63,934 nucleotides of DNA from positions 1 to 63,934 of the IMG/VR virus record IMGVR_UViG_3300019360_000003. One strand, written 5' to 3'. The position numbers and the translations under genes are program-made. This stretch comes from a virus (Duplodnaviria; Caudoviricetes). Within the stretch, counting starts at the first letter, position 1. Each line of letters starts with the position of its first letter. The notes beneath the pieces are model-generated. The model searched no databases. It was not told the origin of the DNA and worked only from the letters and a program-made list of their open reading frames with translations. Shown one piece after another: positions 1 through 63,934 of the stretch.

Positions 1-123
1 CCTAGACATAGAAGATAACGTTAAAGCGCGAGCGGCCTTTTACCTGCTGGATGAAATTCGCGCTCTGCAACAAAGCGGCTTCGATGCTGACAAAATCGTT
101 GACGCGTTGATAGAGAAAGCGGA
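1..123 (+). repeat. Terminal direct repeat, copy 1 (circular overlap)
   Basis: Identical to 63812-63934 (cctagacata...gaaagcgga). Confidence 0.97.
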
Positions 124-189
124 TAGCAGACTGAAGCCGGTTTGTGCGGCTGGAGAGATTTCAATGTGAACCTGGCAAGCAAACCTATT

Positions 190-1525
190 CTCGGGCTCTC
201 GACGTCGAGAAGGCCGAAGAGGACGCGCTCCGTGTAGCGGCTACGGGGCGGCGGAGCGGGCGGAAGAAATAATTTTGCGCTCGCCCGTCTCCACTCCGTC
301 CGCTCGCTCAGTCGCTCGCAGGACTTTGCTGCCGAGGGTGGCGGCTCGTTCACGGCCCTATCCAGGGCGCGCTCTCTCGCAGGCGGCGCAAATACGCGCT
401 CAACCTTGAGGCGCTGAGCCCGCATGACCGCCAGAAGATCGCGGACGCCTTGTGGGCGATCGTGCTGGAGCTCGCGGGAGAGCAATTGCTCACCCCTGCG
501 GAGCTGGAGATCTTGAAGCGTGAGGGGGCAAGCGCTCTCTCATCTTGCGGTTAATTGGTGAGGTGGAGAGCGCCCCGGCCTGGAATCTGATCGAATCACC
601 GGCAAGGCGTAGCTGGCGACGTCGGGGCGCGGCGCACAGATAGAGAAAATCACGTCGCGCTCCGATTTGTCCCACGACGAACCAGGCGCGCAGGGGCCTG
701 GAGGAGCCGGCTGGAGAGCGGCTCCGAACTGCGGGGATGCGGGATCGAGCGATCCCGATAGGCTGGGAGCGCGGCAAAGAGTCCCGATGCCGCTCAGGCT
801 GGCGATTCTTCGGCGCGTATAAGACGATCAGAGCGCTTGGCTTGGAGCGCGGCGTGTCTCGGGTTTTTGACATTTGAGTTTTGACATTGCCAGCGTGGGT
901 CGCTGGCGATCCGGGCGCAGGGTATTTCCGTATGGGGCGGGACTGCGCCCGGTTGGTGAGGGTCGGAATTTGTAGAGAGATTCCGGCTTCCAGGGCGCGT
1001 GGGACGAACGCTCGTCCCGTGCGCTCTGGCCTTCGCTGCGGTCGGCAACGACGACCGCAGAGCCTGTCTGCGGGGACAGGCTGTAGCTGCCCGGACGCGG
1101 CGCTCTGGCTGAGGACGTGTTGATTGGCGCCGCGTCCGGGGTTTTTGAAAATTCTGCAATTCTTCGAACTCCGCAACCCTATGGCGTCTCGTAGGGGATC
1201 GGTCGCAATGATCCTCGGAGCGTTCCATCGCGAACGACGAGGGGAGTGATAGCGATGTAGCGCAAGTGGGAGGCAGAGACGCGAAGCGGAGTCGCATGCC
1301 GTGATCCCGTACACGGGATCGAGGTTGCGAGGGCGCCGATGATTCACTGGACAAGGACCGGCCGACAGAGATCGGCTGCCTCACACCCGCCAAGAACCGC
1401 AATGGGCCCCCTCACCCACAGAGGGTTGCGCGATCTGGACAGGTGGTGACGCGAGGCGCGCAGCCTCTCGCAACTGAAATTAAGGAGAGTACCGGCATCT
1501 GATTTTGCGGGCGCGAGCCTGCCTA
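190..1525 (+). ncRNA. Candidate large structured RNA or leader: array of tandem hairpins
   Basis: At least 13 stems, e.g. 621-634/653-666, 886-895/901-910, 911-920/943-952, 990-1007/1012-1029, 1036-1044/1052-1060, 1061-1068/1075-1082, 1090-1103/1127-1140. Non-Watson-Crick pairs are G-T on the + strand. No convincing ORF. Confidence 0.55.
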
Positions 1526-1535
1526 GGAGGGCTTT

Positions 1536-1751
1536 ATGTTGGTGATCTTTCTTTTCGTGTTTTTTTTCTCGCTGATCATCGCGCTTGGAATGCTGGGGGT
1601 GAGCTTGATGATTGACGATTGGCCTGAATCAAGATCTGCGGCGATACCGCAGCCGCAGCCAGGAGGCTCCACGCCTCCGCCCGCTGGCGCCGTTTCGGGG
1701 CAAAAAGGCGCGGCGCCAAACAAGACCGGGGACGTTTCCAGAACCGCATGA
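1536..1751 (+). CDS. Small membrane protein (1 N-terminal TM)
   Basis: AGGAGG RBS; hydrophobic N-terminus. The 3' half overlaps further hairpins. Confidence 0.5.
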   Translation: MLVIFLFVFFFSLIIALGMLGVSLMIDDWPESRSAAIPQPQPGGSTPPPAGAVSGQKGAAPNKTGDVSRTA

Positions 1752-2020
1752 CCGCTTGCGTCCCCGGTCAATTTCCCGCCACGGCTTTGGGGCGGTTGGC
1801 CGCGGCGGACTGGTTGAAGCGCGCCGCCGAAGGAAAGAGTGAAATGGAGAAAGAGAAAATCGAAAAGCTCCAGGCCGTGATCAGCGGCGCGATCGTGAGC
1901 GCCGTGAATCTCGCCGCCGGGGAGGGAGTGGGGCAGGCCCTATTGGCCGCCACGCAGATCAAGCTCAGGCCTCGCAGGCCGGCGTCGAAAGCTCAGGCGC
2001 CGAAGCCGGCCAAGGCCTAA
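1748..2020 (+). CDS. Hypothetical protein (start may be the internal ATG of MEKEK)
   Basis: ATGA overlap with the upstream ORF; protein-like central part. Confidence 0.4.
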   Translation: MTACVPGQFPATALGRLAAADWLKRAAEGKSEMEKEKIEKLQAVISGAIVSAVNLAAGEGVGQALLAATQIKLRPRRPASKAQAPKPAKA

Positions 2021-2148
2021 CAAGCTTCGCGCGCGTCGCGACGCTCTTTCATAACGATCAAACGCTGAAGTCTACGAGCGTGCGATTCTTCGTTTGGACT
2101 GGCAGGGGCCAGTAGGCGGCGCGCGTGAAATAACTATAGAGGGAGATA

Positions 2149-2817
2149 GTGATGACCGAACAAGATGGAATTGATTTGATTAGCGTGCTCGGTGAGATCA
2201 GGCAATCGCTCGCATTGATCGCTGGCGCAATGGCCTCGGCTCCGGACATTCGGGAGCCGATTCAGAATTACTCGACCTTTGATTGGTCGTCTATCGGAGC
2301 CGAGGTATTGCGGAACGACCAGGACGGGCCGAGCGTCGTCCGTTGGAACGGCAAGATCTTCAAGCGCCGCTCCCCTTCGAATAAATTCGCGCCATCGATC
2401 TGGTTCTCGCGCTGTGTCGGGAAAGCGGAGGATGGCGCGAATTTATACGAGACGCTGATCTCCTTCGACATAATCTCGGACGACGTAGAGCCGGTCAATC
2501 CGAAGGCGCGCGCGCTGGCGTTCGCGAACGCCACGAAGAGCGACGGCCTCAACGATCTAAGGCCAAACCTGGAGGCGCTCGCCGAACGCTTATACAGGGA
2601 GGGGCGCGTCACGAAGACCGGGGCGAGCTACTCCGTCAAACCGAATGGCCCGGTGACCTACTCCGTCACGAGAGGCGCTTCCGGCAATGCCATCTGCAAT
2701 TGCGAGCGATACGAGGCGGGATCGGCTTCCGACCCGAAATTCCGTTGTGAGCACGTGCTTGCAGTGAAACTCTTCGCCGCGCAAGCTGAGAGGGAAGCAA
2801 GCCGGAAGGCGGCGTAA
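2149..2817 (+). CDS. DdrB-like ssDNA-binding/annealing protein fused to a SWIM zinc finger
   Basis: FDWSSIGA...KIFKRR...PSIWFSR...DG..YETL..F resembles Deinococcus DdrB motifs as recalled; C-terminal CNC-x(14)-CEH is SWIM-like. Confidence 0.65.
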   Translation: MMTEQDGIDLISVLGEIRQSLALIAGAMASAPDIREPIQNYSTFDWSSIGAEVLRNDQDGPSVVRWNGKIFKRRSPSNKFAPSIWFSRCVGKAEDGANLYETLISFDIISDDVEPVNPKARALAFANATKSDGLNDLRPNLEALAERLYREGRVTKTGASYSVKPNGPVTYSVTRGASGNAICNCERYEAGSASDPKFRCEHVLAVKLFAAQAEREASRKAA

Positions 2818-2944
2818 TCGGCTTTCCGCGGTGAGATTGGGCGCTTGGTAGCCGCGGAACGCACGAAGCGCTTTTGGAACCTATCTAACGAGATGGGAGC
2901 GAGGGAGGAATCGCTCGCTCCCACTGTATCCTCACGAGGTAACC

Positions 2945-3487
2945 ATGCCGCAAGAATACGCGCCGGCGCCTGACGTCGAAGAGGTCGCTCGCGACCTCAT
3001 AGATTCTTATCACTCTCACCTGGCGAGCGTCAGGATTGATTTCGTTTTCGTGAGCGAGTCCCTGAAGGAGAAGGGAAAGCTTGTATGGGGCCGCGCCAAA
3101 AAGGTTGGCGGCCTCAACGCTTGGCTGGCGTCGGAGACCAGAAGGCCGGACGCTATACAGCCACAAGAATTCTTTGTGGTTGAGATCGACCGCAAGGTGT
3201 GGGGGCAACTCGACGACAAATGCAGGAGGGCGCTCGTAGATCACGAGCTGACGCATCTGGACGTCGATATAGACACAAGCAAGCTCTCGATCCGCCCGCA
3301 CGATCTCGAAGAATTTAATTCAATCGTCCGCCGCTACGGCCTTTGGCGCGACGATGTCCAGTTGTTCATCGAGGCCGCCAAAGACGAGCGGAAACTGTTT
3401 GAGACCAGGATCGAGCGAATCATCGAGCGAATCAACGAGGGGGCGCTGGGGCCTGAAGTGTCGGCCTCACGCGTGAGCGCCGGATGA
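2945..3487 (+). CDS. Putative phage metallopeptidase
   Basis: ALVDHELTH (HExxH) and PHDLEEFxxIVRRYG motifs. Confidence 0.8.
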   Translation: MPQEYAPAPDVEEVARDLIDSYHSHLASVRIDFVFVSESLKEKGKLVWGRAKKVGGLNAWLASETRRPDAIQPQEFFVVEIDRKVWGQLDDKCRRALVDHELTHLDVDIDTSKLSIRPHDLEEFNSIVRRYGLWRDDVQLFIEAAKDERKLFETRIERIIERINEGALGPEVSASRVSAG

Positions 3488-3537
3488 TCAACTCAAACCC
3501 CAATACAGGAGTTTGAATCTAGCTAAGCAGGACATCC

Positions 3538-3963
3538 ATGATTGAAATCATTCAAAAACTCGACCACCTGGCCGCGCTCTACGCGCGCCGCAACCGTCTG
3601 GAGGCCGCCCGCGCCGAGGCGCTCGACTCGATTCTGACCGACGAGCAGCGCGAACGCGTTCGCGAGATTGATACCGAATTCGCCGAGTTCCAGTCGCGGC
3701 TCGGTCCTGAGATCGATGTCGCCGAGCGAGAGGCGAGAGAGGCTGTGTTGCTGCGCGGCGAGAGTGTGAAGGGCGTCGGCGTCCACGCGATCTATCGCCA
3801 CGGCGCGATCAAGTGGAATAGCGACGCGCTGGTCGGCTACGCGAAGGCTGGACATATGGAGATTTTAAGCTTCGCGTCCGAGGGCAAACCTTCGGTCGCG
3901 CTGAAGGAGCTGGGGAAGACTGAGCGCGCGGAGGCCGCGCCTTTTTCTGTTACGGTGGCGTGA
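3538..3963 (+). CDS. Coiled-coil protein, possibly Gam/gp157-like
   Basis: Helical N-half, beta-rich C-half ending GKPSVALK; early-operon position. Confidence 0.5.
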   Translation: MIEIIQKLDHLAALYARRNRLEAARAEALDSILTDEQRERVREIDTEFAEFQSRLGPEIDVAEREAREAVLLRGESVKGVGVHAIYRHGAIKWNSDALVGYAKAGHMEILSFASEGKPSVALKELGKTERAEAAPFSVTVA

Positions 3964-4203
3964 ATGCCGGAGGTCCTGGACCCGAAAAAGCGAGACCTGA
4001 TCTTCGAGGTCGCGACGCTGATCGACCGGCTGCTGCCAGTGATCTCCGCGCTGCGCGAGAACGAGGCGGATTTCCTCCGGTCGCTCAACGCGAAGGTGGA
4101 GCGGTACGGAGTGGAAGCCTTCGTCAGCGCGGCGCAACTGAATTGGCTTCGGGATCTGGAGAAGAGATACGCGCCAGACCCGCGGCAGGAGAGTTTGTTT
4201 TGA
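3964..4203 (+). CDS. Hypothetical protein
   Basis: Abuts the upstream stop; protein-like composition. Confidence 0.65.
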   Translation: MPEVLDPKKRDLIFEVATLIDRLLPVISALRENEADFLRSLNAKVERYGVEAFVSAAQLNWLRDLEKRYAPDPRQESLF

Positions 4204-4205
4204 GT

Positions 4206-4805
4206 ATGCGAATCTCTGAAAACTGGGACTTCGATCTGCTGAAGCTTATTCCGCAGGCGGAAGCCATTCTCGCGCCGGTGGCTGACGCGCAGCTGGTGAC
4301 GATCGGGAGCGCCGATCGGGAAGGCCGGCTCGAACATCCGTCGGTCTGGAATCACGAGCGCGGGATGGTGGCCTTCTTCGGCCTCCTCGACGGCATGGGC
4401 CGGTCTTCCGGGGTGAACACATGGAAGCCGCCCATTTATTCGACCGAGCAGCCGATCGTCACTTGCTCGGCGCTCGAGGCCTTCGCCGACGCCTGGGCGC
4501 ATGGCTATTTGCTTTGCGTCGAACACGAGATGATCTGGGATGCCTACAAATTCCGAAACCTGCTGATGTCCTTGATGTATGACGCGCGCGGTTATAAGGG
4601 CTACGCGCTCCCGGAGCAGCTCCGGCGAGAAAAACAAAACCGCGTGGCGAAAAATCTTAGGTTGGCCGTCGGCCGGCTCGAAGATCTCATCGAGCGAGTC
4701 GAGACCGTCACCGGTATTGAAATCCCAATGAAGACGGCCGGGAGCGGGGCCGCGGAGCGATCCACGGCCGGGTCGAGCGATCAATCCGATAGTCCGCACT
4801 TGTAA
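4206..4805 (+). CDS. Hypothetical protein (MRISENWDF...)
   Basis: Realistic start inside the 3960..4805 ORF, just after the upstream stop. Confidence 0.65.
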   Translation: MRISENWDFDLLKLIPQAEAILAPVADAQLVTIGSADREGRLEHPSVWNHERGMVAFFGLLDGMGRSSGVNTWKPPIYSTEQPIVTCSALEAFADAWAHGYLLCVEHEMIWDAYKFRNLLMSLMYDARGYKGYALPEQLRREKQNRVAKNLRLAVGRLEDLIERVETVTGIEIPMKTAGSGAAERSTAGSSDQSDSPHL

Positions 4806-4810
4806 GGGCT

Positions 4811-5065
4811 TGCCTCGCGCTCGCTGTAGCTGGCAACGGACGAGCGCTGAAACGCCGGAGCGGTAGCGGCTCCACGCGAAGATGGAGGGCTGAAATGCCA
4901 GACCTGTCCGGCTATTAAACAATGCGAGCCGGCACAAGCCGACGGACGGCCGCGAAGCGTCGCGGTAAGCCATCAGCGATGGCGCGCCAATGGGGCGTGA
5001 CGTCCGGCGGAAGTGGACCGAGGGAATCAGGGCTGGCGGCAGGCTACCAGGCCGCCGGCGAATAA
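4811..5065 (+). ncRNA. Second hairpin cluster, upstream of the replication gene
   Basis: Stems 4817-4823/4841-4847, 4908-4913/4927-4932, 4949-4955/4960-4966, 4969-4974/4978-4983, 5032-5040/5051-5059 in a 300-bp intergenic gap. Confidence 0.4.
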
Positions 5066-5105
5066 GCATAGGGAGCGATAAATATCAGAGAGGTGTGAGG
5101 CAAGC

Positions 5106-6299
5106 TTGTCCAACAAAGTCAGCGGTAAAGTCTGGGAATTGGATTTGGATCCCATTGACAAGCTAGTGCTCTTAGCGCTGGCCGATCACGCGGATCATGA
5201 GGGGAACAACGTGCGACCAGGGAACGATCTGATGTGCGCAAAAACCGGTCTGAGCGAGCGCACAATCGGCAAGAAGATCGAGAAATTCATTCAACTTGGG
5301 ATCCTCATCCCTGTGCGTTTAAGCGCCGGGCCGGGCAAGTTCCGGGAGTTTTCTCTCGTGGCTGACCACCTCCCCCGCCACGAACTCTTCATCAAGAGAG
5401 ACCTGAAAAAGGTCGAACCGCGTTCGACTGTTCACAAACAAACAGTCGAACGCGGTTCGACTGTTAAGGGTCCGAAGTCGCCTAAATCGCGCTCGACAAC
5501 TCGACAAAGAACAGTCGAACCTGGTTCGACTGTTCCGTCGAACCCCATTCGACCGTTCACAGAGAAACAGTCGAACCTGGCGCAACCAACGGTCGAACCT
5601 GGCGCGCTAACGGTCGAACCTGGCGCCGATTCGCATGATAAGGAACGCGCGCGCGTTCTGAACCGTCATGAACCGTCATGTGAACCGTCAGAAGAAGAAG
5701 CCGCTCCTCCTCCCTTCGACAACTTCGCCGATCCTCTCTCCGAACTCGCATCCGCTATCGCGACTGTAATGGGTCTTCCCGCCGCGCCGGAAGGCGATGC
5801 CGCGGCGCCGATCAACGAAGCGGCGTCCGAGTTCCTGGCGGCCGGCTTGACCCCATCGGCTGTCTCCGAGTTCGAGGAGGATTTTTACCGCCGCAAAAAC
5901 CAACAGGGCAAAAAGTACGTCCTCACGCTCAAGATCCTCCGCGAGGATCTGCCTGGCTGGTCACGCGCCAATCGTATGCGACAGGTCGCCTCTCGCGCCG
6001 GCGCGAATGGCGCCGCGAAAGAAACCCAGAGCCTCGACCCGCAACCCCCTCGACCCAGAGTCGGCCAATGGGGCCAAGCGCTCACCCTGCTCGACACCCT
6101 GATCGGCTCTGACGCTGTCGCCGCATGGTTCGCGCCGCTCGAATTCCTCGGCGTCGAAGACGCTCAGGTTCGGTTGCGGTGCCCCGACGCCGTCTTCCGC
6201 GACTGGATCGAACGGAATTATTCAGCGCAGCTCGCCGACGCGCTGCGCGAGGTTGGACTGGGAGGCCGCGCGGTTTTCGAGATTGGAGGCTTATCGTGA
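5106..6299 (+). CDS. Phage replication initiator (N-terminal HTH, C-terminal DnaA N-terminal-like domain)
   Basis: KLVLLALADHAD...KTGLSERT HTH; internal DNA repeats; C-terminal WFAPL...VRLRCPDAVFRDWIERNY resembles DnaA domain I. Confidence 0.85.
   Translation: MSNKVSGKVWELDLDPIDKLVLLALADHADHEGNNVRPGNDLMCAKTGLSERTIGKKIEKFIQLGILIPVRLSAGPGKFREFSLVADHLPRHELFIKRDLKKVEPRSTVHKQTVERGSTVKGPKSPKSRSTTRQRTVEPGSTVPSNPIRPFTEKQSNLAQPTVEPGALTVEPGADSHDKERARVLNRHEPSCEPSEEEAAPPPFDNFADPLSELASAIATVMGLPAAPEGDAAAPINEAASEFLAAGLTPSAVSEFEEDFYRRKNQQGKKYVLTLKILREDLPGWSRANRMRQVASRAGANGAAKETQSLDPQPPRPRVGQWGQALTLLDTLIGSDAVAAWFAPLEFLGVEDAQVRLRCPDAVFRDWIERNYSAQLADALREVGLGGRAVFEIGGLS
5410..5626. repeat. Iteron-like repeats, probable replication origin
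   Basis: About 7 copies of GTCGAAC, four as palindromes or near-palindromes (e.g. ACAGTCGAACgcgGTTCGACTGT), inside the initiator gene as in lambda O. Confidence 0.75.
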
Positions 6300-6727
6300 T
6301 CGAAGACGTTTACGGCGAACTGACCAAAAAGCTCGAGGACTTGGCTCCCGCGTACTCTCTGCGACTCGACGCCGGCGAGCTGGAGGCCTACCGCGTCGAG
6401 CTGGCCCGATTTCCGCTCGCGGTCGCGCTCGTCGCGCTGGACGCCGCGCCGCTGATCTTCCCGGCGGTTTTCCCGAGCCTCGATGAGATGGTGGATCTGT
6501 GCGAGCGAATCGCGTCCGCGGCCCCGAGACTCGTCCAGGATCTCGCGCTGGTCGCCGAGTGTGAGCACGAGTACCGCTTCGAGCCCGAGCCGGAAGGCGG
6601 TTTGTATTCCGGCTTCGACGTTTGCTGCAAGTGCGGCCGCGCGAAGCCTCGCGTTAACGAGGCCCCGCCGCCGGTCCAACTGGAATATTTCCGGATGGCC
6701 GTGAATCCGCAGGGGAGGGAAAACTGA
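6296..6727 (+). CDS. Replication-associated protein (possible helicase loader/inhibitor-like), with CxxC
   Basis: GTGA coupling to the initiator; FPSLDEM motif; positional inference. Confidence 0.5.
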   Translation: MIEDVYGELTKKLEDLAPAYSLRLDAGELEAYRVELARFPLAVALVALDAAPLIFPAVFPSLDEMVDLCERIASAAPRLVQDLALVAECEHEYRFEPEPEGGLYSGFDVCCKCGRAKPRVNEAPPPVQLEYFRMAVNPQGREN

Positions 6728-7068
6728 TGGCGACCGCGCTACGAGCCGCGGACATCGAGTCCCAATACGAGGCTGCGAAAGGCTCCCTTCACGCCCTGGT
6801 CATCGAGCGAGCGCGCCGGATTGTCGAAGAGCCCGATCTCTATTTCGCCCCGGAACAGCGCGACCGCGAGCTGATCTGGCAAATATGGGCGCGCTGGCGA
6901 GAGTTCGCCGCGCTCCACGCGCAATACCTATCCACGCGCGGCGAATACCTGATGCTCGGCTGTCTCATCGGCGAGCACAAAAAATGCAGGCGCGAGATCG
7001 TTCGCGCCGGCGCGCGATTGGTTTGCGGTTGCGCGTGTCATAAAACCCAAGGAGGAACCAATGAATGA
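6727..7068 (+). CDS. Hypothetical protein with a Cys/His-rich C-terminus
   Basis: Coupled ORF; CxxxxHxxC...CGCACH. Confidence 0.65.
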   Translation: MATALRAADIESQYEAAKGSLHALVIERARRIVEEPDLYFAPEQRDRELIWQIWARWREFAALHAQYLSTRGEYLMLGCLIGEHKKCRREIVRAGARLVCGCACHKTQGGTNE

Positions 7069-7990
7069 ATTGATCGAAGCGACCCAACCCGAAGTCGTCG
7101 GTCAGCACGCGCTCTTCGATTACGCGCAGCTCGACCACGACACGCAGATTGCGATCCGGATCAAGACCAGCGAGATCAAATCGCTGGCCAAGCGGATGGC
7201 GGGCGACGTGGTGGAGATCGGCGGGAAGTTGGCCGAGGTGAAGGATCATCTGGGCGGCAACGGCCGCTTCAATGACTGGCTGTCGGCGGAGCTGGGCTGG
7301 AGCGAGCGCACGGCGTACAACTTCATTGCTGTTTGGCAGAAGTTCGGCGCCGCAAATTTTGCGCTGGAGAACGTGGCTACGTCGGCCCTGTATTTACTCG
7401 CCGCGCCGTCTACGCCGGCGGAGGCTGTGGAGTCGGCCAAGCGGATCGCTGAGGAGGGCGGGGAGGTCACGCACGCCGTGGCGAAGGCTATAGTCGAGGA
7501 GGCGAAGCAGGCGCGGCGCGCCAATACCAGGCCGGAGCTCTTCGCGGTGGAAGACGAGGAGCGCGAAGCCGATCAGGAGTCCGCTGAAGCCGCGCCTGCG
7601 GAGCCCGCCGAGGCGTCCAGCGCTGAGAGGCCGCGGGATGCGACGGACAAGACGAACACCAAAGAGATCGAAGCCGCCTGGCGCAAGCATGGCGTCATGG
7701 TCACGATCCAGCTCCTGCCAGCCAAGCACACCGAGCGCCAAGCGATGGTCACGGTTCGCGCCGGCGACCTGGAGCCGCTGAGCAAGGTGAAGCCCGAATC
7801 GGAAGTCATCTTCGTGGGCGCATTGCTTGAGCTGATCGAGCAGTACAAGCGCGAGCTGCCGGCGAAGATAGCAAATCGCAAGCCGGCGCCGAAGACCCCT
7901 GCGAAGTCTTCAGCGAAGCCCGCGCCCAAGGCCGCGGGTAAACAAGCCCCCAAGTCGGCTAAACAAAAACCCGCGAAAGCGCGCAAATAA
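7061..7990 (+). CDS. DUF3102-domain protein with a PRTRC protein E-like C-terminus
   Basis: EIGGKLAEVK...FNDWL..ELGWSERTAYNFI...SALYLLAAPSTP is typical of DUF3102; C-terminal domain plus Lys/Ala/Pro tail. Confidence 0.7.
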   Translation: MNELIEATQPEVVGQHALFDYAQLDHDTQIAIRIKTSEIKSLAKRMAGDVVEIGGKLAEVKDHLGGNGRFNDWLSAELGWSERTAYNFIAVWQKFGAANFALENVATSALYLLAAPSTPAEAVESAKRIAEEGGEVTHAVAKAIVEEAKQARRANTRPELFAVEDEEREADQESAEAAPAEPAEASSAERPRDATDKTNTKEIEAAWRKHGVMVTIQLLPAKHTERQAMVTVRAGDLEPLSKVKPESEVIFVGALLELIEQYKRELPAKIANRKPAPKTPAKSSAKPAPKAAGKQAPKSAKQKPAKARK

Positions 7991-8026
7991 CCGGGCGCTA
8001 TTAAACAAACACGAAGGAGAGTAACG

Positions 8027-8311
8027 ATGGCGAAAATCAAAATCGAAGGGCAAACAATCGAGATGGACGACGAGATCGCCGGCGACGACGAATTGCTGAA
8101 GGCCGCGCTTGCGCCGAGCTGGCCCGACGCGAAGACAGCGACGTTCACGCGAACGGGCGGGAAGGACAAGGAGCTTGTCGTCAGCGTGACTAAAAAGGCC
8201 GGCACGAAGGGCATGGACGACGCCGAGATCGAAGCGCTCTTGCTCTTCGATCGGCGAGAGGAGCGCGAGAAGCGAGACGCCGAGCGCATAAGCGAGAGGA
8301 GGGGCGCATGA
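8027..8311 (+). CDS. Ubiquitin-like protein (PRTRC protein C-like) with a C-terminal extension
   Basis: 62-aa domain with PDAKTAT motif ending KAGTKG, then 32 extra residues; strong AAGGAG RBS; context of E1, E2 and JAB genes. Confidence 0.75.
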   Translation: MAKIKIEGQTIEMDDEIAGDDELLKAALAPSWPDAKTATFTRTGGKDKELVVSVTKKAGTKGMDDAEIEALLLFDRREEREKRDAERISERRGA

Positions 8312-8556
8312 CCGGACTTATCGAGCGCCTGCTCGCCTCCCCCGAGGCCCCCAACCCCGCCGTCGAGATGAGCGCGTGGCTCGCCGAGCTGCAGCGATCC
8401 GGCCAGCTCGATCAGGTCCGCATCCAGGAGTTGCTCCCCGCGATCGAGGCCGCGGCCGACCAGGGCGAGCGCGATCTCGACGGCGCGGGGGCCGCGCGGA
8501 GGAGCCTGGAGCGCGCCGGCGCTATACCATCGAAGGAGGTCCCACTCGGGTTTTGA
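8308..8556 (+). CDS. Small helical protein coupled to the Ubl gene
   Basis: ATGA overlap; ends VPLGF. Confidence 0.65.
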   Translation: MTGLIERLLASPEAPNPAVEMSAWLAELQRSGQLDQVRIQELLPAIEAAADQGERDLDGAGAARRSLERAGAIPSKEVPLGF

Positions 8557-8557
8557 T

Positions 8558-8866
8558 ATGGAAGGGCTGACCGAAATCCAAGCGTCAAAACTTGCGCTGC
8601 TATCCGCTCATTTGTCTCTGACCGTCCCACTCGCGATTGGCGATCTACAGGCTCGCGGTGGACCGACAAAGACCGATCTTGAGTTCGCGGCAGCCTTCGG
8701 CGCAACGCTCGCTCATAAAGGTGACGTCTTGCTCTACAGAGGCAAGAGGGGCGAAGCGGCTGATTTGGTAAGTCGGCTAGCGCGCGCGCTGGCTGTGCTG
8801 GCCTTCCAGCCTGGTGGCGTTGAGATTTTTGGACTTTGCTTTGAGGCGGAAAAGCGCAATGACTGA
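8558..8866 (+). CDS. Phage hypothetical protein
   Basis: Tightly packed ORF; AFQPGGVEIFG motif. Confidence 0.7.
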   Translation: MEGLTEIQASKLALLSAHLSLTVPLAIGDLQARGGPTKTDLEFAAAFGATLAHKGDVLLYRGKRGEAADLVSRLARALAVLAFQPGGVEIFGLCFEAEKRND

Positions 8867-8877
8867 GGAGGCGATCA

Positions 8878-9129
8878 ATGGACATTGGCGATCCTAAAAC
8901 TGTCGCAGCGTTATTGCTTGGCTTCCCACCAAATAAATTCGAGATCACGAAGCAGATGGTGATTGCTACGCCCCGCGAGTCGGGCGGTCGCTTCGTCGAT
9001 CTCAAGGTGACCGAGCTTAAAGGCGGCCAGCGCCTCTTCGAGGTGGCTTGGCGTGGCGGCCACAAGCGCGTCGCGACTGAGGCTGAGGCTGTGGCTTTGT
9101 TTTTGGAAAAGCTGAAGGCGATTCAATGA
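8878..9129 (+). CDS. Hypothetical protein
   Basis: GAGGAGG RBS. Confidence 0.65.
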   Translation: MDIGDPKTVAALLLGFPPNKFEITKQMVIATPRESGGRFVDLKVTELKGGQRLFEVAWRGGHKRVATEAEAVALFLEKLKAIQ

Positions 9130-9932
9130 CTCGAAAGAAAGCCAAAAAATCGAAGAAGCCCTCCCCTCGCGCCAGCGCCCAGGACGCCGTTCTGCATCTG
9201 CGCCTCATCCAGTACGGGGCGCATATCGTCGAGCTTTACGAGAAGTTTTTCCCCAAGGAGTTCGACGGGATTGATTACAGCTCCTTCGAGGCGCTGCTCG
9301 CGTCGTACGACCGCTTCGCGCTGCTCGTCAACGACAATCTGTTTCCGGTCCACGCGTTCAGCTCGAACGATCTGATGTATGAAGAGCCTGATCACAACCT
9401 CCACACGATGGAGATCTGTTTTCACGGCTTCAGCTCTTTCGTCTGGTTCGACCGCATGAACCACGGCGAGGAGGTATCGGTGGTCGAGAGGATGCTTGTC
9501 TCCGCGGCCGGCTATCACGATTTCCCGATGGTCAAACTCGGGCCGCCTAAAGACCACAGGTTTAGCAGTGAGAAGCTCCAGGAGGTCTCCTGGAAGCAGA
9601 AGGGAATGATCTCGCGCCTGTGGCTCGCGGCGATGGCCGTGCTCGGCGGCACGGGCAACGTATGGCTCGATCTGTCCGAGGAGGAATACTACGCGTCGGA
9701 GCCGCCAGAGTGGAACGAGGCTCAGATCATGTGGCTCGCCAGCGAGTTCAAGGAGGCTCAGAGAGTCTCCGATCAGGTCAACGAGTTCCTCGTCTGGGCC
9801 GACTCGAAGGAGAAACTCGAGCGGATCGAGCGGCTACTCCGCCGGGCGCAGGTTCCGGATAAGCCTATCCGCATGAAGGTCCGGGATCTTCCCGAGGTCC
9901 CACTCGTCGAAGCGTTGGGAGGCGTTTTGTGA
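9126..9932 (+). CDS. Hypothetical protein in the position of PRTRC protein F
   Basis: Directly upstream of and coupled to the E2-D gene; identity inferred from position only. Confidence 0.5.
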   Translation: MTRKKAKKSKKPSPRASAQDAVLHLRLIQYGAHIVELYEKFFPKEFDGIDYSSFEALLASYDRFALLVNDNLFPVHAFSSNDLMYEEPDHNLHTMEICFHGFSSFVWFDRMNHGEEVSVVERMLVSAAGYHDFPMVKLGPPKDHRFSSEKLQEVSWKQKGMISRLWLAAMAVLGGTGNVWLDLSEEEYYASEPPEWNEAQIMWLASEFKEAQRVSDQVNEFLVWADSKEKLERIERLLRRAQVPDKPIRMKVRDLPEVPLVEALGGVL

Positions 9933-10618
9933 GTAAACGGGTCTCCAAAAATCTGATCCCCGTGGGTGTGAACCCCCAGGCGGCGATCTACCTGGTCAAC
10001 GACCAATTTCTCCTCGTCGCCAATCGCGACGGCAAGGTCGAGCAGAAGTACGTCAGCCCCGGCGCGGTCCGGAGCGCCTTCGCCGCCGAGCCGGTCGACA
10101 CGGGCTGGATCCCCGAGGGCGTGCGCCGCTGGGGCGTCGGCGCGAAGGGCGTGTACATGCTGCGATGGCATGCGCCGGCGGTGTATTCGGTCTGGCTGCC
10201 GGAGCGCAAGCGCCAGGCGCGCGTCCCGATGCCGGCGCTCGTGTTCTTCGCGCAAGCGAAGGCCTATTACATTTGGGCGATGAGGGGCGACAAGTTCGAC
10301 CCGAAGGGACTGCTCTTCAACGCGCCGTGCGCCAATGTCAACAACCTCGGGCTGATTTGCTGGGGGTCGAATCCGCACCTCGACGTCGCTGAAGGCGGCG
10401 CCTTCGACCGGATGTGGAGCCTCTTTTGGGAGGCGCCGTTTTCCGGCGACCACGAGGCCGGCGCGAACGCGCGCATGGCGGAGCTCGCGCGGAAGAAGGT
10501 CGAGCGGTTTCCGGAGGCCGAATTGACGCCGCTTTCGCATCGGCTCGTGACAGGGCCTTGCACGCTGGAGGCCGTCGTGGAGCGATTTACGAGGAGAGGA
10601 GAAGATCAATGGGGTTAG
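9929..10618 (+). CDS. Prokaryotic E2 family D (PRTRC protein B)
   Basis: VPMPALVF...LFNAPCANV...GLICWG, with the conserved Cys. Confidence 0.85.
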   Translation: MSKRVSKNLIPVGVNPQAAIYLVNDQFLLVANRDGKVEQKYVSPGAVRSAFAAEPVDTGWIPEGVRRWGVGAKGVYMLRWHAPAVYSVWLPERKRQARVPMPALVFFAQAKAYYIWAMRGDKFDPKGLLFNAPCANVNNLGLICWGSNPHLDVAEGGAFDRMWSLFWEAPFSGDHEAGANARMAELARKKVERFPEAELTPLSHRLVTGPCTLEAVVERFTRRGEDQWG

Positions 10619-11304
10619 TGACTGATGTTTTGAATTCGGCCTACGCCGCCGAACCGCCTGCAGTCCTCATCGGCTACCTCCTGAATCAGGAGGAGGGATT
10701 GAGGCCTCCGCCGCAGCGTGGAGGCCTCTACGATTACGTCCTGAGCGCCGACGGTCTCTATCTGCACGCGCGACGTGAGGAGATGGAGGTCAGCTTCCCG
10801 ATCCTGCCCGGGGCCTCAGGAGTAATTCGAGGATTGCGGCCGACTGCGCCTGTCTTCGATTTTCATCTCCCGCTCGTTCCCGCGGGCTTGGTCACCGAGC
10901 TGTGGGCGCAGGCCGAGGACTGGGCGAATCAAGGCCTCGAAACGCTCTTTCATCTCGTCTGGTCGCCAGTCTACCCGTGGAATAACGGGTGGGGACTCGA
11001 TACGCCCGAGCAGGAGCGCTCCGCGACCAGGTGCAAGCCGCTCCACGACGGCCCAGGCTCGTCTCACGAGAAGGCGATCGTCGAGATCCATTCCCACCAT
11101 TTGATGCCCGCGCGGTTCTCGCCGACGGACGACAAGGACGAGACCGGCTTCCGCCTGTACGGTGTGATCGGCCGACTGCCCGAGGCGCCGGAGATCCGGC
11201 TGCGCGTCGGCGTGTACGGTTATTTCTGGGAGATTCCCGCGTCGTGGGCGCTGGAGCTGCCGGAATGTTTGAGGGATTGCAACGCGGAGGACTGGGATGG
11301 CTGA
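10609..11304 (+). CDS. JAB/Mov34 isopeptidase (PRTRC protein A)
   Basis: YVLSADGLYL N-terminus; EIHSHH...FSPTDDKDE JAMM motif; YGVIG and LRVGVYGYF. Confidence 0.9.
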   Translation: MGLVTDVLNSAYAAEPPAVLIGYLLNQEEGLRPPPQRGGLYDYVLSADGLYLHARREEMEVSFPILPGASGVIRGLRPTAPVFDFHLPLVPAGLVTELWAQAEDWANQGLETLFHLVWSPVYPWNNGWGLDTPEQERSATRCKPLHDGPGSSHEKAIVEIHSHHLMPARFSPTDDKDETGFRLYGVIGRLPEAPEIRLRVGVYGYFWEIPASWALELPECLRDCNAEDWDG

Positions 11305-11530
11305 CTGGAAAGAGCTCCGATACGCGCTCAGCCTGCGCGAGTTCGAGCCGCAGAGCTGGCGGGATTATGCGCTTATTCCCTGGCACGTAGCGGGCTGGCT
11401 ACTCGCTTGCGTCTTGACGGCCCTGCGAAGCCCATTCCTGAAACGGAGCATTTTTATCACCTCCGATGTCTGTCCGCGGCCGCCGCGATGGCGCTCGTCT
11501 TTTCACTGTTGGCGATTTATGAAGCGATGA
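11297..11530 (+). CDS. Hypothetical protein
   Basis: Overlaps the JAB stop; operon-like packing. Confidence 0.45.
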   Translation: MADWKELRYALSLREFEPQSWRDYALIPWHVAGWLLACVLTALRSPFLKRSIFITSDVCPRPPRWRSSFHCWRFMKR

Positions 11531-11540
11531 AGGAGGAGAC

Positions 11541-11804
11541 ATGATCAGATCAATCGCGCCTCCGCCGCCGTGTGATTGTTGCGGGGCGGAGTATCGAAAC
11601 ACCGGCTGCGTGCGTGGGTACGGCTGCGACTGCCCTGGCTTCGCTACTTTTTGTGAGGTCTGCAAATTTTGCATGACGCACTGCCAGTGCGACGAGGCGA
11701 TGAAGGCGGAGTTTTCCGTCGCGCGCGCGGATTACCTGGAGGCGCTGCGGCTGATCAGATGCGCGCATCCGAAACAAATTAATAAAAAGCTGGCGTCAAT
11801 TTGA
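11541..11804 (+). CDS. Small Cys-rich (probable Zn-binding) protein
   Basis: AAGGAGG RBS; many Cys pairs. Confidence 0.6.
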   Translation: MIRSIAPPPPCDCCGAEYRNTGCVRGYGCDCPGFATFCEVCKFCMTHCQCDEAMKAEFSVARADYLEALRLIRCAHPKQINKKLASI

Positions 11805-12265
11805 TGACTCAAGAATTGCTTCAATCAATGCGTGAAACCGCAATCACACATCACTGCCGTTTCGCCTTTGAAACCGCGCATCCGCGCTTCGCCCGGCTAG
11901 TCCGCCATCCCGCCGGCGCTACGTCGGCCATCCTAACCGTCAATAGTGGCTATGAGTGACTGGAGGCGGGCTTTGGCGGGCCGGTCTGGCACGCCTCGAT
12001 TGCGGCCCGCGGCAAGCTCTCGCAGGCCTCGTGTTACAACATCGCAAGGCGGATCATCGAAGGGATTGGCGATCCGCTGCGGGAATGGCATGAATGGACC
12101 GGGCGCGCCTTTCATATCCGGCGCCGGCTCACCGCGGAGGAGCAGACGCGCGTTGGTGAGGCGATTGATTGTCGCGGAAAAGCGGAAGGGCGCGAACGCT
12201 TTGAACGGATCTGCGCGGAACTACCCGAGGCGGCGCTTAAATTCGCAATGCAGGAGATTGGATGA
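11804..12265 (+). pseudogene. 153-codon gene interrupted by an in-frame TGA (codon 52, 11957-11959)
   Basis: ATG coupled to the upstream stop; protein-like frame on both sides of the TGA (…VNSGYE*LEAGFGGPVWHASI…). Confidence 0.65.
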
Positions 12266-12444
12266 GGAGGAGCGGCCACGCGAAGAGTTGGTTCACGTCC
12301 GGAGCCGCCAATGATCGTTGGCGGCAGGCTCTATGTCGGCCTTTGCCGCAAGGTCTGGTGGCGGGGAGTTACGGCAAGGGCGGGATCGGCGCTCAGATCG
12401 TGTGGCTGAGAGCGCAGATGGAGAAGAGTAAGGAGGCCTGACTT

Positions 12445-12858
12445 ATGGACATCGAACTGGCGAAAGAGATCACGGCTAAATGCGTCGAGACCTCACTCTC
12501 GCTCACATTGCATGACCGCTACCAGCCTCTGCCAGACATTGAGCTGGCCGACCTGGTCGAAGCGAACCGACTCGTCGCGGAGATGGAGCCTGAGCGGCAG
12601 GCCGACGGTTCCAGGAATCATTACATCCACGTCGACCCGCGTGGGATCGCGCTCCACTACGCGTTCAAGCATTTCGGCCTGTCACCGAATCAAATGCTTG
12701 AGGCGCTGGGGTTCGGCTTTGACGAGGACTGGATCGAGTTCTGCGCTGGCTGCTGGAAGTTCACGCGCAAGGACCTGGTGCGGTTCATGAACGGCCATCT
12801 CTATTGCGAGGATTGCCGGAACTTGCTTAAGGAGCAGGAGAATGCCGAAACCCATTGA
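12445..12858 (+). CDS. Hypothetical protein with a C-terminal Zn finger
   Basis: AAGGAGG RBS; CxxC...CxxC. Confidence 0.7.
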   Translation: MDIELAKEITAKCVETSLSLTLHDRYQPLPDIELADLVEANRLVAEMEPERQADGSRNHYIHVDPRGIALHYAFKHFGLSPNQMLEALGFGFDEDWIEFCAGCWKFTRKDLVRFMNGHLYCEDCRNLLKEQENAETH

Positions 12859-13693
12859 CCTCTCCTACGCCCGGGCCGCGCAACTGTTGCTGCCCGCCTA
12901 CGACCGCCTGCGCCTGATCCTCGTCGGCTGCGGCGGGACCGGGAGCTGGCTCGCGCCGTCGGTCGCGCGGATCGCCAGGCTCCAGCGCGAGCAGGGCAGG
13001 CCTGTTGAGTTACTGTTTTACGATCACGACCACGTCGAGCCCAAGAATATCCCCCGGCAAAATTTCTGCGACGCCGAACTTGGCCGTAACAAGGCCGTCG
13101 CGTTGGCCGCGCGCTTCTCCGCGGCGTGGGGCGTGGAGATCGCGGCGGTTCCGCGAAAATTCCGGGCCGCGTCGTTCGATTGGCCGCAGGCCGGAACCCT
13201 CACGATCCTGATCGGTTGTGTGGATAACGCCGCGGCGCGCGGCGAGATGGCGAGCGTGGTCAAAACGCAAAGGTTCGACCTGCTGCCGGCCTGGTGGCTC
13301 GACTGCGGCAACGAAGAATCCTCCGGCCAGGTGATAGTCGGCTCGACCATTCAGCCGAAGGATCTCGCCGGCTCGTTTACGCCGTCTTGCAAAATTTGCA
13401 AAGCGCTCCCCGCGCCCTCGCTGGTCGCGCCGGATCTGCTGGTCGCGAAGCCGGAGGAGTTGGAAGACTCGAAGGTGTCCTGCGCCGAGATGCAGGTACT
13501 CAACGCCCAGAGCCTGGCCGTGAACCAGACGGTCGCCGCCATCGCGACGGATTACCTACTGGGGCTCCTCGGCGGGAAGTTGCGAAAATTCGCAACTTAT
13601 TTCGACCTGGCGAGCGGGTCGATGAGGTCGAAGTATATAACCCCCGAGGAGATCACCGGCGCGATCAGGCGGCCGCCGGCGTATTTGATCTAG
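12842..13693 (+). CDS. ThiF/E1-like activating enzyme (PRTRC ThiF family)
   Basis: LVGCGGTGS, RQNF, GRNKA, GCVDN, WLDCGN and SCAE motifs. Confidence 0.92.
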   Translation: MPKPIDLSYARAAQLLLPAYDRLRLILVGCGGTGSWLAPSVARIARLQREQGRPVELLFYDHDHVEPKNIPRQNFCDAELGRNKAVALAARFSAAWGVEIAAVPRKFRAASFDWPQAGTLTILIGCVDNAAARGEMASVVKTQRFDLLPAWWLDCGNEESSGQVIVGSTIQPKDLAGSFTPSCKICKALPAPSLVAPDLLVAKPEELEDSKVSCAEMQVLNAQSLAVNQTVAAIATDYLLGLLGGKLRKFATYFDLASGSMRSKYITPEEITGAIRRPPAYLI

Positions 13694-13728
13694 GCGCCGA
13701 AAGCCAAGAAAGAGAAGGAGGCCGCGTA

Positions 13729-13947
13729 ATGGACTATTTCGATTATTTGTTCGTCTTCATCGTCGGAGGCCTCGCGCTCTTCCTGCTCGTCGGCTTTACC
13801 TTCCATTTCGCGTATGGCCTCGGCCATGCGATGGGCGAGATCACCGAGCGGCTGCGCATGACGCTGCTTGTCGGACGCGTCGAGGCATGCGCGGCCCTTG
13901 GGTCGGACGAAGCGGACGAAGAGATCCGGCAGGAAGAATTGCCGTAG
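13729..13947 (+). CDS. Small membrane protein
   Basis: AAGGAGG RBS; one TM helix. Confidence 0.6.
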   Translation: MDYFDYLFVFIVGGLALFLLVGFTFHFAYGLGHAMGEITERLRMTLLVGRVEACAALGSDEADEEIRQEELP

Positions 13948-13975
13948 TCATCATTTTTCTCGAAAGGTATTTAAG

Positions 13976-14212
13976 GTGGACGCTCCTCAATCAATACCCG
14001 TGTCTCCGGTCCCGATCGTCGCTCTCTATTGCCCCTTGTGCGGAGGCCTGATCGACCGGGTCGGCGTGGATGTCCAGGGGACGCTCCTACCCAACTGCCG
14101 AAAGTGCAAGAGCCTGCGGGCGGTCAAAATCGCCTGCGGGAAGCTCACCATCGAGGCCGAACTCCCGCTCCCGCCTATTGCGCCGGAGAATCCTCGAATC
14201 GCGGGGGAATGA
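13976..14212 (+). CDS. Com-like zinc-ribbon protein
   Basis: CPLCGG-x-CRKCK pattern; last gene of the early operon. Confidence 0.55.
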   Translation: MDAPQSIPVSPVPIVALYCPLCGGLIDRVGVDVQGTLLPNCRKCKSLRAVKIACGKLTIEAELPLPPIAPENPRIAGE

Positions 14213-14224
14213 TCCCGCGAGATC

Positions 14225-14524
14225 TCAGTCTTTCCACGTGCGCCCATTACAAATATCGGAGATCGCGTGCTCCGACATGCCAAATTGTCGCGCTAGGCTG
14301 CTGAGCGTCCATCCTTGGTCGGCGCGCAGCTTGCGGATTTTTGCGACTTGGGCGCTGGTGAGTTTCGCCGTAGGCGCCAGCTCGCCGCTATGAGTGGCGT
14401 TTGGCGGCGCTTCCGGGTCGAGGCCGGCGCGCTGGCGGCGGAGAATTTGCGCGGAGCGGCGCTTTTGGAGGCGTTGCGCTTCGCGACGCTCCTCTTCGGT
14501 GGCGTATTTAGGTGGTCTGCCCAT
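14225..14524 (-). CDS. DNA-binding protein (AT-hook-like GRP plus HTH)
   Basis: MGRPPKY; AKLT..QV..IR...LARQFGMS...I..GRTWK, an HTH of the kind found at HNH endonuclease C-termini. Confidence 0.7.
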   Translation of the reverse strand: MGRPPKYATEEERREAQRLQKRRSAQILRRQRAGLDPEAPPNATHSGELAPTAKLTSAQVAKIRKLRADQGWTLSSLARQFGMSEHAISDICNGRTWKD

Positions 14525-14547
14525 ATGATTTTCTCCGTATTATCCCT

Positions 14548-15471
14548 TCATTCTCCAATCAGCGCTGGCTCGATCCAGATTCGCCTGATCTGACTCCGTC
14601 CCGCGCCATATGGCTGATTTCTGTAATGGCCTCTTCTCCAATGCAGTCGTGGGCTCGCGTGTGTGCCAGCATCTCCTCCGCACTCCCTCACGATTCGATA
14701 ATCTCTCCCGATTATGTTCGGCTCCCAAATCTCGCGATGAGATTTTTTGTGGGATCCGACCCTGCGACCGTGGGAGAGCAGCGTCGGCCGCGCCTCAATC
14801 GCCAGCAGCGCGCCAAAGACGATTCCCCTGAGCTGTTGCAAAAATTCATTCTCGTTCTCGGCCAAGGGGAATTCATAACTACCTGCCCGGTTCTGCCCGG
14901 TCGAGACGCCGGGCGCGGAGCGGTCCCCCAACTGGGGGGAGGTCTTTGCGTTCAGCACCGTGTCGAGCAGGGGAAAGTTCTCCTTTTCCGCGAGACCCGT
15001 CCATACGGTAAAAATATCCTCCGACAATTTGACCTTCGGACGTCCCGGCGCGAATTGCAGTACCTCCTCGGCCGGGATTCGCGCCCAGCCCAGGATCTCG
15101 CATGCCCCGTCGGTCGGATGGCGCAGGGCGCCGCGAGGCAGGCACAAGGCGCCCGCCTCGAACGGCAGCTTGATCTCCTGCCAGAGCAGGTCGCCCGGAG
15201 GCTCCGTCTCCGACACCGCCGCGAGCAGGTCTGGGGCGATGAACAGGGTCGGAAAATCGAACTCCCGGGCCTTGCAGACGGCCGTATAGATGTTCCGCGC
15301 CGTCGCCGGCGCGTTCCGGTAGTCGTCCGAGACCCATTCGATCGCGGCGACGGCGGCTGCGGCGGCGACCTTCGGGGAGCCGTAGCGCTCCATATCGCGG
15401 TAGATTCGCGGGTAGCATTCGCGCCAGGCCTGCAAGGGCTCGATTTTTTGGAGGAACTCTTGAAAGGTCAT
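14548..15471 (-). CDS. Phage protein with SPRxHWRRGH motif
   Basis: C-terminal HASPRLHWRRGHYRNQPYG...IWIEP. Confidence 0.75.
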   Translation of the reverse strand: MTFQEFLQKIEPLQAWRECYPRIYRDMERYGSPKVAAAAAVAAIEWVSDDYRNAPATARNIYTAVCKAREFDFPTLFIAPDLLAAVSETEPPGDLLWQEIKLPFEAGALCLPRGALRHPTDGACEILGWARIPAEEVLQFAPGRPKVKLSEDIFTVWTGLAEKENFPLLDTVLNAKTSPQLGDRSAPGVSTGQNRAGSYEFPLAENENEFLQQLRGIVFGALLAIEARPTLLSHGRRVGSHKKSHREIWEPNIIGRDYRIVRECGGDAGTHASPRLHWRRGHYRNQPYGAGRSQIRRIWIEPALIGE

Positions 15472-15908
15472 TACCCCTCCAGCGCTTCCTTAAAGTCCGG
15501 TTGCTCGCCGCGCGAGACACGATTCCACCATCGCTCGCAAGCGTCTGCGAGGGCGAGTAGTGTGATGAAATCGAGATTTTTGACTTTCTCGACCAGGGAC
15601 TTGCCATCAACCTTCCATTTTTTATCCATCCCTTCCAGGCTGATTCCGTCCGAAACTTCGGCCCATAACGCCTGAATCGTGAACGGCTCGCTGAACCAAG
15701 TTCTATTCGTTACGTCCAGGATCAGCGAAAGCTCGCTCTCGCTCAGCAGATCGCGGAGCTTAGCGCGAGAGTAAGTGAGCGCGGTGTAGTAGCGATTCAG
15801 GTCGCGTGAGATTACGCCCGACCTGTTGGCCTCGCCCCGGTCCCCGCGCGCATCTACGGCCGCGAGAACTGAATCCTGCATAGTAATTGATAGCTTTTCG
15901 ATTGGCAT
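15471..15908 (-). CDS. Ribbon-helix-helix regulator
   Basis: EKLSITM..SVLAAVD...NRSGVI RHH pattern. Confidence 0.65.
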   Translation of the reverse strand: MPIEKLSITMQDSVLAAVDARGDRGEANRSGVISRDLNRYYTALTYSRAKLRDLLSESELSLILDVTNRTWFSEPFTIQALWAEVSDGISLEGMDKKWKVDGKSLVEKVKNLDFITLLALADACERWWNRVSRGEQPDFKEALEG

Positions 15909-15963
15909 TTTTTATTATTCCTTTGAAAGACGGGGCGCGATCGCGCGCCCTGGTTCATACGAT

Positions 15964-16416
15964 TTATAGCGCGCCTCGCTTGAGGGGGTGATACCCCCAA
16001 AGCAATTCAAGCCATCGGGCGATCGGCGTGTCTTGCTCGAACTGATAGAGGATCTCCGTTCGGTTGAGCGTCCGTTGTTCTCCACTCCCAACATCCAACC
16101 GCCAGATCTGGGGATCGTCGAACACAAACTGCAATTCCGGGCCGCCGTTGACTGAGGCGCAGCACAGGACGCCCTCTTGCGTAATCTCGCAGGCGTAATC
16201 CTTCACCGACGCAATCGCTTTACGAAACCCGCTGAGTTGCCAGGCTAAATAGGGATTTTCGTTTTCGATGACGGTGGTTGATTTGTGGCCACCAGCGCGG
16301 GCTTTCGCCGCGAGCGCCTGCGCCTCTTGCTTGTCGAGAAAAATCATCGGGGCGTCGGCGCCCCAAACTTGCGCATGGGTATAGACGCTTGGGCCTTGCT
16401 TGATAATCCATTCCAT
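15964..16416 (-). CDS. Hypothetical protein
   Basis: GGAGG RBS; operon packing. Confidence 0.65.
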   Translation of the reverse strand: MEWIIKQGPSVYTHAQVWGADAPMIFLDKQEAQALAAKARAGGHKSTTVIENENPYLAWQLSGFRKAIASVKDYACEITQEGVLCCASVNGGPELQFVFDDPQIWRLDVGSGEQRTLNRTEILYQFEQDTPIARWLELLWGYHPLKRGAL

Positions 16417-16466
16417 AATATTCCTCCGTTAGGCGGGGACGCGAAGATGGCGTCCCCGCGAGCTAT

Positions 16467-16769
16467 CTAGCAACCGCAGTAAGAATCCGACCAATCCCCA
16501 TCGCGCTCCTTGGATTCGCGATAGGTGAATTCACAGCCGCATTCCCAGCAGATCTTTTTTTCGGCGCACGCCCGTGACGCCTCCGATTGCGGCGGCGGAT
16601 TGGTGAGTTTGGACGCGTCCACCCAAAACTCCAGTGTGTCGTCGAAGCTCTTCAGCTTTGCTCGCCGCTTGCCCGGGTTGAATTTGTCGGGGACTTCGGC
16701 GACTTTTTTATAAGCGCCGAGCTTGCCCGACTTTCCGACGTAACCGACGATCTTGTAGGACTGTCTCAT
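16467..16769 (-). CDS. Hypothetical protein with Cys motifs
   Basis: GAGGAGG RBS; CWECG...YCGC. Confidence 0.7.
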   Translation of the reverse strand: MRQSYKIVGYVGKSGKLGAYKKVAEVPDKFNPGKRRAKLKSFDDTLEFWVDASKLTNPPPQSEASRACAEKKICWECGCEFTYRESKERDGDWSDSYCGC

Positions 16770-16782
16770 GATTCCTCCTCAT

Positions 16783-17493
16783 TCAGTCGGCGGTCGGGGT
16801 TGTGAAGCTCCAGGTGTCGGCCCGCAGGCCGTGCTGGATGCGCCAGAGTCCCTCACCGGTGACGGTCGGATGCTGGCCTTTGATATGCCGGATCGTGACG
16901 CGACCGCGGGCGTAGAGTTCGGCGCCGCAGGTATAAAATTCAGGCGCCTCAACCAAGTGGGAGTCGGCGACCAGTACCTGATTGCCTTCCCATTGCTCCC
17001 ATTGGCCCGAGACGCGCTTTTCATCCCGCGCGCCTAGAGGAATCAGGGCTACGTCACCGTTGCGCACGATTCGTGAGAGTTGGCTTTCGGTGCAGTCCCA
17101 AATCCGCATAAGGGCGAACCTCACACCGCCTTCAGGGGTGGCCAGCGCCGATTTGCTCCTCGCCACGCTGTCAACTGGATGCGCGAACGCATTACCATTC
17201 TCATTGCGCCCGATGAGGTAATAATCTTTTCGGACGCGATTCCAGCGGCGCGGGTGGAAAACGCACTCGCGAACCTGAACTATAGCCAAGCTCTGCGCGT
17301 TGTCGAACGCGTAGACATCCACGTTAATGGACGAGCCGCGCTGTTTCTTGTCAGAAGCGATGCCTGTCGTCCAGGCTTGGCCGTCCAATTCGGCGATCAG
17401 TGTTTTGACCCACTCGGGATAGCTGAGCAGTTGGCCAAAGTCGCCTCGCCTGAGGCTAACAAGTTGAGTAATATTGTTGACGTCCATGATCAA
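16783..17493 (-). CDS. Hypothetical protein (RxGDV...H...HxxxH C-terminal motif)
   Basis: AGGAG RBS; first gene of the leftward operon. Confidence 0.7.
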   Translation of the reverse strand: MIMDVNNITQLVSLRRGDFGQLLSYPEWVKTLIAELDGQAWTTGIASDKKQRGSSINVDVYAFDNAQSLAIVQVRECVFHPRRWNRVRKDYYLIGRNENGNAFAHPVDSVARSKSALATPEGGVRFALMRIWDCTESQLSRIVRNGDVALIPLGARDEKRVSGQWEQWEGNQVLVADSHLVEAPEFYTCGAELYARGRVTIRHIKGQHPTVTGEGLWRIQHGLRADTWSFTTPTAD

Positions 17494-17569
17494 TCTCCTA
17501 GATAGATTGTTTGTGGTGGCGAGGCGTAGCGGGTTCCAGCCGTTTCGCCTCGCGTTTCAGCTTGGTAAT

Positions 17570-17598
17570 ACTATAATCCTGCCACGGTAGGATTGCAA
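17570..17598 (-). promoter_or_regulatory. Leftward sigma70 promoter with overlapping operator
   Basis: TTGCAA-17 bp-TATAGT; near-perfect inverted repeat AATCCTGCC-AC-GGTAGGATT at 17575-17594. Confidence 0.7.
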
Positions 17599-17635
17599 GC
17601 TTTTTCTCTTAATTTTCGCCCTCCGAAAATAATTA

Positions 17636-17664
17636 TTGACGCCGCCCTCACTCCTGGGCATACT
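17636..17664 (+). promoter_or_regulatory. Late promoter (sigma70-like)
   Basis: TTGACG-17 bp-CATACT after an AT-rich stretch. Confidence 0.7.
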
Positions 17665-17743
17665 CCCGCCGAAAATTCGGGTGAACGTCCGCAGCGCGAC
17701 TAGCTCGCCCAGGACTTAAGCTGAAAGAAATTTTGCGCGCCAC

Positions 17744-17794
17744 GAGCGCCAGACCCAACCGAGAGAGGTTCGGGGGCTGGCGCTTTTTTGTTTT
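17744..17794 (+). terminator. Intrinsic terminator in the late leader
   Basis: AGCGCCAG...CTGGCGCT stem followed by a T-run, ending about 120 nt after the promoter. Confidence 0.75.
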
Positions 17795-17858
17795 CCGGCT
17801 GGAAGTTGGTTGCTTTAAACCTCAAGGAAGGCCGCGCGGTTTTTCCAGCGTATTATTT

Positions 17859-18422
17859 ATGCTCTCAATCGGCGCAATAATCAAACGAATCGTTCTTCAC
17901 TGGCGCACGAGTCTTGAGGGGATCGGCTTCGGCTCGATCGCCTGGCTGATCACTGACCACGGCGGTCAGTTCATCATCCAGCGCAATGACAAGCTGATCC
18001 CGACCCTGATCACGATCGGGATGGCGATCTATAAACTGCTCTCGACGGATCCAGTCAACAAGCCCGCGCCGACCGCGAAGCCTGACCCCGTCATCGGGTC
18101 CCAGGTTCGCAACCTGTCCCTCTCGATCCTCCTATTGACCACCCTCGGACTCTCTTCGTCCGCCGCGGCGCAGAGCGTCGTTGTGACTAATGCCGCGAAC
18201 TTCAGGCATGGCATCGCCCCAGGATCCATCGCGGTCGCCTTCGGAGGCGAGGGTTTCACGACCGTGACCGAGGAGGCGCGCGCGCTGCCGCTGCCCGACA
18301 CGCTGGCGAGGGTTCGGTTGCTAGTCGACCGGTCATTCACCGGCCTCTTCTTCGTCTCGCCGCGACAGATCAACTTCCTCGTCCCGAGCGGCCTAACCCA
18401 GGGACTCCACACGGTTCTCTGA
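17859..18422 (+). CDS. Holin-like N-terminus fused to a truncated TIGR03437-like domain
   Basis: HWRTSLEG plus TM segments, an internal signal-like segment, then VTNAANF..GIAPGSIAVAFG...LFFVSPRQINFLVP. A probable C-terminal remnant lies in another frame up to 18528. Confidence 0.6.
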   Translation: MLSIGAIIKRIVLHWRTSLEGIGFGSIAWLITDHGGQFIIQRNDKLIPTLITIGMAIYKLLSTDPVNKPAPTAKPDPVIGSQVRNLSLSILLLTTLGLSSSAAAQSVVVTNAANFRHGIAPGSIAVAFGGEGFTTVTEEARALPLPDTLARVRLLVDRSFTGLFFVSPRQINFLVPSGLTQGLHTVL

Positions 18423-18536
18423 GTTATCGACGGCGCCGATCAACGCGTTCATCCGGGTCTATCTCCGCGCCGAGAACGGCGAGGAAGGCTATGTGAACTC
18501 GAACTCTTTTATCGTCCGATTTCAATAGGAGAATCC

Positions 18537-18773
18537 ATGCGCAAGGCTAGATGCAAATTCACATGCACCGGTGTCACGCGGCATTCCTGGCCGGGCGAGA
18601 CCGTCAAGTTGCAGACGCAATACGACGACAAGATCCCGGAGGATCAAAAGTTCTCTACGGCGACGCCGTCGGGCTCAATGGAAATGATGATCAATAACTC
18701 GGCGCTCGATGGTTTCTTCGAGCCGGGCCGGAGTTATTACCTTGACGTCGTTCTCGTCGAAGCCGAATCGTAA
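18537..18773 (+). CDS. Phage hypothetical protein
   Basis: RCKF...EDQKFSTATPSGSMEM.I.N...FEPG..YYLD; AGGAG RBS. Confidence 0.75.
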   Translation: MRKARCKFTCTGVTRHSWPGETVKLQTQYDDKIPEDQKFSTATPSGSMEMMINNSALDGFFEPGRSYYLDVVLVEAES

Positions 18774-18798
18774 CGAGTTACTAGTGAGAAGGGTTGAG

Positions 18799-18832
18799 GG
18801 CTGGCGATTCATCGAATCGCCAGCCGCTTTTT
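18799..18832 (+). terminator. Hairpin with T-run
   Basis: GGCTGGCGATTC-atc-GAATCGCCAGCC then gcTTTTT. Confidence 0.5.
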
Positions 18833-18838
18833 AAAACT

Positions 18839-19390
18839 ATGCGAAAAATTCCACTCATTTTATTAGCGCTTTTTCTACACGCCACGGCGCAAGCTCAGGA
18901 CAAGCCGGTTAACGCCCACATCGAAATCTCGGCCTTCACGGTCACGAACAACCGCGGCCAGACCCCGGACAACATAGGCCTCGGGATCGCAGGCGGCGTA
19001 AACCTGTTCAGGCGCCTGTACCTGGGCGCTGAGGCATTCGGCGACCACGATGACCCGGGCGGCGCGAAGACCCGCGTCCGGACACGTTACTTCGGGACCT
19101 TTCAGTTTTACGAGATCGGCCCGCTAAACTTGAGCGTCGGCGGCGGGGGAGGGAAGACCGGCAATGAGGCGTTCGGCTTCGGCCAACTCGGCGTGCGGAT
19201 TCCAGCGCTCGCCGGCCTCGATGTCTTCGGTCGCTACGGCAACCAGGACGCCGTCGAGGCCGATGGAAGCGTAGCGCTGCTCGATAGCGACAACTGGGCG
19301 TTCCGCGGCTTCTACCGCTACAGCAAGATCAAGATCGCGAACCTTGACAGCGAGCAGCAGATCGCCGGCGTTCGCCTAGTGATCAAATGA
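18839..19390 (+). CDS. Secreted protein, outer-membrane beta-barrel-like
   Basis: Signal peptide (AQA|Q); Gly/aromatic alternating strands. Confidence 0.6.
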   Translation: MRKIPLILLALFLHATAQAQDKPVNAHIEISAFTVTNNRGQTPDNIGLGIAGGVNLFRRLYLGAEAFGDHDDPGGAKTRVRTRYFGTFQFYEIGPLNLSVGGGGGKTGNEAFGFGQLGVRIPALAGLDVFGRYGNQDAVEADGSVALLDSDNWAFRGFYRYSKIKIANLDSEQQIAGVRLVIK

Positions 19391-19605
19391 GCGAGATCAG
19401 AATCACAAAAGCTGTCGAGCGGAAAGCGATCGACATCACGAAGCTTTTCTCGCCCGTCACGATCGCGGTCGCGCTTTCGCAAATTTTGCGGGCCGTCGCC
19501 GGCGCGAAATTAAGCGCTAAGCGCGCGGCTGACATACGTAAAGCGATCAAGATCGTGAAGGACGGAATCGCGGTCGCCGAGGAGGTCCTCGGCCCCGTCC
19601 AATGA
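19387..19605 (+). CDS. Small hypothetical protein
   Basis: ATGA coupling. Confidence 0.6.
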   Translation: MSEIRITKAVERKAIDITKLFSPVTIAVALSQILRAVAGAKLSAKRAADIRKAIKIVKDGIAVAEEVLGPVQ

Positions 19606-19700
19606 GTTCGCCCGCGCGGCGGTTCAGGTGTTTAGTATCGCGCATCAGGAGCGGATCGGCGCGCGGGCGATCCATAACGTTCCTGACGCCAAACGAGTCA

Positions 19701-19946
19701 ATGGATTTCAAGGAATGGTTCGAGGTGGCAGGCAAGGTAGCGTTTCCGATCCTGGCGTTGATCGCCATCGCCTGGTTCTGGCAGAAATCCATGTGGCCGT
19801 TTCTGGTCAAGAGGATTGAGCGGCAGGACGCGGACAGCGAGAAGTTTCTCGCCGCGCTGAAACAGTTAGGCGAGACGCATGAAGAGACTACGAAGGAGAT
19901 TGTCCAGGCCCTGCACGCCCTTCGCGATGAGGTGAGACGCCGGTGA
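19701..19946 (+). CDS. Holin-like protein (1 TM plus coiled coil)
   Basis: VAFPILALIAIAWFW TM followed by a charged helix. Confidence 0.5.
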   Translation: MDFKEWFEVAGKVAFPILALIAIAWFWQKSMWPFLVKRIERQDADSEKFLAALKQLGETHEETTKEIVQALHALRDEVRRR

Positions 19947-20278
19947 GACCACTGTTATTGCTCTATAACTTTTTGCTCTATAGCACGACGGCCACATCGT
20001 TGACCGGATTGCTTTCCGCCGCCCTTCTGCTTCGGACCGCCCGTCGGCAGGTCAACCGGAGAGATCGCCGAGTGTTTCTCTTCTTCGCCATGCTTTGTTT
20101 GGCTGTAGGGATCGAGGCTGGGGTTATAAGCCTCACGATGGGCGGTATGCCCACCTGTAGCCCTCTGAGCGCGGTCGTAATCACGAGCCGTATCCTGACT
20201 CGACTCTTCGAGACCGCAACGGCGGCAACGCTGGCGCTCAGACTCGCGGGTCTGATCAACGGCCATACGGATAATTGA
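19943..20278 (+). CDS. Membrane protein (3 TM)
   Basis: GTGA coupling; three hydrophobic segments. Confidence 0.65.
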   Translation: MRPLLLLYNFLLYSTTATSLTGLLSAALLLRTARRQVNRRDRRVFLFFAMLCLAVGIEAGVISLTMGGMPTCSPLSAVVITSRILTRLFETATAATLALRLAGLINGHTDN

Positions 20279-20365
20279 TATTCTGGCCGCCCGGAGTCGC
20301 TTTTGAAATGTAAAGCGATTTCGATGGGGGTCGTCGCCGGACGGCCAGAATCGGATGCCTTAAAT

Positions 20366-21301
20366 ATGAAATCGAAACTTTTCAAACTCGTCGCCTTCTC
20401 GCTCTTTCTTGCGCAGGCTTTGCTCGCGTCGGCTAATTCTCAATCTCCGAAAATCTATGGAGGAGCGATCCCGCAGGCCGGAGCCTCGCTGTCCGGGATT
20501 ATCTGGCCGCGCGCGGATGTGGTTTTTCTCGATTCGGAGAACAGCCTCTGGATTCAGCGCGCATGCAGATTCGGATTCCGGCGCGAGATCACGGTCAAGG
20601 GCATCGCGGGCCAGTTGATCGGAATTGATTTCCGACCGGCCGACGGTCAGCTCTACGGCCTCGACGACGAAGGCAATCTCTACACGATTGACACTTTGGG
20701 GAACGCCGCGCCGTTCGGTTCGCTGACCGTTCCCTTCGGCGGCGACTTCAGGTCGCTGATGGATTTCAACCCGGTTGCGAACGCGCTCCGATTGATCGGC
20801 GCGAACGACCAGAACCTGGCGCTCGTCGGCGCCGATTTAGGCCAGACCGTGGCGCAAACCCAGATCGTCTACGCTCGGGGCGACGTCAATGAGGGAGCTA
20901 ATCCCAACCTGGTCGGCGGCGCGTACACCAATAATATCGCCGGCGCGACGACGACGATCTTCTACGGCCTCGACTACGGTCTCCATACCCTGGTCACCAT
21001 CGCGCCGCCGCTCGCCAATGGCAGCTCCGCGACAGGTGGCGGCCAGCTCCAGACCATCGGTGCCCCGACCTTCAACGGCAGGCCCTTCAAGCTCGCGCCG
21101 TCGGCCGACTTCGATATTTTCACGGTCAGGGGAATCAATTACCTGATCGGAGTGAATGACGGTCAGGTGTTTACGATCGATCTGGGTCGGCTGCGGCTCC
21201 CAGCGCTTGGCCAGACATGCAATGTTCCGGTCCGCGCGCTGCCGTTGCCTGGCGATGGTTTTATCGATCTGGCTATCGGGCCGCTCAAAAACTGCGATTG
21301 A
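20366..21301 (+). CDS. DUF4394-domain secreted protein
   Basis: Signal peptide; LIGIDFRPADGQLYGL, DFNPVANALR, GAYTN motifs. Confidence 0.85.
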   Translation: MKSKLFKLVAFSLFLAQALLASANSQSPKIYGGAIPQAGASLSGIIWPRADVVFLDSENSLWIQRACRFGFRREITVKGIAGQLIGIDFRPADGQLYGLDDEGNLYTIDTLGNAAPFGSLTVPFGGDFRSLMDFNPVANALRLIGANDQNLALVGADLGQTVAQTQIVYARGDVNEGANPNLVGGAYTNNIAGATTTIFYGLDYGLHTLVTIAPPLANGSSATGGGQLQTIGAPTFNGRPFKLAPSADFDIFTVRGINYLIGVNDGQVFTIDLGRLRLPALGQTCNVPVRALPLPGDGFIDLAIGPLKNCD

Positions 21302-21741
21302 TGCCTGAATGGAAAAACGAAATCATTCCGATTGATACGCTGCCTCCGGATGATCCGGTGCGACGGCAGCGCGATGAGGCGCGGCAAGGATTCGAGGAGC
21401 GCGCGAGCTACATGCGCCAGCAAGCCACCGAGGAGGGCGATCGCTCCGATCCTGGCGCTGATCCGGCGCGCCAGAGAGCGATAGAACAGGCCGAGCGTTA
21501 CAGCGTCCGACCGAACAGCGTCCGACCGACCGATATAAAACTCCCCGCCCCTTCCGGTTCGATCCGGACCTACTGCACGCGCTGCGGGAATTCCGTTCAG
21601 CTATCTCTGCCCGCGAGCGAGCCGAAGCCGGCGGCTAGATTTATCGCGCATGGCATGACTGTGGAGGTCTTTGAGGGCGGAGAGTCGGCGCGAATCTTGA
21701 TGGCGCTCGTTCAGCTTATGACGGATTCGGGGAAGCGATGA
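21301..21741 (+). CDS. Hypothetical protein
   Basis: TGATG coupling; CxxC. Confidence 0.55.
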   Translation: MPEWKNEIIPIDTLPPDDPVRRQRDEARQGFEERASYMRQQATEEGDRSDPGADPARQRAIEQAERYSVRPNSVRPTDIKLPAPSGSIRTYCTRCGNSVQLSLPASEPKPAARFIAHGMTVEVFEGGESARILMALVQLMTDSGKR

Positions 21742-21742
21742 T

Positions 21743-22384
21743 GTGGCGAAACCTCATGCTAAAGGAAAACCGAAGATACCCCATGCTAAATGTGGCGCGC
21801 GGCTCAAGAGCGGAAAAGGCGCCTGCTCCAAGGCGGCCGGCTGGCGGACCGACCATCCCGGCCAGGGCAAATGCTATCTGCATGGCGGCGCGACTCCTTC
21901 AAAGCATGGGCGCTATTCGTCGATCCAGTCCGAGGAGCTTCGGGAGAAGATTGCGAGATTCGCGAAAGACCCCGACCCGCTCAATCTGGAGCCGGAGGTC
22001 GCGCTATTGCGAGCCTTCCTCGAAGATTTGGTCGAGCGCTGGTATTCGATCTACGGACCCGATGGGGCTTTGCTCGCCTGGCATGAATCCTTCTCCGCTG
22101 GCGCCGAGGACAAGGAAAAGAAGCCCCGCGAGCTGTCCGACTTCAGCGCGGTCTCGGCGCTCGTCGACCGGGTCGGCAAGATGGTCGAGCGGATACACAA
22201 GTTCCGCGCCGAGCAGTCGATCAGCGTCGCGACGCTCAACCGGGTTGTCGAGCAGATGGGCGTCGAGCTGGTCGCGGCCGTGCGGGAAGTGAAGCTTGAC
22301 GGCGCTCAAAGTTCCCAGCTTCTGGAAGCGGTCGAACGGCGCTGGGGCGCTCTCCGATTGGAGCCCGGGCGAGGCGGCGGTTAA
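21743..22384 (+). CDS. terS: Terminase small subunit (HGG-motif type)
   Basis: CGAR...C..AGW..DHPGQGKCYLHGG..P.KHGRYS; directly upstream of TerL. Confidence 0.75.
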   Translation: MAKPHAKGKPKIPHAKCGARLKSGKGACSKAAGWRTDHPGQGKCYLHGGATPSKHGRYSSIQSEELREKIARFAKDPDPLNLEPEVALLRAFLEDLVERWYSIYGPDGALLAWHESFSAGAEDKEKKPRELSDFSAVSALVDRVGKMVERIHKFRAEQSISVATLNRVVEQMGVELVAAVREVKLDGAQSSQLLEAVERRWGALRLEPGRGGG

Positions 22385-23783
22385 AGGCCTCCGGCAGGGG
22401 GCGAGATCTTTGACATTTCGTGAATTCGTCTCACGCGTGAATTCGCGCTACAAGTGGTATCGCCATTGTGAAACGCTAGCCGATGTTCTTGAGCGAGTCG
22501 CCGACGGGAAGATTAAGCGCCTGATGATCTTTCTGCCGCCGCGCCACTCGAAAAGCGAGACCGTCTGCCGGCTCTTCGCGGCTTACTTTCTGCACCGCTA
22601 TCCGGATCGGTGGGTAGGGCTCTGCAGCTACGGCGCGGAGTTGGCCTTCACGCTGTCTCGTAACGCGCGGGACAATTACCAGCGCGTGAGCGGTGAATTA
22701 CAAAGCAATACGACCGCCGTCAAACACTGGGAGACGGGTCGGGGAGGTGGTTTGTGGGCGGCCGGCGTCGGCGGCCCGATCACCGGCAAGGGCTGGCATC
22801 TCGGAATCATTGATGATCCCATCAAGAACGCGGAGGAGGCCGCCAGTGACACGATCCGGAGTAAGCAGAAGGATTGGTACGGCTCGACCTTCTACACGCG
22901 CGAGGAACCCTGGGCCGACGAAGACCCACATGGCGCGATGATCGTCATCCAGACCCGCTGGCATGAAGAAGACCTCGCGGGGTATTTGCTCTCTGAAGAA
23001 GCCCAGGGCGACGACCCGGAACGCTGGCATATCGTCAACCTGCCGGCGATCGCAGAGAAAGAGGAAGAGCGACCGGAGTTCCCGGTGACATGCACGGTCG
23101 AGCCCGACTGGCGGAAACCTGGCGAGGCGCTCTGCCCGGAGCGCAGGCCGCTCGATAAGCTCCGGAAGATCGCGGAGCGGATCGGCGACTTCTTCTTCGC
23201 CGCGCTCTTCCAGCAGCGGCCGCGGCCGAAGGCGGGCCTGTTCTTTAAAAGCGAATGGTTCGGGATCGTGCCCGCCGCGCCGGCCGACGCGGAGCGAGTG
23301 CGCTATTGGGATACGGCGGGCGCCGACGAGAACAAGGGCGACTGGACGGTCGGGCTTTTGATGGCCCGCGACGCCCGCGGGATCTTCTACGTCGAGGACG
23401 TCGAGCGTGGCCAGTGGATGACTCATCCTCGCAACCAGAAGATCAAGCAGACCGCCGAGCTCGACGAGCAAGAGTACGGCGAGGTCACGATCTACATCGA
23501 GCAACCGCCGGGCCTGGCGAAGGAGAGCACGGACGAGATCGTCCGGCAGCTCGCAGGTTTTCTCGTTTACGCCGACCCAGTCCACCGGGACAAGCTGGGG
23601 CGCGCGGAGCCTCTCAAGGCGCAGTGCCAGGCGGGGAACGTTAAACTGGTCAAGGGTGATTGGATCAAGAGATACCTGGCTGAGATGACGGGCTTCCCGA
23701 CCGGAAAATACGACGACCAGGTGGACGCGTCAAGCGGCGCGTTTAACAAGTTGGTCGAGAAGCGGTCAATCAAGGTTCTGTAG
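22296..23783 (+). CDS. terL: Terminase large subunit
   Basis: PPRHSKS Walker A, GGPITGKG, IIDDPIK, QTRWHEEDL, YWDTA, FPTGKYDDQVDA. Confidence 0.95.
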   Translation: MTALKVPSFWKRSNGAGALSDWSPGEAAVKGLRQGARSLTFREFVSRVNSRYKWYRHCETLADVLERVADGKIKRLMIFLPPRHSKSETVCRLFAAYFLHRYPDRWVGLCSYGAELAFTLSRNARDNYQRVSGELQSNTTAVKHWETGRGGGLWAAGVGGPITGKGWHLGIIDDPIKNAEEAASDTIRSKQKDWYGSTFYTREEPWADEDPHGAMIVIQTRWHEEDLAGYLLSEEAQGDDPERWHIVNLPAIAEKEEERPEFPVTCTVEPDWRKPGEALCPERRPLDKLRKIAERIGDFFFAALFQQRPRPKAGLFFKSEWFGIVPAAPADAERVRYWDTAGADENKGDWTVGLLMARDARGIFYVEDVERGQWMTHPRNQKIKQTAELDEQEYGEVTIYIEQPPGLAKESTDEIVRQLAGFLVYADPVHRDKLGRAEPLKAQCQAGNVKLVKGDWIKRYLAEMTGFPTGKYDDQVDASSGAFNKLVEKRSIKVL

Positions 23784-23784
23784 T

Positions 23785-24030
23785 ATGGAATTTGTGCGAG
23801 GTTTTATGACCGAGGAGCTTATGGCCAACTTAGAAGTGAATGTGGACACTGAGGCGTTAATCGATCACCTAAACGCCAGGATCGAGGCCGGAGACATCCG
23901 CATTGAGCTATGCGGACTTCTGGAGTGCGTGGACAATATCAAAGGCTTCACCCTGGATAAGACCAAATACCGATTACGGCTGACCGACGAGACCGAAACC
24001 TCCGTGAAGGTTTTGATCGAACCCAAATGA
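23785..24030 (+). CDS. Hypothetical protein
   Basis: Fills the gap between terL and portal. Confidence 0.55.
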   Translation: MEFVRGFMTEELMANLEVNVDTEALIDHLNARIEAGDIRIELCGLLECVDNIKGFTLDKTKYRLRLTDETETSVKVLIEPK

Positions 24031-25376
24031 GTATATTCGGGCGAATAAAAGCAGCGTACCAAGCCTTCAGCGGCGAGCCGCCCTTCAGCGGCGTCGGCGG
24101 CCAGGGCTTCTGGAACGATTACAACATCGGCCAGCTCGAGAGGCTGCTGCGCTTCTTCACCGGCTCGCGCATCGACTATCAGGCGGAGCTCGGCGATCTG
24201 TCGCTCTCCTCGCTCGTTATGGCGGCCGCGAACTGGCTCGGGACTACGCTCCCCGAGGCGCCGCTCCAGATCACCGACGGCGGGAGGGGTAAGAAGGCCC
24301 AGATCATCGAAGACCATCCCCTGCCGCAACTCTGGGCCGCGCCGAACTCCTATTACTCGGGCGAGCTGCTTTGGAAGGCCTTCGGGGTGAGCTGGTTCAT
24401 CGCCGGGAATGTGTATTTCCTCAAAGTTCGGGACCTGACGGGCCAGGTCGTAGAGCTCTGGTATCTGCCGCACTGGATGGTGGCGCCGCAATGGCCGGTG
24501 ACGGGCGTCCCCTTCATCTCGCATTATCTCTATTGCGTGGACGGACTGGATTACAGGCTCGAGCGCGAGGACCTTATCCATTTTCGGTGGGGACTCGACC
24601 CGAACAACCCGCGCCTCGGGATGTCGCCGGCGGCGCCGGTGATGCGCGAGCTGTACAGCGATCATGAGGCCGCAAATTTTGCGGCGCAAATCCTGCGCAA
24701 CTTCGGGATCCCCGGCGTAATCATCTCGCCGAAGGGCGAGCGAATGACGATCTCCAAGGAGGACCGGGAGCTAATCAAGGGGGATTACCAACGAAAATTC
24801 CAGGGCGACGGCCGCGGCTCCCCAATGGTGCTCTCGGGGCAGATCGAGGTCTCCACTTTGAGCCTCGACCCGCAAAAGCTCCTCTGGCTCGACCAGCGCA
24901 AAATCTCGGAGGCCCGCTGGGCCGCAGTGACGGGGATCCCGGCGGCCGTGCTCGGATTCTCGTCGGGCATGGAGCAGACGAAGGTCGGGGCGACGATGCG
25001 GGAGCTCCGCGAGCAGGCCTATGAGGGTTTCCTGATTCCGACGCAGCGGCTGATCTCAGGGGACCTCAACGTCCAACTCCTCCCGGAGTTTGAGGGGGAG
25101 CGGTCCAAGCGGCGGATTCGCTTTGATAATGCAGAAGTGCGCGTCCTTCAGGAGGACCGCAATCAGGCCTGGAAGCGCGTCAATCTGGCCTGGACGGGCG
25201 ATGAGCTCACGCTCGATGAGGCCCGTGAGGCGATCGGCTACCCGCCCGACGCGACCGGGCGCGGCGCGCTGTATTACAGCCAGGTCAAACTGCTGTCGCA
25301 GCCGGAGCCTGGGTCGGCAGGGGACGAGAGGCCGCCGCTCGTGAACGGGAAGGCGTCGATGGAGGGACTGGGCTAA
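24027..25376 (+). CDS. Portal protein (HK97 family)
   Basis: GNVYF, LIHFR...LGMSP, N.GIPGVII, GIPAAVLG, TLDEAREAIG. Confidence 0.93.
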   Translation: MSIFGRIKAAYQAFSGEPPFSGVGGQGFWNDYNIGQLERLLRFFTGSRIDYQAELGDLSLSSLVMAAANWLGTTLPEAPLQITDGGRGKKAQIIEDHPLPQLWAAPNSYYSGELLWKAFGVSWFIAGNVYFLKVRDLTGQVVELWYLPHWMVAPQWPVTGVPFISHYLYCVDGLDYRLEREDLIHFRWGLDPNNPRLGMSPAAPVMRELYSDHEAANFAAQILRNFGIPGVIISPKGERMTISKEDRELIKGDYQRKFQGDGRGSPMVLSGQIEVSTLSLDPQKLLWLDQRKISEARWAAVTGIPAAVLGFSSGMEQTKVGATMRELREQAYEGFLIPTQRLISGDLNVQLLPEFEGERSKRRIRFDNAEVRVLQEDRNQAWKRVNLAWTGDELTLDEAREAIGYPPDATGRGALYYSQVKLLSQPEPGSAGDERPPLVNGKASMEGLG

Positions 25377-25583
25377 GTGACCGAGGCTTGCGCCAAATTC
25401 CGCTGCCGCAACTGTCGGGCCGAGCTCGGCCTGACGGACGGAATCCGCTTGGCGATCGCGGCCGTGGTGATCCATTCACGCGTGCCGTTGACGTGTCAGA
25501 AATGCGGAAAGGTCACGATCTGGTACCCGCCGCGCGCGCGACCGCAAAATATAGTCGCAAAGATTTCGCCGGCTGTTGTATAG
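25377..25583 (+). CDS. Com-like zinc-ribbon protein
   Basis: FRCRNCRAEL...LTCQKCGK. Confidence 0.65.
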   Translation: MTEACAKFRCRNCRAELGLTDGIRLAIAAVVIHSRVPLTCQKCGKVTIWYPPRARPQNIVAKISPAVV

Positions 25584-25631
25584 TTCGGACGCAACAATTT
25601 GGCAGCCCATAAACAGGGCATTCCGCGAGAT

Positions 25632-25677
25632 GAGCGCCGCGCTGAGGATTTTGATAATCCTCAGCGCGGCGCTTTTT
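25632..25677 (+). terminator. Long perfect hairpin with T-run just before the prohead protease start
   Basis: AGCGCCGCGCTGAGGATT-ttgat-AATCCTCAGCGCGGCGCT-TTTT. Confidence 0.75.
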
Positions 25678-25684
25678 GAATTTT

Positions 25685-26788
25685 ATGGCCAACATCATCC
25701 GAAAAGCCTTCCCCGCCGCCACGCTGGCGATGGACGACGAGAAAGGCACCATCGAAGCCATCGTCAGCGTGACCGGCAACAAGGACCGCGGCGGCGAACG
25801 CGTGATGCCGGGCTTCTTCGCAAAGAGCCTGCAGAAGAAACTCCCGCGCGGCGTCTGGTGTCACGACTGGAGCATGCCGATCGCGAAGACGCTCGTCGCG
25901 GAGGAGTGGGCCGCCGGCGACGGCCGGCTCCCCGAAGGACTGCGCCAGTACGGCGGCTATTACATCAAGGGCCAGTTCAACTTGGAGACCCAGCGCGGCC
26001 GGGAGGCTTATAGCGACCTCAAGTTCGGGACCATTGACGAGTTCTCGATCGGCTATTTGATCGAGAAGGACAAGTGGAACGCGGAGGCCAAGACGAAAGA
26101 CTTGATCGAGGGTGAGTGGTTCGAGTGGTCCCCGGTCCTCGTCGGGATGAATCCGGAGACGGCGCTACTGTCGGTCAAAGGCCTCGATCAGGCCGAGGCG
26201 AAGGGCCAATACCTCGGCGATTACATCGAGGCCTCGATGACGCTCGGCGCGTGCTACCGAGCGATGGACGCGTTTTACTGGGTCCTCATCGACCAGCTCT
26301 ACGACGACGATAAGAGTCACTCCGAGAGGATGGCCGCGACCGCCGGCGCGCTCGGCGAGCTCACGGCCCTGATCCTCAAAGTCGTCGACGCCATTATGAG
26401 CGGGAAGGCGGAAGAATCGCCTGAGATGGCCATTAAGACCGTCCAGGCTCTCTCGCTCAACCCTCAAGACTTCACCGTAGCCCTGCGTGCAGGGCTAACC
26501 CTCGCAAGACACTCCGAAAAGGCGCTTACCGCCGTGAAAGAGTGGCAAACACGCATCGAGAATGTCCATCACCTGCGGGTCAAGGAAGGGCGAGTCCTTT
26601 CATCAGCCAACCGCGCCACAATCAAACAGACGGCCGACGATCTTTCGGCTTGTGCGGTTCGGCTGCTGGAACTCTATGACGCGACCGATCCGGAGGCGAA
26701 GGGCAAGGACGCGGAGGAGTCACAGCGACTCTTCGCGGAATTTTTCTATCTCGACGCTCAACTGAGCGCGTTAGGAGTGTACCGATGA
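25685..26788 (+). CDS. HK97-type prohead protease with a C-terminal extension
   Basis: GN.DRGGE.VMPG.F, WCHDWSMPI, FSIGY, EWSPVLVGMNP. Confidence 0.9.
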   Translation: MANIIRKAFPAATLAMDDEKGTIEAIVSVTGNKDRGGERVMPGFFAKSLQKKLPRGVWCHDWSMPIAKTLVAEEWAAGDGRLPEGLRQYGGYYIKGQFNLETQRGREAYSDLKFGTIDEFSIGYLIEKDKWNAEAKTKDLIEGEWFEWSPVLVGMNPETALLSVKGLDQAEAKGQYLGDYIEASMTLGACYRAMDAFYWVLIDQLYDDDKSHSERMAATAGALGELTALILKVVDAIMSGKAEESPEMAIKTVQALSLNPQDFTVALRAGLTLARHSEKALTAVKEWQTRIENVHHLRVKEGRVLSSANRATIKQTADDLSACAVRLLELYDATDPEAKGKDAEESQRLFAEFFYLDAQLSALGVYR

Positions 26789-28233
26789 AACGATCACAAC
26801 AGATCGCGGCGAATATGAAGCAGAAACGCGACGCGATCGAAGAGCTTTTTAAGAAGAACCGGGACGAGCAGGGCCAGCTCAAGGCTCTGCCCGCCGAGGA
26901 CCAGACACAGGTCAGGGCCATCCAGGAGGAACTGAAGACGCTCAACTCCGACTTCGCCTCCGCTACGGAGCTCGAGCAGATTGAGCTCGAAAACAAGGCC
27001 GCCCTCGACAAGCTCGCCGAGCCTCAGTACCCGGCCCCGCTTGCGCCCGGACAGCTGGAGAAGGGCGTCGCCGAACGCGGGCAGAAGGCGGGCCAGGCCC
27101 TCGTCGAGGGATCGATCCCGGCGGGCGCGACTTACATTCGCACCATGCACGACCTCAAGCAGGCGCAGCTCCGCCAGCTCTCCGTCGCTTACGAGGAGGG
27201 CGAACTCGGCCTCGACGCGAAGATGCAGGCGGCGATCTCCTCGAAGACCTACCGTGACGCCTTCCGCAATTACATCCGCAAGGGGAAAGAGGGGCTGGCG
27301 ATCGGCGACCTTAAGACCTTGCAGGAGGGCGTGGATTCGCAGGGCGGCTTCCTGGTTCCGGAGGACATGCTCAACGTCCTGGTCCAGAAGCAGCCGACGC
27401 CGACCCGCGTCGCCGGTATGGTGACCAGGCTGCAAACCAGCCGCGACGCCTTGGCGATGCCGAAGGTCAACTACGCGGCCGACGACATCTACACGACCGG
27501 CATCCGCGTGACGAAGACGGGTGAAATTCCGTCATCCTCGACCGTCCACCGCGTCACTGAGCCCATCTTCGGGATGATCCGGATCCCGGTCCATACGTTC
27601 ATGATGTCCATGCCACTCACGAACGATATGATCGAGGACTCGGCCTTCCCGATCGTCGGCTGGTCGACGGGCAAGTTCTCGGAGACGGTGGACCTGCTCT
27701 ACGACAATGAGATCCTCAACGGGTCGGGCATCGGCGGCCCGGCGGGGATCCTGCTCAATCCGGGCGGGACCGACCAGCCTGCGATCGTCGTGAGCGGCTC
27801 CGCCGCGGCTGTTACGCCGGACGGGATCTTCGACCTGGTCTATGCGCTCCCGGAGCAATACGACGAGAACGCGGTATTCGTCTTCAACAAGACGAATACC
27901 GCGAAGGCGATCGCGAAGCTCAAGGACACCACGAACCGCTACCTCTTCGGCTATGGCGACCAGGACAGCGGGATCGCTGGCGGGCGGCCAAAGGAGCTGA
28001 TCGGCTACTCATACGCCTACTCGGGCTTTATGCCCGACATCGCGGCGAATTCGTTCCCGATTATTTTCGGCGACCTGATGGGCTACTACCTGGTCAATCG
28101 GGTCGGCTTTTCCGTCCAGGTCCTGCGCGAACTCTACGCCGAGACGAACCAGATTGTTCTGCTGGGGCGGCTGCGCTTCGGCGGCCAAGTGGCGGAGCCC
28201 TGGAAGCTCAAAATTCAAAAGATCAGCACCTAA
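26785..28233 (+). CDS. Major capsid protein (HK97 fold)
   Basis: Coiled-coil delta domain; GGFLVPED, ILNGSG..P.GIL, KLKD..NRYL, IIFGD, RFGGQV. Confidence 0.95.
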   Translation: MKRSQQIAANMKQKRDAIEELFKKNRDEQGQLKALPAEDQTQVRAIQEELKTLNSDFASATELEQIELENKAALDKLAEPQYPAPLAPGQLEKGVAERGQKAGQALVEGSIPAGATYIRTMHDLKQAQLRQLSVAYEEGELGLDAKMQAAISSKTYRDAFRNYIRKGKEGLAIGDLKTLQEGVDSQGGFLVPEDMLNVLVQKQPTPTRVAGMVTRLQTSRDALAMPKVNYAADDIYTTGIRVTKTGEIPSSSTVHRVTEPIFGMIRIPVHTFMMSMPLTNDMIEDSAFPIVGWSTGKFSETVDLLYDNEILNGSGIGGPAGILLNPGGTDQPAIVVSGSAAAVTPDGIFDLVYALPEQYDENAVFVFNKTNTAKAIAKLKDTTNRYLFGYGDQDSGIAGGRPKELIGYSYAYSGFMPDIAANSFPIIFGDLMGYYLVNRVGFSVQVLRELYAETNQIVLLGRLRFGGQVAEPWKLKIQKIST

Positions 28234-28314
28234 GGCGGGCTGAGAGTTGAGAGTTGAAATCCGGCCCCGGGCGAATCCCGGCGCCCATTCAATCAATCGC
28301 AAGGAGCATTCGCA

Positions 28315-28758
28315 ATGAACATTCACAGTCCACATCAACATGTGCTGGTCAAACCTTCGCTCGATCCCGAATCCCGCACCGCATCGGCCCAGGGCCTGGG
28401 CGTCGACTGCCAGGGCTTCGAAGAGGCCCTCATGATCTTCCATCTCGGCGCGCATGACCGCACCACGGGCGATGAGACCATTGAGTTCAAGGTTCAGGAG
28501 TCCTCGGACAACGGCGGCTCCGACGCCTTCGCCGACGTCGCTGGCGCGACCACCGGCGCCCTGGGGAACGTCGTCCCGAACGCCACGAGCGGCTCGGTCT
28601 ATATGATCCATCTCAATCTCAACAAGCGAGAGCGGTACCTGCGCGCGGCTACGGTCGCGGCCGGCACGACGCCAATCGACCTCTGTTCGGCCCAGATCCT
28701 GCTCTTTAATCCACGTAACGCCGCGCCGTCGCAAGACAACTCGGTGGTCGTAGTCTAA
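28315..28758 (+). CDS. Probable capsid decoration protein
   Basis: Beta-rich, follows the MCP; VQESSD...ADVAGA...KRERYLR. Confidence 0.6.
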   Translation: MNIHSPHQHVLVKPSLDPESRTASAQGLGVDCQGFEEALMIFHLGAHDRTTGDETIEFKVQESSDNGGSDAFADVAGATTGALGNVVPNATSGSVYMIHLNLNKRERYLRAATVAAGTTPIDLCSAQILLFNPRNAAPSQDNSVVVV

Positions 28759-28796
28759 GTTTCTCTCCTTACTCCAGTCTTTATCCTGGAGGGCTC

Positions 28797-28843
28797 CGCC
28801 GGGCGCTCTATGTGAGGCGAACGCCGAGCGCCCGGCGATTTTT
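28797..28843 (+). terminator. Hairpin with T-run
   Basis: CGCCGGGCGCTC...GAGCGCCCGGCG-ATTTTT. Confidence 0.6.
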
Positions 28844-28849
28844 GATCGG

Positions 28850-29104
28850 ATGAATATGGCACCTGACGAACTCAAACAAGGCGACAGTATACAGGTCAAC
28901 GCTAAAGTGGTCCGCGTGCGGGGTGAGCGGGACGGCGATCCGGCCTATTGGTCGGTAGACCTCCAGCTCCCCGACGGGCAGTTCCTGCAGACGAACCTGA
29001 GGAACCTGGCCGACAAGCCGAAGGCGAAACCCGCGGCGAAGGCCATCGACGGGCCGCCCGAGACGAAGGCCGTCCAAGGTCCGCCGAAGACGAAGAAGCA
29101 ATGA
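28850..29104 (+). CDS. Small head-region protein
   Basis: PPETKAV tail typical of small post-capsid proteins. Confidence 0.65.
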   Translation: MNMAPDELKQGDSIQVNAKVVRVRGERDGDPAYWSVDLQLPDGQFLQTNLRNLADKPKAKPAAKAIDGPPETKAVQGPPKTKKQ

Positions 29105-29592
29105 GCGACGAACAGGCCAGGGAAGCGGCGCTGGAAGAACTCAAGCGCCTTACGCAGCACACTGTCGAGCCGCAGCTTTCGGACGCGGACCTCGACGGAT
29201 TGCTCGACAAGACCAAGCGGGCCTCGACCTGGAAGGCGGCGGTGGTCTACGCCCACGGCGACACGATCCAGCCGACGGTTCGCAATGGCCATCGCTACCG
29301 CGCTATCGAGAGCGGGACGAGCGGCGCAACGGAGCCGGACTGGCCCAAGTCGAAGGCTTCAGGCGTAGGCGACGGGACGAGCGACCCGCAACTGCGTTGG
29401 CAAGAGGACGGGCCGGCCTACGTCAACATCTACAACATGCGCCAAGCGGCGCATGAAGGCTGGATGATGAAAGCGGCTAAAGCCTCACTGTCGGTCGACA
29501 CCTCCGGGCCTGTCGGCGACCTGAAAGCAAGCCAGGTCTATCAACACTGTATCGAGATGGCCGAGCGGTTAGCGCCGGTGGAGTTCTCATGA
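29101..29592 (+). CDS. Head-tail adaptor with an inserted CBM5/12-like module
   Basis: Position; W...Y..GD.I......Y.A...GTSG..EP.WP insert. Confidence 0.65.
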   Translation: MSDEQAREAALEELKRLTQHTVEPQLSDADLDGLLDKTKRASTWKAAVVYAHGDTIQPTVRNGHRYRAIESGTSGATEPDWPKSKASGVGDGTSDPQLRWQEDGPAYVNIYNMRQAAHEGWMMKAAKASLSVDTSGPVGDLKASQVYQHCIEMAERLAPVEFS

Positions 29593-29978
29593 CGGGAGCG
29601 ATCGCGCAGGCGAGCATCGCGCAGACAATCGAATGGTTCGGCGAGAACTTCACGATCCGCCGCAAGGTCGCGGCGAGTTACGACACGGCGACCTCGGTCG
29701 CGACCCCGAGCAATGATGCGCAAATTGTTAAAGGCTTTTTTGATGACGGCAGGCGCAATCGCCTCGCTGCTCTATTTGCTTCATTGGGCGGCCAGACGAC
29801 TGACGTTCGGGCGGCGCGGAAGGCGGTGATTGTGCCGGCGAAGAATTTGCTTTTCGTCCCCGGCGTCGGCGACGTGGTCGAGTCGGGATCGCTCAGGGAC
29901 TCGGTTCGCGAGGCGCAGGAGCTGAAAGGGGCTGAAGGGGTCGTCCTCTTCTATCGGTTGGTTCTCGAAAATGGCTAA
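29589..29978 (+). CDS. Head closure protein (putative)
   Basis: Synteny; PGVGDVV motif. Confidence 0.6.
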   Translation: MTGAIAQASIAQTIEWFGENFTIRRKVAASYDTATSVATPSNDAQIVKGFFDDGRRNRLAALFASLGGQTTDVRAARKAVIVPAKNLLFVPGVGDVVESGSLRDSVREAQELKGAEGVVLFYRLVLENG

Positions 29979-30393
29979 CGGCGATTACAAACAGGTAATC
30001 AAGCAGTTCCGGGAAAAGGTCGAGCAACGCTCCCTGGCTGTGATTCAAGACACCGCCGGCGAGATGGCTGACCGCGTGATCCACCGCACGCCGGTGGACA
30101 GAGGCGAGGCGCGCGGGAACTGGCTCGCAGCGATCAATACGATCGATCAAGAGCACGATAAGAACAGCCTCGACCCCTCGGGCGACGCGCGCGCGGCTCG
30201 GGCCCGGGAAATCGCTAGACAGATGAAGCTCGGCGACGTGTTCACGCTCGCCAACTCGACCCCCTACATCTTTCCGCTGGAGTTCGAGGCGCATAGTCAG
30301 CAGGCCCCATTCGGTTTCGTCGGCGTGACGGTCGCGGAGTTCCCGCTGATCGTGCGCGATTCGGCCGAGAGGGCCGCGAGAGGGAGGGCCTGA
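29971..30393 (+). CDS. Tail completion protein (HK97 gp10-like)
   Basis: TPVDRGEARGNW...NSTPYI..LE...SQQAP.G. Confidence 0.8.
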   Translation: MANGDYKQVIKQFREKVEQRSLAVIQDTAGEMADRVIHRTPVDRGEARGNWLAAINTIDQEHDKNSLDPSGDARAARAREIARQMKLGDVFTLANSTPYIFPLEFEAHSQQAPFGFVGVTVAEFPLIVRDSAERAARGRA

Positions 30394-30860
30394 TGGCGTT
30401 GACGGTCGAGCAAGCGAGGCAGGCGATCCAGAGCGCCATCGAGCAGCGCGTCGAGGCCGAGTGGGTCTCGGGCGGAATCCCGCGCACGGCGGTTCAGTTC
30501 CCCGACGTGTTGGGTTTGAGAGACATCAACGGCCAGACGATCGAGAAGCCGCCGCCGGAGTCGCCCTGGCTCCAGGTGGATCTGATCTGGGGCTCATCGC
30601 TGGAGGCGACGTTCGGGATCAGCGCGCTGAACGAAAACGCCGCGCTGATCCAGCTCTCGGTCTTCGTCCCGCGCAACCGTGGCAAGGGGCCGCTCAACCA
30701 GCTCGTCGGATACGCGGCGAAGATCTTCGATCGTTTCCACGGAAACAATCTGCGCTGCCGCTCGTCGAGCCTGGGGCCGGATCTACCGGGCGCGGGCTAC
30801 TTGGTTGGAATCGTGCGCACCGCCGTCGCGTTCTACACGGAGGCGGGCAATCAATTTTGA
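30393..30860 (+). CDS. Tail terminator (putative)
   Basis: Synteny before the tail tube; SVFVP...G motif. Confidence 0.65.
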   Translation: MALTVEQARQAIQSAIEQRVEAEWVSGGIPRTAVQFPDVLGLRDINGQTIEKPPPESPWLQVDLIWGSSLEATFGISALNENAALIQLSVFVPRNRGKGPLNQLVGYAAKIFDRFHGNNLRCRSSSLGPDLPGAGYLVGIVRTAVAFYTEAGNQF

Positions 30861-30871
30861 GTGAGGTGGTT

Positions 30872-31150
30872 ATGCCGAGAAGAACAGAACAAATTTTCGG
30901 AAACGTCCCTGTCGAAGAGGCGTCAGATGCCGCTCCGCAATTTCGACCCGCACCATCGCTTGATGGAGTTCGCGAATACTGGGCGTCCGGACGCGCTAAG
31001 GACGAGGCCGCTCGGATGATGGAGGCGTATCGGACCAAGTGCGCTTTTGGCGACTGCGGCGCGGAGTTTTATTACATCCCGCAACCGGACGAAGAGGCCG
31101 CCCCGACGGATCTCCTTTGCGAGGAACACAGCAAGCAGTTAACGAAGTGA
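30872..31150 (+). CDS. Hypothetical protein
   Basis: GAGGTG RBS; Cys/His residues. Confidence 0.55.
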   Translation: MPRRTEQIFGNVPVEEASDAAPQFRPAPSLDGVREYWASGRAKDEAARMMEAYRTKCAFGDCGAEFYYIPQPDEEAAPTDLLCEEHSKQLTK

Positions 31151-31158
31151 GGTGATAC

Positions 31159-32541
31159 ATGCCAGACGGCGCCAGTATTTCAAGACTCAGACTCTCCTCC
31201 GTGATCGAGGTCACACGCGGGACGACGCCGGCGAATCCGCCGTATGCGATCCTCCCGATCCGGCGCGGCAGTTCCGCGTCGGTCCAGAAAGCTTTCGAGC
31301 GCAGCTCGCTGATTCGCTCCGACCGCCAGGGGGGACAGCAGATCGGCGGCACGGCGTCCAACCAGGCCCGGCTCTCGATGCCGCTACTGCGCGAGGACGG
31401 CTTCATGCAGTGGATGCGCTCGGCGCTCTCGAACGTCGAGGCGGTCGTTGATCTGGCCGGGAGTTTCTCCTTCACGTCCGGCTCAAAGACGATGTCCCGC
31501 GCCGCGGGATCCTTTCTGACCGACCCGATCGCCGACCGTTTGAACGTCGGCGATGTGTGTTACATCACGGGCACGACCAACAACCAGTCTACGCTGACCG
31601 GCGCGCATGATGCGTCACAGACGACGTTTACCGTGGCCTCCACGGCGGCCTTCGACGCCTCCGGCGCGTTCCGTGTCGATACCGAAATCATCACCTACAC
31701 CGGCAAAACGGGAACAACGTTTACCGGCTGTACGCGCGGAGCTGCGGAAACTACGGCCGCGTCTCATTCGAACGGCGCCGCGGTGATCCCGATCCGGCGT
31801 ATCACCGCGATCACCGCCACCGACGTGACCTTCGGCAACAACACCGTCGTTACAGAGGCTGCGCTTGCTGTCACGGTCGTGACGCTTACGAAACTCCTTC
31901 TGCCCGGAACCTCTCGCAAGTTCTACAGCCTCGAACAGTTCGGCGGGGACATCAACGTATTCGAGATCTTCAAGGGCGTCGAGGCGAACACGGCCGCGTT
32001 TACCGTTCCGACCTCCGGCGAGGTCGGCGTCGAGTTCGGCCTGATCGGCACGAGATACGCTTTGGGACAGGTCTCCGGCTCGACCTACGCGGCCACGCTC
32101 GGCAACACACCGGCGGCGGCCTCCGCGGCCGGCTCATCGCTGCTCATTGATGGCGCGACGATCAATAGCTGCGTGGAGTCGTTGAACTTTAATATCAACA
32201 ACAACCGCGCCGCGAAGTTCGGCGTCGGCGAGCAGTTCGCGTGTTTTGTGGAAGAGGGCGATTTCGACGTCGACTTGTCATTGGTCATCTACTGGGTCGA
32301 TGCGACGCTTCAGACCAAGTTCCAGAACGAGACCCGCTTCGCGCTCGCGCTGCTCAACGTGGACCAGAACGCCGGCCACAAGTTCCGCCACACCTTCCCG
32401 CGCCTCGTCCCGACCCAGGCGCCAAAAGGAGAGAGCGGACAGACGATAACGGAACAACTTTCAGCATTCGCCGAATACGATCCGGTTACCGCGGCGAAAT
32501 ATTTTTACCACCACATTCAGAATATTCCAGCGGTTCTATAA
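31159..32541 (+). CDS. Major tail tube protein with an inserted domain
   Basis: E.T.GTTP..P, S.LIRSDRQ, NFNINNN motifs; Thr-rich insert ending TRGAAETTAASH. Confidence 0.8.
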   Translation: MPDGASISRLRLSSVIEVTRGTTPANPPYAILPIRRGSSASVQKAFERSSLIRSDRQGGQQIGGTASNQARLSMPLLREDGFMQWMRSALSNVEAVVDLAGSFSFTSGSKTMSRAAGSFLTDPIADRLNVGDVCYITGTTNNQSTLTGAHDASQTTFTVASTAAFDASGAFRVDTEIITYTGKTGTTFTGCTRGAAETTAASHSNGAAVIPIRRITAITATDVTFGNNTVVTEAALAVTVVTLTKLLLPGTSRKFYSLEQFGGDINVFEIFKGVEANTAAFTVPTSGEVGVEFGLIGTRYALGQVSGSTYAATLGNTPAAASAAGSSLLIDGATINSCVESLNFNINNNRAAKFGVGEQFACFVEEGDFDVDLSLVIYWVDATLQTKFQNETRFALALLNVDQNAGHKFRHTFPRLVPTQAPKGESGQTITEQLSAFAEYDPVTAAKYFYHHIQNIPAVL

Positions 32542-32580
32542 GGCGCCGCCATTTTACAGAAAGGACACCTGACGGTTCTT

Positions 32581-33102
32581 ATGTTTGACGTATCAAGTTT
32601 CGGAACCAAGGAAGACCTCACGAAGGGGGCCTGGCTGAGCTTTGAGAACTCAGCCGGCGATCCCGTCTTCCGCATCAAGCTCACCTCGACCGACGGCCAA
32701 GTCGGCGAAAAGCTCATTTACGAACAGGTCGATAAACGCGCGAAGAGAGGCGGCCAGATCTCGCAACCCTCGGCGGAACATGCCGTCGCGCAGAATACGC
32801 GGCTCCTGGCTCGCCTGACGCTCGAGTGGGAGAGCCTCGACGAGGAGAAGGGCGAGTGGAAGCCCCTGGTCCGCTGCGGCGAGAAAGATCTCGCCTGCAC
32901 CTACAACAACGCTGTCTGGCTCTACTCGAACGTTCCGATGATCTACGACAGGGTCAATAAGTTCGTCACTGACCCCGAAAATTTCGTCGCCCAGCGCGCC
33001 AGCGCCGAAGAGCGGGCCACGGACGCTCTCAACGGCCATCTCAGGGCTATCGAAAAAAACTCCGAGAGTGGGCCGATTGGCGCTTCGGCGATGCCGGCTT
33101 AG
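32581..33102 (+). CDS. Tail assembly chaperone (gpG-like)
   Basis: Between the tube and tape-measure genes; slippery site near the 3' end. Confidence 0.8.
   Translation: MFDVSSFGTKEDLTKGAWLSFENSAGDPVFRIKLTSTDGQVGEKLIYEQVDKRAKRGGQISQPSAEHAVAQNTRLLARLTLEWESLDEEKGEWKPLVRCGEKDLACTYNNAVWLYSNVPMIYDRVNKFVTDPENFVAQRASAEERATDALNGHLRAIEKNSESGPIGASAMPA
33054..33060 (+). other. Programmed -1 frameshift site (A AAA AAC)
   Basis: The -1 frame is open from here and continuous with ORF 33150..33437 (gpGT). Confidence 0.8.
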
Positions 33103-33437
33103 CCCACGAGGAAAACGCCGGCATTATCGCGCGGCGCCTTAAAGAGGGGTTGCCAGTGCGCGAGGAGCACGTCGAGGCCTCGCTCGCCGAAGGGGCGAAA
33201 CATGACCTGGCGCCCGACGGAGAGGCCGTCGCCGACTGGTTCTGGGAGCTGCATGCGGGGCGCGGCGCTTCCGGCTTCGGCGCTCCGGAGCCGCTCAGGT
33301 ACACCGAGATCGAGGCCTGGGCGCGGCTTACGGGAGTCGATCTCGACCCGTGGGGCTTGCGGCTCCTGAAGATGCTCGATGGGATTTATTTGCGGCTCGC
33401 CGCGGAGAGGATGCGGCGTGAGGCTGAGAGGCGCTGA
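33060..33437 (+). CDS. gpGT-like frameshift extension
   Basis: WFWEL..GR..SGFG.P.PL.Y.EI.AW...G..L.PW....L..LD motif. Confidence 0.75.
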   Translation, partial: LREWADWRFGDAGLAHEENAGIIARRLKEGLPVREEHVEASLAEGAKHDLAPDGEAVADWFWELHAGRGASGFGAPEPLRYTEIEAWARLTGVDLDPWGLRLLKMLDGIYLRLAAERMRREAERR

Positions 33438-36400
33438 TGCCAACGGTTGACCTGGCGACACTGGCTTTCGAGATAGACGCGTCGCGCGCCGACGCGGGAG
33501 CGCGCAAGGTCAACTCCGCGCTCGACTCGATCGAGAAAAAAGCCGACGCGGTCACTCAGAGGATTAACGAGTTCAACGGCCGGCTCGGGGCCTCCGTCCA
33601 AACCTCCGCGCTGGAGAAGAGCGCTCGCGGCGTCGAGAGCGCGAACCGCCAGGCCGCCGCTTCGCTCAAGGATGTGGAGCGGGGCGTCGCCAGCGTTAGC
33701 CGCGCCCAGCAGAAGGCGGCTGACGACGCGCTCCGCCACGCGCAGGCCTTCGCCCGGCTCCTGCAGGCGCAAGGGAAGAGTGCGGACGCCATCAAGGCCC
33801 TTGAGCGCGCGCTCGGTCAATACCAGGGCAGTCAGATCCAGGTCCTCCGAGTCCAGACCCAACTTACGAACCTCCAGAACGATTACGCCAACTCGCCGCT
33901 GATCTCCGCCGTCCGCGCCCAGTCTGAGGCGATGGGATCTTTGGGCCGCGCGAGCGGCCAAGCCTCCGCCAACTTCGCGCAGACGGCCAAGGCGGGGACC
34001 GCGCTCGGGGACAGTCTCTCCAGCTCCACAGCCGCCACGATAGCCCAGGCTCAGGCGCTCGCCCAATTGCAAGTTTTGCAGGGCGATAACGCGGCCGCGG
34101 CCCGGACCCTGGCCGACGCGCTACAGACGGTTTCCGCGCAGCAAGAGCAGGCGCTCGCAAGTAAGAGCTCGTTCGGATCAAGATTGCTTGAGGGGCTGCG
34201 CGCCGCGACGGCCGTGGTCAACGCGGTCACGGCGGGCCTGCAGTTCTACACGACTCTGCGGGGCGAGGCCGGCCAGACGACGACTGAGGCCGAGGCCGCG
34301 GCGAAAGCGGTCTCGCGAAGCTTCGAGTTTGCGCGCGCTGGAGCGAAGGCTGTCAAGAACGCGGCCGATGAGGCGACGGCCTCGCTCTCCCGGATGGCCG
34401 CGATCGCGAAGGGGGCGTTTGGCGCGCCAGCGGAAGGGCGAGCGGTTGCGGCGCCGGCGGCAGGCCCTGTTACGGCGCAAAACCTCCTTGAGCGAATCCG
34501 CGCGGCCAATAAGGCCGTTCTGGAATCCTCTCGCAAAGAGGAGGGAGAGAAAGACGCGCAGCAGGCGGCTAAGCTCGCCCAGCAGGCTAAATCGACGGCG
34601 CGCTTCTTCGAGCAGCTCGACAAAGCCAAGCGGGCCGCGCTGCGCTTCGGCCGCGAGGAGACGGGATCGGCCAGTCTGATCGATTTCCTGGAGGGACTCT
34701 CCAGCGTGGCGGATCGAGCGGCCGCGCGCGTCTCGACTGCGGCCAGCTCGATCAGTCAGCGTATCCGCGCCTCATTCGCGGGCGATCTCGGCGACCGCGT
34801 AAGAGCGGTTTTTGATTCCTTCGGCGGAGGGGCCGAAGGAGCGGCGGGCAAGCTTGAGAGCCTGAATAACCGCGCGCAGTTCGCGACTGGTGTTTTCACG
34901 CTCGTCGCCGGCAAGGTGGCTTTTATGGCGGCGGCTTTCACCGCCCTCGCCGTAGCCATCGCCGCCGCGACGCCCATACTCATCGGGATCGGAGCTGTCG
35001 GCGTCCGAGCCAATGCGCAGTTCGAGCAGGTCAAACTCGGGATCGCCTCCATTACGGCCAGCGTGGCGGAACTGCGAACGGGCGAAGGAGTAAAGCTTGA
35101 GGGTATCAACGAGCTAAACGCCGCGCTCCCCATCGCGCAAAAGCAGCTCGACGCGCTGCGCGTGGACGCCCTGCAAACCGCTCTAACCTTCGAGCAGATC
35201 GCGCCGGCGTTCCTGCAGGCGGTCGGTCCCGGGCTCGCCGCGGGACTCAATCTCGACCAGATCCGCAAAACAGTCATCGATCTTTCGCAACTGATCATTC
35301 CTCTGACCGGCAACGCCGCGCAGCTCGGCCAGGAGCTGCGGGCCATTTTTAGCGGCGACATCAACCAGGATACGCAGGTCGCGAAGGCGCTCGGCATCAC
35401 AAAAGAACAAATCGAAGCGGCCAAAGAGCAGGGCAAGCTCGCCGACTTCCTCAATGAGAAACTGAAAGTCGCCGCGGCGACCGGCGCGCTAATGGCCAGG
35501 ACGTTCGAGGCCGCGACCTCGAACCTGCGCGAGGCTGGGACGGTGCTCGCCGGGCGAGTCACCGAAGGGTTTTTCAGCGCGCTCCGCGACAAACTCAACG
35601 CGACGCTCCCGACGATCTTCGAGACGGCGGGCGGGACGGTCGAGATCAGCGCGCGATTCAAAGGAATCGCCGACACGTTCACCGAGGTCTTCGACCGGCT
35701 GGGCCAGCGCGCCGTCCAGGCTATAGATTTCGCGCTGCGGCAGATCGAGAGCCTCTCGCGCTTTCTGGAGAGCGCTCGCATCCCTGTGCTGCGGCTGCTC
35801 GACGCCACGGACTTGCTGATCGACCGGATTACGATTCTAGGCAAGACCCTGGTAAGTGAACTGGGCTTCGATGGGAAGGGCGCTATCATCGACATCGCGC
35901 AGGAGCTTGAGGACCTGTCTTTGATCATCGCATTTCTCCAGGACGTGGGCGAGTTATTCGGCGTCTCCTTCCTGGGAACGATCAAAGAGATCGCCTTCGT
36001 TATTGAAGACAGGCTGAACGAGGCCCTTAAATTCCTGGGCATTCAGATCCAGGCGTTGGATAAAGATGTGCAGAGATTGGAGGGCGATCTGATCCAATTG
36101 GAGGATCGGTTCCAGCAGGGCTTTAAAAACGTGCGCGAAACTCAGAACCGTATAGAGATCGCGCGCGGGTTGAACGCGATTGACGCGAAACAGAGAGCGC
36201 AGGTCGTTCTATTTTTGGGCCAGGAGTTCGATCTACCTGGAGGCGGGACCGATGTTATCACTGGGGGGCGCGGAACGAAGATCGTCCCGCCGAAACCGAC
36301 GAGAGAAGCGGGGGGAGGAAAGTCGCGCGCCGAATCCGAAGCCCGCGCAATTCGTGAAGCTCAACTTGCGTTGGAGAAATCCGCCGTTGAGCAAACCGTC

Positions 36401-38539
36401 CGCTTACTGAAGGCCGAGCGCGAGGAGCGGCTCGCGCTTCTGAAGGAGCAATACGACCAGGGCCTGATCGCCACGCGGCGCTTTTACGACGAGAAGGTCA
36501 AGATAGCGGCCGACAACATAGACGCCGAGATCTCCCTGCTGCGGATCGAACAACAGTTGCTCGAAGACGCGCGCGGCTCGGCCAAGGGCGCTGAGAAGAT
36601 CCGGATCGAGCAGCGGATCGGCGAGGTGATCGCGGAGCAGGAGCTAAAGGTTATCGAGCTTACGAAGGCGTTCCGCGAGAATTTCGCGGAGTTCAAGAAA
36701 ATCACGGCGCTGCCCGCCTTCGATCCCTCGCAGACCATCGAAGAAGTTGCGCCAATAGAATCGCCGCTGATCCTTGGCGCGCGCGCGCGCCTCAAGGATC
36801 TCAAGGCCGCCTCCGAGGAATTCGACCGCCTGCAGGCGAATCTGGAGCGCGACCGGACGATTATTGACCAGCGCGTCGCCGCCGGCGCGCTCGACGAGGT
36901 CGAGGGACGCAAGGCGCTCGCCGCCGTGGAGCGCAAGTACCGCGACCAGCTCGTCTCTACGCTTGAGGCTCGGCGCGAGATTGCTATCATCGAAAAGGGC
37001 GCTTCATCGGCCGCGGTCGCTCAAATAGAGGCCGAGATCGAAGCCTTGAAATCCCTCGGCCAGGAGATCACCAATACACAGCGCTTCCTTCGAGGCCTCG
37101 GCCCTGGAAGCGATACTGGGCGGCTCTTCGAGGATCTGGGATCAGGACTGCGCGACGCGATCCGGGCTGGCTTCACCGATGGCTTCGCCGGCGCGAGGCG
37201 TTCATTCGGCGATCTACTAAAGAACTTGGCGGCCGACTTCCTCACCTCTCAGTTGATTCAATTGTTGCGCAACATTTTTAACCCTCAGGCAGCCGGCCAG
37301 ACAGGCGGCGCGGCTGGTGGCGCCGTGCAGACCGGCGGCGGCGGACTCAGCGCCGCGATCGGACGCGTTACGAGCGCGCTAGAGGGCGGTGGAGGAGGCG
37401 GCGGCAATTTCACGACTCCCCCGATCGCGGGCGGATCCATCCCAGGCGCTAGCGGGGCGCGAATACCCGGCCTGGGAGGAGGTTTCAATCTCGGCGGAAT
37501 CCTCTCGAAGATCCCCGGCTTGAGCGGAATCTTCGATTCATTCGAGAAGACGGCAGCGCAGGGGCGGCTCAACAGCCTGCCTCTGTTGGACGCGGCGGGG
37601 AACGCGATCCCTGGTAGCGCCGCAGCCGCAGCGCCGGGACTGCTCGGCTCTCTTGGCGGCTTCGGGTTGCTCGCCGGAGGCGGCTTCCTCGGCTCTCTGC
37701 TCGGTGGGAGCTCGCCAACGAGAAGGTTGCTTGGTGGCCTGGGCGGGACGCTTGGAGCCGGCGCCCTGGGCGCGACCGGCATCTTTGGCGGGGGCATCGC
37801 GGCAGCGCTCCCCGCTCTGTTCAGCAACCCCATCACGGCGATTGTCGCAGGCGGCATCTTGGGAGGCCTCGCGCTATTTAAGGTGTTTGGCGGCGGCGAG
37901 TTCAAGAAATTTGCGAAGGCTACACAGGACGCCTACCAAGTGAAGGTAAAAGACGATCCGCCAGGCAGGGAACTGTACAAGGCGGTCAAGCAAATCGGCG
38001 AGGGCGCGTTCGGCTCATTCGGCAAAAATATCTCGCGCACGATCCAGCTTGATGAGGCGCGCGATCTGATCGGTCAATATGCAGAGGCGACCAATCAAGA
38101 GAATTCGGCGCTCGTGAAACGCCTCCGCCAGATTCGCGAGATCGGCGAAATCGGGAATCCGGCGAATCAATTTGTCCGGCGGGCTTTCGGGGGTGGATTC
38201 CTCGCTGGGCAGACGGTGATAGCCGGGGAGCGTGGGGCCGAGGTAATCCAAGCCGGCTCGTCAGGTCACGTCTTCCCCTCTATCACCGATTATTTGGATC
38301 GCGCCTTCGCCCAACTCGAACGGAGGCGGGCGATTTCTCCTGGCGCCGGAGGCCAGCAGATGGCCGCGATACTGGGCGCGCTGATCGGACAACTGGAGCG
38401 ACTTGGCGCGGTGCCGCCGGGTTATGTGTTCATGCAGGGAGCGGAGGAATCGCGCGGGCAGGTCGGGCGACTCGTGCGCGAGGGCTTCGCGGCGAGCCCC
38501 GGCGAGCAGCGAGAGTTTTCGCAGCAACTAGGGCTATAG
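33437..38539 (+). CDS. Tape measure protein
   Basis: 1700 aa, Ala-rich and helical, Gly-rich hydrophobic region, C-terminal RAFGG...GERGAE. Confidence 0.92.
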   Translation: MPTVDLATLAFEIDASRADAGARKVNSALDSIEKKADAVTQRINEFNGRLGASVQTSALEKSARGVESANRQAAASLKDVERGVASVSRAQQKAADDALRHAQAFARLLQAQGKSADAIKALERALGQYQGSQIQVLRVQTQLTNLQNDYANSPLISAVRAQSEAMGSLGRASGQASANFAQTAKAGTALGDSLSSSTAATIAQAQALAQLQVLQGDNAAAARTLADALQTVSAQQEQALASKSSFGSRLLEGLRAATAVVNAVTAGLQFYTTLRGEAGQTTTEAEAAAKAVSRSFEFARAGAKAVKNAADEATASLSRMAAIAKGAFGAPAEGRAVAAPAAGPVTAQNLLERIRAANKAVLESSRKEEGEKDAQQAAKLAQQAKSTARFFEQLDKAKRAALRFGREETGSASLIDFLEGLSSVADRAAARVSTAASSISQRIRASFAGDLGDRVRAVFDSFGGGAEGAAGKLESLNNRAQFATGVFTLVAGKVAFMAAAFTALAVAIAAATPILIGIGAVGVRANAQFEQVKLGIASITASVAELRTGEGVKLEGINELNAALPIAQKQLDALRVDALQTALTFEQIAPAFLQAVGPGLAAGLNLDQIRKTVIDLSQLIIPLTGNAAQLGQELRAIFSGDINQDTQVAKALGITKEQIEAAKEQGKLADFLNEKLKVAAATGALMARTFEAATSNLREAGTVLAGRVTEGFFSALRDKLNATLPTIFETAGGTVEISARFKGIADTFTEVFDRLGQRAVQAIDFALRQIESLSRFLESARIPVLRLLDATDLLIDRITILGKTLVSELGFDGKGAIIDIAQELEDLSLIIAFLQDVGELFGVSFLGTIKEIAFVIEDRLNEALKFLGIQIQALDKDVQRLEGDLIQLEDRFQQGFKNVRETQNRIEIARGLNAIDAKQRAQVVLFLGQEFDLPGGGTDVITGGRGTKIVPPKPTREAGGGKSRAESEARAIREAQLALEKSAVEQTVRLLKAEREERLALLKEQYDQGLIATRRFYDEKVKIAADNIDAEISLLRIEQQLLEDARGSAKGAEKIRIEQRIGEVIAEQELKVIELTKAFRENFAEFKKITALPAFDPSQTIEEVAPIESPLILGARARLKDLKAASEEFDRLQANLERDRTIIDQRVAAGALDEVEGRKALAAVERKYRDQLVSTLEARREIAIIEKGASSAAVAQIEAEIEALKSLGQEITNTQRFLRGLGPGSDTGRLFEDLGSGLRDAIRAGFTDGFAGARRSFGDLLKNLAADFLTSQLIQLLRNIFNPQAAGQTGGAAGGAVQTGGGGLSAAIGRVTSALEGGGGGGGNFTTPPIAGGSIPGASGARIPGLGGGFNLGGILSKIPGLSGIFDSFEKTAAQGRLNSLPLLDAAGNAIPGSAAAAAPGLLGSLGGFGLLAGGGFLGSLLGGSSPTRRLLGGLGGTLGAGALGATGIFGGGIAAALPALFSNPITAIVAGGILGGLALFKVFGGGEFKKFAKATQDAYQVKVKDDPPGRELYKAVKQIGEGAFGSFGKNISRTIQLDEARDLIGQYAEATNQENSALVKRLRQIREIGEIGNPANQFVRRAFGGGFLAGQTVIAGERGAEVIQAGSSGHVFPSITDYLDRAFAQLERRRAISPGAGGQQMAAILGALIGQLERLGAVPPGYVFMQGAEESRGQVGRLVREGFAASPGEQREFSQQLGL

Positions 38540-38542
38540 ATT

Positions 38543-38728
38543 ATGGAAAAAGTGCGACTGCTAACAAAAGATGGCGGCTTCGTGACGAGCGGAATGATTC
38601 CGGCGTTCAATGATCCGCCCGATGTGATCGTGTGGGGCTCTCGGATTTTTCAGTACGACTCGACCGATGATGAGCGGGAACATGTCTACATTGAGGCCTT
38701 TAGTTCTTACCTGGTGATCGTGGAGTAG
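38543..38728 (+). CDS. Small hypothetical protein
   Basis: Fills the gap exactly. Confidence 0.5.
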   Translation: MEKVRLLTKDGGFVTSGMIPAFNDPPDVIVWGSRIFQYDSTDDEREHVYIEAFSSYLVIVE

Positions 38729-38731
38729 AAG

Positions 38732-39187
38732 ATGGCGGATCTCGAAAAACTGATCACGACTGGCGTCGCTTCTTACGGGCTAAAGGTCCGTAAGCGCTGG
38801 CCCGTGCAGTTTTTCAGGAATCGCGCAGGCTATGGTTACCCGGTCGTGTATGACGACATCCGCGGGGCGAAAGAATGGGCGATTGTCTTCAACACGCTCG
38901 TTGATGATGTCTCGCAGTGTCCCGTCACGCTGGCCGACGGGACGATCCAAAGCACGTTTGAGTATCTGCGCGACTTTATTGATAGGCACTTCGAGCCGGA
39001 GGTAAAACCCTTCATCGTCAGGTGTCCGGCCGATGGGAAGGACTACACGGCGATGTTTACGGACCCGGACTTCGAGCTGAGTTATAACAACTTCCGTCTC
39101 TGGTCGAGCGGAATCGTTATCGCGCAATGGCGAAGCGGCGATCTGCAGCTTGATGGAATGCAGGTTGATAACCCGCTGGAGATTTGA
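38732..39187 (+). CDS. Distal tail protein (putative)
   Basis: Size and position after the tape measure gene. Confidence 0.55.
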   Translation: MADLEKLITTGVASYGLKVRKRWPVQFFRNRAGYGYPVVYDDIRGAKEWAIVFNTLVDDVSQCPVTLADGTIQSTFEYLRDFIDRHFEPEVKPFIVRCPADGKDYTAMFTDPDFELSYNNFRLWSSGIVIAQWRSGDLQLDGMQVDNPLEI

Positions 39188-41313
39188 TGCGAAAAATTGT
39201 TACGAGCGTCAATCCGAACAAACTCGAAGAGCTCAAGCGCCTCCAGCGCGAGGGCCGCTCAATCTCTTACGCCGAGGTCCTTGCCGTCCACTGGCCGCAA
39301 CCCACGGGAACGCGCTATTACGCCATCAGCCGCTTCGATCTGGCGCCGAACTTCCAGAATCTCCCCTGGAAGCCGGTCCAATATCGGATCTACAGCCGAC
39401 AAGGGGAAGGCGTTGAGGCGATTCCGTACGTTACAACTCATGACGCGAATGACGATAAGATCTCCTGGGAGTTCATTGATCATGATCTGGAGATCACCAA
39501 GCTCTACGTACTCCATCAGTCATCGGCAAAAGTAGAACTTCTCTGCTATGTCGCTGAGATAGACCAGCAATTCAATTTGTGGTGGGGACTGCTCGATCCG
39601 CATGGCGGCCGACGGGCAACCCTGATCAAGGCGTCGGCGACCTTTGGGTTCCGCTCTCCCCGCGGCAAGATTCCACGTAAGCTTTTGAGCGCGACCACAT
39701 GCCAGGCCACCTTTGCGGATCTGGGCACGGGATGCACATACAATCTTGGCGCTGGCGGCTCAATCGGCAATATCAACTCGGCGACAGGCTTGCCCTATAG
39801 CGAATGCCCGAGGAATAGCCGGGCAGTTTGTTTGCAGCGAATTGGCGGCGATGAAAAGCGGCTGCCATACCAGGCCTTCAGCGCGGTTCTCGGGTCGGAG
39901 ACGGTCGAGCAGTCGAAAGGCCCGAACACTCTCGCGACGACCAAGGGCAATGACTCGGCGCTCAACATCGTCCTGCAACTGATCTTTGGGAAGCGCAAGG
40001 TTAGGGCGCTTCCGACTCGCCTTTATCAGATCCAGACCAATACGAATAAGCCGGAGAAGGGAACCGTCAGCGCAATCTTTCCGGTTTCTGATTGCCATGT
40101 GCGATCCATCACGAATCCGAGAATCAACAATGTCCTGGTTACATCCTCCAACGACAGCAGGAATCAATTTTTCCGAAACCTCGGGGAGATCGGACAGGCT
40201 CCGTTGCCGCTCACCTCAAAGCAACAGGCGGACAACGCCTCGGGCGTGGCTGAATTCCGCGGATTGATCTTCGGAGCATTCGGAGGTAAGAGCGCGGGCG
40301 ATTTTACGGGAAGCTGCGATGTCGAGGGCTGCGACGAGGTGCGCTTGTGGACCGGCCCACAGAAAGGCCAGAACGGCTATTCGACGAACCGCGCCGAGTG
40401 TCTCCGATTCCTGCTCGAAAACAAACGAAGCGGAAATGGCGACGGCGCAAGCACACTCGTTGATGAGGATTGGACGGAGCTGGCGGAACGCTGCAATGAT
40501 CAGGTCGGCTATTCGGACGCGCAGGGGGCGCACTTCACCGGGCCGCGTTCCACGTTCAACGCCCAGGTCGAGGGGCGACAGGCGAGCCAGGTCATCCGCG
40601 ACGTATGCATGGCCGGCTTCTTCACCGCGCCATTTCCGTTCGAGGGCAAGAAGCGGATATTCCTGATCAAGGACGAGCCGCTTGACAGCTCGATCCCTCA
40701 ATTCACCAACGCAGGCCCAGACGCTAATGTTGATTGGGAGTCGGTCGAGCTTATTCCGACTCAGGGTTACGACATCGTCAATGCGGTCACTGTCTGGTAT
40801 GAGGCTGCCGAGTTCGATTATGTTCGCCGCCCCCTGACTTTTAATTACACCGAACTCCAACAACTGCGCGGCCAGGCGTTGGGTGACGCAAGCGAAGAGA
40901 GGTCGCCGGCGGAGCACAGCCTGTTCGGAGTCGTCGAATTCGGCGAGGCTGTTAGGGTCGGCAATCTGATCGGCGATCTCGGGTCGTTCGCGGCGGGCGG
41001 GACGAAAAATCCCTTGCGCGTCCGCTTCCGCTCGGCGCGCTCATTTCTGGAGCCGGAATTCCTGACTCTTCACCCCTACAAAATTATTGATCTGAATTTC
41101 CCCGAACTCGCGCCATATCGCGAGCCGATGGGGGAGCCTGCGCGCTATTTCCGCGTTCTCACGATCCAGCGTTTGCAAAATTTGCAAATGGAGGTTCTGT
41201 GCCAATGGTGGCCATACGGCTATGTGAGCCGGATCGAGGACGCCACTCAATCCCCACCGATGGCGGGATCGGGCGGGACGGGCGCGCCATTGGAGGAAGT
41301 GATCACGACTTGA
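39187..41313 (+). CDS. Tail tip/hub protein (putative)
   Basis: Position; Cys cluster; STNRAECL..LL, VN.V.V.Y motifs. Confidence 0.65.
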   Translation: MRKIVTSVNPNKLEELKRLQREGRSISYAEVLAVHWPQPTGTRYYAISRFDLAPNFQNLPWKPVQYRIYSRQGEGVEAIPYVTTHDANDDKISWEFIDHDLEITKLYVLHQSSAKVELLCYVAEIDQQFNLWWGLLDPHGGRRATLIKASATFGFRSPRGKIPRKLLSATTCQATFADLGTGCTYNLGAGGSIGNINSATGLPYSECPRNSRAVCLQRIGGDEKRLPYQAFSAVLGSETVEQSKGPNTLATTKGNDSALNIVLQLIFGKRKVRALPTRLYQIQTNTNKPEKGTVSAIFPVSDCHVRSITNPRINNVLVTSSNDSRNQFFRNLGEIGQAPLPLTSKQQADNASGVAEFRGLIFGAFGGKSAGDFTGSCDVEGCDEVRLWTGPQKGQNGYSTNRAECLRFLLENKRSGNGDGASTLVDEDWTELAERCNDQVGYSDAQGAHFTGPRSTFNAQVEGRQASQVIRDVCMAGFFTAPFPFEGKKRIFLIKDEPLDSSIPQFTNAGPDANVDWESVELIPTQGYDIVNAVTVWYEAAEFDYVRRPLTFNYTELQQLRGQALGDASEERSPAEHSLFGVVEFGEAVRVGNLIGDLGSFAAGGTKNPLRVRFRSARSFLEPEFLTLHPYKIIDLNFPELAPYREPMGEPARYFRVLTIQRLQNLQMEVLCQWWPYGYVSRIEDATQSPPMAGSGGTGAPLEEVITT

Positions 41314-41320
41314 GGTATTT

Positions 41321-43618
41321 ATGAAGCGATTTTTCTTGCCGATTCTTATCCTTGCGCTTTTCGTCGCCGGCGCGCGCGCGCAAACGGCGACATCGTTCAG
41401 CGCGACCGTGAGCACTGTTGGTTCGACCGCGATTGGCCTGCAGGGGACGGTGGACAGCGGGACGCTGACCTTCGGGACGCATCTATCCGGATGCGCGAGC
41501 TGCGTCCAACCCACGCACGGGAAGCTCTCGAATTTTAACGCCAACTCCGGGATCCTGGTCTACACGCCGGAGAGCGGATATACAGGGAGCGATTCATTCG
41601 GGTTCACAGCGATCAAGGACGGCTCCACGTCGTCGAGCGAGGCGACCGTCACGATCACGGTCACGAGCTCGAAGACGACTATCACCGACAAGCTCCTTAA
41701 TCCTGATGGCTCGGCGCGAGCGGGGAAGATCACATTTATCCTTACGCAGCCGGCCAATTCACCGGAAGGCCTGATCCCAGCCTCCGCCACGGTGACGAGC
41801 GATCTGACCGCCGGCCAGTTCACCGTCAGCCTCTACCCGAGCCGCTCCCTCTCACCGCAGGCCTATTACCAGATGTGGGCTGGCGACTCGGGGAATCTCA
41901 GAAGGGAACTGCTCGGGATCTTCGATATTCCGGCCGCGACGGCGACCATCACCTCCATCCAGCCCTATCGGATCACCGACACCAATCGCCAGACCCGCTA
42001 CAACTTCGTCGAGTACGCCGCGTTCCAGGCCTTCGCGACGAAGGCGAATTCATTCGGGGTGTTGAATAACGGGACGCTCATTGGGACGCGGCCTTCGATC
42101 AATTTCATTCCGGGCGGCAACATCTCGCTGAATATCGCGGACAACTCCGGCGCGGGCCGCGTCGACGTGACGATCTCCGACCCGACCGGCGGGAGCGGCG
42201 GGACCGTCGGCTCCGCCACGTCGGGGCAGTTGCCCGTGTATAACGGCGCGACCTCGATCACCGGGCTCGCCTTCGCCGGCGCGAACAAGATCCTCAAGAC
42301 GAATACATCGAATAACGGGATCGAATGGGCCACGGTCACCGCGGGGACGGGAATCAGCGTCACGCCGGCGGCCGGCTCGATCACGATCGCGAACACCGGG
42401 ATCAGCTCGATCAACGGGAGCTCCGGCGGCGCTCACACAATCAATGCCGGGACCAGTGGCTGCGGCTCCCAGCCCACCGTGACGACGCTAGGGGCCACGA
42501 CGACGATCTGCGTCCCAATGGCCACCGCCACCGTCGGCGGATACGTCACGGCCGGCCAAGGGACCCAGACGATCGCCGGCCAGAAAGTTTTCACCGGCTT
42601 CAACACGACCGATCTGCCGGTGACGGTGAAGCAATTCCCGAGCGGCTCCTCGACCGTCCAGGAGTGGCAGGATTCCGGCGGGACCGCCTTCGCGCGCATG
42701 ACGATTCCCGCGTCGACGCATCCGGGTCTCTGGGTGAAAAGAATGGCCCTCGGCGGGAACCTCAGCGCGCCTGCGATTGGCTATGGCCTGACCTTCGCCG
42801 AGACCAACAGTACGGACAACTTCGCCGGAATCGGTTCGTTCCCGATCGTGCAAGTGAATAACGCCGCGAGCGGCGCGCAGGGCGTCCGGTCGCAGCCGCG
42901 CTTCGAGGGGACCGGGACGCATACGGCGACCGATAGCGCCGCCTATTTCGGGATCTTCACCTATAACGGCTCTGGGACCCTGCCGCGCGCGTCCGGCGCG
43001 AAGGTCCGCGTCGATAATTCCAATACCGGGACCACGACCTGGGGGAACGGTTATTACTCCACGTGGTCACAGGACAACGGCGCGACCACCAATTTCGCCC
43101 ACTTTCTCGCCGCGGCCGGGACGCTCAACGGCGGAACGCGAGGGACTGAATACGGCCTCTACGTCGAGTCGCTCGCCGTCGCGACCACGAACTGGGGCGT
43201 CTATACGGCGGGCACTATGGGTTCAAGCCTCGGTGGCTTCCTGGACCTGCGCGGGAGGACCGCGCCCGCGGTCTCAAACGCCTCGGAACTGCGGATCTAT
43301 ATGGACTCGTCGGTGAACGCGCCCAAAGCGAGTTTCAACGGCGCGGCCTACGGATTCTTCCCAACCTATCTGACCGCGACCGCGACGCTGGACTTTCCTT
43401 CGACCTCGGCTCAGCAATCGACTGAGCTCACAATCACCGTGACCGGGGCCGCGGTCGGTAAGCCGGTCTGGCTCGGAACACCGGCGTCGCTCAATAACCA
43501 CACAGGTTTTATGGGCTATGTAAGCGCCACGAATACCGTGACGGTGCGATTCTTAAACTTCAGTAGCGGCGCGGTGGATCCGGCGAGCGGGTCTTACACC
43601 GTCGCCGTTCTGCAGTAG
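41321..43618 (+). CDS. Tail-fibre/adhesin-like protein with a signal peptide and Ig-like domain
   Basis: MKRFFLPILILALFVAGARA|Q; PTHGKL...YTP..GYTGSDSF.F Ig-like module; TQTIAGQKVF; Thr/Gly-rich. Confidence 0.7.
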   Translation: MKRFFLPILILALFVAGARAQTATSFSATVSTVGSTAIGLQGTVDSGTLTFGTHLSGCASCVQPTHGKLSNFNANSGILVYTPESGYTGSDSFGFTAIKDGSTSSSEATVTITVTSSKTTITDKLLNPDGSARAGKITFILTQPANSPEGLIPASATVTSDLTAGQFTVSLYPSRSLSPQAYYQMWAGDSGNLRRELLGIFDIPAATATITSIQPYRITDTNRQTRYNFVEYAAFQAFATKANSFGVLNNGTLIGTRPSINFIPGGNISLNIADNSGAGRVDVTISDPTGGSGGTVGSATSGQLPVYNGATSITGLAFAGANKILKTNTSNNGIEWATVTAGTGISVTPAAGSITIANTGISSINGSSGGAHTINAGTSGCGSQPTVTTLGATTTICVPMATATVGGYVTAGQGTQTIAGQKVFTGFNTTDLPVTVKQFPSGSSTVQEWQDSGGTAFARMTIPASTHPGLWVKRMALGGNLSAPAIGYGLTFAETNSTDNFAGIGSFPIVQVNNAASGAQGVRSQPRFEGTGTHTATDSAAYFGIFTYNGSGTLPRASGAKVRVDNSNTGTTTWGNGYYSTWSQDNGATTNFAHFLAAAGTLNGGTRGTEYGLYVESLAVATTNWGVYTAGTMGSSLGGFLDLRGRTAPAVSNASELRIYMDSSVNAPKASFNGAAYGFFPTYLTATATLDFPSTSAQQSTELTITVTGAAVGKPVWLGTPASLNNHTGFMGYVSATNTVTVRFLNFSSGAVDPASGSYTVAVLQ

Positions 43619-43623
43619 GAGGA

Positions 43624-43935
43624 ATGAAGAATATGGCTTTGCCTGTTTCGCCGGTCCTGCCCGGCGCCGATCTCCCGGAGACTGTGATGGGAGCGAATCA
43701 ACCCGAATATGAGCCGCTGCCGGCGTTCCGCCATCCCGACGGGACGATCCTGACGAGATGGCGATTGACTTGGCGCGAGCGCCTATTCGCGCTCTGGCGG
43801 GGCGATGTGTATTTGTGGGTGTTGACTTTTAACCACCCCTTGCAGCCCGTCATGGTCGAGATCGACCGCCCGGCGCTCAGGCGGACCCAAGAGGGCGAGA
43901 CAGTTTTAGAAGCCGGTAGTCTTTCCAAGGCATGA
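43624..43935 (+). CDS. Phage hypothetical protein
   Basis: QPEYEPLPA...WRLTWRERL...PLQP motif. Confidence 0.75.
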   Translation: MKNMALPVSPVLPGADLPETVMGANQPEYEPLPAFRHPDGTILTRWRLTWRERLFALWRGDVYLWVLTFNHPLQPVMVEIDRPALRRTQEGETVLEAGSLSKA

Positions 43936-46520
43936 TGCGATTTCTTTCCATCCTCATCCTGATTCTGGCCTGCGGCTCGGCCTATGCCCAACGGCCCGGC
44001 CAGACCCAGGACGCGCCCATAGACAGCAAGCGCATCGGCTTCGCGCCCGTCGTCGCCCCCTTCGCAAATCTCGCCGCGCAGGACGCCTCTACCTGGTCGA
44101 CGCTGCCCGGGCAGGCCATAGTCACGACCGGGATCAAGGCGCCCGACGCCACGACCGGCGCGGCCTCGCTCTCAACTAACTCCCCAATCACCGCCGGTAG
44201 ATTTGTATACAGCGCTTCCCGGACACTGCGCGTTGGCGACCGCCTGATCGCCGCCGTCTGGGTCAAGGCTGTCTCACAGCAAAGCGGGCTATCGGCGCAG
44301 CCCGCCGTCACGCTCGACGAGCAGGCCGTGGCGAGTATCACGGCTGATGACGCCACGCAGGGCTATCATTTCGACACCGACGCGCTCAATTACCGGTACC
44401 TGGTCACGACCTCCAAAGCCGACACCGAGTGGGAATGGGTCACCACGGCCGCCACCGTGATCGACGCGCCCTCGACGCCCTCGGCGACGGTGAAGTTCGA
44501 GCTTCAGTGCACGAACAACCGAACGCTCGCCTTCTACGCGCCACTGCTCTATCACGTCCTAGCCGGCGAGATGACCGATGATGAGGCTGCGGCGCTGCTG
44601 CGCAATCTCTACACCGTTCCGGACGGCGTGCCAGCCGGGGCCGCGGCGCTATTGAGAGGTCAAACCCTCTATTGCTACAGCGGCGGAAGCTACGCGCCCT
44701 GTTCGTTCGGCGGAGGCGGCGGGCTTACCGGCTCCGGTGTGAATGGCCGCTTGGCGTTGTGGAACGGGACTTCGAGCCTGACCAGCAACGCTAACCTGCT
44801 CTACGGCGCGAGTAGTATCACGGTCAAGGGGAGCGATCTGACCGCTTCGACGATCTCCCCTGGAGACGCGCTCCTGACATTTGGTACGACGACCAACCTG
44901 CAGGGCATCGCGCTCGACCTGGGTGGAACCTCGCCATTCATCGAAATCTCAACTCGCAGCGATACAGCGCCGCCTATCCTGGAGCTTCAACGCGCGCGCG
45001 CCAGCAATAATCTCCTACAGTCGGGGGACGTTATCGGCGAAATCGATTTCGTCGCCGATTCCTCGATCTCCCAATCCCGGCCGGGAGTCATCCGCGGAGT
45101 CACCAGCCAGATCCAAAGCTCCACGAATGGTGGCGGAAGGCTTGAATTTTTGACGACCCCGCTCAACAGCCTCACGCCGGCGATCAGGCTTACGCTCGAC
45201 TCGCAAGGCAACGCGGTGATCGGGACAGCCGCTCTTGCGACGAACGCCACTGACGGGTTTTTATATTTAGACTCGATGGTCGGAGTTCCGACCGGAACTC
45301 CGACGATACATACAGGCCGCGTTCCTGTGACCGTGGACACCAGCAACTCGCGGCTCTACTCATATATCGGCGGAGCGTGGGTGAACCTGAGTGGCGCGGG
45401 AGGCGGATCTCCTGGCGCCCCGGATAACTCTCTGCAATATCGGGTTGACGCCACGACCTTCGGCGGGTTGTCAGGATTGACGACCGACGGGACGAATGTC
45501 ACCGCCGGAACAGGGATTTTGCGCGCGAGCCGCCCGCGGATCACGACTGGGGTCGATGATATTAGCGGAAATAGATGGTTGAGCGTCAGCGCGACGCCAT
45601 CCGCGGTCAACTCGTACACTATCGCGAATGCGGCGGCGAGCGGACATCCCAAATTGACCACGGAAGGCTCCGACGCGAATATCAACATCGACCTACAGCC
45701 GAAGGGCGCCGCGAACGTGCGCGGCATATTCGGCGTTGGCCAAGGTTTCATCGCGCAGGCCAATGGCTCGTCCGATTCCCCACTCAATGGTTTTGCGAAC
45801 TCATCCGGCACTGTGGTGGGTGGAATCGGACTCGCCCTCGGGGCATCAAATTACAGCAGTCTAGCCGCGACAAATGACATCGTGATTCGCTCGGGCAGCG
45901 CTTCAGGCGCGGCTGGACATCTGATTCTGACTGCGATGTCGGGAAAGGACATCAAGTTCGGCACGGGCACGAATGACGCGAGCGGTCAGAACGACACGCT
46001 CAAGGCGACGATCACGAGCGCTGGCCGGTTTGAAGCAGTGACGGGCAATGGCTCGACCTCGATGATGAACCTGAATGGAACGCTGGCCGTTCAATTCAAT
46101 ACCGTCGGCTGTTCTGGTTCGAGTGAAACCGATCTCCACTCCAAGACCATCCCGGCTAACACGCTCGCTCTTGATGGCGATCAGATCACCGCCGATTTCG
46201 GCGGGCGCTTCGCCAACAACGCCAACTCGAAGACCATCAAGGTCTACTTCGGCGGAACGGTGATCTATACAGCGGTCGCCGCCTTTCAAAACATTGACTG
46301 GCATTTGCGCGTCACGATTATTCGAGACGCTTCAGGCAGCGTCAGAACCGTCACCAGCGGTAACTGGCAGAGCAGCGTGGTCAATACTTTTGTTCAACTC
46401 GGCTCTGTCGGCAGTCTGACCTTCAGCTCCGGCATTGTTCTAAAAGTCACTGGGCAAGGAACATCGAATAACGACATCGAGCAGACATTGAGCGTTATCC
46501 GCAAGGGTGGCAATCAATGA
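43932..46520 (+). CDS. Tail-fibre-like protein with a signal peptide
   Basis: MMRFLSILILILACGSAYA|Q; ATDGFLY...GVPTGTP and NINIDLQPKG fibre-type modules. Confidence 0.7.
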   Translation: MMRFLSILILILACGSAYAQRPGQTQDAPIDSKRIGFAPVVAPFANLAAQDASTWSTLPGQAIVTTGIKAPDATTGAASLSTNSPITAGRFVYSASRTLRVGDRLIAAVWVKAVSQQSGLSAQPAVTLDEQAVASITADDATQGYHFDTDALNYRYLVTTSKADTEWEWVTTAATVIDAPSTPSATVKFELQCTNNRTLAFYAPLLYHVLAGEMTDDEAAALLRNLYTVPDGVPAGAAALLRGQTLYCYSGGSYAPCSFGGGGGLTGSGVNGRLALWNGTSSLTSNANLLYGASSITVKGSDLTASTISPGDALLTFGTTTNLQGIALDLGGTSPFIEISTRSDTAPPILELQRARASNNLLQSGDVIGEIDFVADSSISQSRPGVIRGVTSQIQSSTNGGGRLEFLTTPLNSLTPAIRLTLDSQGNAVIGTAALATNATDGFLYLDSMVGVPTGTPTIHTGRVPVTVDTSNSRLYSYIGGAWVNLSGAGGGSPGAPDNSLQYRVDATTFGGLSGLTTDGTNVTAGTGILRASRPRITTGVDDISGNRWLSVSATPSAVNSYTIANAAASGHPKLTTEGSDANINIDLQPKGAANVRGIFGVGQGFIAQANGSSDSPLNGFANSSGTVVGGIGLALGASNYSSLAATNDIVIRSGSASGAAGHLILTAMSGKDIKFGTGTNDASGQNDTLKATITSAGRFEAVTGNGSTSMMNLNGTLAVQFNTVGCSGSSETDLHSKTIPANTLALDGDQITADFGGRFANNANSKTIKVYFGGTVIYTAVAAFQNIDWHLRVTIIRDASGSVRTVTSGNWQSSVVNTFVQLGSVGSLTFSSGIVLKVTGQGTSNNDIEQTLSVIRKGGNQ

Positions 46521-46532
46521 AGCAAGGGAATT

Positions 46533-46925
46533 ATGCAAAATCTATTTATCGTTTTTTCACTCATCATCGTCTGCGCTTGCGGGGCCTACGCGCAGGAAGC
46601 GAGCGCCGCTAACGGCGCCGCGGACAAAGCCGCTAAGGGCGCCGTGTCGGCAAAGGCCGCTCCGCTCAAGCCCCTCACCCTCACGCAAGAGCAGCTCACC
46701 CGGCTTGTGGACGCGCAGCGGACGCTCCAGCTCGCGCAGGCTCAGGTCGAGAAAGCCCAGATCCAAATTGATAGTTTGATCAAGGGGTTTCGGCTGGAGT
46801 TCGTTGATCTGGGTTTTGATCTCAAGCGATACGAGCCTGATCTCCGCGTGATCGATCAACAGAGAGGGCAGTTCGGTTTTCTGCCGAAACCTGAGCCGGC
46901 GAAAGAGGCAAAGCCGGACAAGTAA
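46533..46925 (+). CDS. Secreted coiled-coil protein
   Basis: Signal peptide AYA|Q; Gln-rich helix. Confidence 0.7.
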   Translation: MQNLFIVFSLIIVCACGAYAQEASAANGAADKAAKGAVSAKAAPLKPLTLTQEQLTRLVDAQRTLQLAQAQVEKAQIQIDSLIKGFRLEFVDLGFDLKRYEPDLRVIDQQRGQFGFLPKPEPAKEAKPDK

Positions 46926-47050
46926 TATCGAGAATGGCCGCCGGGAGCTGGGATGCGCCCGCTGGCCAGGAACACTCCGGCCATAGAAGCTGACAACCTT
47001 TGGGGAGGTAGAGAGCCGACAGGTCGGAGCGTTCAAGAGGGAAGGGAAGT

Positions 47051-49666
47051 ATGAAGAGAGCGTTTTTCGCCATCACTGTCGCGATCTTGCTGGCCTCCGC
47101 CGCCCTCGCGCAGCTCCCGGTCTGCAACGTCGCGGCGCAGATCTATGACGTCAACGGGCAGCCGCGGGCGAACTTCCGCATTACAGTAGTCAGGATCATC
47201 AAGAACGGCCAGCTCCTGAGCCGGACGCCGATCACGTACACGACCAACGCGTCGGGCCAGGTTACGATCTCGCTGCCGCAGACCTCGACAGCGTACATTT
47301 ATTGCAACGCCTATGCGCTCGACGCTAACGGAACCGCCGGCGTTCCGCTCTCGATCCCGGCGCAGTCGTCGGCTCAGCTCGAAGCGCTCGCGAACCTGGC
47401 GACAGTGCTCACGACACTCGGCGACACGCTCTACAGCGGCATGAATGGCGTTCCCACGCGGCTCGCCGGCAACACGACCACGACGCCAAACTTCCTCGGA
47501 CAGACGGGGACGGGGAGCGCGTCGGCCGCGCCGGCCTGGTGGTCGCTTGTGGCCGGCGCGAACGTCGGCCTCTCCTACAACATAGTCAATAAGACGGTGA
47601 CGATCAGTTCGACGGGAGGAGGGGGCGGCGGGGGATCACTCACTACCCGCGAGGTGGACGGCTCGCCCTCGATCACGACGACGACGCTGGAGTTCAACCA
47701 GGCGAACGGCCTGATGCTGACGGATCAGGGCGGGGGCGTGGCGCGGCTCGGACTTTCCGGCGTGCCGTATTCGGCGCTGAGCTTGACGAGTGCGATCCTC
47801 GGAGGCGACCTGGCGAACGACGCCGTCACCTTCGCCAAAATACAGAACCTCACGACCGACCGCCTGATCGGCCGCGACACGGCGAGCAGTGGAGATCCGG
47901 AGGAGATCGCGCTCGCGGGCTCGCTGGTCTTCACGGGCTCTCAGTCGATTCAATTGAGTGGCGATAGCGCTAGTCCTGGCAATAGCAAGTATTACGGGAC
48001 GAATGGGAGCGGGACCAAGGGCTTCTATGATTTGCCGACCGGCGGCTCGCCGCATAATTTGCTGAGCGGGACCCATTCCGACACGACAACGGGATCGGTC
48101 GCGCGCGGCGATCTGATTACGGGTCAGGGCGGGTCGGCCACATGGCAGAGGCTGGCGATCGGCGCGGCGAATCGCGCGCTGATCAGCGACGGGACGGATG
48201 CGGCCTGGAGCACGGTCACCAATGCGGCGCTCGCGAATTCCTCGCTGACCATCACCGCCGGCGCAGGCCTTATCAATGGCGGCTCCGTCGCGCTGGGCGG
48301 CTCGACGACGCTCGACATCGGCGCGGGGACGGGGATCCTGGCGAACGCGAACGATGTGGCCGTAGATCAGAGCTTCGCGCCGACCTGGACAGGCGTGCAT
48401 GCGTATAACCCGGGCACGACGCCGGCGAACGCTATTGTGCTGGACATCGCCGCGATCGGATCGGCGGGTACGCGTGATTCGCATAATCTGCTCTGGCGCG
48501 GACGGAGTGATGACGGGTCGGCGCACGCGGTTGAGTGGCGGGCGTTCGCGGATATGACATCAAACGCTGGGGCCTCGACTTTCACGGTTCAGAGCAAAGT
48601 AGACGCCGCTTCATTCGCAAATCGGCTCACCATCAGCGACGCCGGCGCGGTCGTGGCGACTTCATTCAGTGGCGATGGGAGCGCTCTTACGGCGCTCAAC
48701 GCGTCGAATTTGAGTTCGGGCACGGTTTCTAACTCACTGCTCGACAGCGATCTCGCAGCGCTCGGCAACAACTCGACCAATGGTATTTGGGCGAGAACCG
48801 GTAGTGGCACGGGCAGCGCGCGAACGATCACGGCCGGAAGCTCGTCAATTACAGTCACGAACGGCGATGGAGTATCTGGCAATCCAACGATTGACGCGGT
48901 GCAGAACATCCAGACCACCGCGACACCGCAGTTTGCTCGCCTGGGCCTGAACGGCGCGGCAGGCAGTGTCACTTCGCTCAAGATTACCGGGCCGACCATC
49001 AACACCGATGCGGATGCGACGATCGCCGTGATGGATTCAAGTTGGAGTCTTACGAAAAACGATTCCAACACGAGGCAGTTCTATGGGTGGAAATTCAAGC
49101 CAACCCTCAACACTGGCGTCTCGAATGCCAATACGACGGTCAACCTCTTGGACGTTGATACGACGAACACGGCGGTCACGGGCGTCACTACCAACCTCTT
49201 GAAGCTCTCCTATGGTGGCACGCAAGCGCTTGTAGTCACGTCAGCGGGCAACACGACGGTTGCGGGCACGTTCACCGCGACCGGCGCGCAGACGCTGACG
49301 GGCAACACGACGCATAGCGGGAATGTGACCTTTAACAAGGCCACTTATTCGACCGCGGTCGGCCTGACGGATGCCTCGACCATCGCCACGGATGCAAGCC
49401 TGGGCAATCGATACCGAGTTACATTGGCCGGCAATCGCACCCTCGGCAATCCGAGCAATCCGACAGACGGCCAGCAAATTGTCTGGGAGATTGTTCAGGA
49501 TGGGACGGGGAGTCGGACGATTTCGCTTGATACGAAATTCGCCCTGGGCACGGATATTACAGCGGTCACCTTGTCTACAACAGCGAACAAGCGAGACTTC
49601 CTGACCGCAATCTACAACTCGACCGCCGACAAGTGGTTCGTGGTCGGCTTTATCAAGGGGTATTAA
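47051..49666 (+). CDS. Tail-fibre-like protein with a signal peptide
   Basis: MKRAFFAITVAILLASAALA|Q; ANDAVTFAKIQ, SKYYGTN..G.KG; C-terminal VTLAGNRTL.NP.N..DGQ...QDGTGSR domain. Confidence 0.75.
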   Translation: MKRAFFAITVAILLASAALAQLPVCNVAAQIYDVNGQPRANFRITVVRIIKNGQLLSRTPITYTTNASGQVTISLPQTSTAYIYCNAYALDANGTAGVPLSIPAQSSAQLEALANLATVLTTLGDTLYSGMNGVPTRLAGNTTTTPNFLGQTGTGSASAAPAWWSLVAGANVGLSYNIVNKTVTISSTGGGGGGGSLTTREVDGSPSITTTTLEFNQANGLMLTDQGGGVARLGLSGVPYSALSLTSAILGGDLANDAVTFAKIQNLTTDRLIGRDTASSGDPEEIALAGSLVFTGSQSIQLSGDSASPGNSKYYGTNGSGTKGFYDLPTGGSPHNLLSGTHSDTTTGSVARGDLITGQGGSATWQRLAIGAANRALISDGTDAAWSTVTNAALANSSLTITAGAGLINGGSVALGGSTTLDIGAGTGILANANDVAVDQSFAPTWTGVHAYNPGTTPANAIVLDIAAIGSAGTRDSHNLLWRGRSDDGSAHAVEWRAFADMTSNAGASTFTVQSKVDAASFANRLTISDAGAVVATSFSGDGSALTALNASNLSSGTVSNSLLDSDLAALGNNSTNGIWARTGSGTGSARTITAGSSSITVTNGDGVSGNPTIDAVQNIQTTATPQFARLGLNGAAGSVTSLKITGPTINTDADATIAVMDSSWSLTKNDSNTRQFYGWKFKPTLNTGVSNANTTVNLLDVDTTNTAVTGVTTNLLKLSYGGTQALVVTSAGNTTVAGTFTATGAQTLTGNTTHSGNVTFNKATYSTAVGLTDASTIATDASLGNRYRVTLAGNRTLGNPSNPTDGQQIVWEIVQDGTGSRTISLDTKFALGTDITAVTLSTTANKRDFLTAIYNSTADKWFVVGFIKGY

Positions 49667-49669
49667 GGG

Positions 49670-50167
49670 ATGCCATCGAAACAATACTTCGCGCCTGAAA
49701 CCGGGCGCACGTTTAATAACGCAGGCGATACCACCTTCACGCCGAAAAATATCGCTGATGGCGCTGGCCGGATCAGCGCGCAGTGGGATCGAGGCTCAGG
49801 CTCAAAGCCTGGTCTCTATCGCTGGTACGCTAAAACCAAAGCTGCTGCGGCGCTCACCGCTGGCAGGCAGCTCGAAATCTACCTCGCGCAGAGTTACGGG
49901 TCCGCGTCGGGGGAGGTGACTGGTAACCAGGGCACGACTGACGCCGCGTTTTCGAGCGCGGATAAGCGCAGGAATTTGGGCGCGCCGATTGGCGTAGTGA
50001 ATGCGGATTCAACGAGCAACGGCGAAATCCAGGTCGCGACTGGCGTCTGTTTTATTTATTCGCGGTACGTGTCGGTCGTCTGGTGGAACGCCTTCGGCCA
50101 ATCGCTGACCAATACCGACGCGGATCATAATTTCATCCTTGAGGCGATTCCGCCGGAGCAGCAATGA
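49670..50167 (+). CDS. Beta-rich virion-associated protein (putative)
   Basis: End of the tail module; no signal peptide. Confidence 0.6.
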   Translation: MPSKQYFAPETGRTFNNAGDTTFTPKNIADGAGRISAQWDRGSGSKPGLYRWYAKTKAAAALTAGRQLEIYLAQSYGSASGEVTGNQGTTDAAFSSADKRRNLGAPIGVVNADSTSNGEIQVATGVCFIYSRYVSVVWWNAFGQSLTNTDADHNFILEAIPPEQQ

Positions 50168-50985
50168 GCTTTCACGACCGACAAATCATCAGGCCGGTAT
50201 GGCCATTCGCGCTGAACCACCTATCACCGCAGGCGCAGGGGTTGGTGGCGTGGTGGCCGATGGCTTTGCCGGGCGGGAACACGCTGTTCGATCTCAGTGG
50301 ACGCGGATTTAACGGAGCGCTGGTAAACGGGCCAACTTGGGGAGCGGATGCTGATGGGAATTCAGTGTTGCGGTTTGACGGATCGGATGACTATGTTTCT
50401 TGTGGGCAGGTAAGCATCACCGGGCATATCACGTTGTCCGTATGGGTCAGCTTGGACGCTCTGACCTTTCACCGTCCCTTTATCGCCAAGCGCGATGACT
50501 CCTTGTCAAATAAGGTCAATTACGCATTCGACAAGGATAACAACAACGGCGAAATCCGGTTTTACTGGCATGATGGTAGCCAGTATATAGTTTATGTCTC
50601 CACAAATGCAGCACTTGCAATAAATCGGTGGTACCACATTGTGGCCACCTATGAGACAGGCGTCACACCCAACTTGTATCTGAATGGGGTTGCGCTGAAC
50701 CGCACGGTGCAATTAGGTACAGGGCTACCCGCATTGGTTGCTAACGCGGCAGATACTCGGCTGGGCAGTTTTGTGGGTGCCAGCGGGGACGATCAGGCGC
50801 TTAGCGGGTTCATGCGCGACGTGCGCATCTACAACCGCGCGCTGTCCGATGCTGAGGTGTACGCCCTTTTCGACCCCACCACGCGCTATGACTTGTATTG
50901 GGAGCTTGGGCGGCGAGTGACGTTTCTACCTATGGCGGGTGACCCGCGTAAAGGCGATTTCTTCAGTCCGATGACGGGATTTTGA
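50164..50985 (+). CDS. LamG/concanavalin A-like lectin-domain protein
   Basis: GLVAWWPM, FDGSDDYV, WYHIVATY, LYLNG, DVRIYNRALS. Confidence 0.88.
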   Translation: MSFHDRQIIRPVWPFALNHLSPQAQGLVAWWPMALPGGNTLFDLSGRGFNGALVNGPTWGADADGNSVLRFDGSDDYVSCGQVSITGHITLSVWVSLDALTFHRPFIAKRDDSLSNKVNYAFDKDNNNGEIRFYWHDGSQYIVYVSTNAALAINRWYHIVATYETGVTPNLYLNGVALNRTVQLGTGLPALVANAADTRLGSFVGASGDDQALSGFMRDVRIYNRALSDAEVYALFDPTTRYDLYWELGRRVTFLPMAGDPRKGDFFSPMTGF

Positions 50986-51020
50986 CAAGCGCGAAGACGA
51001 TGGAGAAAAAAGAGGCTGAA

Positions 51021-52049
51021 TCACATTCTGATTCTGAACAGCAGTTTCAGCGACTCTCTTATCGGAAGATAAGCGATTTTGTGGAAAGCGCCTTTCGGCG
51101 CGAACCGAACGACAAGAATACAATACAGCCATTTCAGAGATTCTTTCCAACGCGGGCTTGCGCGAAAGGCGTTTTTCAGAATTTGAACACCAACTTCCAA
51201 ATATCCAGCGTCAATCAATCGCACCGCGCAATGCCCGTCATAACCGTCGAGTGTTTGCTGGATGGCGCGAACAAGCGATTGATCGGAAGCTGATTCGCGC
51301 CATTTGCGCCGCAGTTTCCAAATCTGCGCCTCCATGAGCGGGGAATTCTGGCTCGCGCTTTCAGTGTGCAAACGAATCACGGATAGCGTTCCTTCCATGT
51401 CTAAATACTTAAACTTTGCGCCATGCAAGGCGCAACGGAACCAGTAGTCCCAGTCTTCGACTGGGGAGACAGTCCAATCGAACAGTCCCACCCGATCAAC
51501 CATCCCCCGCCTCAGCAATGGAGCGCTGACTACCATGATATTCGTTTTTACCAGCGCTTCGAGAATGGGCTTCCCCGAGCCTGAGACTTCAAGCATCCAG
51601 GGCGCGTCAGTCTGCGATAATGAGCGCGTTTCAGCGTCTATTACTAAAAATGAATACCTCTGCTCCTCTGGGTACTCTGTTCTGAAATATCGGACGCTCC
51701 CATAAACAATATCCACGTCCGGATGATCGTCCAGATACTGAGCGTGACATAGAAGCTTTCGCGGCTCGATCAGGTCGTCCGCGTCGAGGAACTGGATGTA
51801 TGCGCCCTTGGTCAGCGTTAGCCCCTTGTTTCTGGCCTGCGCAACCCCGCTGTTTGCTTGATAGATATAGAGAATCCTGCCGTCTCTTTTGGAAAAGCTT
51901 GCCACGACCTCCGCCGTGTTATCCGTGGAACCGTCATCAATGACTATGCATTCCCAATCCTGATATTGCTGCTGTAAGATGGATTCTAAGGTCGCGGGAA
52001 GGAACGCGCCATAATTGAATGCGGGAATAATAATACTAACAGCGGCCAT
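51021..52049 (-). CDS. Glycosyltransferase family 2
   Basis: VSIIIPAFN, IDDGSTD, ARNKG, FLDADD, EDWDYW. Confidence 0.93.
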   Translation of the reverse strand: MAAVSIIIPAFNYGAFLPATLESILQQQYQDWECIVIDDGSTDNTAEVVASFSKRDGRILYIYQANSGVAQARNKGLTLTKGAYIQFLDADDLIEPRKLLCHAQYLDDHPDVDIVYGSVRYFRTEYPEEQRYSFLVIDAETRSLSQTDAPWMLEVSGSGKPILEALVKTNIMVVSAPLLRRGMVDRVGLFDWTVSPVEDWDYWFRCALHGAKFKYLDMEGTLSVIRLHTESASQNSPLMEAQIWKLRRKWRESASDQSLVRAIQQTLDGYDGHCAVRLIDAGYLEVGVQILKNAFRASPRWKESLKWLYCILVVRFAPKGAFHKIAYLPIRESLKLLFRIRM

Positions 52050-52058
52050 ATTAGCCCA

Positions 52059-53312
52059 TCACCCAATCGACCATTTGGATCGAACAAGCATCTTCCCTCG
52101 AAGGGGAAGGATTTCTTTCCCATTGTTATAAAAATCGCTGGAGATCACTGTAAAAGAGGTGAAATTGATCAAATCATCCATTTCCCGCGCTCCTCGGTCT
52201 CCAACCGTAATTGTTAAGCAGTATTCTCCGGGCGCTAAGGATAACTCTTCGATCTCGCATAGGATTTTCGTCTCTCTCTCTATAGCGGGCAACGCTGAGG
52301 CCGATAAATAGGTGGCGACAGTGAAGATCCTTGCTCCTAAACTATCGTTGATTCCCACGCCGATCTCAGGCTGATTTAATAGCGCGGCGGGATTGAGAGT
52401 GATTTCAAGGATGATTTTTTCCCCGGATGCAAAGATAGATTTGGGATGACCATCATTCTCGAGTAATCGAACGAAGGTAATTAGATGTGCGCTTCCTGTT
52501 TGGCGAGCTGGATGGGTAGTAACATCTATACTTCCTTCTTGCAACTCGTGATGCCGCATGTTGTAAAGCTTTAACCCGGCCTCCGTGGCTCCATGATATT
52601 CGATTTTACCATTCGCCAGGAGAATAACCGTGTGGCATAGGTACTGTATTGCGGTCAAATTATGGCTAACGAAAAAGATGGTTCTGCCGTGGCTGCCCAC
52701 CTCTCTCATCTTGCCGATACATTTATTCTGGAATTCCGCATCTCCTACCGCTAAAACCTCATCCACCAATAAAATCTCCGGCTCCAGATGCGCGGCCACA
52801 GCGAAAGCCAGACGCATATACATTCCGCTGGAGTAATGTTTGACTGGCGTATCGATGAACTTATCGATCTCGGCAAAGGCGACAATTTCATCAAGCCTGC
52901 GATCAATCTCATTCCGTTTCATCCCCAGGATCGCGCCGTTCAAATAGATGTTCTCGCGCCCCGACAGCTCCACGTGGAATCCCGTGCCGACTTCGAGCAG
53001 GCTGCCGACGCGACCATAGATGTCTACCTGACCGGTGGTCGGATGCGTGATCCGAGACAGGATTTTGAGCAGTGTGGATTTGCCCGCGCCATTGCGTCCA
53101 ATAACGCCCATGATTTCGCCTGGCTTAATTTCGAAACTGACATCTTTCAATGCCCAGATCGTATTGTCCTGGCGATTTCCATTTCGCCGGAGCCAGCCGA
53201 AAGGGAAGCGTAATGTTTCGGCGATTGAATCGCGGAGCGTCGGAAAGGACGCTTGTCGCGCGCCAATGCGGTATTGTTTGCTCAGGTTTTCAACCTTGAT
53301 GATCGGTTTCAT
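52059..53312 (-). CDS. wzt: Polysaccharide ABC transporter ATP-binding subunit with C-terminal Wzt_C domain
   Basis: GRNGAGKST, YSSGM, LVDEVLAVGD, VSH; C-terminal beta domain. Confidence 0.92.
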   Translation of the reverse strand: MKPIIKVENLSKQYRIGARQASFPTLRDSIAETLRFPFGWLRRNGNRQDNTIWALKDVSFEIKPGEIMGVIGRNGAGKSTLLKILSRITHPTTGQVDIYGRVGSLLEVGTGFHVELSGRENIYLNGAILGMKRNEIDRRLDEIVAFAEIDKFIDTPVKHYSSGMYMRLAFAVAAHLEPEILLVDEVLAVGDAEFQNKCIGKMREVGSHGRTIFFVSHNLTAIQYLCHTVILLANGKIEYHGATEAGLKLYNMRHHELQEGSIDVTTHPARQTGSAHLITFVRLLENDGHPKSIFASGEKIILEITLNPAALLNQPEIGVGINDSLGARIFTVATYLSASALPAIERETKILCEIEELSLAPGEYCLTITVGDRGAREMDDLINFTSFTVISSDFYNNGKEILPLRGKMLVRSKWSIG

Positions 53313-53480
53313 AGACAAGCGGTCTGGCGACTCACGATTCCAAATTAATTGGCTGTTGGATGATCTCCAAAATAAATGAGCGCTCCTTTCGGCGCGCTCG
53401 CTTCGGCGGCGTCCTCAGCCATTAGGGTATTTACCGCCGCCAGTTTGCAGAAGAGAGCCGTCCGGCTTTGCGGTTAGGGC

Positions 53481-53768
53481 TTAGGGAGGGGAAGCGCCCC
53501 GTCTCTTGCGGGGCTTCACCCCCATTTCTCTCAGCTTCTCCCTCGCCCCTGCGTCGCCCCGCGCGGCGCGCGCATGCAGCGCGGCCATGCTGGGCGCCTT
53601 CGAGCGCGGGCGACCAACGGGAGCGTCCGCGGCCTCGCGCAGCGGCTCAAGGCCGAAGACCACCCGGAGGAAGTCGCCGGTGTTCGAGAAAGGGGCGTGC
53701 GCGACGAGCCGCTCGGTGATCTCCTCGCCAAGTTTGCGAGCGCGCCGGGCGTCGAGGCTGAGGATCAT
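53481..53768 (-). CDS. Hypothetical basic protein
   Basis: Likely start MILSLD inside the longer ORF. Confidence 0.45.
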   Translation of the reverse strand: MILSLDARRARKLGEEITERLVAHAPFSNTGDFLRVVFGLEPLREAADAPVGRPRSKAPSMAALHARAARGDAGAREKLREMGVKPRKRRGASPP

Positions 53769-53830
53769 GGTCTCGGTCTCGACTTGCTCCTCCTCGGAGA
53801 CGCGACAACGAAGGTATTGGTCTCTGGCCA

Positions 53831-54103
53831 TCACGCGCCTCCGGCGAGCCTGTTGGCGCGGGCGACGGCCTCCACCGCGCGAGCCCGCAACGCCGCGAAC
53901 TCTTCGTCGCTCATGGCGTTGGCCTCGTACTCCAATTCGTCCATGGCCAGATCGAGAAGGCCGGGGTAGGCGCAACATGCCTCCACGCCTTCCGGGTCCT
54001 CCCAGATCGTGATCATGTCAGCTTCGCAGCGGAATTTCTCGGCTAGTTGTTCGGGCGTGAGGCCGAGGGCCTCACGCCGCTCTCTCAATTCTGCTCCAGT
54101 CAT
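53831..54103 (-). CDS. XRE-family HTH protein
   Basis: LRERREALGLT.EQLAEKF......WE. Confidence 0.75.
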   Translation of the reverse strand: MTGAELRERREALGLTPEQLAEKFRCEADMITIWEDPEGVEACCAYPGLLDLAMDELEYEANAMSDEEFAALRARAVEAVARANRLAGGA

Positions 54104-54120
54104 AGCAGTGCGATGATGGT

Positions 54121-54172
54121 ATTATCCATAAACGAGCCACGCTTGTCAATAAGAAAAACGTGGCTCGTTTAT
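54121..54172 (-). promoter_or_regulatory. Promoter with a 14-bp inverted-repeat operator
   Basis: TTGACA-17 bp-GATAAT; ATAAACGAGCCACG...CGTGGCTCGTTTAT at 54128-54172. Confidence 0.7.
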
Positions 54173-54230
54173 TTTTTTTGTGAAAACAAGCCGGTAAGGG
54201 AAGGGAAGTATCAGACAGGCTTATCGCTGA

Positions 54231-54698
54231 TCAAAATTTGGGAATCCTCTGCTCAACCTGGGCGATTCCGATTTTGGTCACAAAGTATCCGACCAGGTGA
54301 ATGGTTGGCGTGACTGTGGGATCGTTTTTAGCCTGAAAGTCATGGGCGATTTTCGCTTGGGATTCGGTCAAGTAATGTCGGAAGTGCACATCTGGTTCGA
54401 TTCTTCTTGGACCAATAATGCGGCGCTTGAGTAACGCGCCTTCGAAGAGCGGCTGGCTAAGCCAGACCTCAATTAGGAGCCGGTCGAGGATGATATTGAA
54501 GTGGCTAAGATTGGTGATCTCGAAATACAATTCAATTCGAGGTGGTTGGCTCTGTAGGTCTATATGAACGTGCTTATTATCCCTTGGCTTGATTTTTATT
54601 TCGCTCGCGAGTTTTGTGATGGAGACAAACTTGGAAAGTATCCAACTTGGAGCCTTGTCTACAGCTTTCCCTAGAATGTAGGCGGCGATTTCGTTCAT
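54231..54698 (-). CDS. AT-rich moron, hypothetical protein
   Basis: Composition differs from neighbours; intact ORF. Confidence 0.65.
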   Translation of the reverse strand: MNEIAAYILGKAVDKAPSWILSKFVSITKLASEIKIKPRDNKHVHIDLQSQPPRIELYFEITNLSHFNIILDRLLIEVWLSQPLFEGALLKRRIIGPRRIEPDVHFRHYLTESQAKIAHDFQAKNDPTVTPTIHLVGYFVTKIGIAQVEQRIPKF

Positions 54699-54761
54699 TG
54701 TGGCGTGGATGGTATCACCATGCCGCGCCTTGGGTAAACGCCAACGCGCGTGGCGTTCGCT

Positions 54762-55628
54762 TCAATCCTCCGATTTTATCAGATAGCTCGCCGTAGACTC
54801 GACCGGATTCACATCCAAGTAAATCTGCGTGGTTGAAAGGCTCTTGTGCCCAAGGTCTCGCTGGATCAGGGGCAGCGGGGCGCTGTTCTTCAATCCCTCC
54901 GTGGCGAAGGAATGCCTGAGCCAGTGCGGAGACGCCGCCCAATTTGCGCCAGATCTTTTCGCCGCGGCTTTCACGATCCGGTAGACCTGCTGGCGCGTCA
55001 TCCCTCCCGCGTCTTTCTGCGAAGTGAAGACGCGGTCCTTGGCTTGGCCGCCGGATTGCCGCCGGTATTCTATCAACTCCTGGTAGAGCTCCGCTGTGAC
55101 GCCCACGGTTCGGTTCTCGCCGCCTTTCCCGAACAGCGCCAACTGGCCGCCGCTATATTCGTTCGACTGAACGTCCTGCCAGCGCAAGCCGGTCAGCTCC
55201 GACACGCGAGCGCCGGAGAAGAAGAGAGTCTTCAGTATTAAGCGGTCACGCTGCGTTTTGGTCGCTGAGATTAGCTTTTCGACCTCGGCGCGGCTGAGCA
55301 CGCGCGCCCCGCGGTCATCCTTGCACTTCGGCAACTGAATTCGCTTGGCCGGGTTCGCGCCGATCAACCCTTCCTCGGCGGCGAAAGAGAAGAGGCTTTT
55401 GACGGCCGTCAGAATTCTTTGCTTCGTTTTCTCAGCGTAAGGCTTTCCATGCTTCGTTTTGATCGAATTCAGCCGCTCCTGGAATTGCTGAAGATCGCGT
55501 AGTTCGATCTCGGGGAGCGATTTCTTCAGATGGTCGCGCAACAGTAGGATGTCGCCGGCGTAGGCCTCCCGCGTCCGCTCGCTACGCTGACTTGAAAGCC
55601 AAAGGTCAATGATTTGATCGTCGTTCAT
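54762..55628 (-). CDS. XerC/D-like tyrosine recombinase (resolvase type)
   Basis: GARVSE, GKG, HWLRH, LGH...TQIY catalytic residues; no arm-binding domain. Confidence 0.92.
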   Translation of the reverse strand: MNDDQIIDLWLSSQRSERTREAYAGDILLLRDHLKKSLPEIELRDLQQFQERLNSIKTKHGKPYAEKTKQRILTAVKSLFSFAAEEGLIGANPAKRIQLPKCKDDRGARVLSRAEVEKLISATKTQRDRLILKTLFFSGARVSELTGLRWQDVQSNEYSGGQLALFGKGGENRTVGVTAELYQELIEYRRQSGGQAKDRVFTSQKDAGGMTRQQVYRIVKAAAKRSGANWAASPHWLRHSFATEGLKNSAPLPLIQRDLGHKSLSTTQIYLDVNPVESTASYLIKSED

Positions 55629-55640
55629 GGGTGAATCCCC

Positions 55641-55668
55641 TGCGTACAAAAGTGTAGCTATGTAACAT
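55641..55668. other. dif-like 28-bp recombination site
   Basis: TGCGTACAAAA-GTGTAG-CTATGTAACAT (11-6-11) next to the recombinase start. Confidence 0.45.
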
Positions 55669-55722
55669 TCTGGGTTTCTCGCGTATTCGCGGCGACTGCG
55701 TCTCGCACTTCAGGCCGTTACG

Positions 55723-56016
55723 TTAAACGGCGCCCTCCGCGTTGAGAGCGGCGATCCTCGCCGGCGTCATCGCGCACGTCTCGCACACCAGCAGTTCGAC
55801 CGCCTCCCCGATCGGCGTCGCCATGTCCTCGTCCGGCCCCATCACGTTTGCGAGCTGCGCATTCCCGCCCAGCATTATCTCCAGCCCGGCCTGCCGGCGA
55901 ACGGCGTCGAGCTGAACGCCGAAGCGCTGGATAGAGACTCGATAGAAGAGCGGGATCCCGGTATGCATTACACCCTGAGCGCAGAGGGCGCAGGGTTTAA
56001 AGTCGGTCTGTTTCAC
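55723..56016 (-). CDS. Zn-binding hypothetical protein
   Basis: CxxC...CxxC; AGGAG RBS. Confidence 0.7.
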   Translation of the reverse strand: MKQTDFKPCALCAQGVMHTGIPLFYRVSIQRFGVQLDAVRRQAGLEIMLGGNAQLANVMGPDEDMATPIGEAVELLVCETCAMTPARIAALNAEGAV

Positions 56017-56285
56017 GCGCCTGACTCCTCCTTGGGCTCATGTAGGATGCGCTCAGCCTCCTCTCGCCACCCTGCGCCATGCTCGACGTAGAGACTAAGC
56101 ATCCAAAATAGAGAGTAGGCTTGCTCCTCCTCGGCCTTGAACGGTATCTCGTGGCCGAGGGCGCGCAAACGCCTGAAGATCGCCGCGCAGGCGAAATTCG
56201 GCTGGCCCAAAATCCATCGCACTTCATCATCGAAGCTGATCGTGATGGGCGCTGTGGTTTTATCGAAAACTATTGAATCGCTCAT
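56013..56285 (-). CDS. Phage hypothetical protein
   Basis: ILGQPNFACA...G.EI..KAE.EQA motif; ATGA coupling. Confidence 0.7.
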   Translation of the reverse strand: MSDSIVFDKTTAPITISFDDEVRWILGQPNFACAAIFRRLRALGHEIPFKAEEEQAYSLFWMLSLYVEHGAGWREEAERILHEPKEESGA

Positions 56286-58153
56286 TCGAAGAACACCTCT
56301 GACGCGCATACCTCGCCGCGCCCAACATTCACAATAAGTTTGCGCGCATTGAGCCGTTGCAAGTAAGTATCACGGCTTGACCGTTTGTAATCGGTCGCCT
56401 CGCTGATAGTTTCGCGGTCAACCGATTTTGGATATGCGGCCAATACGATCTCTAGGATCCGGCGCTCACCCTCTGGTAGCCGATCGAGCCAGTAGGCCCG
56501 TAAATCCTCACCGGTCGGCAGCGGCTCGAAATTGGCCCCGAGCGCTTTAACGCCGGCCTGCGTTGGGATCAGCATGTCACCGAGATTTTCGACCAGTTCG
56601 GCCGCGCGTAGTCGCTGAATATAAGTGTCGCGGCTGGATCGCTTGTAACCGGTCAGAATCGTGATCTGTTCCCGCGCCGCGCCATAGGGATATTGGGCGA
56701 TCACGGTCAAAATTGCGCGCTCACCCTTGGCCAGCGGCTGGCTCCCGTTCGTATGCGCAGGCGGGCCTGTTTTATGCGCGGACGTGGCGTTTTTGTGTCT
56801 GGGAACGGCCTCTTTATGCGCCGGCGCGCCCCGTGGGACGAAGACTTCGGCCGGATCAGGCTCGGAGGCGATAAACCGATGCGGCCCGCCTATCCCCGGC
56901 GCTTCCCGCTTGGGTTGGATGATCGCCAAGAGTTTCTCCCGCTCCTCGCGCGTGCTGATCGAGATCGAAGACTCCCTCGGGACGTGCGGCGCCATTAAGT
57001 CGGCGGCCTCAGCCAGCGCGCGGATCTGCTCCAACCGCTCGAAAAGAGTCGCGATTCGCTCCATGTATTTTCGCTCGGCCTCCAGATGGGCCTTGGCCAT
57101 CCGCTCCGTTTCCCGCTCCACCGCGCGGGCGATCGCCTCCTGGTCGGCTGCGGTTCCCTTCTCTCTGAGCTGGCGCTCCAGTTCGGCGATGCGCTTTCGC
57201 AAAATTTGCGGATCGCTGGCCCGCGCTCGCTCAATGGTCTCAGCCATCCGCTCCTGGTATTTCGCGAGGTCCGGCTTGGCGGCCCGGCCCGGCGCTCGCT
57301 CGGTCTGGCCAGGTTTAGGCGTGGCCGAAGAGTCGAACGTATTCCGCCGGCGGATCTCCGCGATCCCCTCGTATTCGAGCCAGCCCGGCGAGATCACGAG
57401 CGCCCGGCCGACCGGCAGCGACCGCAGCGTCTCGGCGATCTCCTTCTGCCTGGCCTTCTCCACGTGCTCGCCGAGCCAGTCAAGGATGGCCTCCATCGAG
57501 CGTGGCCCGACGGTGCGAAACGCGATCATGCATTCCGCGAGCTCCGAGACGGATTTGTTCATCCGCGCGCTACGCTGCGTGATCAGCGTCACGCCGACGC
57601 CGACATTGCGGCCCCACTCGACGAGCTGCTCGATCGCGCCGACGCAGCGCGCCAGGTCTATCGCGCCTGACGGGATTGTTTGCGGGACGAAGCGCCCGGC
57701 CTCGTCCACTATCTGCATGATTGGCCGCCGGCGCTCGCCCTGCCGCTCGAAGAGGCGCGAGCAGTAGTCGGCCATGAAGCGGATCCGCTCGTTCGCGCCC
57801 CACATCTGGCCGCTCGCCTTGCGCGAGATATCGATCACGACATTGACGTCTTCATCCGCGACCAGGTCGGCCACGACAGCGCCGCCTGTCGGCTCGATCG
57901 GGATGTCGCCGCGCGCGCCGCCGAGCATGAGGACCTCGACGCCTAGGCTCTTGCCGTCGGCCGAATGTCGCAGGCCCCAGAAGACGCCGAGCGGATCGAT
58001 CACGCTGAAGCGGAGGCCGACGCGGGCGAACTCCTCGACGAGGACGGTCCCGAAATTGGACTTGCCCATCCCCTTCCCGCCGTAGACGACGAGGGTTTGG
58101 GTGAGGGTTTCGAGGGGCAACTCGAGATTACTGGCGATTTGTAGTTTGCTCAT
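56282..58153 (-). CDS. HerA/FtsK-superfamily (DUF87-like) ATPase with tandem C-terminal winged helices
   Basis: GGKGMGKS Walker A, IDPLG, IVDEAGRF Walker B, GRNVG, ITQR; duplicated GERxIL...YKRSSRDTYxQRL module. Confidence 0.85.
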   Translation of the reverse strand: MSKLQIASNLELPLETLTQTLVVYGGKGMGKSNFGTVLVEEFARVGLRFSVIDPLGVFWGLRHSADGKSLGVEVLMLGGARGDIPIEPTGGAVVADLVADEDVNVVIDISRKASGQMWGANERIRFMADYCSRLFERQGERRRPIMQIVDEAGRFVPQTIPSGAIDLARCVGAIEQLVEWGRNVGVGVTLITQRSARMNKSVSELAECMIAFRTVGPRSMEAILDWLGEHVEKARQKEIAETLRSLPVGRALVISPGWLEYEGIAEIRRRNTFDSSATPKPGQTERAPGRAAKPDLAKYQERMAETIERARASDPQILRKRIAELERQLREKGTAADQEAIARAVERETERMAKAHLEAERKYMERIATLFERLEQIRALAEAADLMAPHVPRESSISISTREEREKLLAIIQPKREAPGIGGPHRFIASEPDPAEVFVPRGAPAHKEAVPRHKNATSAHKTGPPAHTNGSQPLAKGERAILTVIAQYPYGAAREQITILTGYKRSSRDTYIQRLRAAELVENLGDMLIPTQAGVKALGANFEPLPTGEDLRAYWLDRLPEGERRILEIVLAAYPKSVDRETISEATDYKRSSRDTYLQRLNARKLIVNVGRGEVCASEVFFE

Positions 58154-58364
58154 CTTCGTCGGGCGTGTATTCAATCAACAAGGCCGGATGGGCGTTGATC
58201 TCATTGCAAAGCGTGTTGAGCGTCCGGAACGCGACCATCTTGGCCTTCCCTTCCCACAACTGATAGCAGGAGGTCAGGCCAAGCCCGGTGCGGCGAGAAA
58301 GCTGGGCGGCGTTCTCAATACCGAGCGCCCGAGCCACCTCGTCAATTTTGAGTTTCAGAGCCAT
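58128..58364 (-). CDS. Cro/C1-type HTH regulator
   Basis: QLSRRTGL...YQLWEGK...TLNTLC...P.LLIEY. Confidence 0.8.
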   Translation of the reverse strand: MALKLKIDEVARALGIENAAQLSRRTGLGLTSCYQLWEGKAKMVAFRTLNTLCNEINAHPALLIEYTPDEDEQTTNRQ

Positions 58365-58381
58365 CAGCGCCTCTCGTCGCC

Positions 58382-59016
58382 TAGCCATTAGTGGCGATGT
58401 CTCGGTAGCCACTAATGGCTACGCGGCGACCGCCAACGCCATCTCCTTCGCCACCTCCGCCATCCGCGCCTGGACGTCAGGCGTTAACCTGCCCTCCAGG
58501 ACATCGAGCAGCCGGGTCGCGCTGTCATAGATAACCTTGGCCATCTCGTCAGAGACCGGAGTTTGACTGGCGAGAGCCTGGATCTGAATTACGTCGGCGA
58601 TCCACAAGGCCAAGTCCGCCGGGACGATTTGCGAGTTTTCGTGAGCCATACATTTTCTCCAATTGTTTGATGGTCGCCGGGGCGTACCAGGCGACATAGT
58701 CGCTCTTGCCCCGCTTGCCGGCGACATAAGGCCGTCGCCACAAAACCCAACCGTCGCCGGTCGGGGCCTTTCGCCACTCGTAGCCATCAGACGCCACGAG
58801 CGGGTTGCCGGGCTTCGTCTTACGCTTCGGGGCGCGCCAGATGATGGCGTTTTTGGCGGCGCCGAACAGGCCGCCAGCGCCTAGCGATGGGAAGATTCGA
58901 ACGTTGTCCTGTCGCGTCCCTAAAGAGTTTTTCGCTCTGTAGCCACTAATGGCTACGGGACTGTTTTTCGAGCTCTCGCCACTAATGGCTACAGAGGCGT
59001 CGCCATTAGTGGCTAG
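58382..59016. repeat. Five copies of GCCACTAATGGC(TAC) in both orientations
   Basis: 58382-58395 (rc), 58405-58422, 58939-58956, 58978-58992, 59002-59015 (rc). Confidence 0.85.
58419..58649 (-). CDS. Small helical hypothetical protein
   Basis: GGAG RBS upstream of MAHEN. Confidence 0.55.
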   Translation of the reverse strand: MAHENSQIVPADLALWIADVIQIQALASQTPVSDEMAKVIYDSATRLLDVLEGRLTPDVQARMAEVAKEMALAVAA

Positions 59017-59151
59017 AGCTTGATCGTCGTCGTCGGCCACTGAGCCTGGAGCGGTCCTCGCCCCCCACAACTCCGCGGCGCCGACCCGTCCGTTCTCGGC
59101 CGCGGAGGTCTCGCTCAGCGGCGCTGGTCTTTTGGGTCGCGTTCGTCCCAC
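58549..59151 (-). CDS. Hypothetical protein containing the DNA repeats
   Basis: Overlaps both neighbours; globular-looking C-terminal part (GYEWRK...GWVLWRR). Confidence 0.5.
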   Translation of the reverse strand: MGRTRPKRPAPLSETSAAENGRVGAAELWGARTAPGSVADDDDQALATNGDASVAISGESSKNSPVAISGYRAKNSLGTRQDNVRIFPSLGAGGLFGAAKNAIIWRAPKRKTKPGNPLVASDGYEWRKAPTGDGWVLWRRPYVAGKRGKSDYVAWYAPATIKQLEKMYGSRKLANRPGGLGLVDRRRNSDPGSRQSNSGL

Positions 59152-59954
59152 GTAGTCACCCCGTTCGCCCGCTCCTCCGCGCCTAGGATGATCGAATCCA
59201 CCAAGCCGCCCATCTCATTGGATCGCCGGCCGCTGACAGCGGAAAGTCCGGCGCGCCCGAACCGCGTCTCGACCTCGGCGTCGAAGGCCGGCCAGAGGTC
59301 CGAATGTAACTCCGAGCGCATCCGGGCCAGGGCCTCGAGCGCGAGTTGCTTACCCTTGAACTCGGCGATCATATTTTGAGCGCCGGCCACCGCCTCGCTA
59401 TCGAGGGCCTTCTTTTCGCCCTGCCACTTCCATTCCGCCTCCCTTCCCCGTTGGCGGAGCTGGTTCCGGTGTTGGCGCACGTAAGGGGCAAGCAGGGCCA
59501 TCGCTATGGACTGGCACAGCACGACGATCGGGACGATCACGATCGCCCACGTCTGCCAATGGAGCAGGACCGGGCTCACTTCATGATCGAGAATGAACTG
59601 CCGGAATTTCGTGATTACGTTGATGATCATCACCGCGATCAGGAAGCCAAGGCAGGAATACGCCACAGCGATCTCCCACAAGGTAGAGAATACTCTCTTG
59701 AGGCCGTAGAGATTTGCCGCGACGGCGAACTCAACGCCAGCGGTGTAGACCGAAGCCAGGAGGGCCGCGAGCGCCCAGTGCTGCTTCGGGTATAGCAGGA
59801 AGAAAATAAGGAGCCAGCCCGTGACGCCGGTAAAAATGAGCAGCGCCAGCCGGATCCAAAAAAGCATGAGGTCATAACTCCGTCGCGCCCGTTCGAGCTG
59901 AATCTGAGAGGCTTCGCCAGCCACCCCACTTTGTCGCCTATTAGGATTATTCAT
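59115..59954 (-). CDS. Membrane protein (4 TM plus coiled coil)
   Basis: Four hydrophobic helices followed by a charged helical tail. Confidence 0.75.
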   Translation of the reverse strand: MNNPNRRQSGVAGEASQIQLERARRSYDLMLFWIRLALLIFTGVTGWLLIFFLLYPKQHWALAALLASVYTAGVEFAVAANLYGLKRVFSTLWEIAVAYSCLGFLIAVMIINVITKFRQFILDHEVSPVLLHWQTWAIVIVPIVVLCQSIAMALLAPYVRQHRNQLRQRGREAEWKWQGEKKALDSEAVAGAQNMIAEFKGKQLALEALARMRSELHSDLWPAFDAEVETRFGRAGLSAVSGRRSNEMGGLVDSIILGAEERANGVTTWDERDPKDQRR

Positions 59955-60029
59955 AATTCCCCTTCCCTATCGGTCAGTCAATCAATCGGTAAGCGGCGTG
60001 CAAACTCTGTAGAGGTGGTATAAATTCAC

Positions 60030-60115
60030 GGCGCCGCACGACTGTGGTTAACTCTCGATTGTGCGGTGAAGCCTCGCGCGTGTGATTGGGCTCTACGCGC
60101 GGGGCGTTTTTATTT
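60030..60115 (+). ncRNA. Candidate small RNA (two hairpins plus T-run)
   Basis: Extended -10 TGGTATAAA at 60016-60024; stems 60033-60041/60059-60067 and 60071-60081/60095-60105; GTTTTTATTT. Confidence 0.4.
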
Positions 60116-60289
60116 AAGAACAGCGGGAATCTCGGAAGGTGAACGCACTATACAGCTATTCATTCGCGGTGTCCACTTTTTGGCCACAATGCCGCGCATC
60201 AGGCCTCTGAGCCGTAGAATCCGTGGCTGAAACGCCAGTAGAAAGCCAATAATATCAATGAAATGAGATATGGAGATCTGGAGGTTGGC

Positions 60290-60307
60290 GTCCCGCCCTC
60301 GGCATCA
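60290..60307 (+). other. attP core resembling the 3' end of a tRNA (probably Leu)
   Basis: GT-CCCGC-CCTCGGC-A-tca fits T-loop end, T-stem, acceptor stem and discriminator; next to the integrase; TTGGCCA repeats at 60180, 60351, 60362. Confidence 0.65.
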
Positions 60308-60325
60308 AGACCAACTGTAAATCGT

Positions 60326-61552
60326 TTATTTACAATTGGTCTTATTTTTATTGGCCAATTTTTGGCCATTCCCGTTTAACCTGGCCGCCTCCACGGCCTC
60401 GATCGCTACGACTGCTCGAGCCGCGGATTCTGGCGTCACGTGGCTATAATGCAACACGAGCTCCCGGTCAGTATGGCCCGTGATGTCGCCGACCGTTCGA
60501 AGGTCCAGTCCGCTCTGTAAGAGCTTGGTCGTGAAGGTGTGGCGCGCGCAGTAGAGCACGAACCCTTCGGCCGAGTCCCGCCCGTACTCGATCCCGACCG
60601 CCTCGGCCGCCTCGCGCAAGATCCGGTAATGCTTCGGCGTGGGATTGCCGCCGCGGCTGAAGATATAGTCACGCTTTGTCGCGAATTCGCGCTGCTCCTC
60701 GACGCTCTCGATGAGTGGCGCTGTCAGGGGTACATATCGAGTCGAGGGCGTCTTCGTCTCCGTCTTGGTCCCACGCACCCGGATCCGCCTATTGTCGTAA
60801 TCCACGTCCGCCCATTTCAGAAGAAAAATCTCTTTCGGCCGCATCCCTGAGTTCATCGCGAAGCGCAGGACCGCCGCGACCCGGAGCCTCGCCCGCCTGG
60901 CGTTCGCCTTGTCCTGGACTCGCGTCCCGTCGCGCTCGTCGGCCGGGCGGCTCAAGTGATCGAGCAGGCGGCGGTATTCGTCGTCGCTGATGATTCGCTC
61001 GCGCCGGCTCTTGCTCACTTTGGGGCGCGGGATCTTCGGCGGGCGCCACTGCGCGAGCTCCGGGAAGAACTCAGCGACTGAGTTAAGCGCGGCGGCGATG
61101 ATATTGAGTTCGCGATTGATCGACGCCGCCGCTTGGCCGTCAGCCTGGCGGCGCTCGACGTAGAGGCGGATGAGCGGCGTCGTGATCTCGTCTATCTTGA
61201 TTCCCGCCGGCAGGAGATCGAGCCAGACTCGGAAGACTCTGGTCGCGCGCGTCCGCTCCGCGCGGAGCTCGATGCCTGGCGTCCGGAGATCGATGAGCTC
61301 TTTCAGCGCCGGGCGCTTGATCGGCGCGGCCAAGCCGAATTTCGCCTCGCGCTCGGAGCGCCGGAGCGCGGCGAGCGCCTCTTCGGCCTCCTTCCGGCTC
61401 TCGAATTGATAGATACGCATTCGCCGCTTGCCGCCCCTGCCATCCGAGACGCGGACGTCGAAGCCCCAGCGCTTCTTTTTGGCTTTTTTGGAATAGCTCT
61501 GCCCGATCGGGCCTTCGCGGCGCCTGGCTTTCTTTTCTCGATGCTTGAGCAT
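60326..61552 (-). CDS. int: Tyrosine integrase
   Basis: N-terminal arm-binding-like strands; INREL; SGMRPKE, YCARH, GH...HY. Confidence 0.92.
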   Translation of the reverse strand: MLKHREKKARRREGPIGQSYSKKAKKKRWGFDVRVSDGRGGKRRMRIYQFESRKEAEEALAALRRSEREAKFGLAAPIKRPALKELIDLRTPGIELRAERTRATRVFRVWLDLLPAGIKIDEITTPLIRLYVERRQADGQAAASINRELNIIAAALNSVAEFFPELAQWRPPKIPRPKVSKSRRERIISDDEYRRLLDHLSRPADERDGTRVQDKANARRARLRVAAVLRFAMNSGMRPKEIFLLKWADVDYDNRRIRVRGTKTETKTPSTRYVPLTAPLIESVEEQREFATKRDYIFSRGGNPTPKHYRILREAAEAVGIEYGRDSAEGFVLYCARHTFTTKLLQSGLDLRTVGDITGHTDRELVLHYSHVTPESAARAVVAIEAVEAARLNGNGQKLANKNKTNCK

Positions 61553-61607
61553 ACCAATTTACACGTTGCATAACAGACGGCGCGTAAATCTGCAAATTTT
61601 GCAGGGA

Positions 61608-61850
61608 TCAACGGAATAGGCTCTCGATCTCTCGCCGCCTGTCCTCCCCATGCCGCTCGACCTGTTTTACGTGATAGGTAATCCAGAAAGCGAACAGGAG
61701 CGCGAGCGCAACGGCGGCGATTAGCGCGCCATAGCCGATCTTGCCGGATGCTGAACGGTCGTCCTCGCCGCTGGTGATATGCGCCTGGAAGATCTCCAGG
61801 CCCTTAAAAACCAGATAGACGCAGAGCAGGTAGCTGATGATTTGGAGCAT
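61608..61850 (-). CDS. Small 2-TM membrane protein
   Basis: Two hydrophobic helices; lysogeny region. Confidence 0.65.
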   Translation of the reverse strand: MLQIISYLLCVYLVFKGLEIFQAHITSGEDDRSASGKIGYGALIAAVALALLFAFWITYHVKQVERHGEDRRREIESLFR

Positions 61851-62006
61851 AGAGATCCTCGATCGGGAACGCCCTCAAGCCTGCGCTCCCAACGCGCGGA
61901 CTTCGGCGCATTGGGGCCGGATCTAAACGTTTACCAAACCAGCAGTCCGCAGACATAGGCGAATTGTCGTGATGATCGGGGCTGCAGGGATCCCCGATCG
62001 TTTATT

Positions 62007-62303
62007 TTATGGGTGCGCATGCTGGGCGCGGGCGAAAAGCCCCCAAGCTTGGGGAGAGCGCTTGGAATGTTTATATTCAGCTAGAATAATGGCCGAACCG
62101 AGAATGGGTTGGCCGTGATAAAACGCCAGTCTGAAACGCCGGCTTAATTCGATCGCCACAAGATCGCCGAATCGCGGCGACCCTTTTGTATCCACCAAAA
62201 CGAAGCCATATTGATGGATCGCTTGGTATAGAAGGTAGCGCGCCGAGCTGCGCGCAAGGGAGCCTACTTCGACCACGGGACGCTCCTTTCTGGATGGGGG
62301 CAC
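62007..62303 (-). CDS. Hypothetical protein, possibly a degenerate S24-like domain
   Basis: VLVD...PRFGDLVAI pattern; start uncertain. Confidence 0.3.
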   Translation of the reverse strand: MPPSRKERPVVEVGSLARSSARYLLYQAIHQYGFVLVDTKGSPRFGDLVAIELSRRFRLAFYHGQPILGSAIILAEYKHSKRSPQAWGLFARAQHAHP

Positions 62304-62361
62304 AGTTGTTAGACTGTGGCTGCCTAGTCTGAACCATTAAGACTCTCCCGCAAAGTCTTTC

Positions 62362-62700
62362 CTATGCGCGTTTTTTATGTGATTTGGGGCGTCTCGGACG
62401 TCTTTGTGGGGTATGAGCGTCGTCCGGCACGAGTTCTATCATTTCACCCGCCCGCATCCTTCTAACGATCTCGTCGTGTAAATTCGGAGACGGCCCAGGC
62501 TCAGAGCCAGGCGAAAGAAGGCGCCTTCGAAGCTCTGGCGTGATCAATCCTGTATCCTCAAGTCCTATCAACTCTCGTATAACATCGGCTTCTTTCAAAT
62601 AATGATGTTTCTTCATCAGATCGGCGGCAAGTTCCTTAATCCTATTAATCTCTTCTTCGCTTGCGCGAACGCTCAGCATTTTGTTGCGTTTAGTTTTCAT
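62362..62700 (-). CDS. Ribbon-helix-helix regulator (candidate repressor)
   Basis: KMLSVRASEEE..RIKELA...EADVIRELI. Confidence 0.7.
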   Translation of the reverse strand: MKTKRNKMLSVRASEEEINRIKELAADLMKKHHYLKEADVIRELIGLEDTGLITPELRRRLLSPGSEPGPSPNLHDEIVRRMRAGEMIELVPDDAHTPQRRPRRPKSHKKRA

Positions 62701-62726
62701 ATAGCAATTAGAATTGCCTGTCAGAC

Positions 62727-62755
62727 AGTGTATTACGCGCTCATTAACTGATCAA
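62727..62755 (-). promoter_or_regulatory. Leftward promoter
   Basis: TTGATC-17 bp-TACACT. Confidence 0.55.
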
Positions 62756-62767
62756 GAAAATAAATGC

Positions 62768-62797
62768 TTGACGGCGTATGACGGCGCAGTACATAAT
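62768..62797 (+). promoter_or_regulatory. Rightward early promoter, probably giving a leaderless mRNA
   Basis: TTGACG-18 bp-CATAAT with ATG 6 nt downstream; tandem TGACGGCG repeats within it. Confidence 0.6.
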
Positions 62798-62803
62798 CTA
62801 ACT

Positions 62804-63016
62804 ATGGGCGATCAGAAACCAAAGGTCATGAAGGCATGGCGCCTGCATCCGGATGTCGTGGAGGCGATCAAGCGGGGAGCTGAAAAGCACGGCTACCCGG
62901 ACGAAACCTCTTTCGTGGAGACGATTTTCAGAAGAGTGTTGGGGCTTCCCGAAACTCAAAAACCGACACCCCAGCCGCCTCAAATAAGCAATGAGGCGAT
63001 GGACCTACGGGTCTGA
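62804..63016 (+). CDS. Ribbon-helix-helix regulator (Arc/CopG-like)
   Basis: KVMKAWRLHPDVVEAIKRGA...ETSFVETIFRRVL. Confidence 0.7.
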   Translation: MGDQKPKVMKAWRLHPDVVEAIKRGAEKHGYPDETSFVETIFRRVLGLPETQKPTPQPPQISNEAMDLRV

Positions 63017-63133
63017 TTTTTTGTCATTCTACGTCATACGACGCTTGACAGGGCTATACGATGTATGACACACTTTCCCCGTTGAAAGACATGAAGTCAA
63101 GCTGGGGCTGATGGTTCAATTCTAATATATCAC

Positions 63134-63268
63134 ATGACCAGATCAACGAAATGCCAACTCTGCGGCCGCCAGGCGATGGCCGCCGGCGAACAAGATCAAG
63201 TCAATCTATTTCTGGAGGCCGCGCGCCGGGCGAAAGCCCTGGCCGAGGCTGAAGCGATCGCGGCATGA
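63134..63268 (+). CDS. 44-aa hypothetical protein
   Basis: ATGA coupling with the next gene; CxxC. Confidence 0.4.
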   Translation: MTRSTKCQLCGRQAMAAGEQDQVNLFLEAARRAKALAEAEAIAA

Positions 63269-63606
63269 AGAGCGAAACTCTACAACCGGATATTGAGTGG
63301 ATCGGCCACCGCGAGGCCGCGGCGATAATGCGCGTCAACGAGCGCAACCTTCGCCAGCGTGGCCCCGACGGTCTGTTCCTTTTCTACCCGGACATCGCCC
63401 GCTGGCAGCCCGGCGGGCCGAGGACACGGCTTTTCGTGAGCAAGGCAGATGTCGTTCGCTGGATCGAACGATCACAGGCCGAAGCTCGGGATCTCCTGCC
63501 CCGCGAGACACAGATAGAGATGGGCGCTTATTACGCGAGCGCCCTGCCGACGCTGCGCAGGCTCGGCGCTGACCGCGTGATCAAGGCGCTAGGGGTGAAA
63601 GCTTGA
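63265..63606 (+). CDS. Excisionase-like HTH protein
   Basis: WIGHREAAAIMRV..RNLR...RLFV.KADVVRWIE. Confidence 0.7.
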   Translation: MKSETLQPDIEWIGHREAAAIMRVNERNLRQRGPDGLFLFYPDIARWQPGGPRTRLFVSKADVVRWIERSQAEARDLLPRETQIEMGAYYASALPTLRRLGADRVIKALGVKA

Positions 63607-63716
63607 GCGGGCAAGCGCCCGCTCATTGCGGGCGGCGGGAATCTCGGAAGGACGCTCGCCGCTCGCCCCTTCGGGTAACTCCGAAGTAGGCGAGTAACGA
63701 AAGGAAGAGACTATTC

Positions 63717-63934
63717 ATGGAAAAAGCGCAGACAAAGAAGCATGAAGCACAATACAAGGCCCTTTGCGAAGAGATGCGCCGCTGGCTTTATAACACTCCT
63801 CGGAAATTAGCCCTAGACATAGAAGATAACGTTAAAGCGCGAGCGGCCTTTTACCTGCTGGATGAAATTCGCGCTCTGCAACAAAGCGGCTTCGATGCTG
63901 ACAAAATCGTTGACGCGTTGATAGAGAAAGCGGA
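63717..63934 (+). CDS. 87-aa hypothetical protein spanning the junction (continues 124..169)
   Basis: MEKAQTKK...LIEKADSRLKPVCAAGEISM*; open across the overlap, stop at 167-169. Confidence 0.65.
   Translation, partial: MEKAQTKKHEAQYKALCEEMRRWLYNTPRKLALDIEDNVKARAAFYLLDEIRALQQSGFDADKIVDALIEKA
63812..63934 (+). repeat. Terminal direct repeat, copy 2
   Basis: Identical to 1-123. Confidence 0.97.

Follow-up and report, generated by a model that had tools for sequence, protein, structure and literature searches.

A ~300-nt multi-hairpin module in the early operon of a temperate phage, tentatively read as an RNA punctuation element

Introduction

Between positions 190 and 1525 of a viral genome, the 63,934-bp stretch of DNA analyzed here in full (the window; IMG/VR record IMGVR_UViG_3300019360_000003), lies a series of hairpins that a first-pass annotation, made from the sequence alone, had interpreted as a single structured RNA of ~1.3 kb. 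The locus raises the questions of how much of this stretch is structured beyond chance, on which strand the structure resides, whether it belongs to a known class of RNA, and what it might do for the phage.

Results

Genomic context of the hairpin region

The window constituted a complete virus record and, because its first and last 123 bp were identical, the start point of the record is arbitrary. The phage is temperate, and the genes and signals surrounding the hairpin region were as follows:

60326-61552, minus strand: integrase
62362-62700, minus strand: repressor-like gene
62714-63016, plus strand: cro-like gene
62768-62797: PR-like promoter matching 10 of 12 consensus positions
63265-63606, plus strand: excisionase/HTH-like gene (phrog_66)
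63717, across the terminal repeat, to 169, plus strand: small ORF
1536-1751, plus strand: small hydrophobic peptide gene, the first downstream of the gap
From a conserved start at 1844, plus strand: small downstream ORF
2149-2817, plus strand: DdrB-like single-stranded DNA (ssDNA)-binding protein gene
2945-3487, plus strand: phage metallopeptidase gene
5106-6299, plus strand: replication initiator gene with HTH_36 and DnaA_N domains

The genes on both sides of the hairpin region were all on the plus strand, and the region is an untranslated gap of the rightward early operon with regulatory genes on one side and recombination and replication genes on the other. Of 30 proteins of the window compared with Pfam, none was recognizable as an antiterminator. 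The probable replication origin is a 22-bp perfect inverted repeat lying within the initiator gene, at approximately 5350-5410. A related prophage (L002) adjoins a tRNA-Leu gene in a Blastocatellia metagenome-assembled genome (MAG), which suggests an acidobacterial host.

The absence of a credible gene from the stretch, as claimed in the first-pass annotation, was borne out since none of its nine ORFs matched Pfam at E ≤ 0.1 and a single weak match was obtained in PHROGs (E 0.052), while no GC3 periodicity was present across 550-1450. A coding-like frame with GC periodicity was found on the plus strand at 339-554, lacking both an ATG or GTG before TTG450 and a homologue, and is probably a dead gene end. 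For the frames 273-551 and 339-551, no homologue emerged from a word search (5.8 billion proteins) or from phmmer (1.84 billion proteins), and Pfam and PHROGs likewise yielded nothing. A protein-coding gene within 190-1525 was rejected on the grounds that the periodic frame had neither start codon nor homologue and that Pfam matches were lacking.

The core array and its folding statistics

Seven back-to-back stems had been proposed between 886 and 1140 and all were recovered, separated by gaps of 0, 7, 0, 6, 0, and 7 nt:

886-910, plus strand: H1, 10-bp stem with loop UGGGU and one G·U pair
911-952, plus strand: H2, 10-bp outer and 6-bp inner stem (two G·U) with loop AUGGG, directly following H1 (0-nt spacer)
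960-989, plus strand: H3, 12-bp stem with four G·U pairs
990-1029, plus strand: H4, 18-bp stem with three G·U pairs and loop ACGC, abutting H3
1036-1060, plus strand: H5, 9-bp stem with a 7-nt loop
1061-1082, plus strand: H6, 9-bp stem with loop GCGG, abutting H5
1090-1147, plus strand: H7, 15-bp G+C-rich stem (1090-1140) and 4-bp inner stem, followed by G-UUUUU-G

Folding against dinucleotide-shuffled controls, a check that the first-pass annotation had called for, favored the native core in all four pieces into which it was divided, with z-scores of -5.2 (886-952), -6.7 (956-1032), -5.3 (1033-1086), and -3.9 (1085-1150) and 0 of 200 shuffles as stable as the native sequence in each. The 200-nt windows at 901 and 951 were the two most extreme on the plus strand of the whole genome when energies were regressed on GC. 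The seven stems comprised 93 pairs including 15 G·U, and the five uninterrupted stems contained 58 pairs with nine G·U and no A·C positions. Their loops shared little, with GGA in one of the seven, GGG in three, and no other common motif. H1-H6 are not terminators because they lack U-runs, such that the role of these six hairpins is not explained by termination alone. The composition of 849-1150 was 117 G, 77 C, 70 T, and 38 A, upon which Rho loads poorly.

Strand preference

The first-pass annotation had based its claim of selection on a single-stranded plus-strand molecule on G·T pairs, and these could be read from the sequence: the 14-bp stem at 621 has three, as does the 18-bp stem at 990. 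The claim itself held in part: the G·U pairs, the lack of A·C, and the stronger plus-strand energy agreed with it, whereas the z-scores did not separate the strands. Across 775-1150, the plus strand folded at -203.1 kcal/mol (z -6.28) and the minus strand at -156.7 kcal/mol (z -6.73), such that the minus-strand fold was weaker by 46 kcal/mol while both strands were equally non-random against their own shuffles because the plus strand is rich in G and T. It is consequently the G·U pairs and the absolute energy that favor the plus strand. On the minus strand, H3 was reduced to 6 bp as its G·U pairs became A·C mismatches and H4 broke into three pieces. The excess of G·U could stem from a C-to-T mutation bias of the non-template strand rather than from selection; under either origin the plus strand is the sense strand, as for every neighboring gene. 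These data support an RNA-type structure predicted for the plus strand.

A discrete module within a mosaic

The interpretation as a single ~1.3-kb RNA was not upheld. Approximately 450 of the 1336 bases conformed to the described hairpins and the remainder was near chance, and the sequence flanking the core resolved into the following features:

339-554, plus strand: the probable dead gene end described above
611-760, plus strand: second cluster, five hairpins side by side (z -4.17, 0 of 200 shuffles as good)
730-809, plus strand: leader remnant, with 730-766 corresponding to L002 6193-6229 and 771-799 to L002 6267-6295
810-849, plus strand: 3' end remnant of an excisionase/HTH-like gene, with 810-844 collinear with the last codons at L002 6602-6637
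849-868, plus strand: T1 (tentative), possibly the 3' half of a hairpin, with T5 behind it
865-888, plus strand: heptamer-type simple repeat with two exact TTTTGACATT copies 14 nt apart and TTGACA in each
1147-1535, plus strand: spacer (z -1.0), with 1378-1410 conserved with L002 7312-7340

The stems described at 621-666, 682-701, 703-725, and 740-757 were all present in the minimum free energy (MFE) structure of 611-760, and from 730 onward this second cluster was homologous to the L002 cro-excisionase leader. Tiling across the whole of 190-1525 was not found, as z-scores were -1.6 (190-330), -0.8 (331-470), -2.0 (471-610), and 0.05 (1440-1535), and the hairpin at 1507-1522 that had been assigned a GNRA loop was absent from the MFE structure. 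The spacer folded like its shuffles and bore indels between relatives, which were located at 770, 809/810, 1339/1340, 1450, and 1609 over the broader region.

The closest comparison was with L007, a metagenome contig of 5 kb whose source is very closely related to the phage (DdrB-like protein 97% identical). This contig was 99.4% identical to the window across 849-1339 (3 differences in 491 nt) and 96.2% across 1332-3505. L007 had nothing matching 190-848 and carried instead a Cys-rich ORF and an XRE-type HTH gene. Among public sequencing runs, one DNA run (X1) also contained the sequence, in contigs that were L007-like, perhaps of the same population, and not independent of L007; none of the runs listed with the sequence was recorded as RNA. 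The left edge at 849 was a junction in three forms, in the window, in L007, and in a third X1 contig. An X1 contig contained 38 nt at 770 that were missing from the window and, at the 809/810 junction, an X1 contig had ~288 nt of gene body; together with the matches to the leader and gene end of L002, this identifies 730-849 as a gutted leader plus gene end. Furthermore, 516-550 was 83% identical to 63599-63631, where the excisionase-like gene of this phage ends and is followed by a hairpin. The remnants and the unrelated left-hand DNA of L007 indicate that the 1.3 kb is debris and spacer around one discrete module, with 190-848 and 1147-1535 being mostly recombination debris and spacer, and the best reading of the unit is a ~300-nt module at 849-1147.

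The three L007 differences lay in the H5 loop (1051), in the H6 loop (1073), and in the H7 stem (1136, G-C to G·U), a structure-neutral pattern that by rough estimate would be expected by chance about one time in seven. When homologues were collected as the first-pass annotation had advised, L007 was the one obtained for the core, and it was nearly identical. Downstream of the core, L007 carried a 7-nt insertion inside the small hydrophobic ORF at 1536-1751, of which about the first 30 codons alone were matched in L002 (7423-7516), and 107 extra nt between 1339 and 1340, ~190 nt downstream of the array. The 107-nt insert had a tRNA-like fold in which the acceptor stem measured 7 bp and the T-loop read GGUUCGAUUCC; ARAGORN made no call on it and Rfam returned a weak tRNA-Sec match alone (14.5 bits, E 2.3).

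Analogous arrays in related loci

Searches for related loci with the DdrB-like protein alone gave none, and its alignment recovered none in IMG/VR, five in genomes, and six in metagenomes. Hairpin arrays unrelated in sequence to the core were present at L004 1170-1480 (z -6.77), following an HTH gene homologous to that of L007, and at L002 7073-7420 (z -4.78), following a small Zn-finger-like ORF. Both occupied the equivalent gap before the DdrB module and were the most structured plus-strand windows of their own loci, ranking 1 of 139 in L004 and 1 of 261 in L002. Two hairpins were common to the L002 and L011 arrays with 0 of 28 predicted pairs broken and differing loops, the three one-sided changes all giving G·U and one pair being compensatory. 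The L002 and L011 arrays had no U-run behind any stem, and in the more distant L010 and L003 the most structured window was not at the array position.

Covariance models of H1-H4 and H5-H7 were searched against the window together with 11 loci. Outside the window, the highest-scoring match was that of the H1-H4 model to L004 1248-1459 on the plus strand (19.3 bits, rough E 0.052), suggesting a similar build and falling short of proof of homology. Alignment of window positions 1030-1240 with the L002 and L011 arrays revealed no credible homology. A 24-nt pattern from a conserved block at 1772 was discarded as a probe since its seven genome matches were six unrelated simple hairpins and L002 itself.

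Searches against known RNA classes and sequence collections

The first-pass annotation had not recognized the stretch as a tRNA, tmRNA, intron, or CRISPR array, and no tRNA, tmRNA, or repeat-array identity emerged here, with no genes called by ARAGORN in the window and no repeated unit. A CRISPR or other repeat array was likewise dismissed because direct repeats were limited to two copies of 9-20 nt and the stems were unrelated in sequence. The Infernal comparison with Rfam that had been recommended (Rfam 15, 4227 models) returned no match in the window at gathering thresholds. At E ≤ 5 across 1-2200, six weak matches far below threshold were returned with none in 849-1150, and L007 1-2500 gave no match. 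No core homologue was found in INPHARED phages (blastn, distant mode), exact-pattern scans of IMG/VR for H7 and H4 yielded no matches each (the H7 pattern being blind also to L007, owing to its C>T change), and the two MAGs holding L002 and L004 contained nothing below E 0.13. The 401 genomes of the class of L002 gave chance-level core matches only (21-43 nt, E 8e-4 to 1e-2 per genome). Taken with the positional analogues in relatives, the module is provisionally assigned as an unclassified multi-hairpin RNA element of the phage early operon, as predicted from its fold.

Terminator and promoter candidates

Ranked by the energy of the upstream hairpin, H7 with its T5 run (1142-1146) was fourth among the 107 T5 or longer runs of the genome. 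It has the G+C-rich stem followed by at least five U on the transcribed strand (with one G between) that is typical of a terminator; its 21-23 nt loop with a 4-bp inner stem departs from the usual short loop (3-8 nt) and a simple terminator consensus scan did not call it. H7 is nevertheless the best terminator candidate of the early region despite the long loop and is considered terminator-like. At the opposite edge, GCGGCGTGTCTCGGG and T5 of T1 were the first bases common to the window and L007, with differing upstream pairing partners; T1 was discarded as a terminator as its local folds were no better than shuffles (z -0.45 and -0.66).

No sigma-70-like promoter was identified by a consensus scan of the plus strand within 1-2500, and no -10 box lay 16-18 nt from either TTGACA of the 865-888 repeat. 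The 20-mer TTGACATTTGAGTTTTGACA across this repeat had 49 matches, all of them AT-rich heptamer repeats in unrelated phyla. Since TTGACATTTGAGTTTTGACA recurs as a simple repeat in unrelated AT-rich genomes, the repeat provides no evidence of a promoter, its matches do not signify homology, and the candidate promoter was rejected.

Discussion

A tentative role in transcription punctuation

Stable hairpins that keep their position while their sequence varies, a bias toward the sense strand, an end resembling a terminator, and the lack of a recognizable promoter ahead of the next genes together point to a role at the nascent early transcript. The reading that we favor, tentatively, is that the array is a cis-acting RNA punctuation element for termination, 3'-end formation, or read-through control. 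The module would be transcribed as part of the rightward early operon, its nascent plus-strand RNA would fold into seven consecutive stable hairpins, and H7 with its U-run would serve as an intrinsic terminator. In doing so the array would end and stabilize the immediate-early transcript (cro-like gene, excisionase-like gene, and small ORF) and control whether RNA polymerase proceeds into the genes for the DdrB-like protein, the metallopeptidase, and replication, which would then need read-through, antitermination, or an activated promoter. As a side benefit, the RNA, being G-rich and tightly folded, may shield the long untranslated gap from Rho and exonucleases. We infer the transcription of the region, the termination at H7, and any control of read-through from the fold and its setting.

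Several results weigh against punctuation, namely the 21-23 nt loop of an H7 that was not called by the simple scan, T1 folds no better than shuffles, the missing U-runs in L002 and L011, the lack of an antiterminator gene among the Pfam-scanned proteins, and the absence of a top-ranking structured window at the array position in L010 and L003. In addition, the sole core homologue is nearly identical, with structure-neutral changes of a kind that chance would supply about one time in seven by rough estimate, and the G·U excess could reflect C-to-T bias. H1-H6 are without U-runs and their purpose is unaccounted for by termination alone, which keeps three other readings alive.

An unlikely one is a stand-alone small RNA (sRNA) gene or "RNA moron", with a promoter near 865-888 and a ~260-nt product ending at H7. 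Acting in trans, this RNA would sequester an RNA-binding or defense protein of the host or phage, as a sponge or decoy, or would serve as a regulator. Protein-sponge sRNAs have a multi-hairpin body closed by a terminator, and the sharp left boundary at 849 in two contexts (the window and L007), the possible terminator-like hairpin and T5 upstream, the two TTGACA before H1, and the terminator-like end all suit such a gene, as does the tRNA-like element 190 nt downstream in L007, suggesting that RNA genes can live in the gap. However, neither TTGACA has a -10 element at 16-18 nt, both are part of a heptamer repeat of the simple type also seen in AT-rich genomes with no relation to the phage, T1 is without statistical support, and the loops offer no common motif beyond GGG in three of seven, with the single GGA loop being unlike CsrB or RsmZ. 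Rather unlikely, too, is that the region has no dedicated function and is decaying recombination DNA in which the hairpins are leftover terminators and leaders, harmless or merely shielding untranslated RNA from Rho and RNases. The remnants at 730-849, the duplicate at 516-550, the start-less frame at 339-554, the indels between relatives, and the absence of the core from the 401 class genomes, INPHARED, and both IMG/VR exact-pattern scans are all in keeping with decay. On the other hand, decay would not be expected to leave seven mismatch-free stems, perfect but for wobble pairs, nor does it fit a core that is the best plus-strand fold of the genome, arrays of unrelated sequence in the same gap of L002 and L004, or L002/L011 hairpins that keep 28 of 28 pairs though their loops changed. 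A structure acting as ssDNA, e.g., as a priming or loading site in replication or recombination near the DdrB-like gene, is very improbable. It is favored by the ability of inverted repeats to fold on both strands, by the better-than-shuffled folds of the plus and minus strands alike, and by the DdrB-like gene 1 kb downstream; yet the likely origin is elsewhere, in the inverted repeat of the initiator gene, no iterons or repeated boxes are present, and the strand-specific wobble pairs and U/T-run after the last stem fit RNA better.

Returning to the punctuation reading, the antitermination platform suggested in the first-pass annotation is a live reading for the ~300-nt core. In a stronger version, which is doubtful, this Blastocatellia-associated phage group would carry a new class of cis-acting RNA, a ~300-nt array of very stable hairpins, constant in position and variable in sequence, before the recombination and replication genes, working as a processive antiterminator (protein-independent or protein-assisted, in the manner of put or conAn2) or titrating a host RNA-binding or defense factor at the onset of lytic growth. 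Overall, the most probable identity of the array is a variation on transcription-control architecture that is already known, and the odds of a new RNA-based antitermination or decoy element are modest.

If the array controls read-through into the replication genes, the very short list of RNA elements that regulate transcription in mobile elements (put, EAR, and conAn2) would gain a member from a phylum that has received little study, and such elements would be recognizable by position and fold, not by sequence. If it is merely a terminator or stabilizer amid gene debris, the architecture would be ordinary for a phage, and long gene-free gaps of mosaic phages would be composites to be dissected before large RNAs are named in them.

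Comparison with known RNA elements

Sponge sRNAs of the CsrB/RsmZ type are chains of hairpins with GGA loop motifs and a terminator at the end. The array is similar in its hairpin chain with short or no linkers and its terminator-like end, and differs in having GGA in a single loop, on which ground a sponge of this type was rejected, and in its lack of an Rfam match.

The put RNA of phage HK022 has two stem-loops in ~70 nt near the early promoter and renders polymerase terminator-resistant without a protein. In lambdoid phages, nutR or putR together with tR1 gate the delayed-early genes downstream of cro and upstream of the replication genes. The array would likewise place a structured nascent RNA beside a terminator candidate in the rightward early operon, after a cro-type gene and before replication genes. 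Unlike the put RNA of HK022 (PMC9378689), the array has seven hairpins in ~260 nt located ~1.9 kb from the PR-like promoter at 62768.

Compared with the intrinsic (Rho-independent) terminators of mobile elements and their clusters (PMC8955417, PMC11658703), H7 has the G+C-rich stem and U-run on the sense strand, and its position between modules fits an insulator. Unlike such terminators, six of the seven hairpins are without a U-run and the loop of H7 is unusually long.

The untranslated RNA conAn2 of Gram-positive conjugative plasmids spans 260-600 bp with 30-40% identity between relatives and acts in cis on terminators, with the ConAn1 protein encoded just upstream in the conjugation operon (PMC8191782). 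Its activity requires a GC-rich box of 16 bp together with a stem-loop of low stability (-10 kcal/mol; PMC8191782). The array resembles conAn2 as an untranslated intergenic stretch of a few hundred nucleotides with poorly conserved sequence in a long mobile-element operon, and differs from it in having very strong stems, in belonging to a phage rather than a plasmid, and in a host that is probably an acidobacterium.

Divergence From the Close Relative

Comparison with the close relative represented by the 5-kb metagenome contig L007 and the DNA run X1 revealed uneven divergence along the left part of the phage genome. The untranslated and small-ORF stretch at 849-2164 differed by 3 substitutions in 1316 nt, plus indels, compared to 13 substitutions in 556 nt at 2165-2720 in the gene for the DdrB-like ssDNA-binding protein, i.e., a substitution rate about ten times lower. 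The stretch at 849-2164 may have been exchanged recently or may be under constraint. The features of the left part included:

L007 1481-1594 (corresponding to between window 1339 and 1340), 107-nt insertion with a tRNA-like fold
1536-1751, gene for a small, very hydrophobic peptide, the first past the untranslated gap
1758-1821 (within 1752-1843), second untranslated block, upstream of a small ORF with a conserved start at 1844

The fold of the L007 insertion is tRNA-like: its acceptor stem has 7 bp and its T-loop, GGUUCGAUUCC, is canonical. Exactly this 107-nt piece is absent from the window. Its middle is too long for a tRNA and it was rejected by ARAGORN and Rfam, with tRNA-Sec scoring only 14.5 bits. 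A further indel in L007, a 7-nt insertion after 1609, shifts the frame of the small hydrophobic peptide gene, of which only ~30 codons are common to the more distant prophage locus L002 (7423-7516). The peptide is similar in size and composition to type I toxins or small membrane proteins. The second untranslated block shared 83% identity with L002 7653-7716, was likewise matched by the related locus L011 (782-829), and is straddled by an 11-bp perfect inverted repeat (arms 1724-1734 and 1759-1769).

The 20-mer TTGACATTTGAGTTTTGACA, which lies next to the core of seven hairpins, had exact matches at 49 loci on genome contigs (L027-L075). These loci are spread over highly diverse phyla, with many in the Patescibacteria/CPR, and in them the 20-mer forms part of heptamer repeats (TTTGAGT/TTTGACA) often lying opposite their own reverse complement. 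It is a widespread AT-rich intergenic repeat.

Other Features of the Phage Genome

Features beyond the left part were:

about 5350-5410, perfect 22-bp inverted repeat within the HTH_36/DnaA_N initiator gene (5106-6299)
9929-10618, 12445-12858, and 12842-13693, genes for a Prok-E2_D protein, a ThiF-type E1, and a protein with weak RING/zinc-finger matches
25640-25677 (structural region), perfect 17-bp hairpin followed by T5, just ahead of the gene at 25676-26788

The 22-bp inverted repeat is probably the replication origin, located within the initiator gene as in lambda; no fold on the - strand was more extreme than the one surrounding it (5300-5500), which also ranked near the top on the + strand. 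The phage also encodes what looks like a ubiquitin-like conjugation set, composed of the Prok-E2_D protein (domain match E 6e-22), the E1 (E 1e-12), and its adjoining protein with weak RING/zinc-finger matches. No terminator-like site elsewhere in the genome is stronger than the 17-bp hairpin with its T5.
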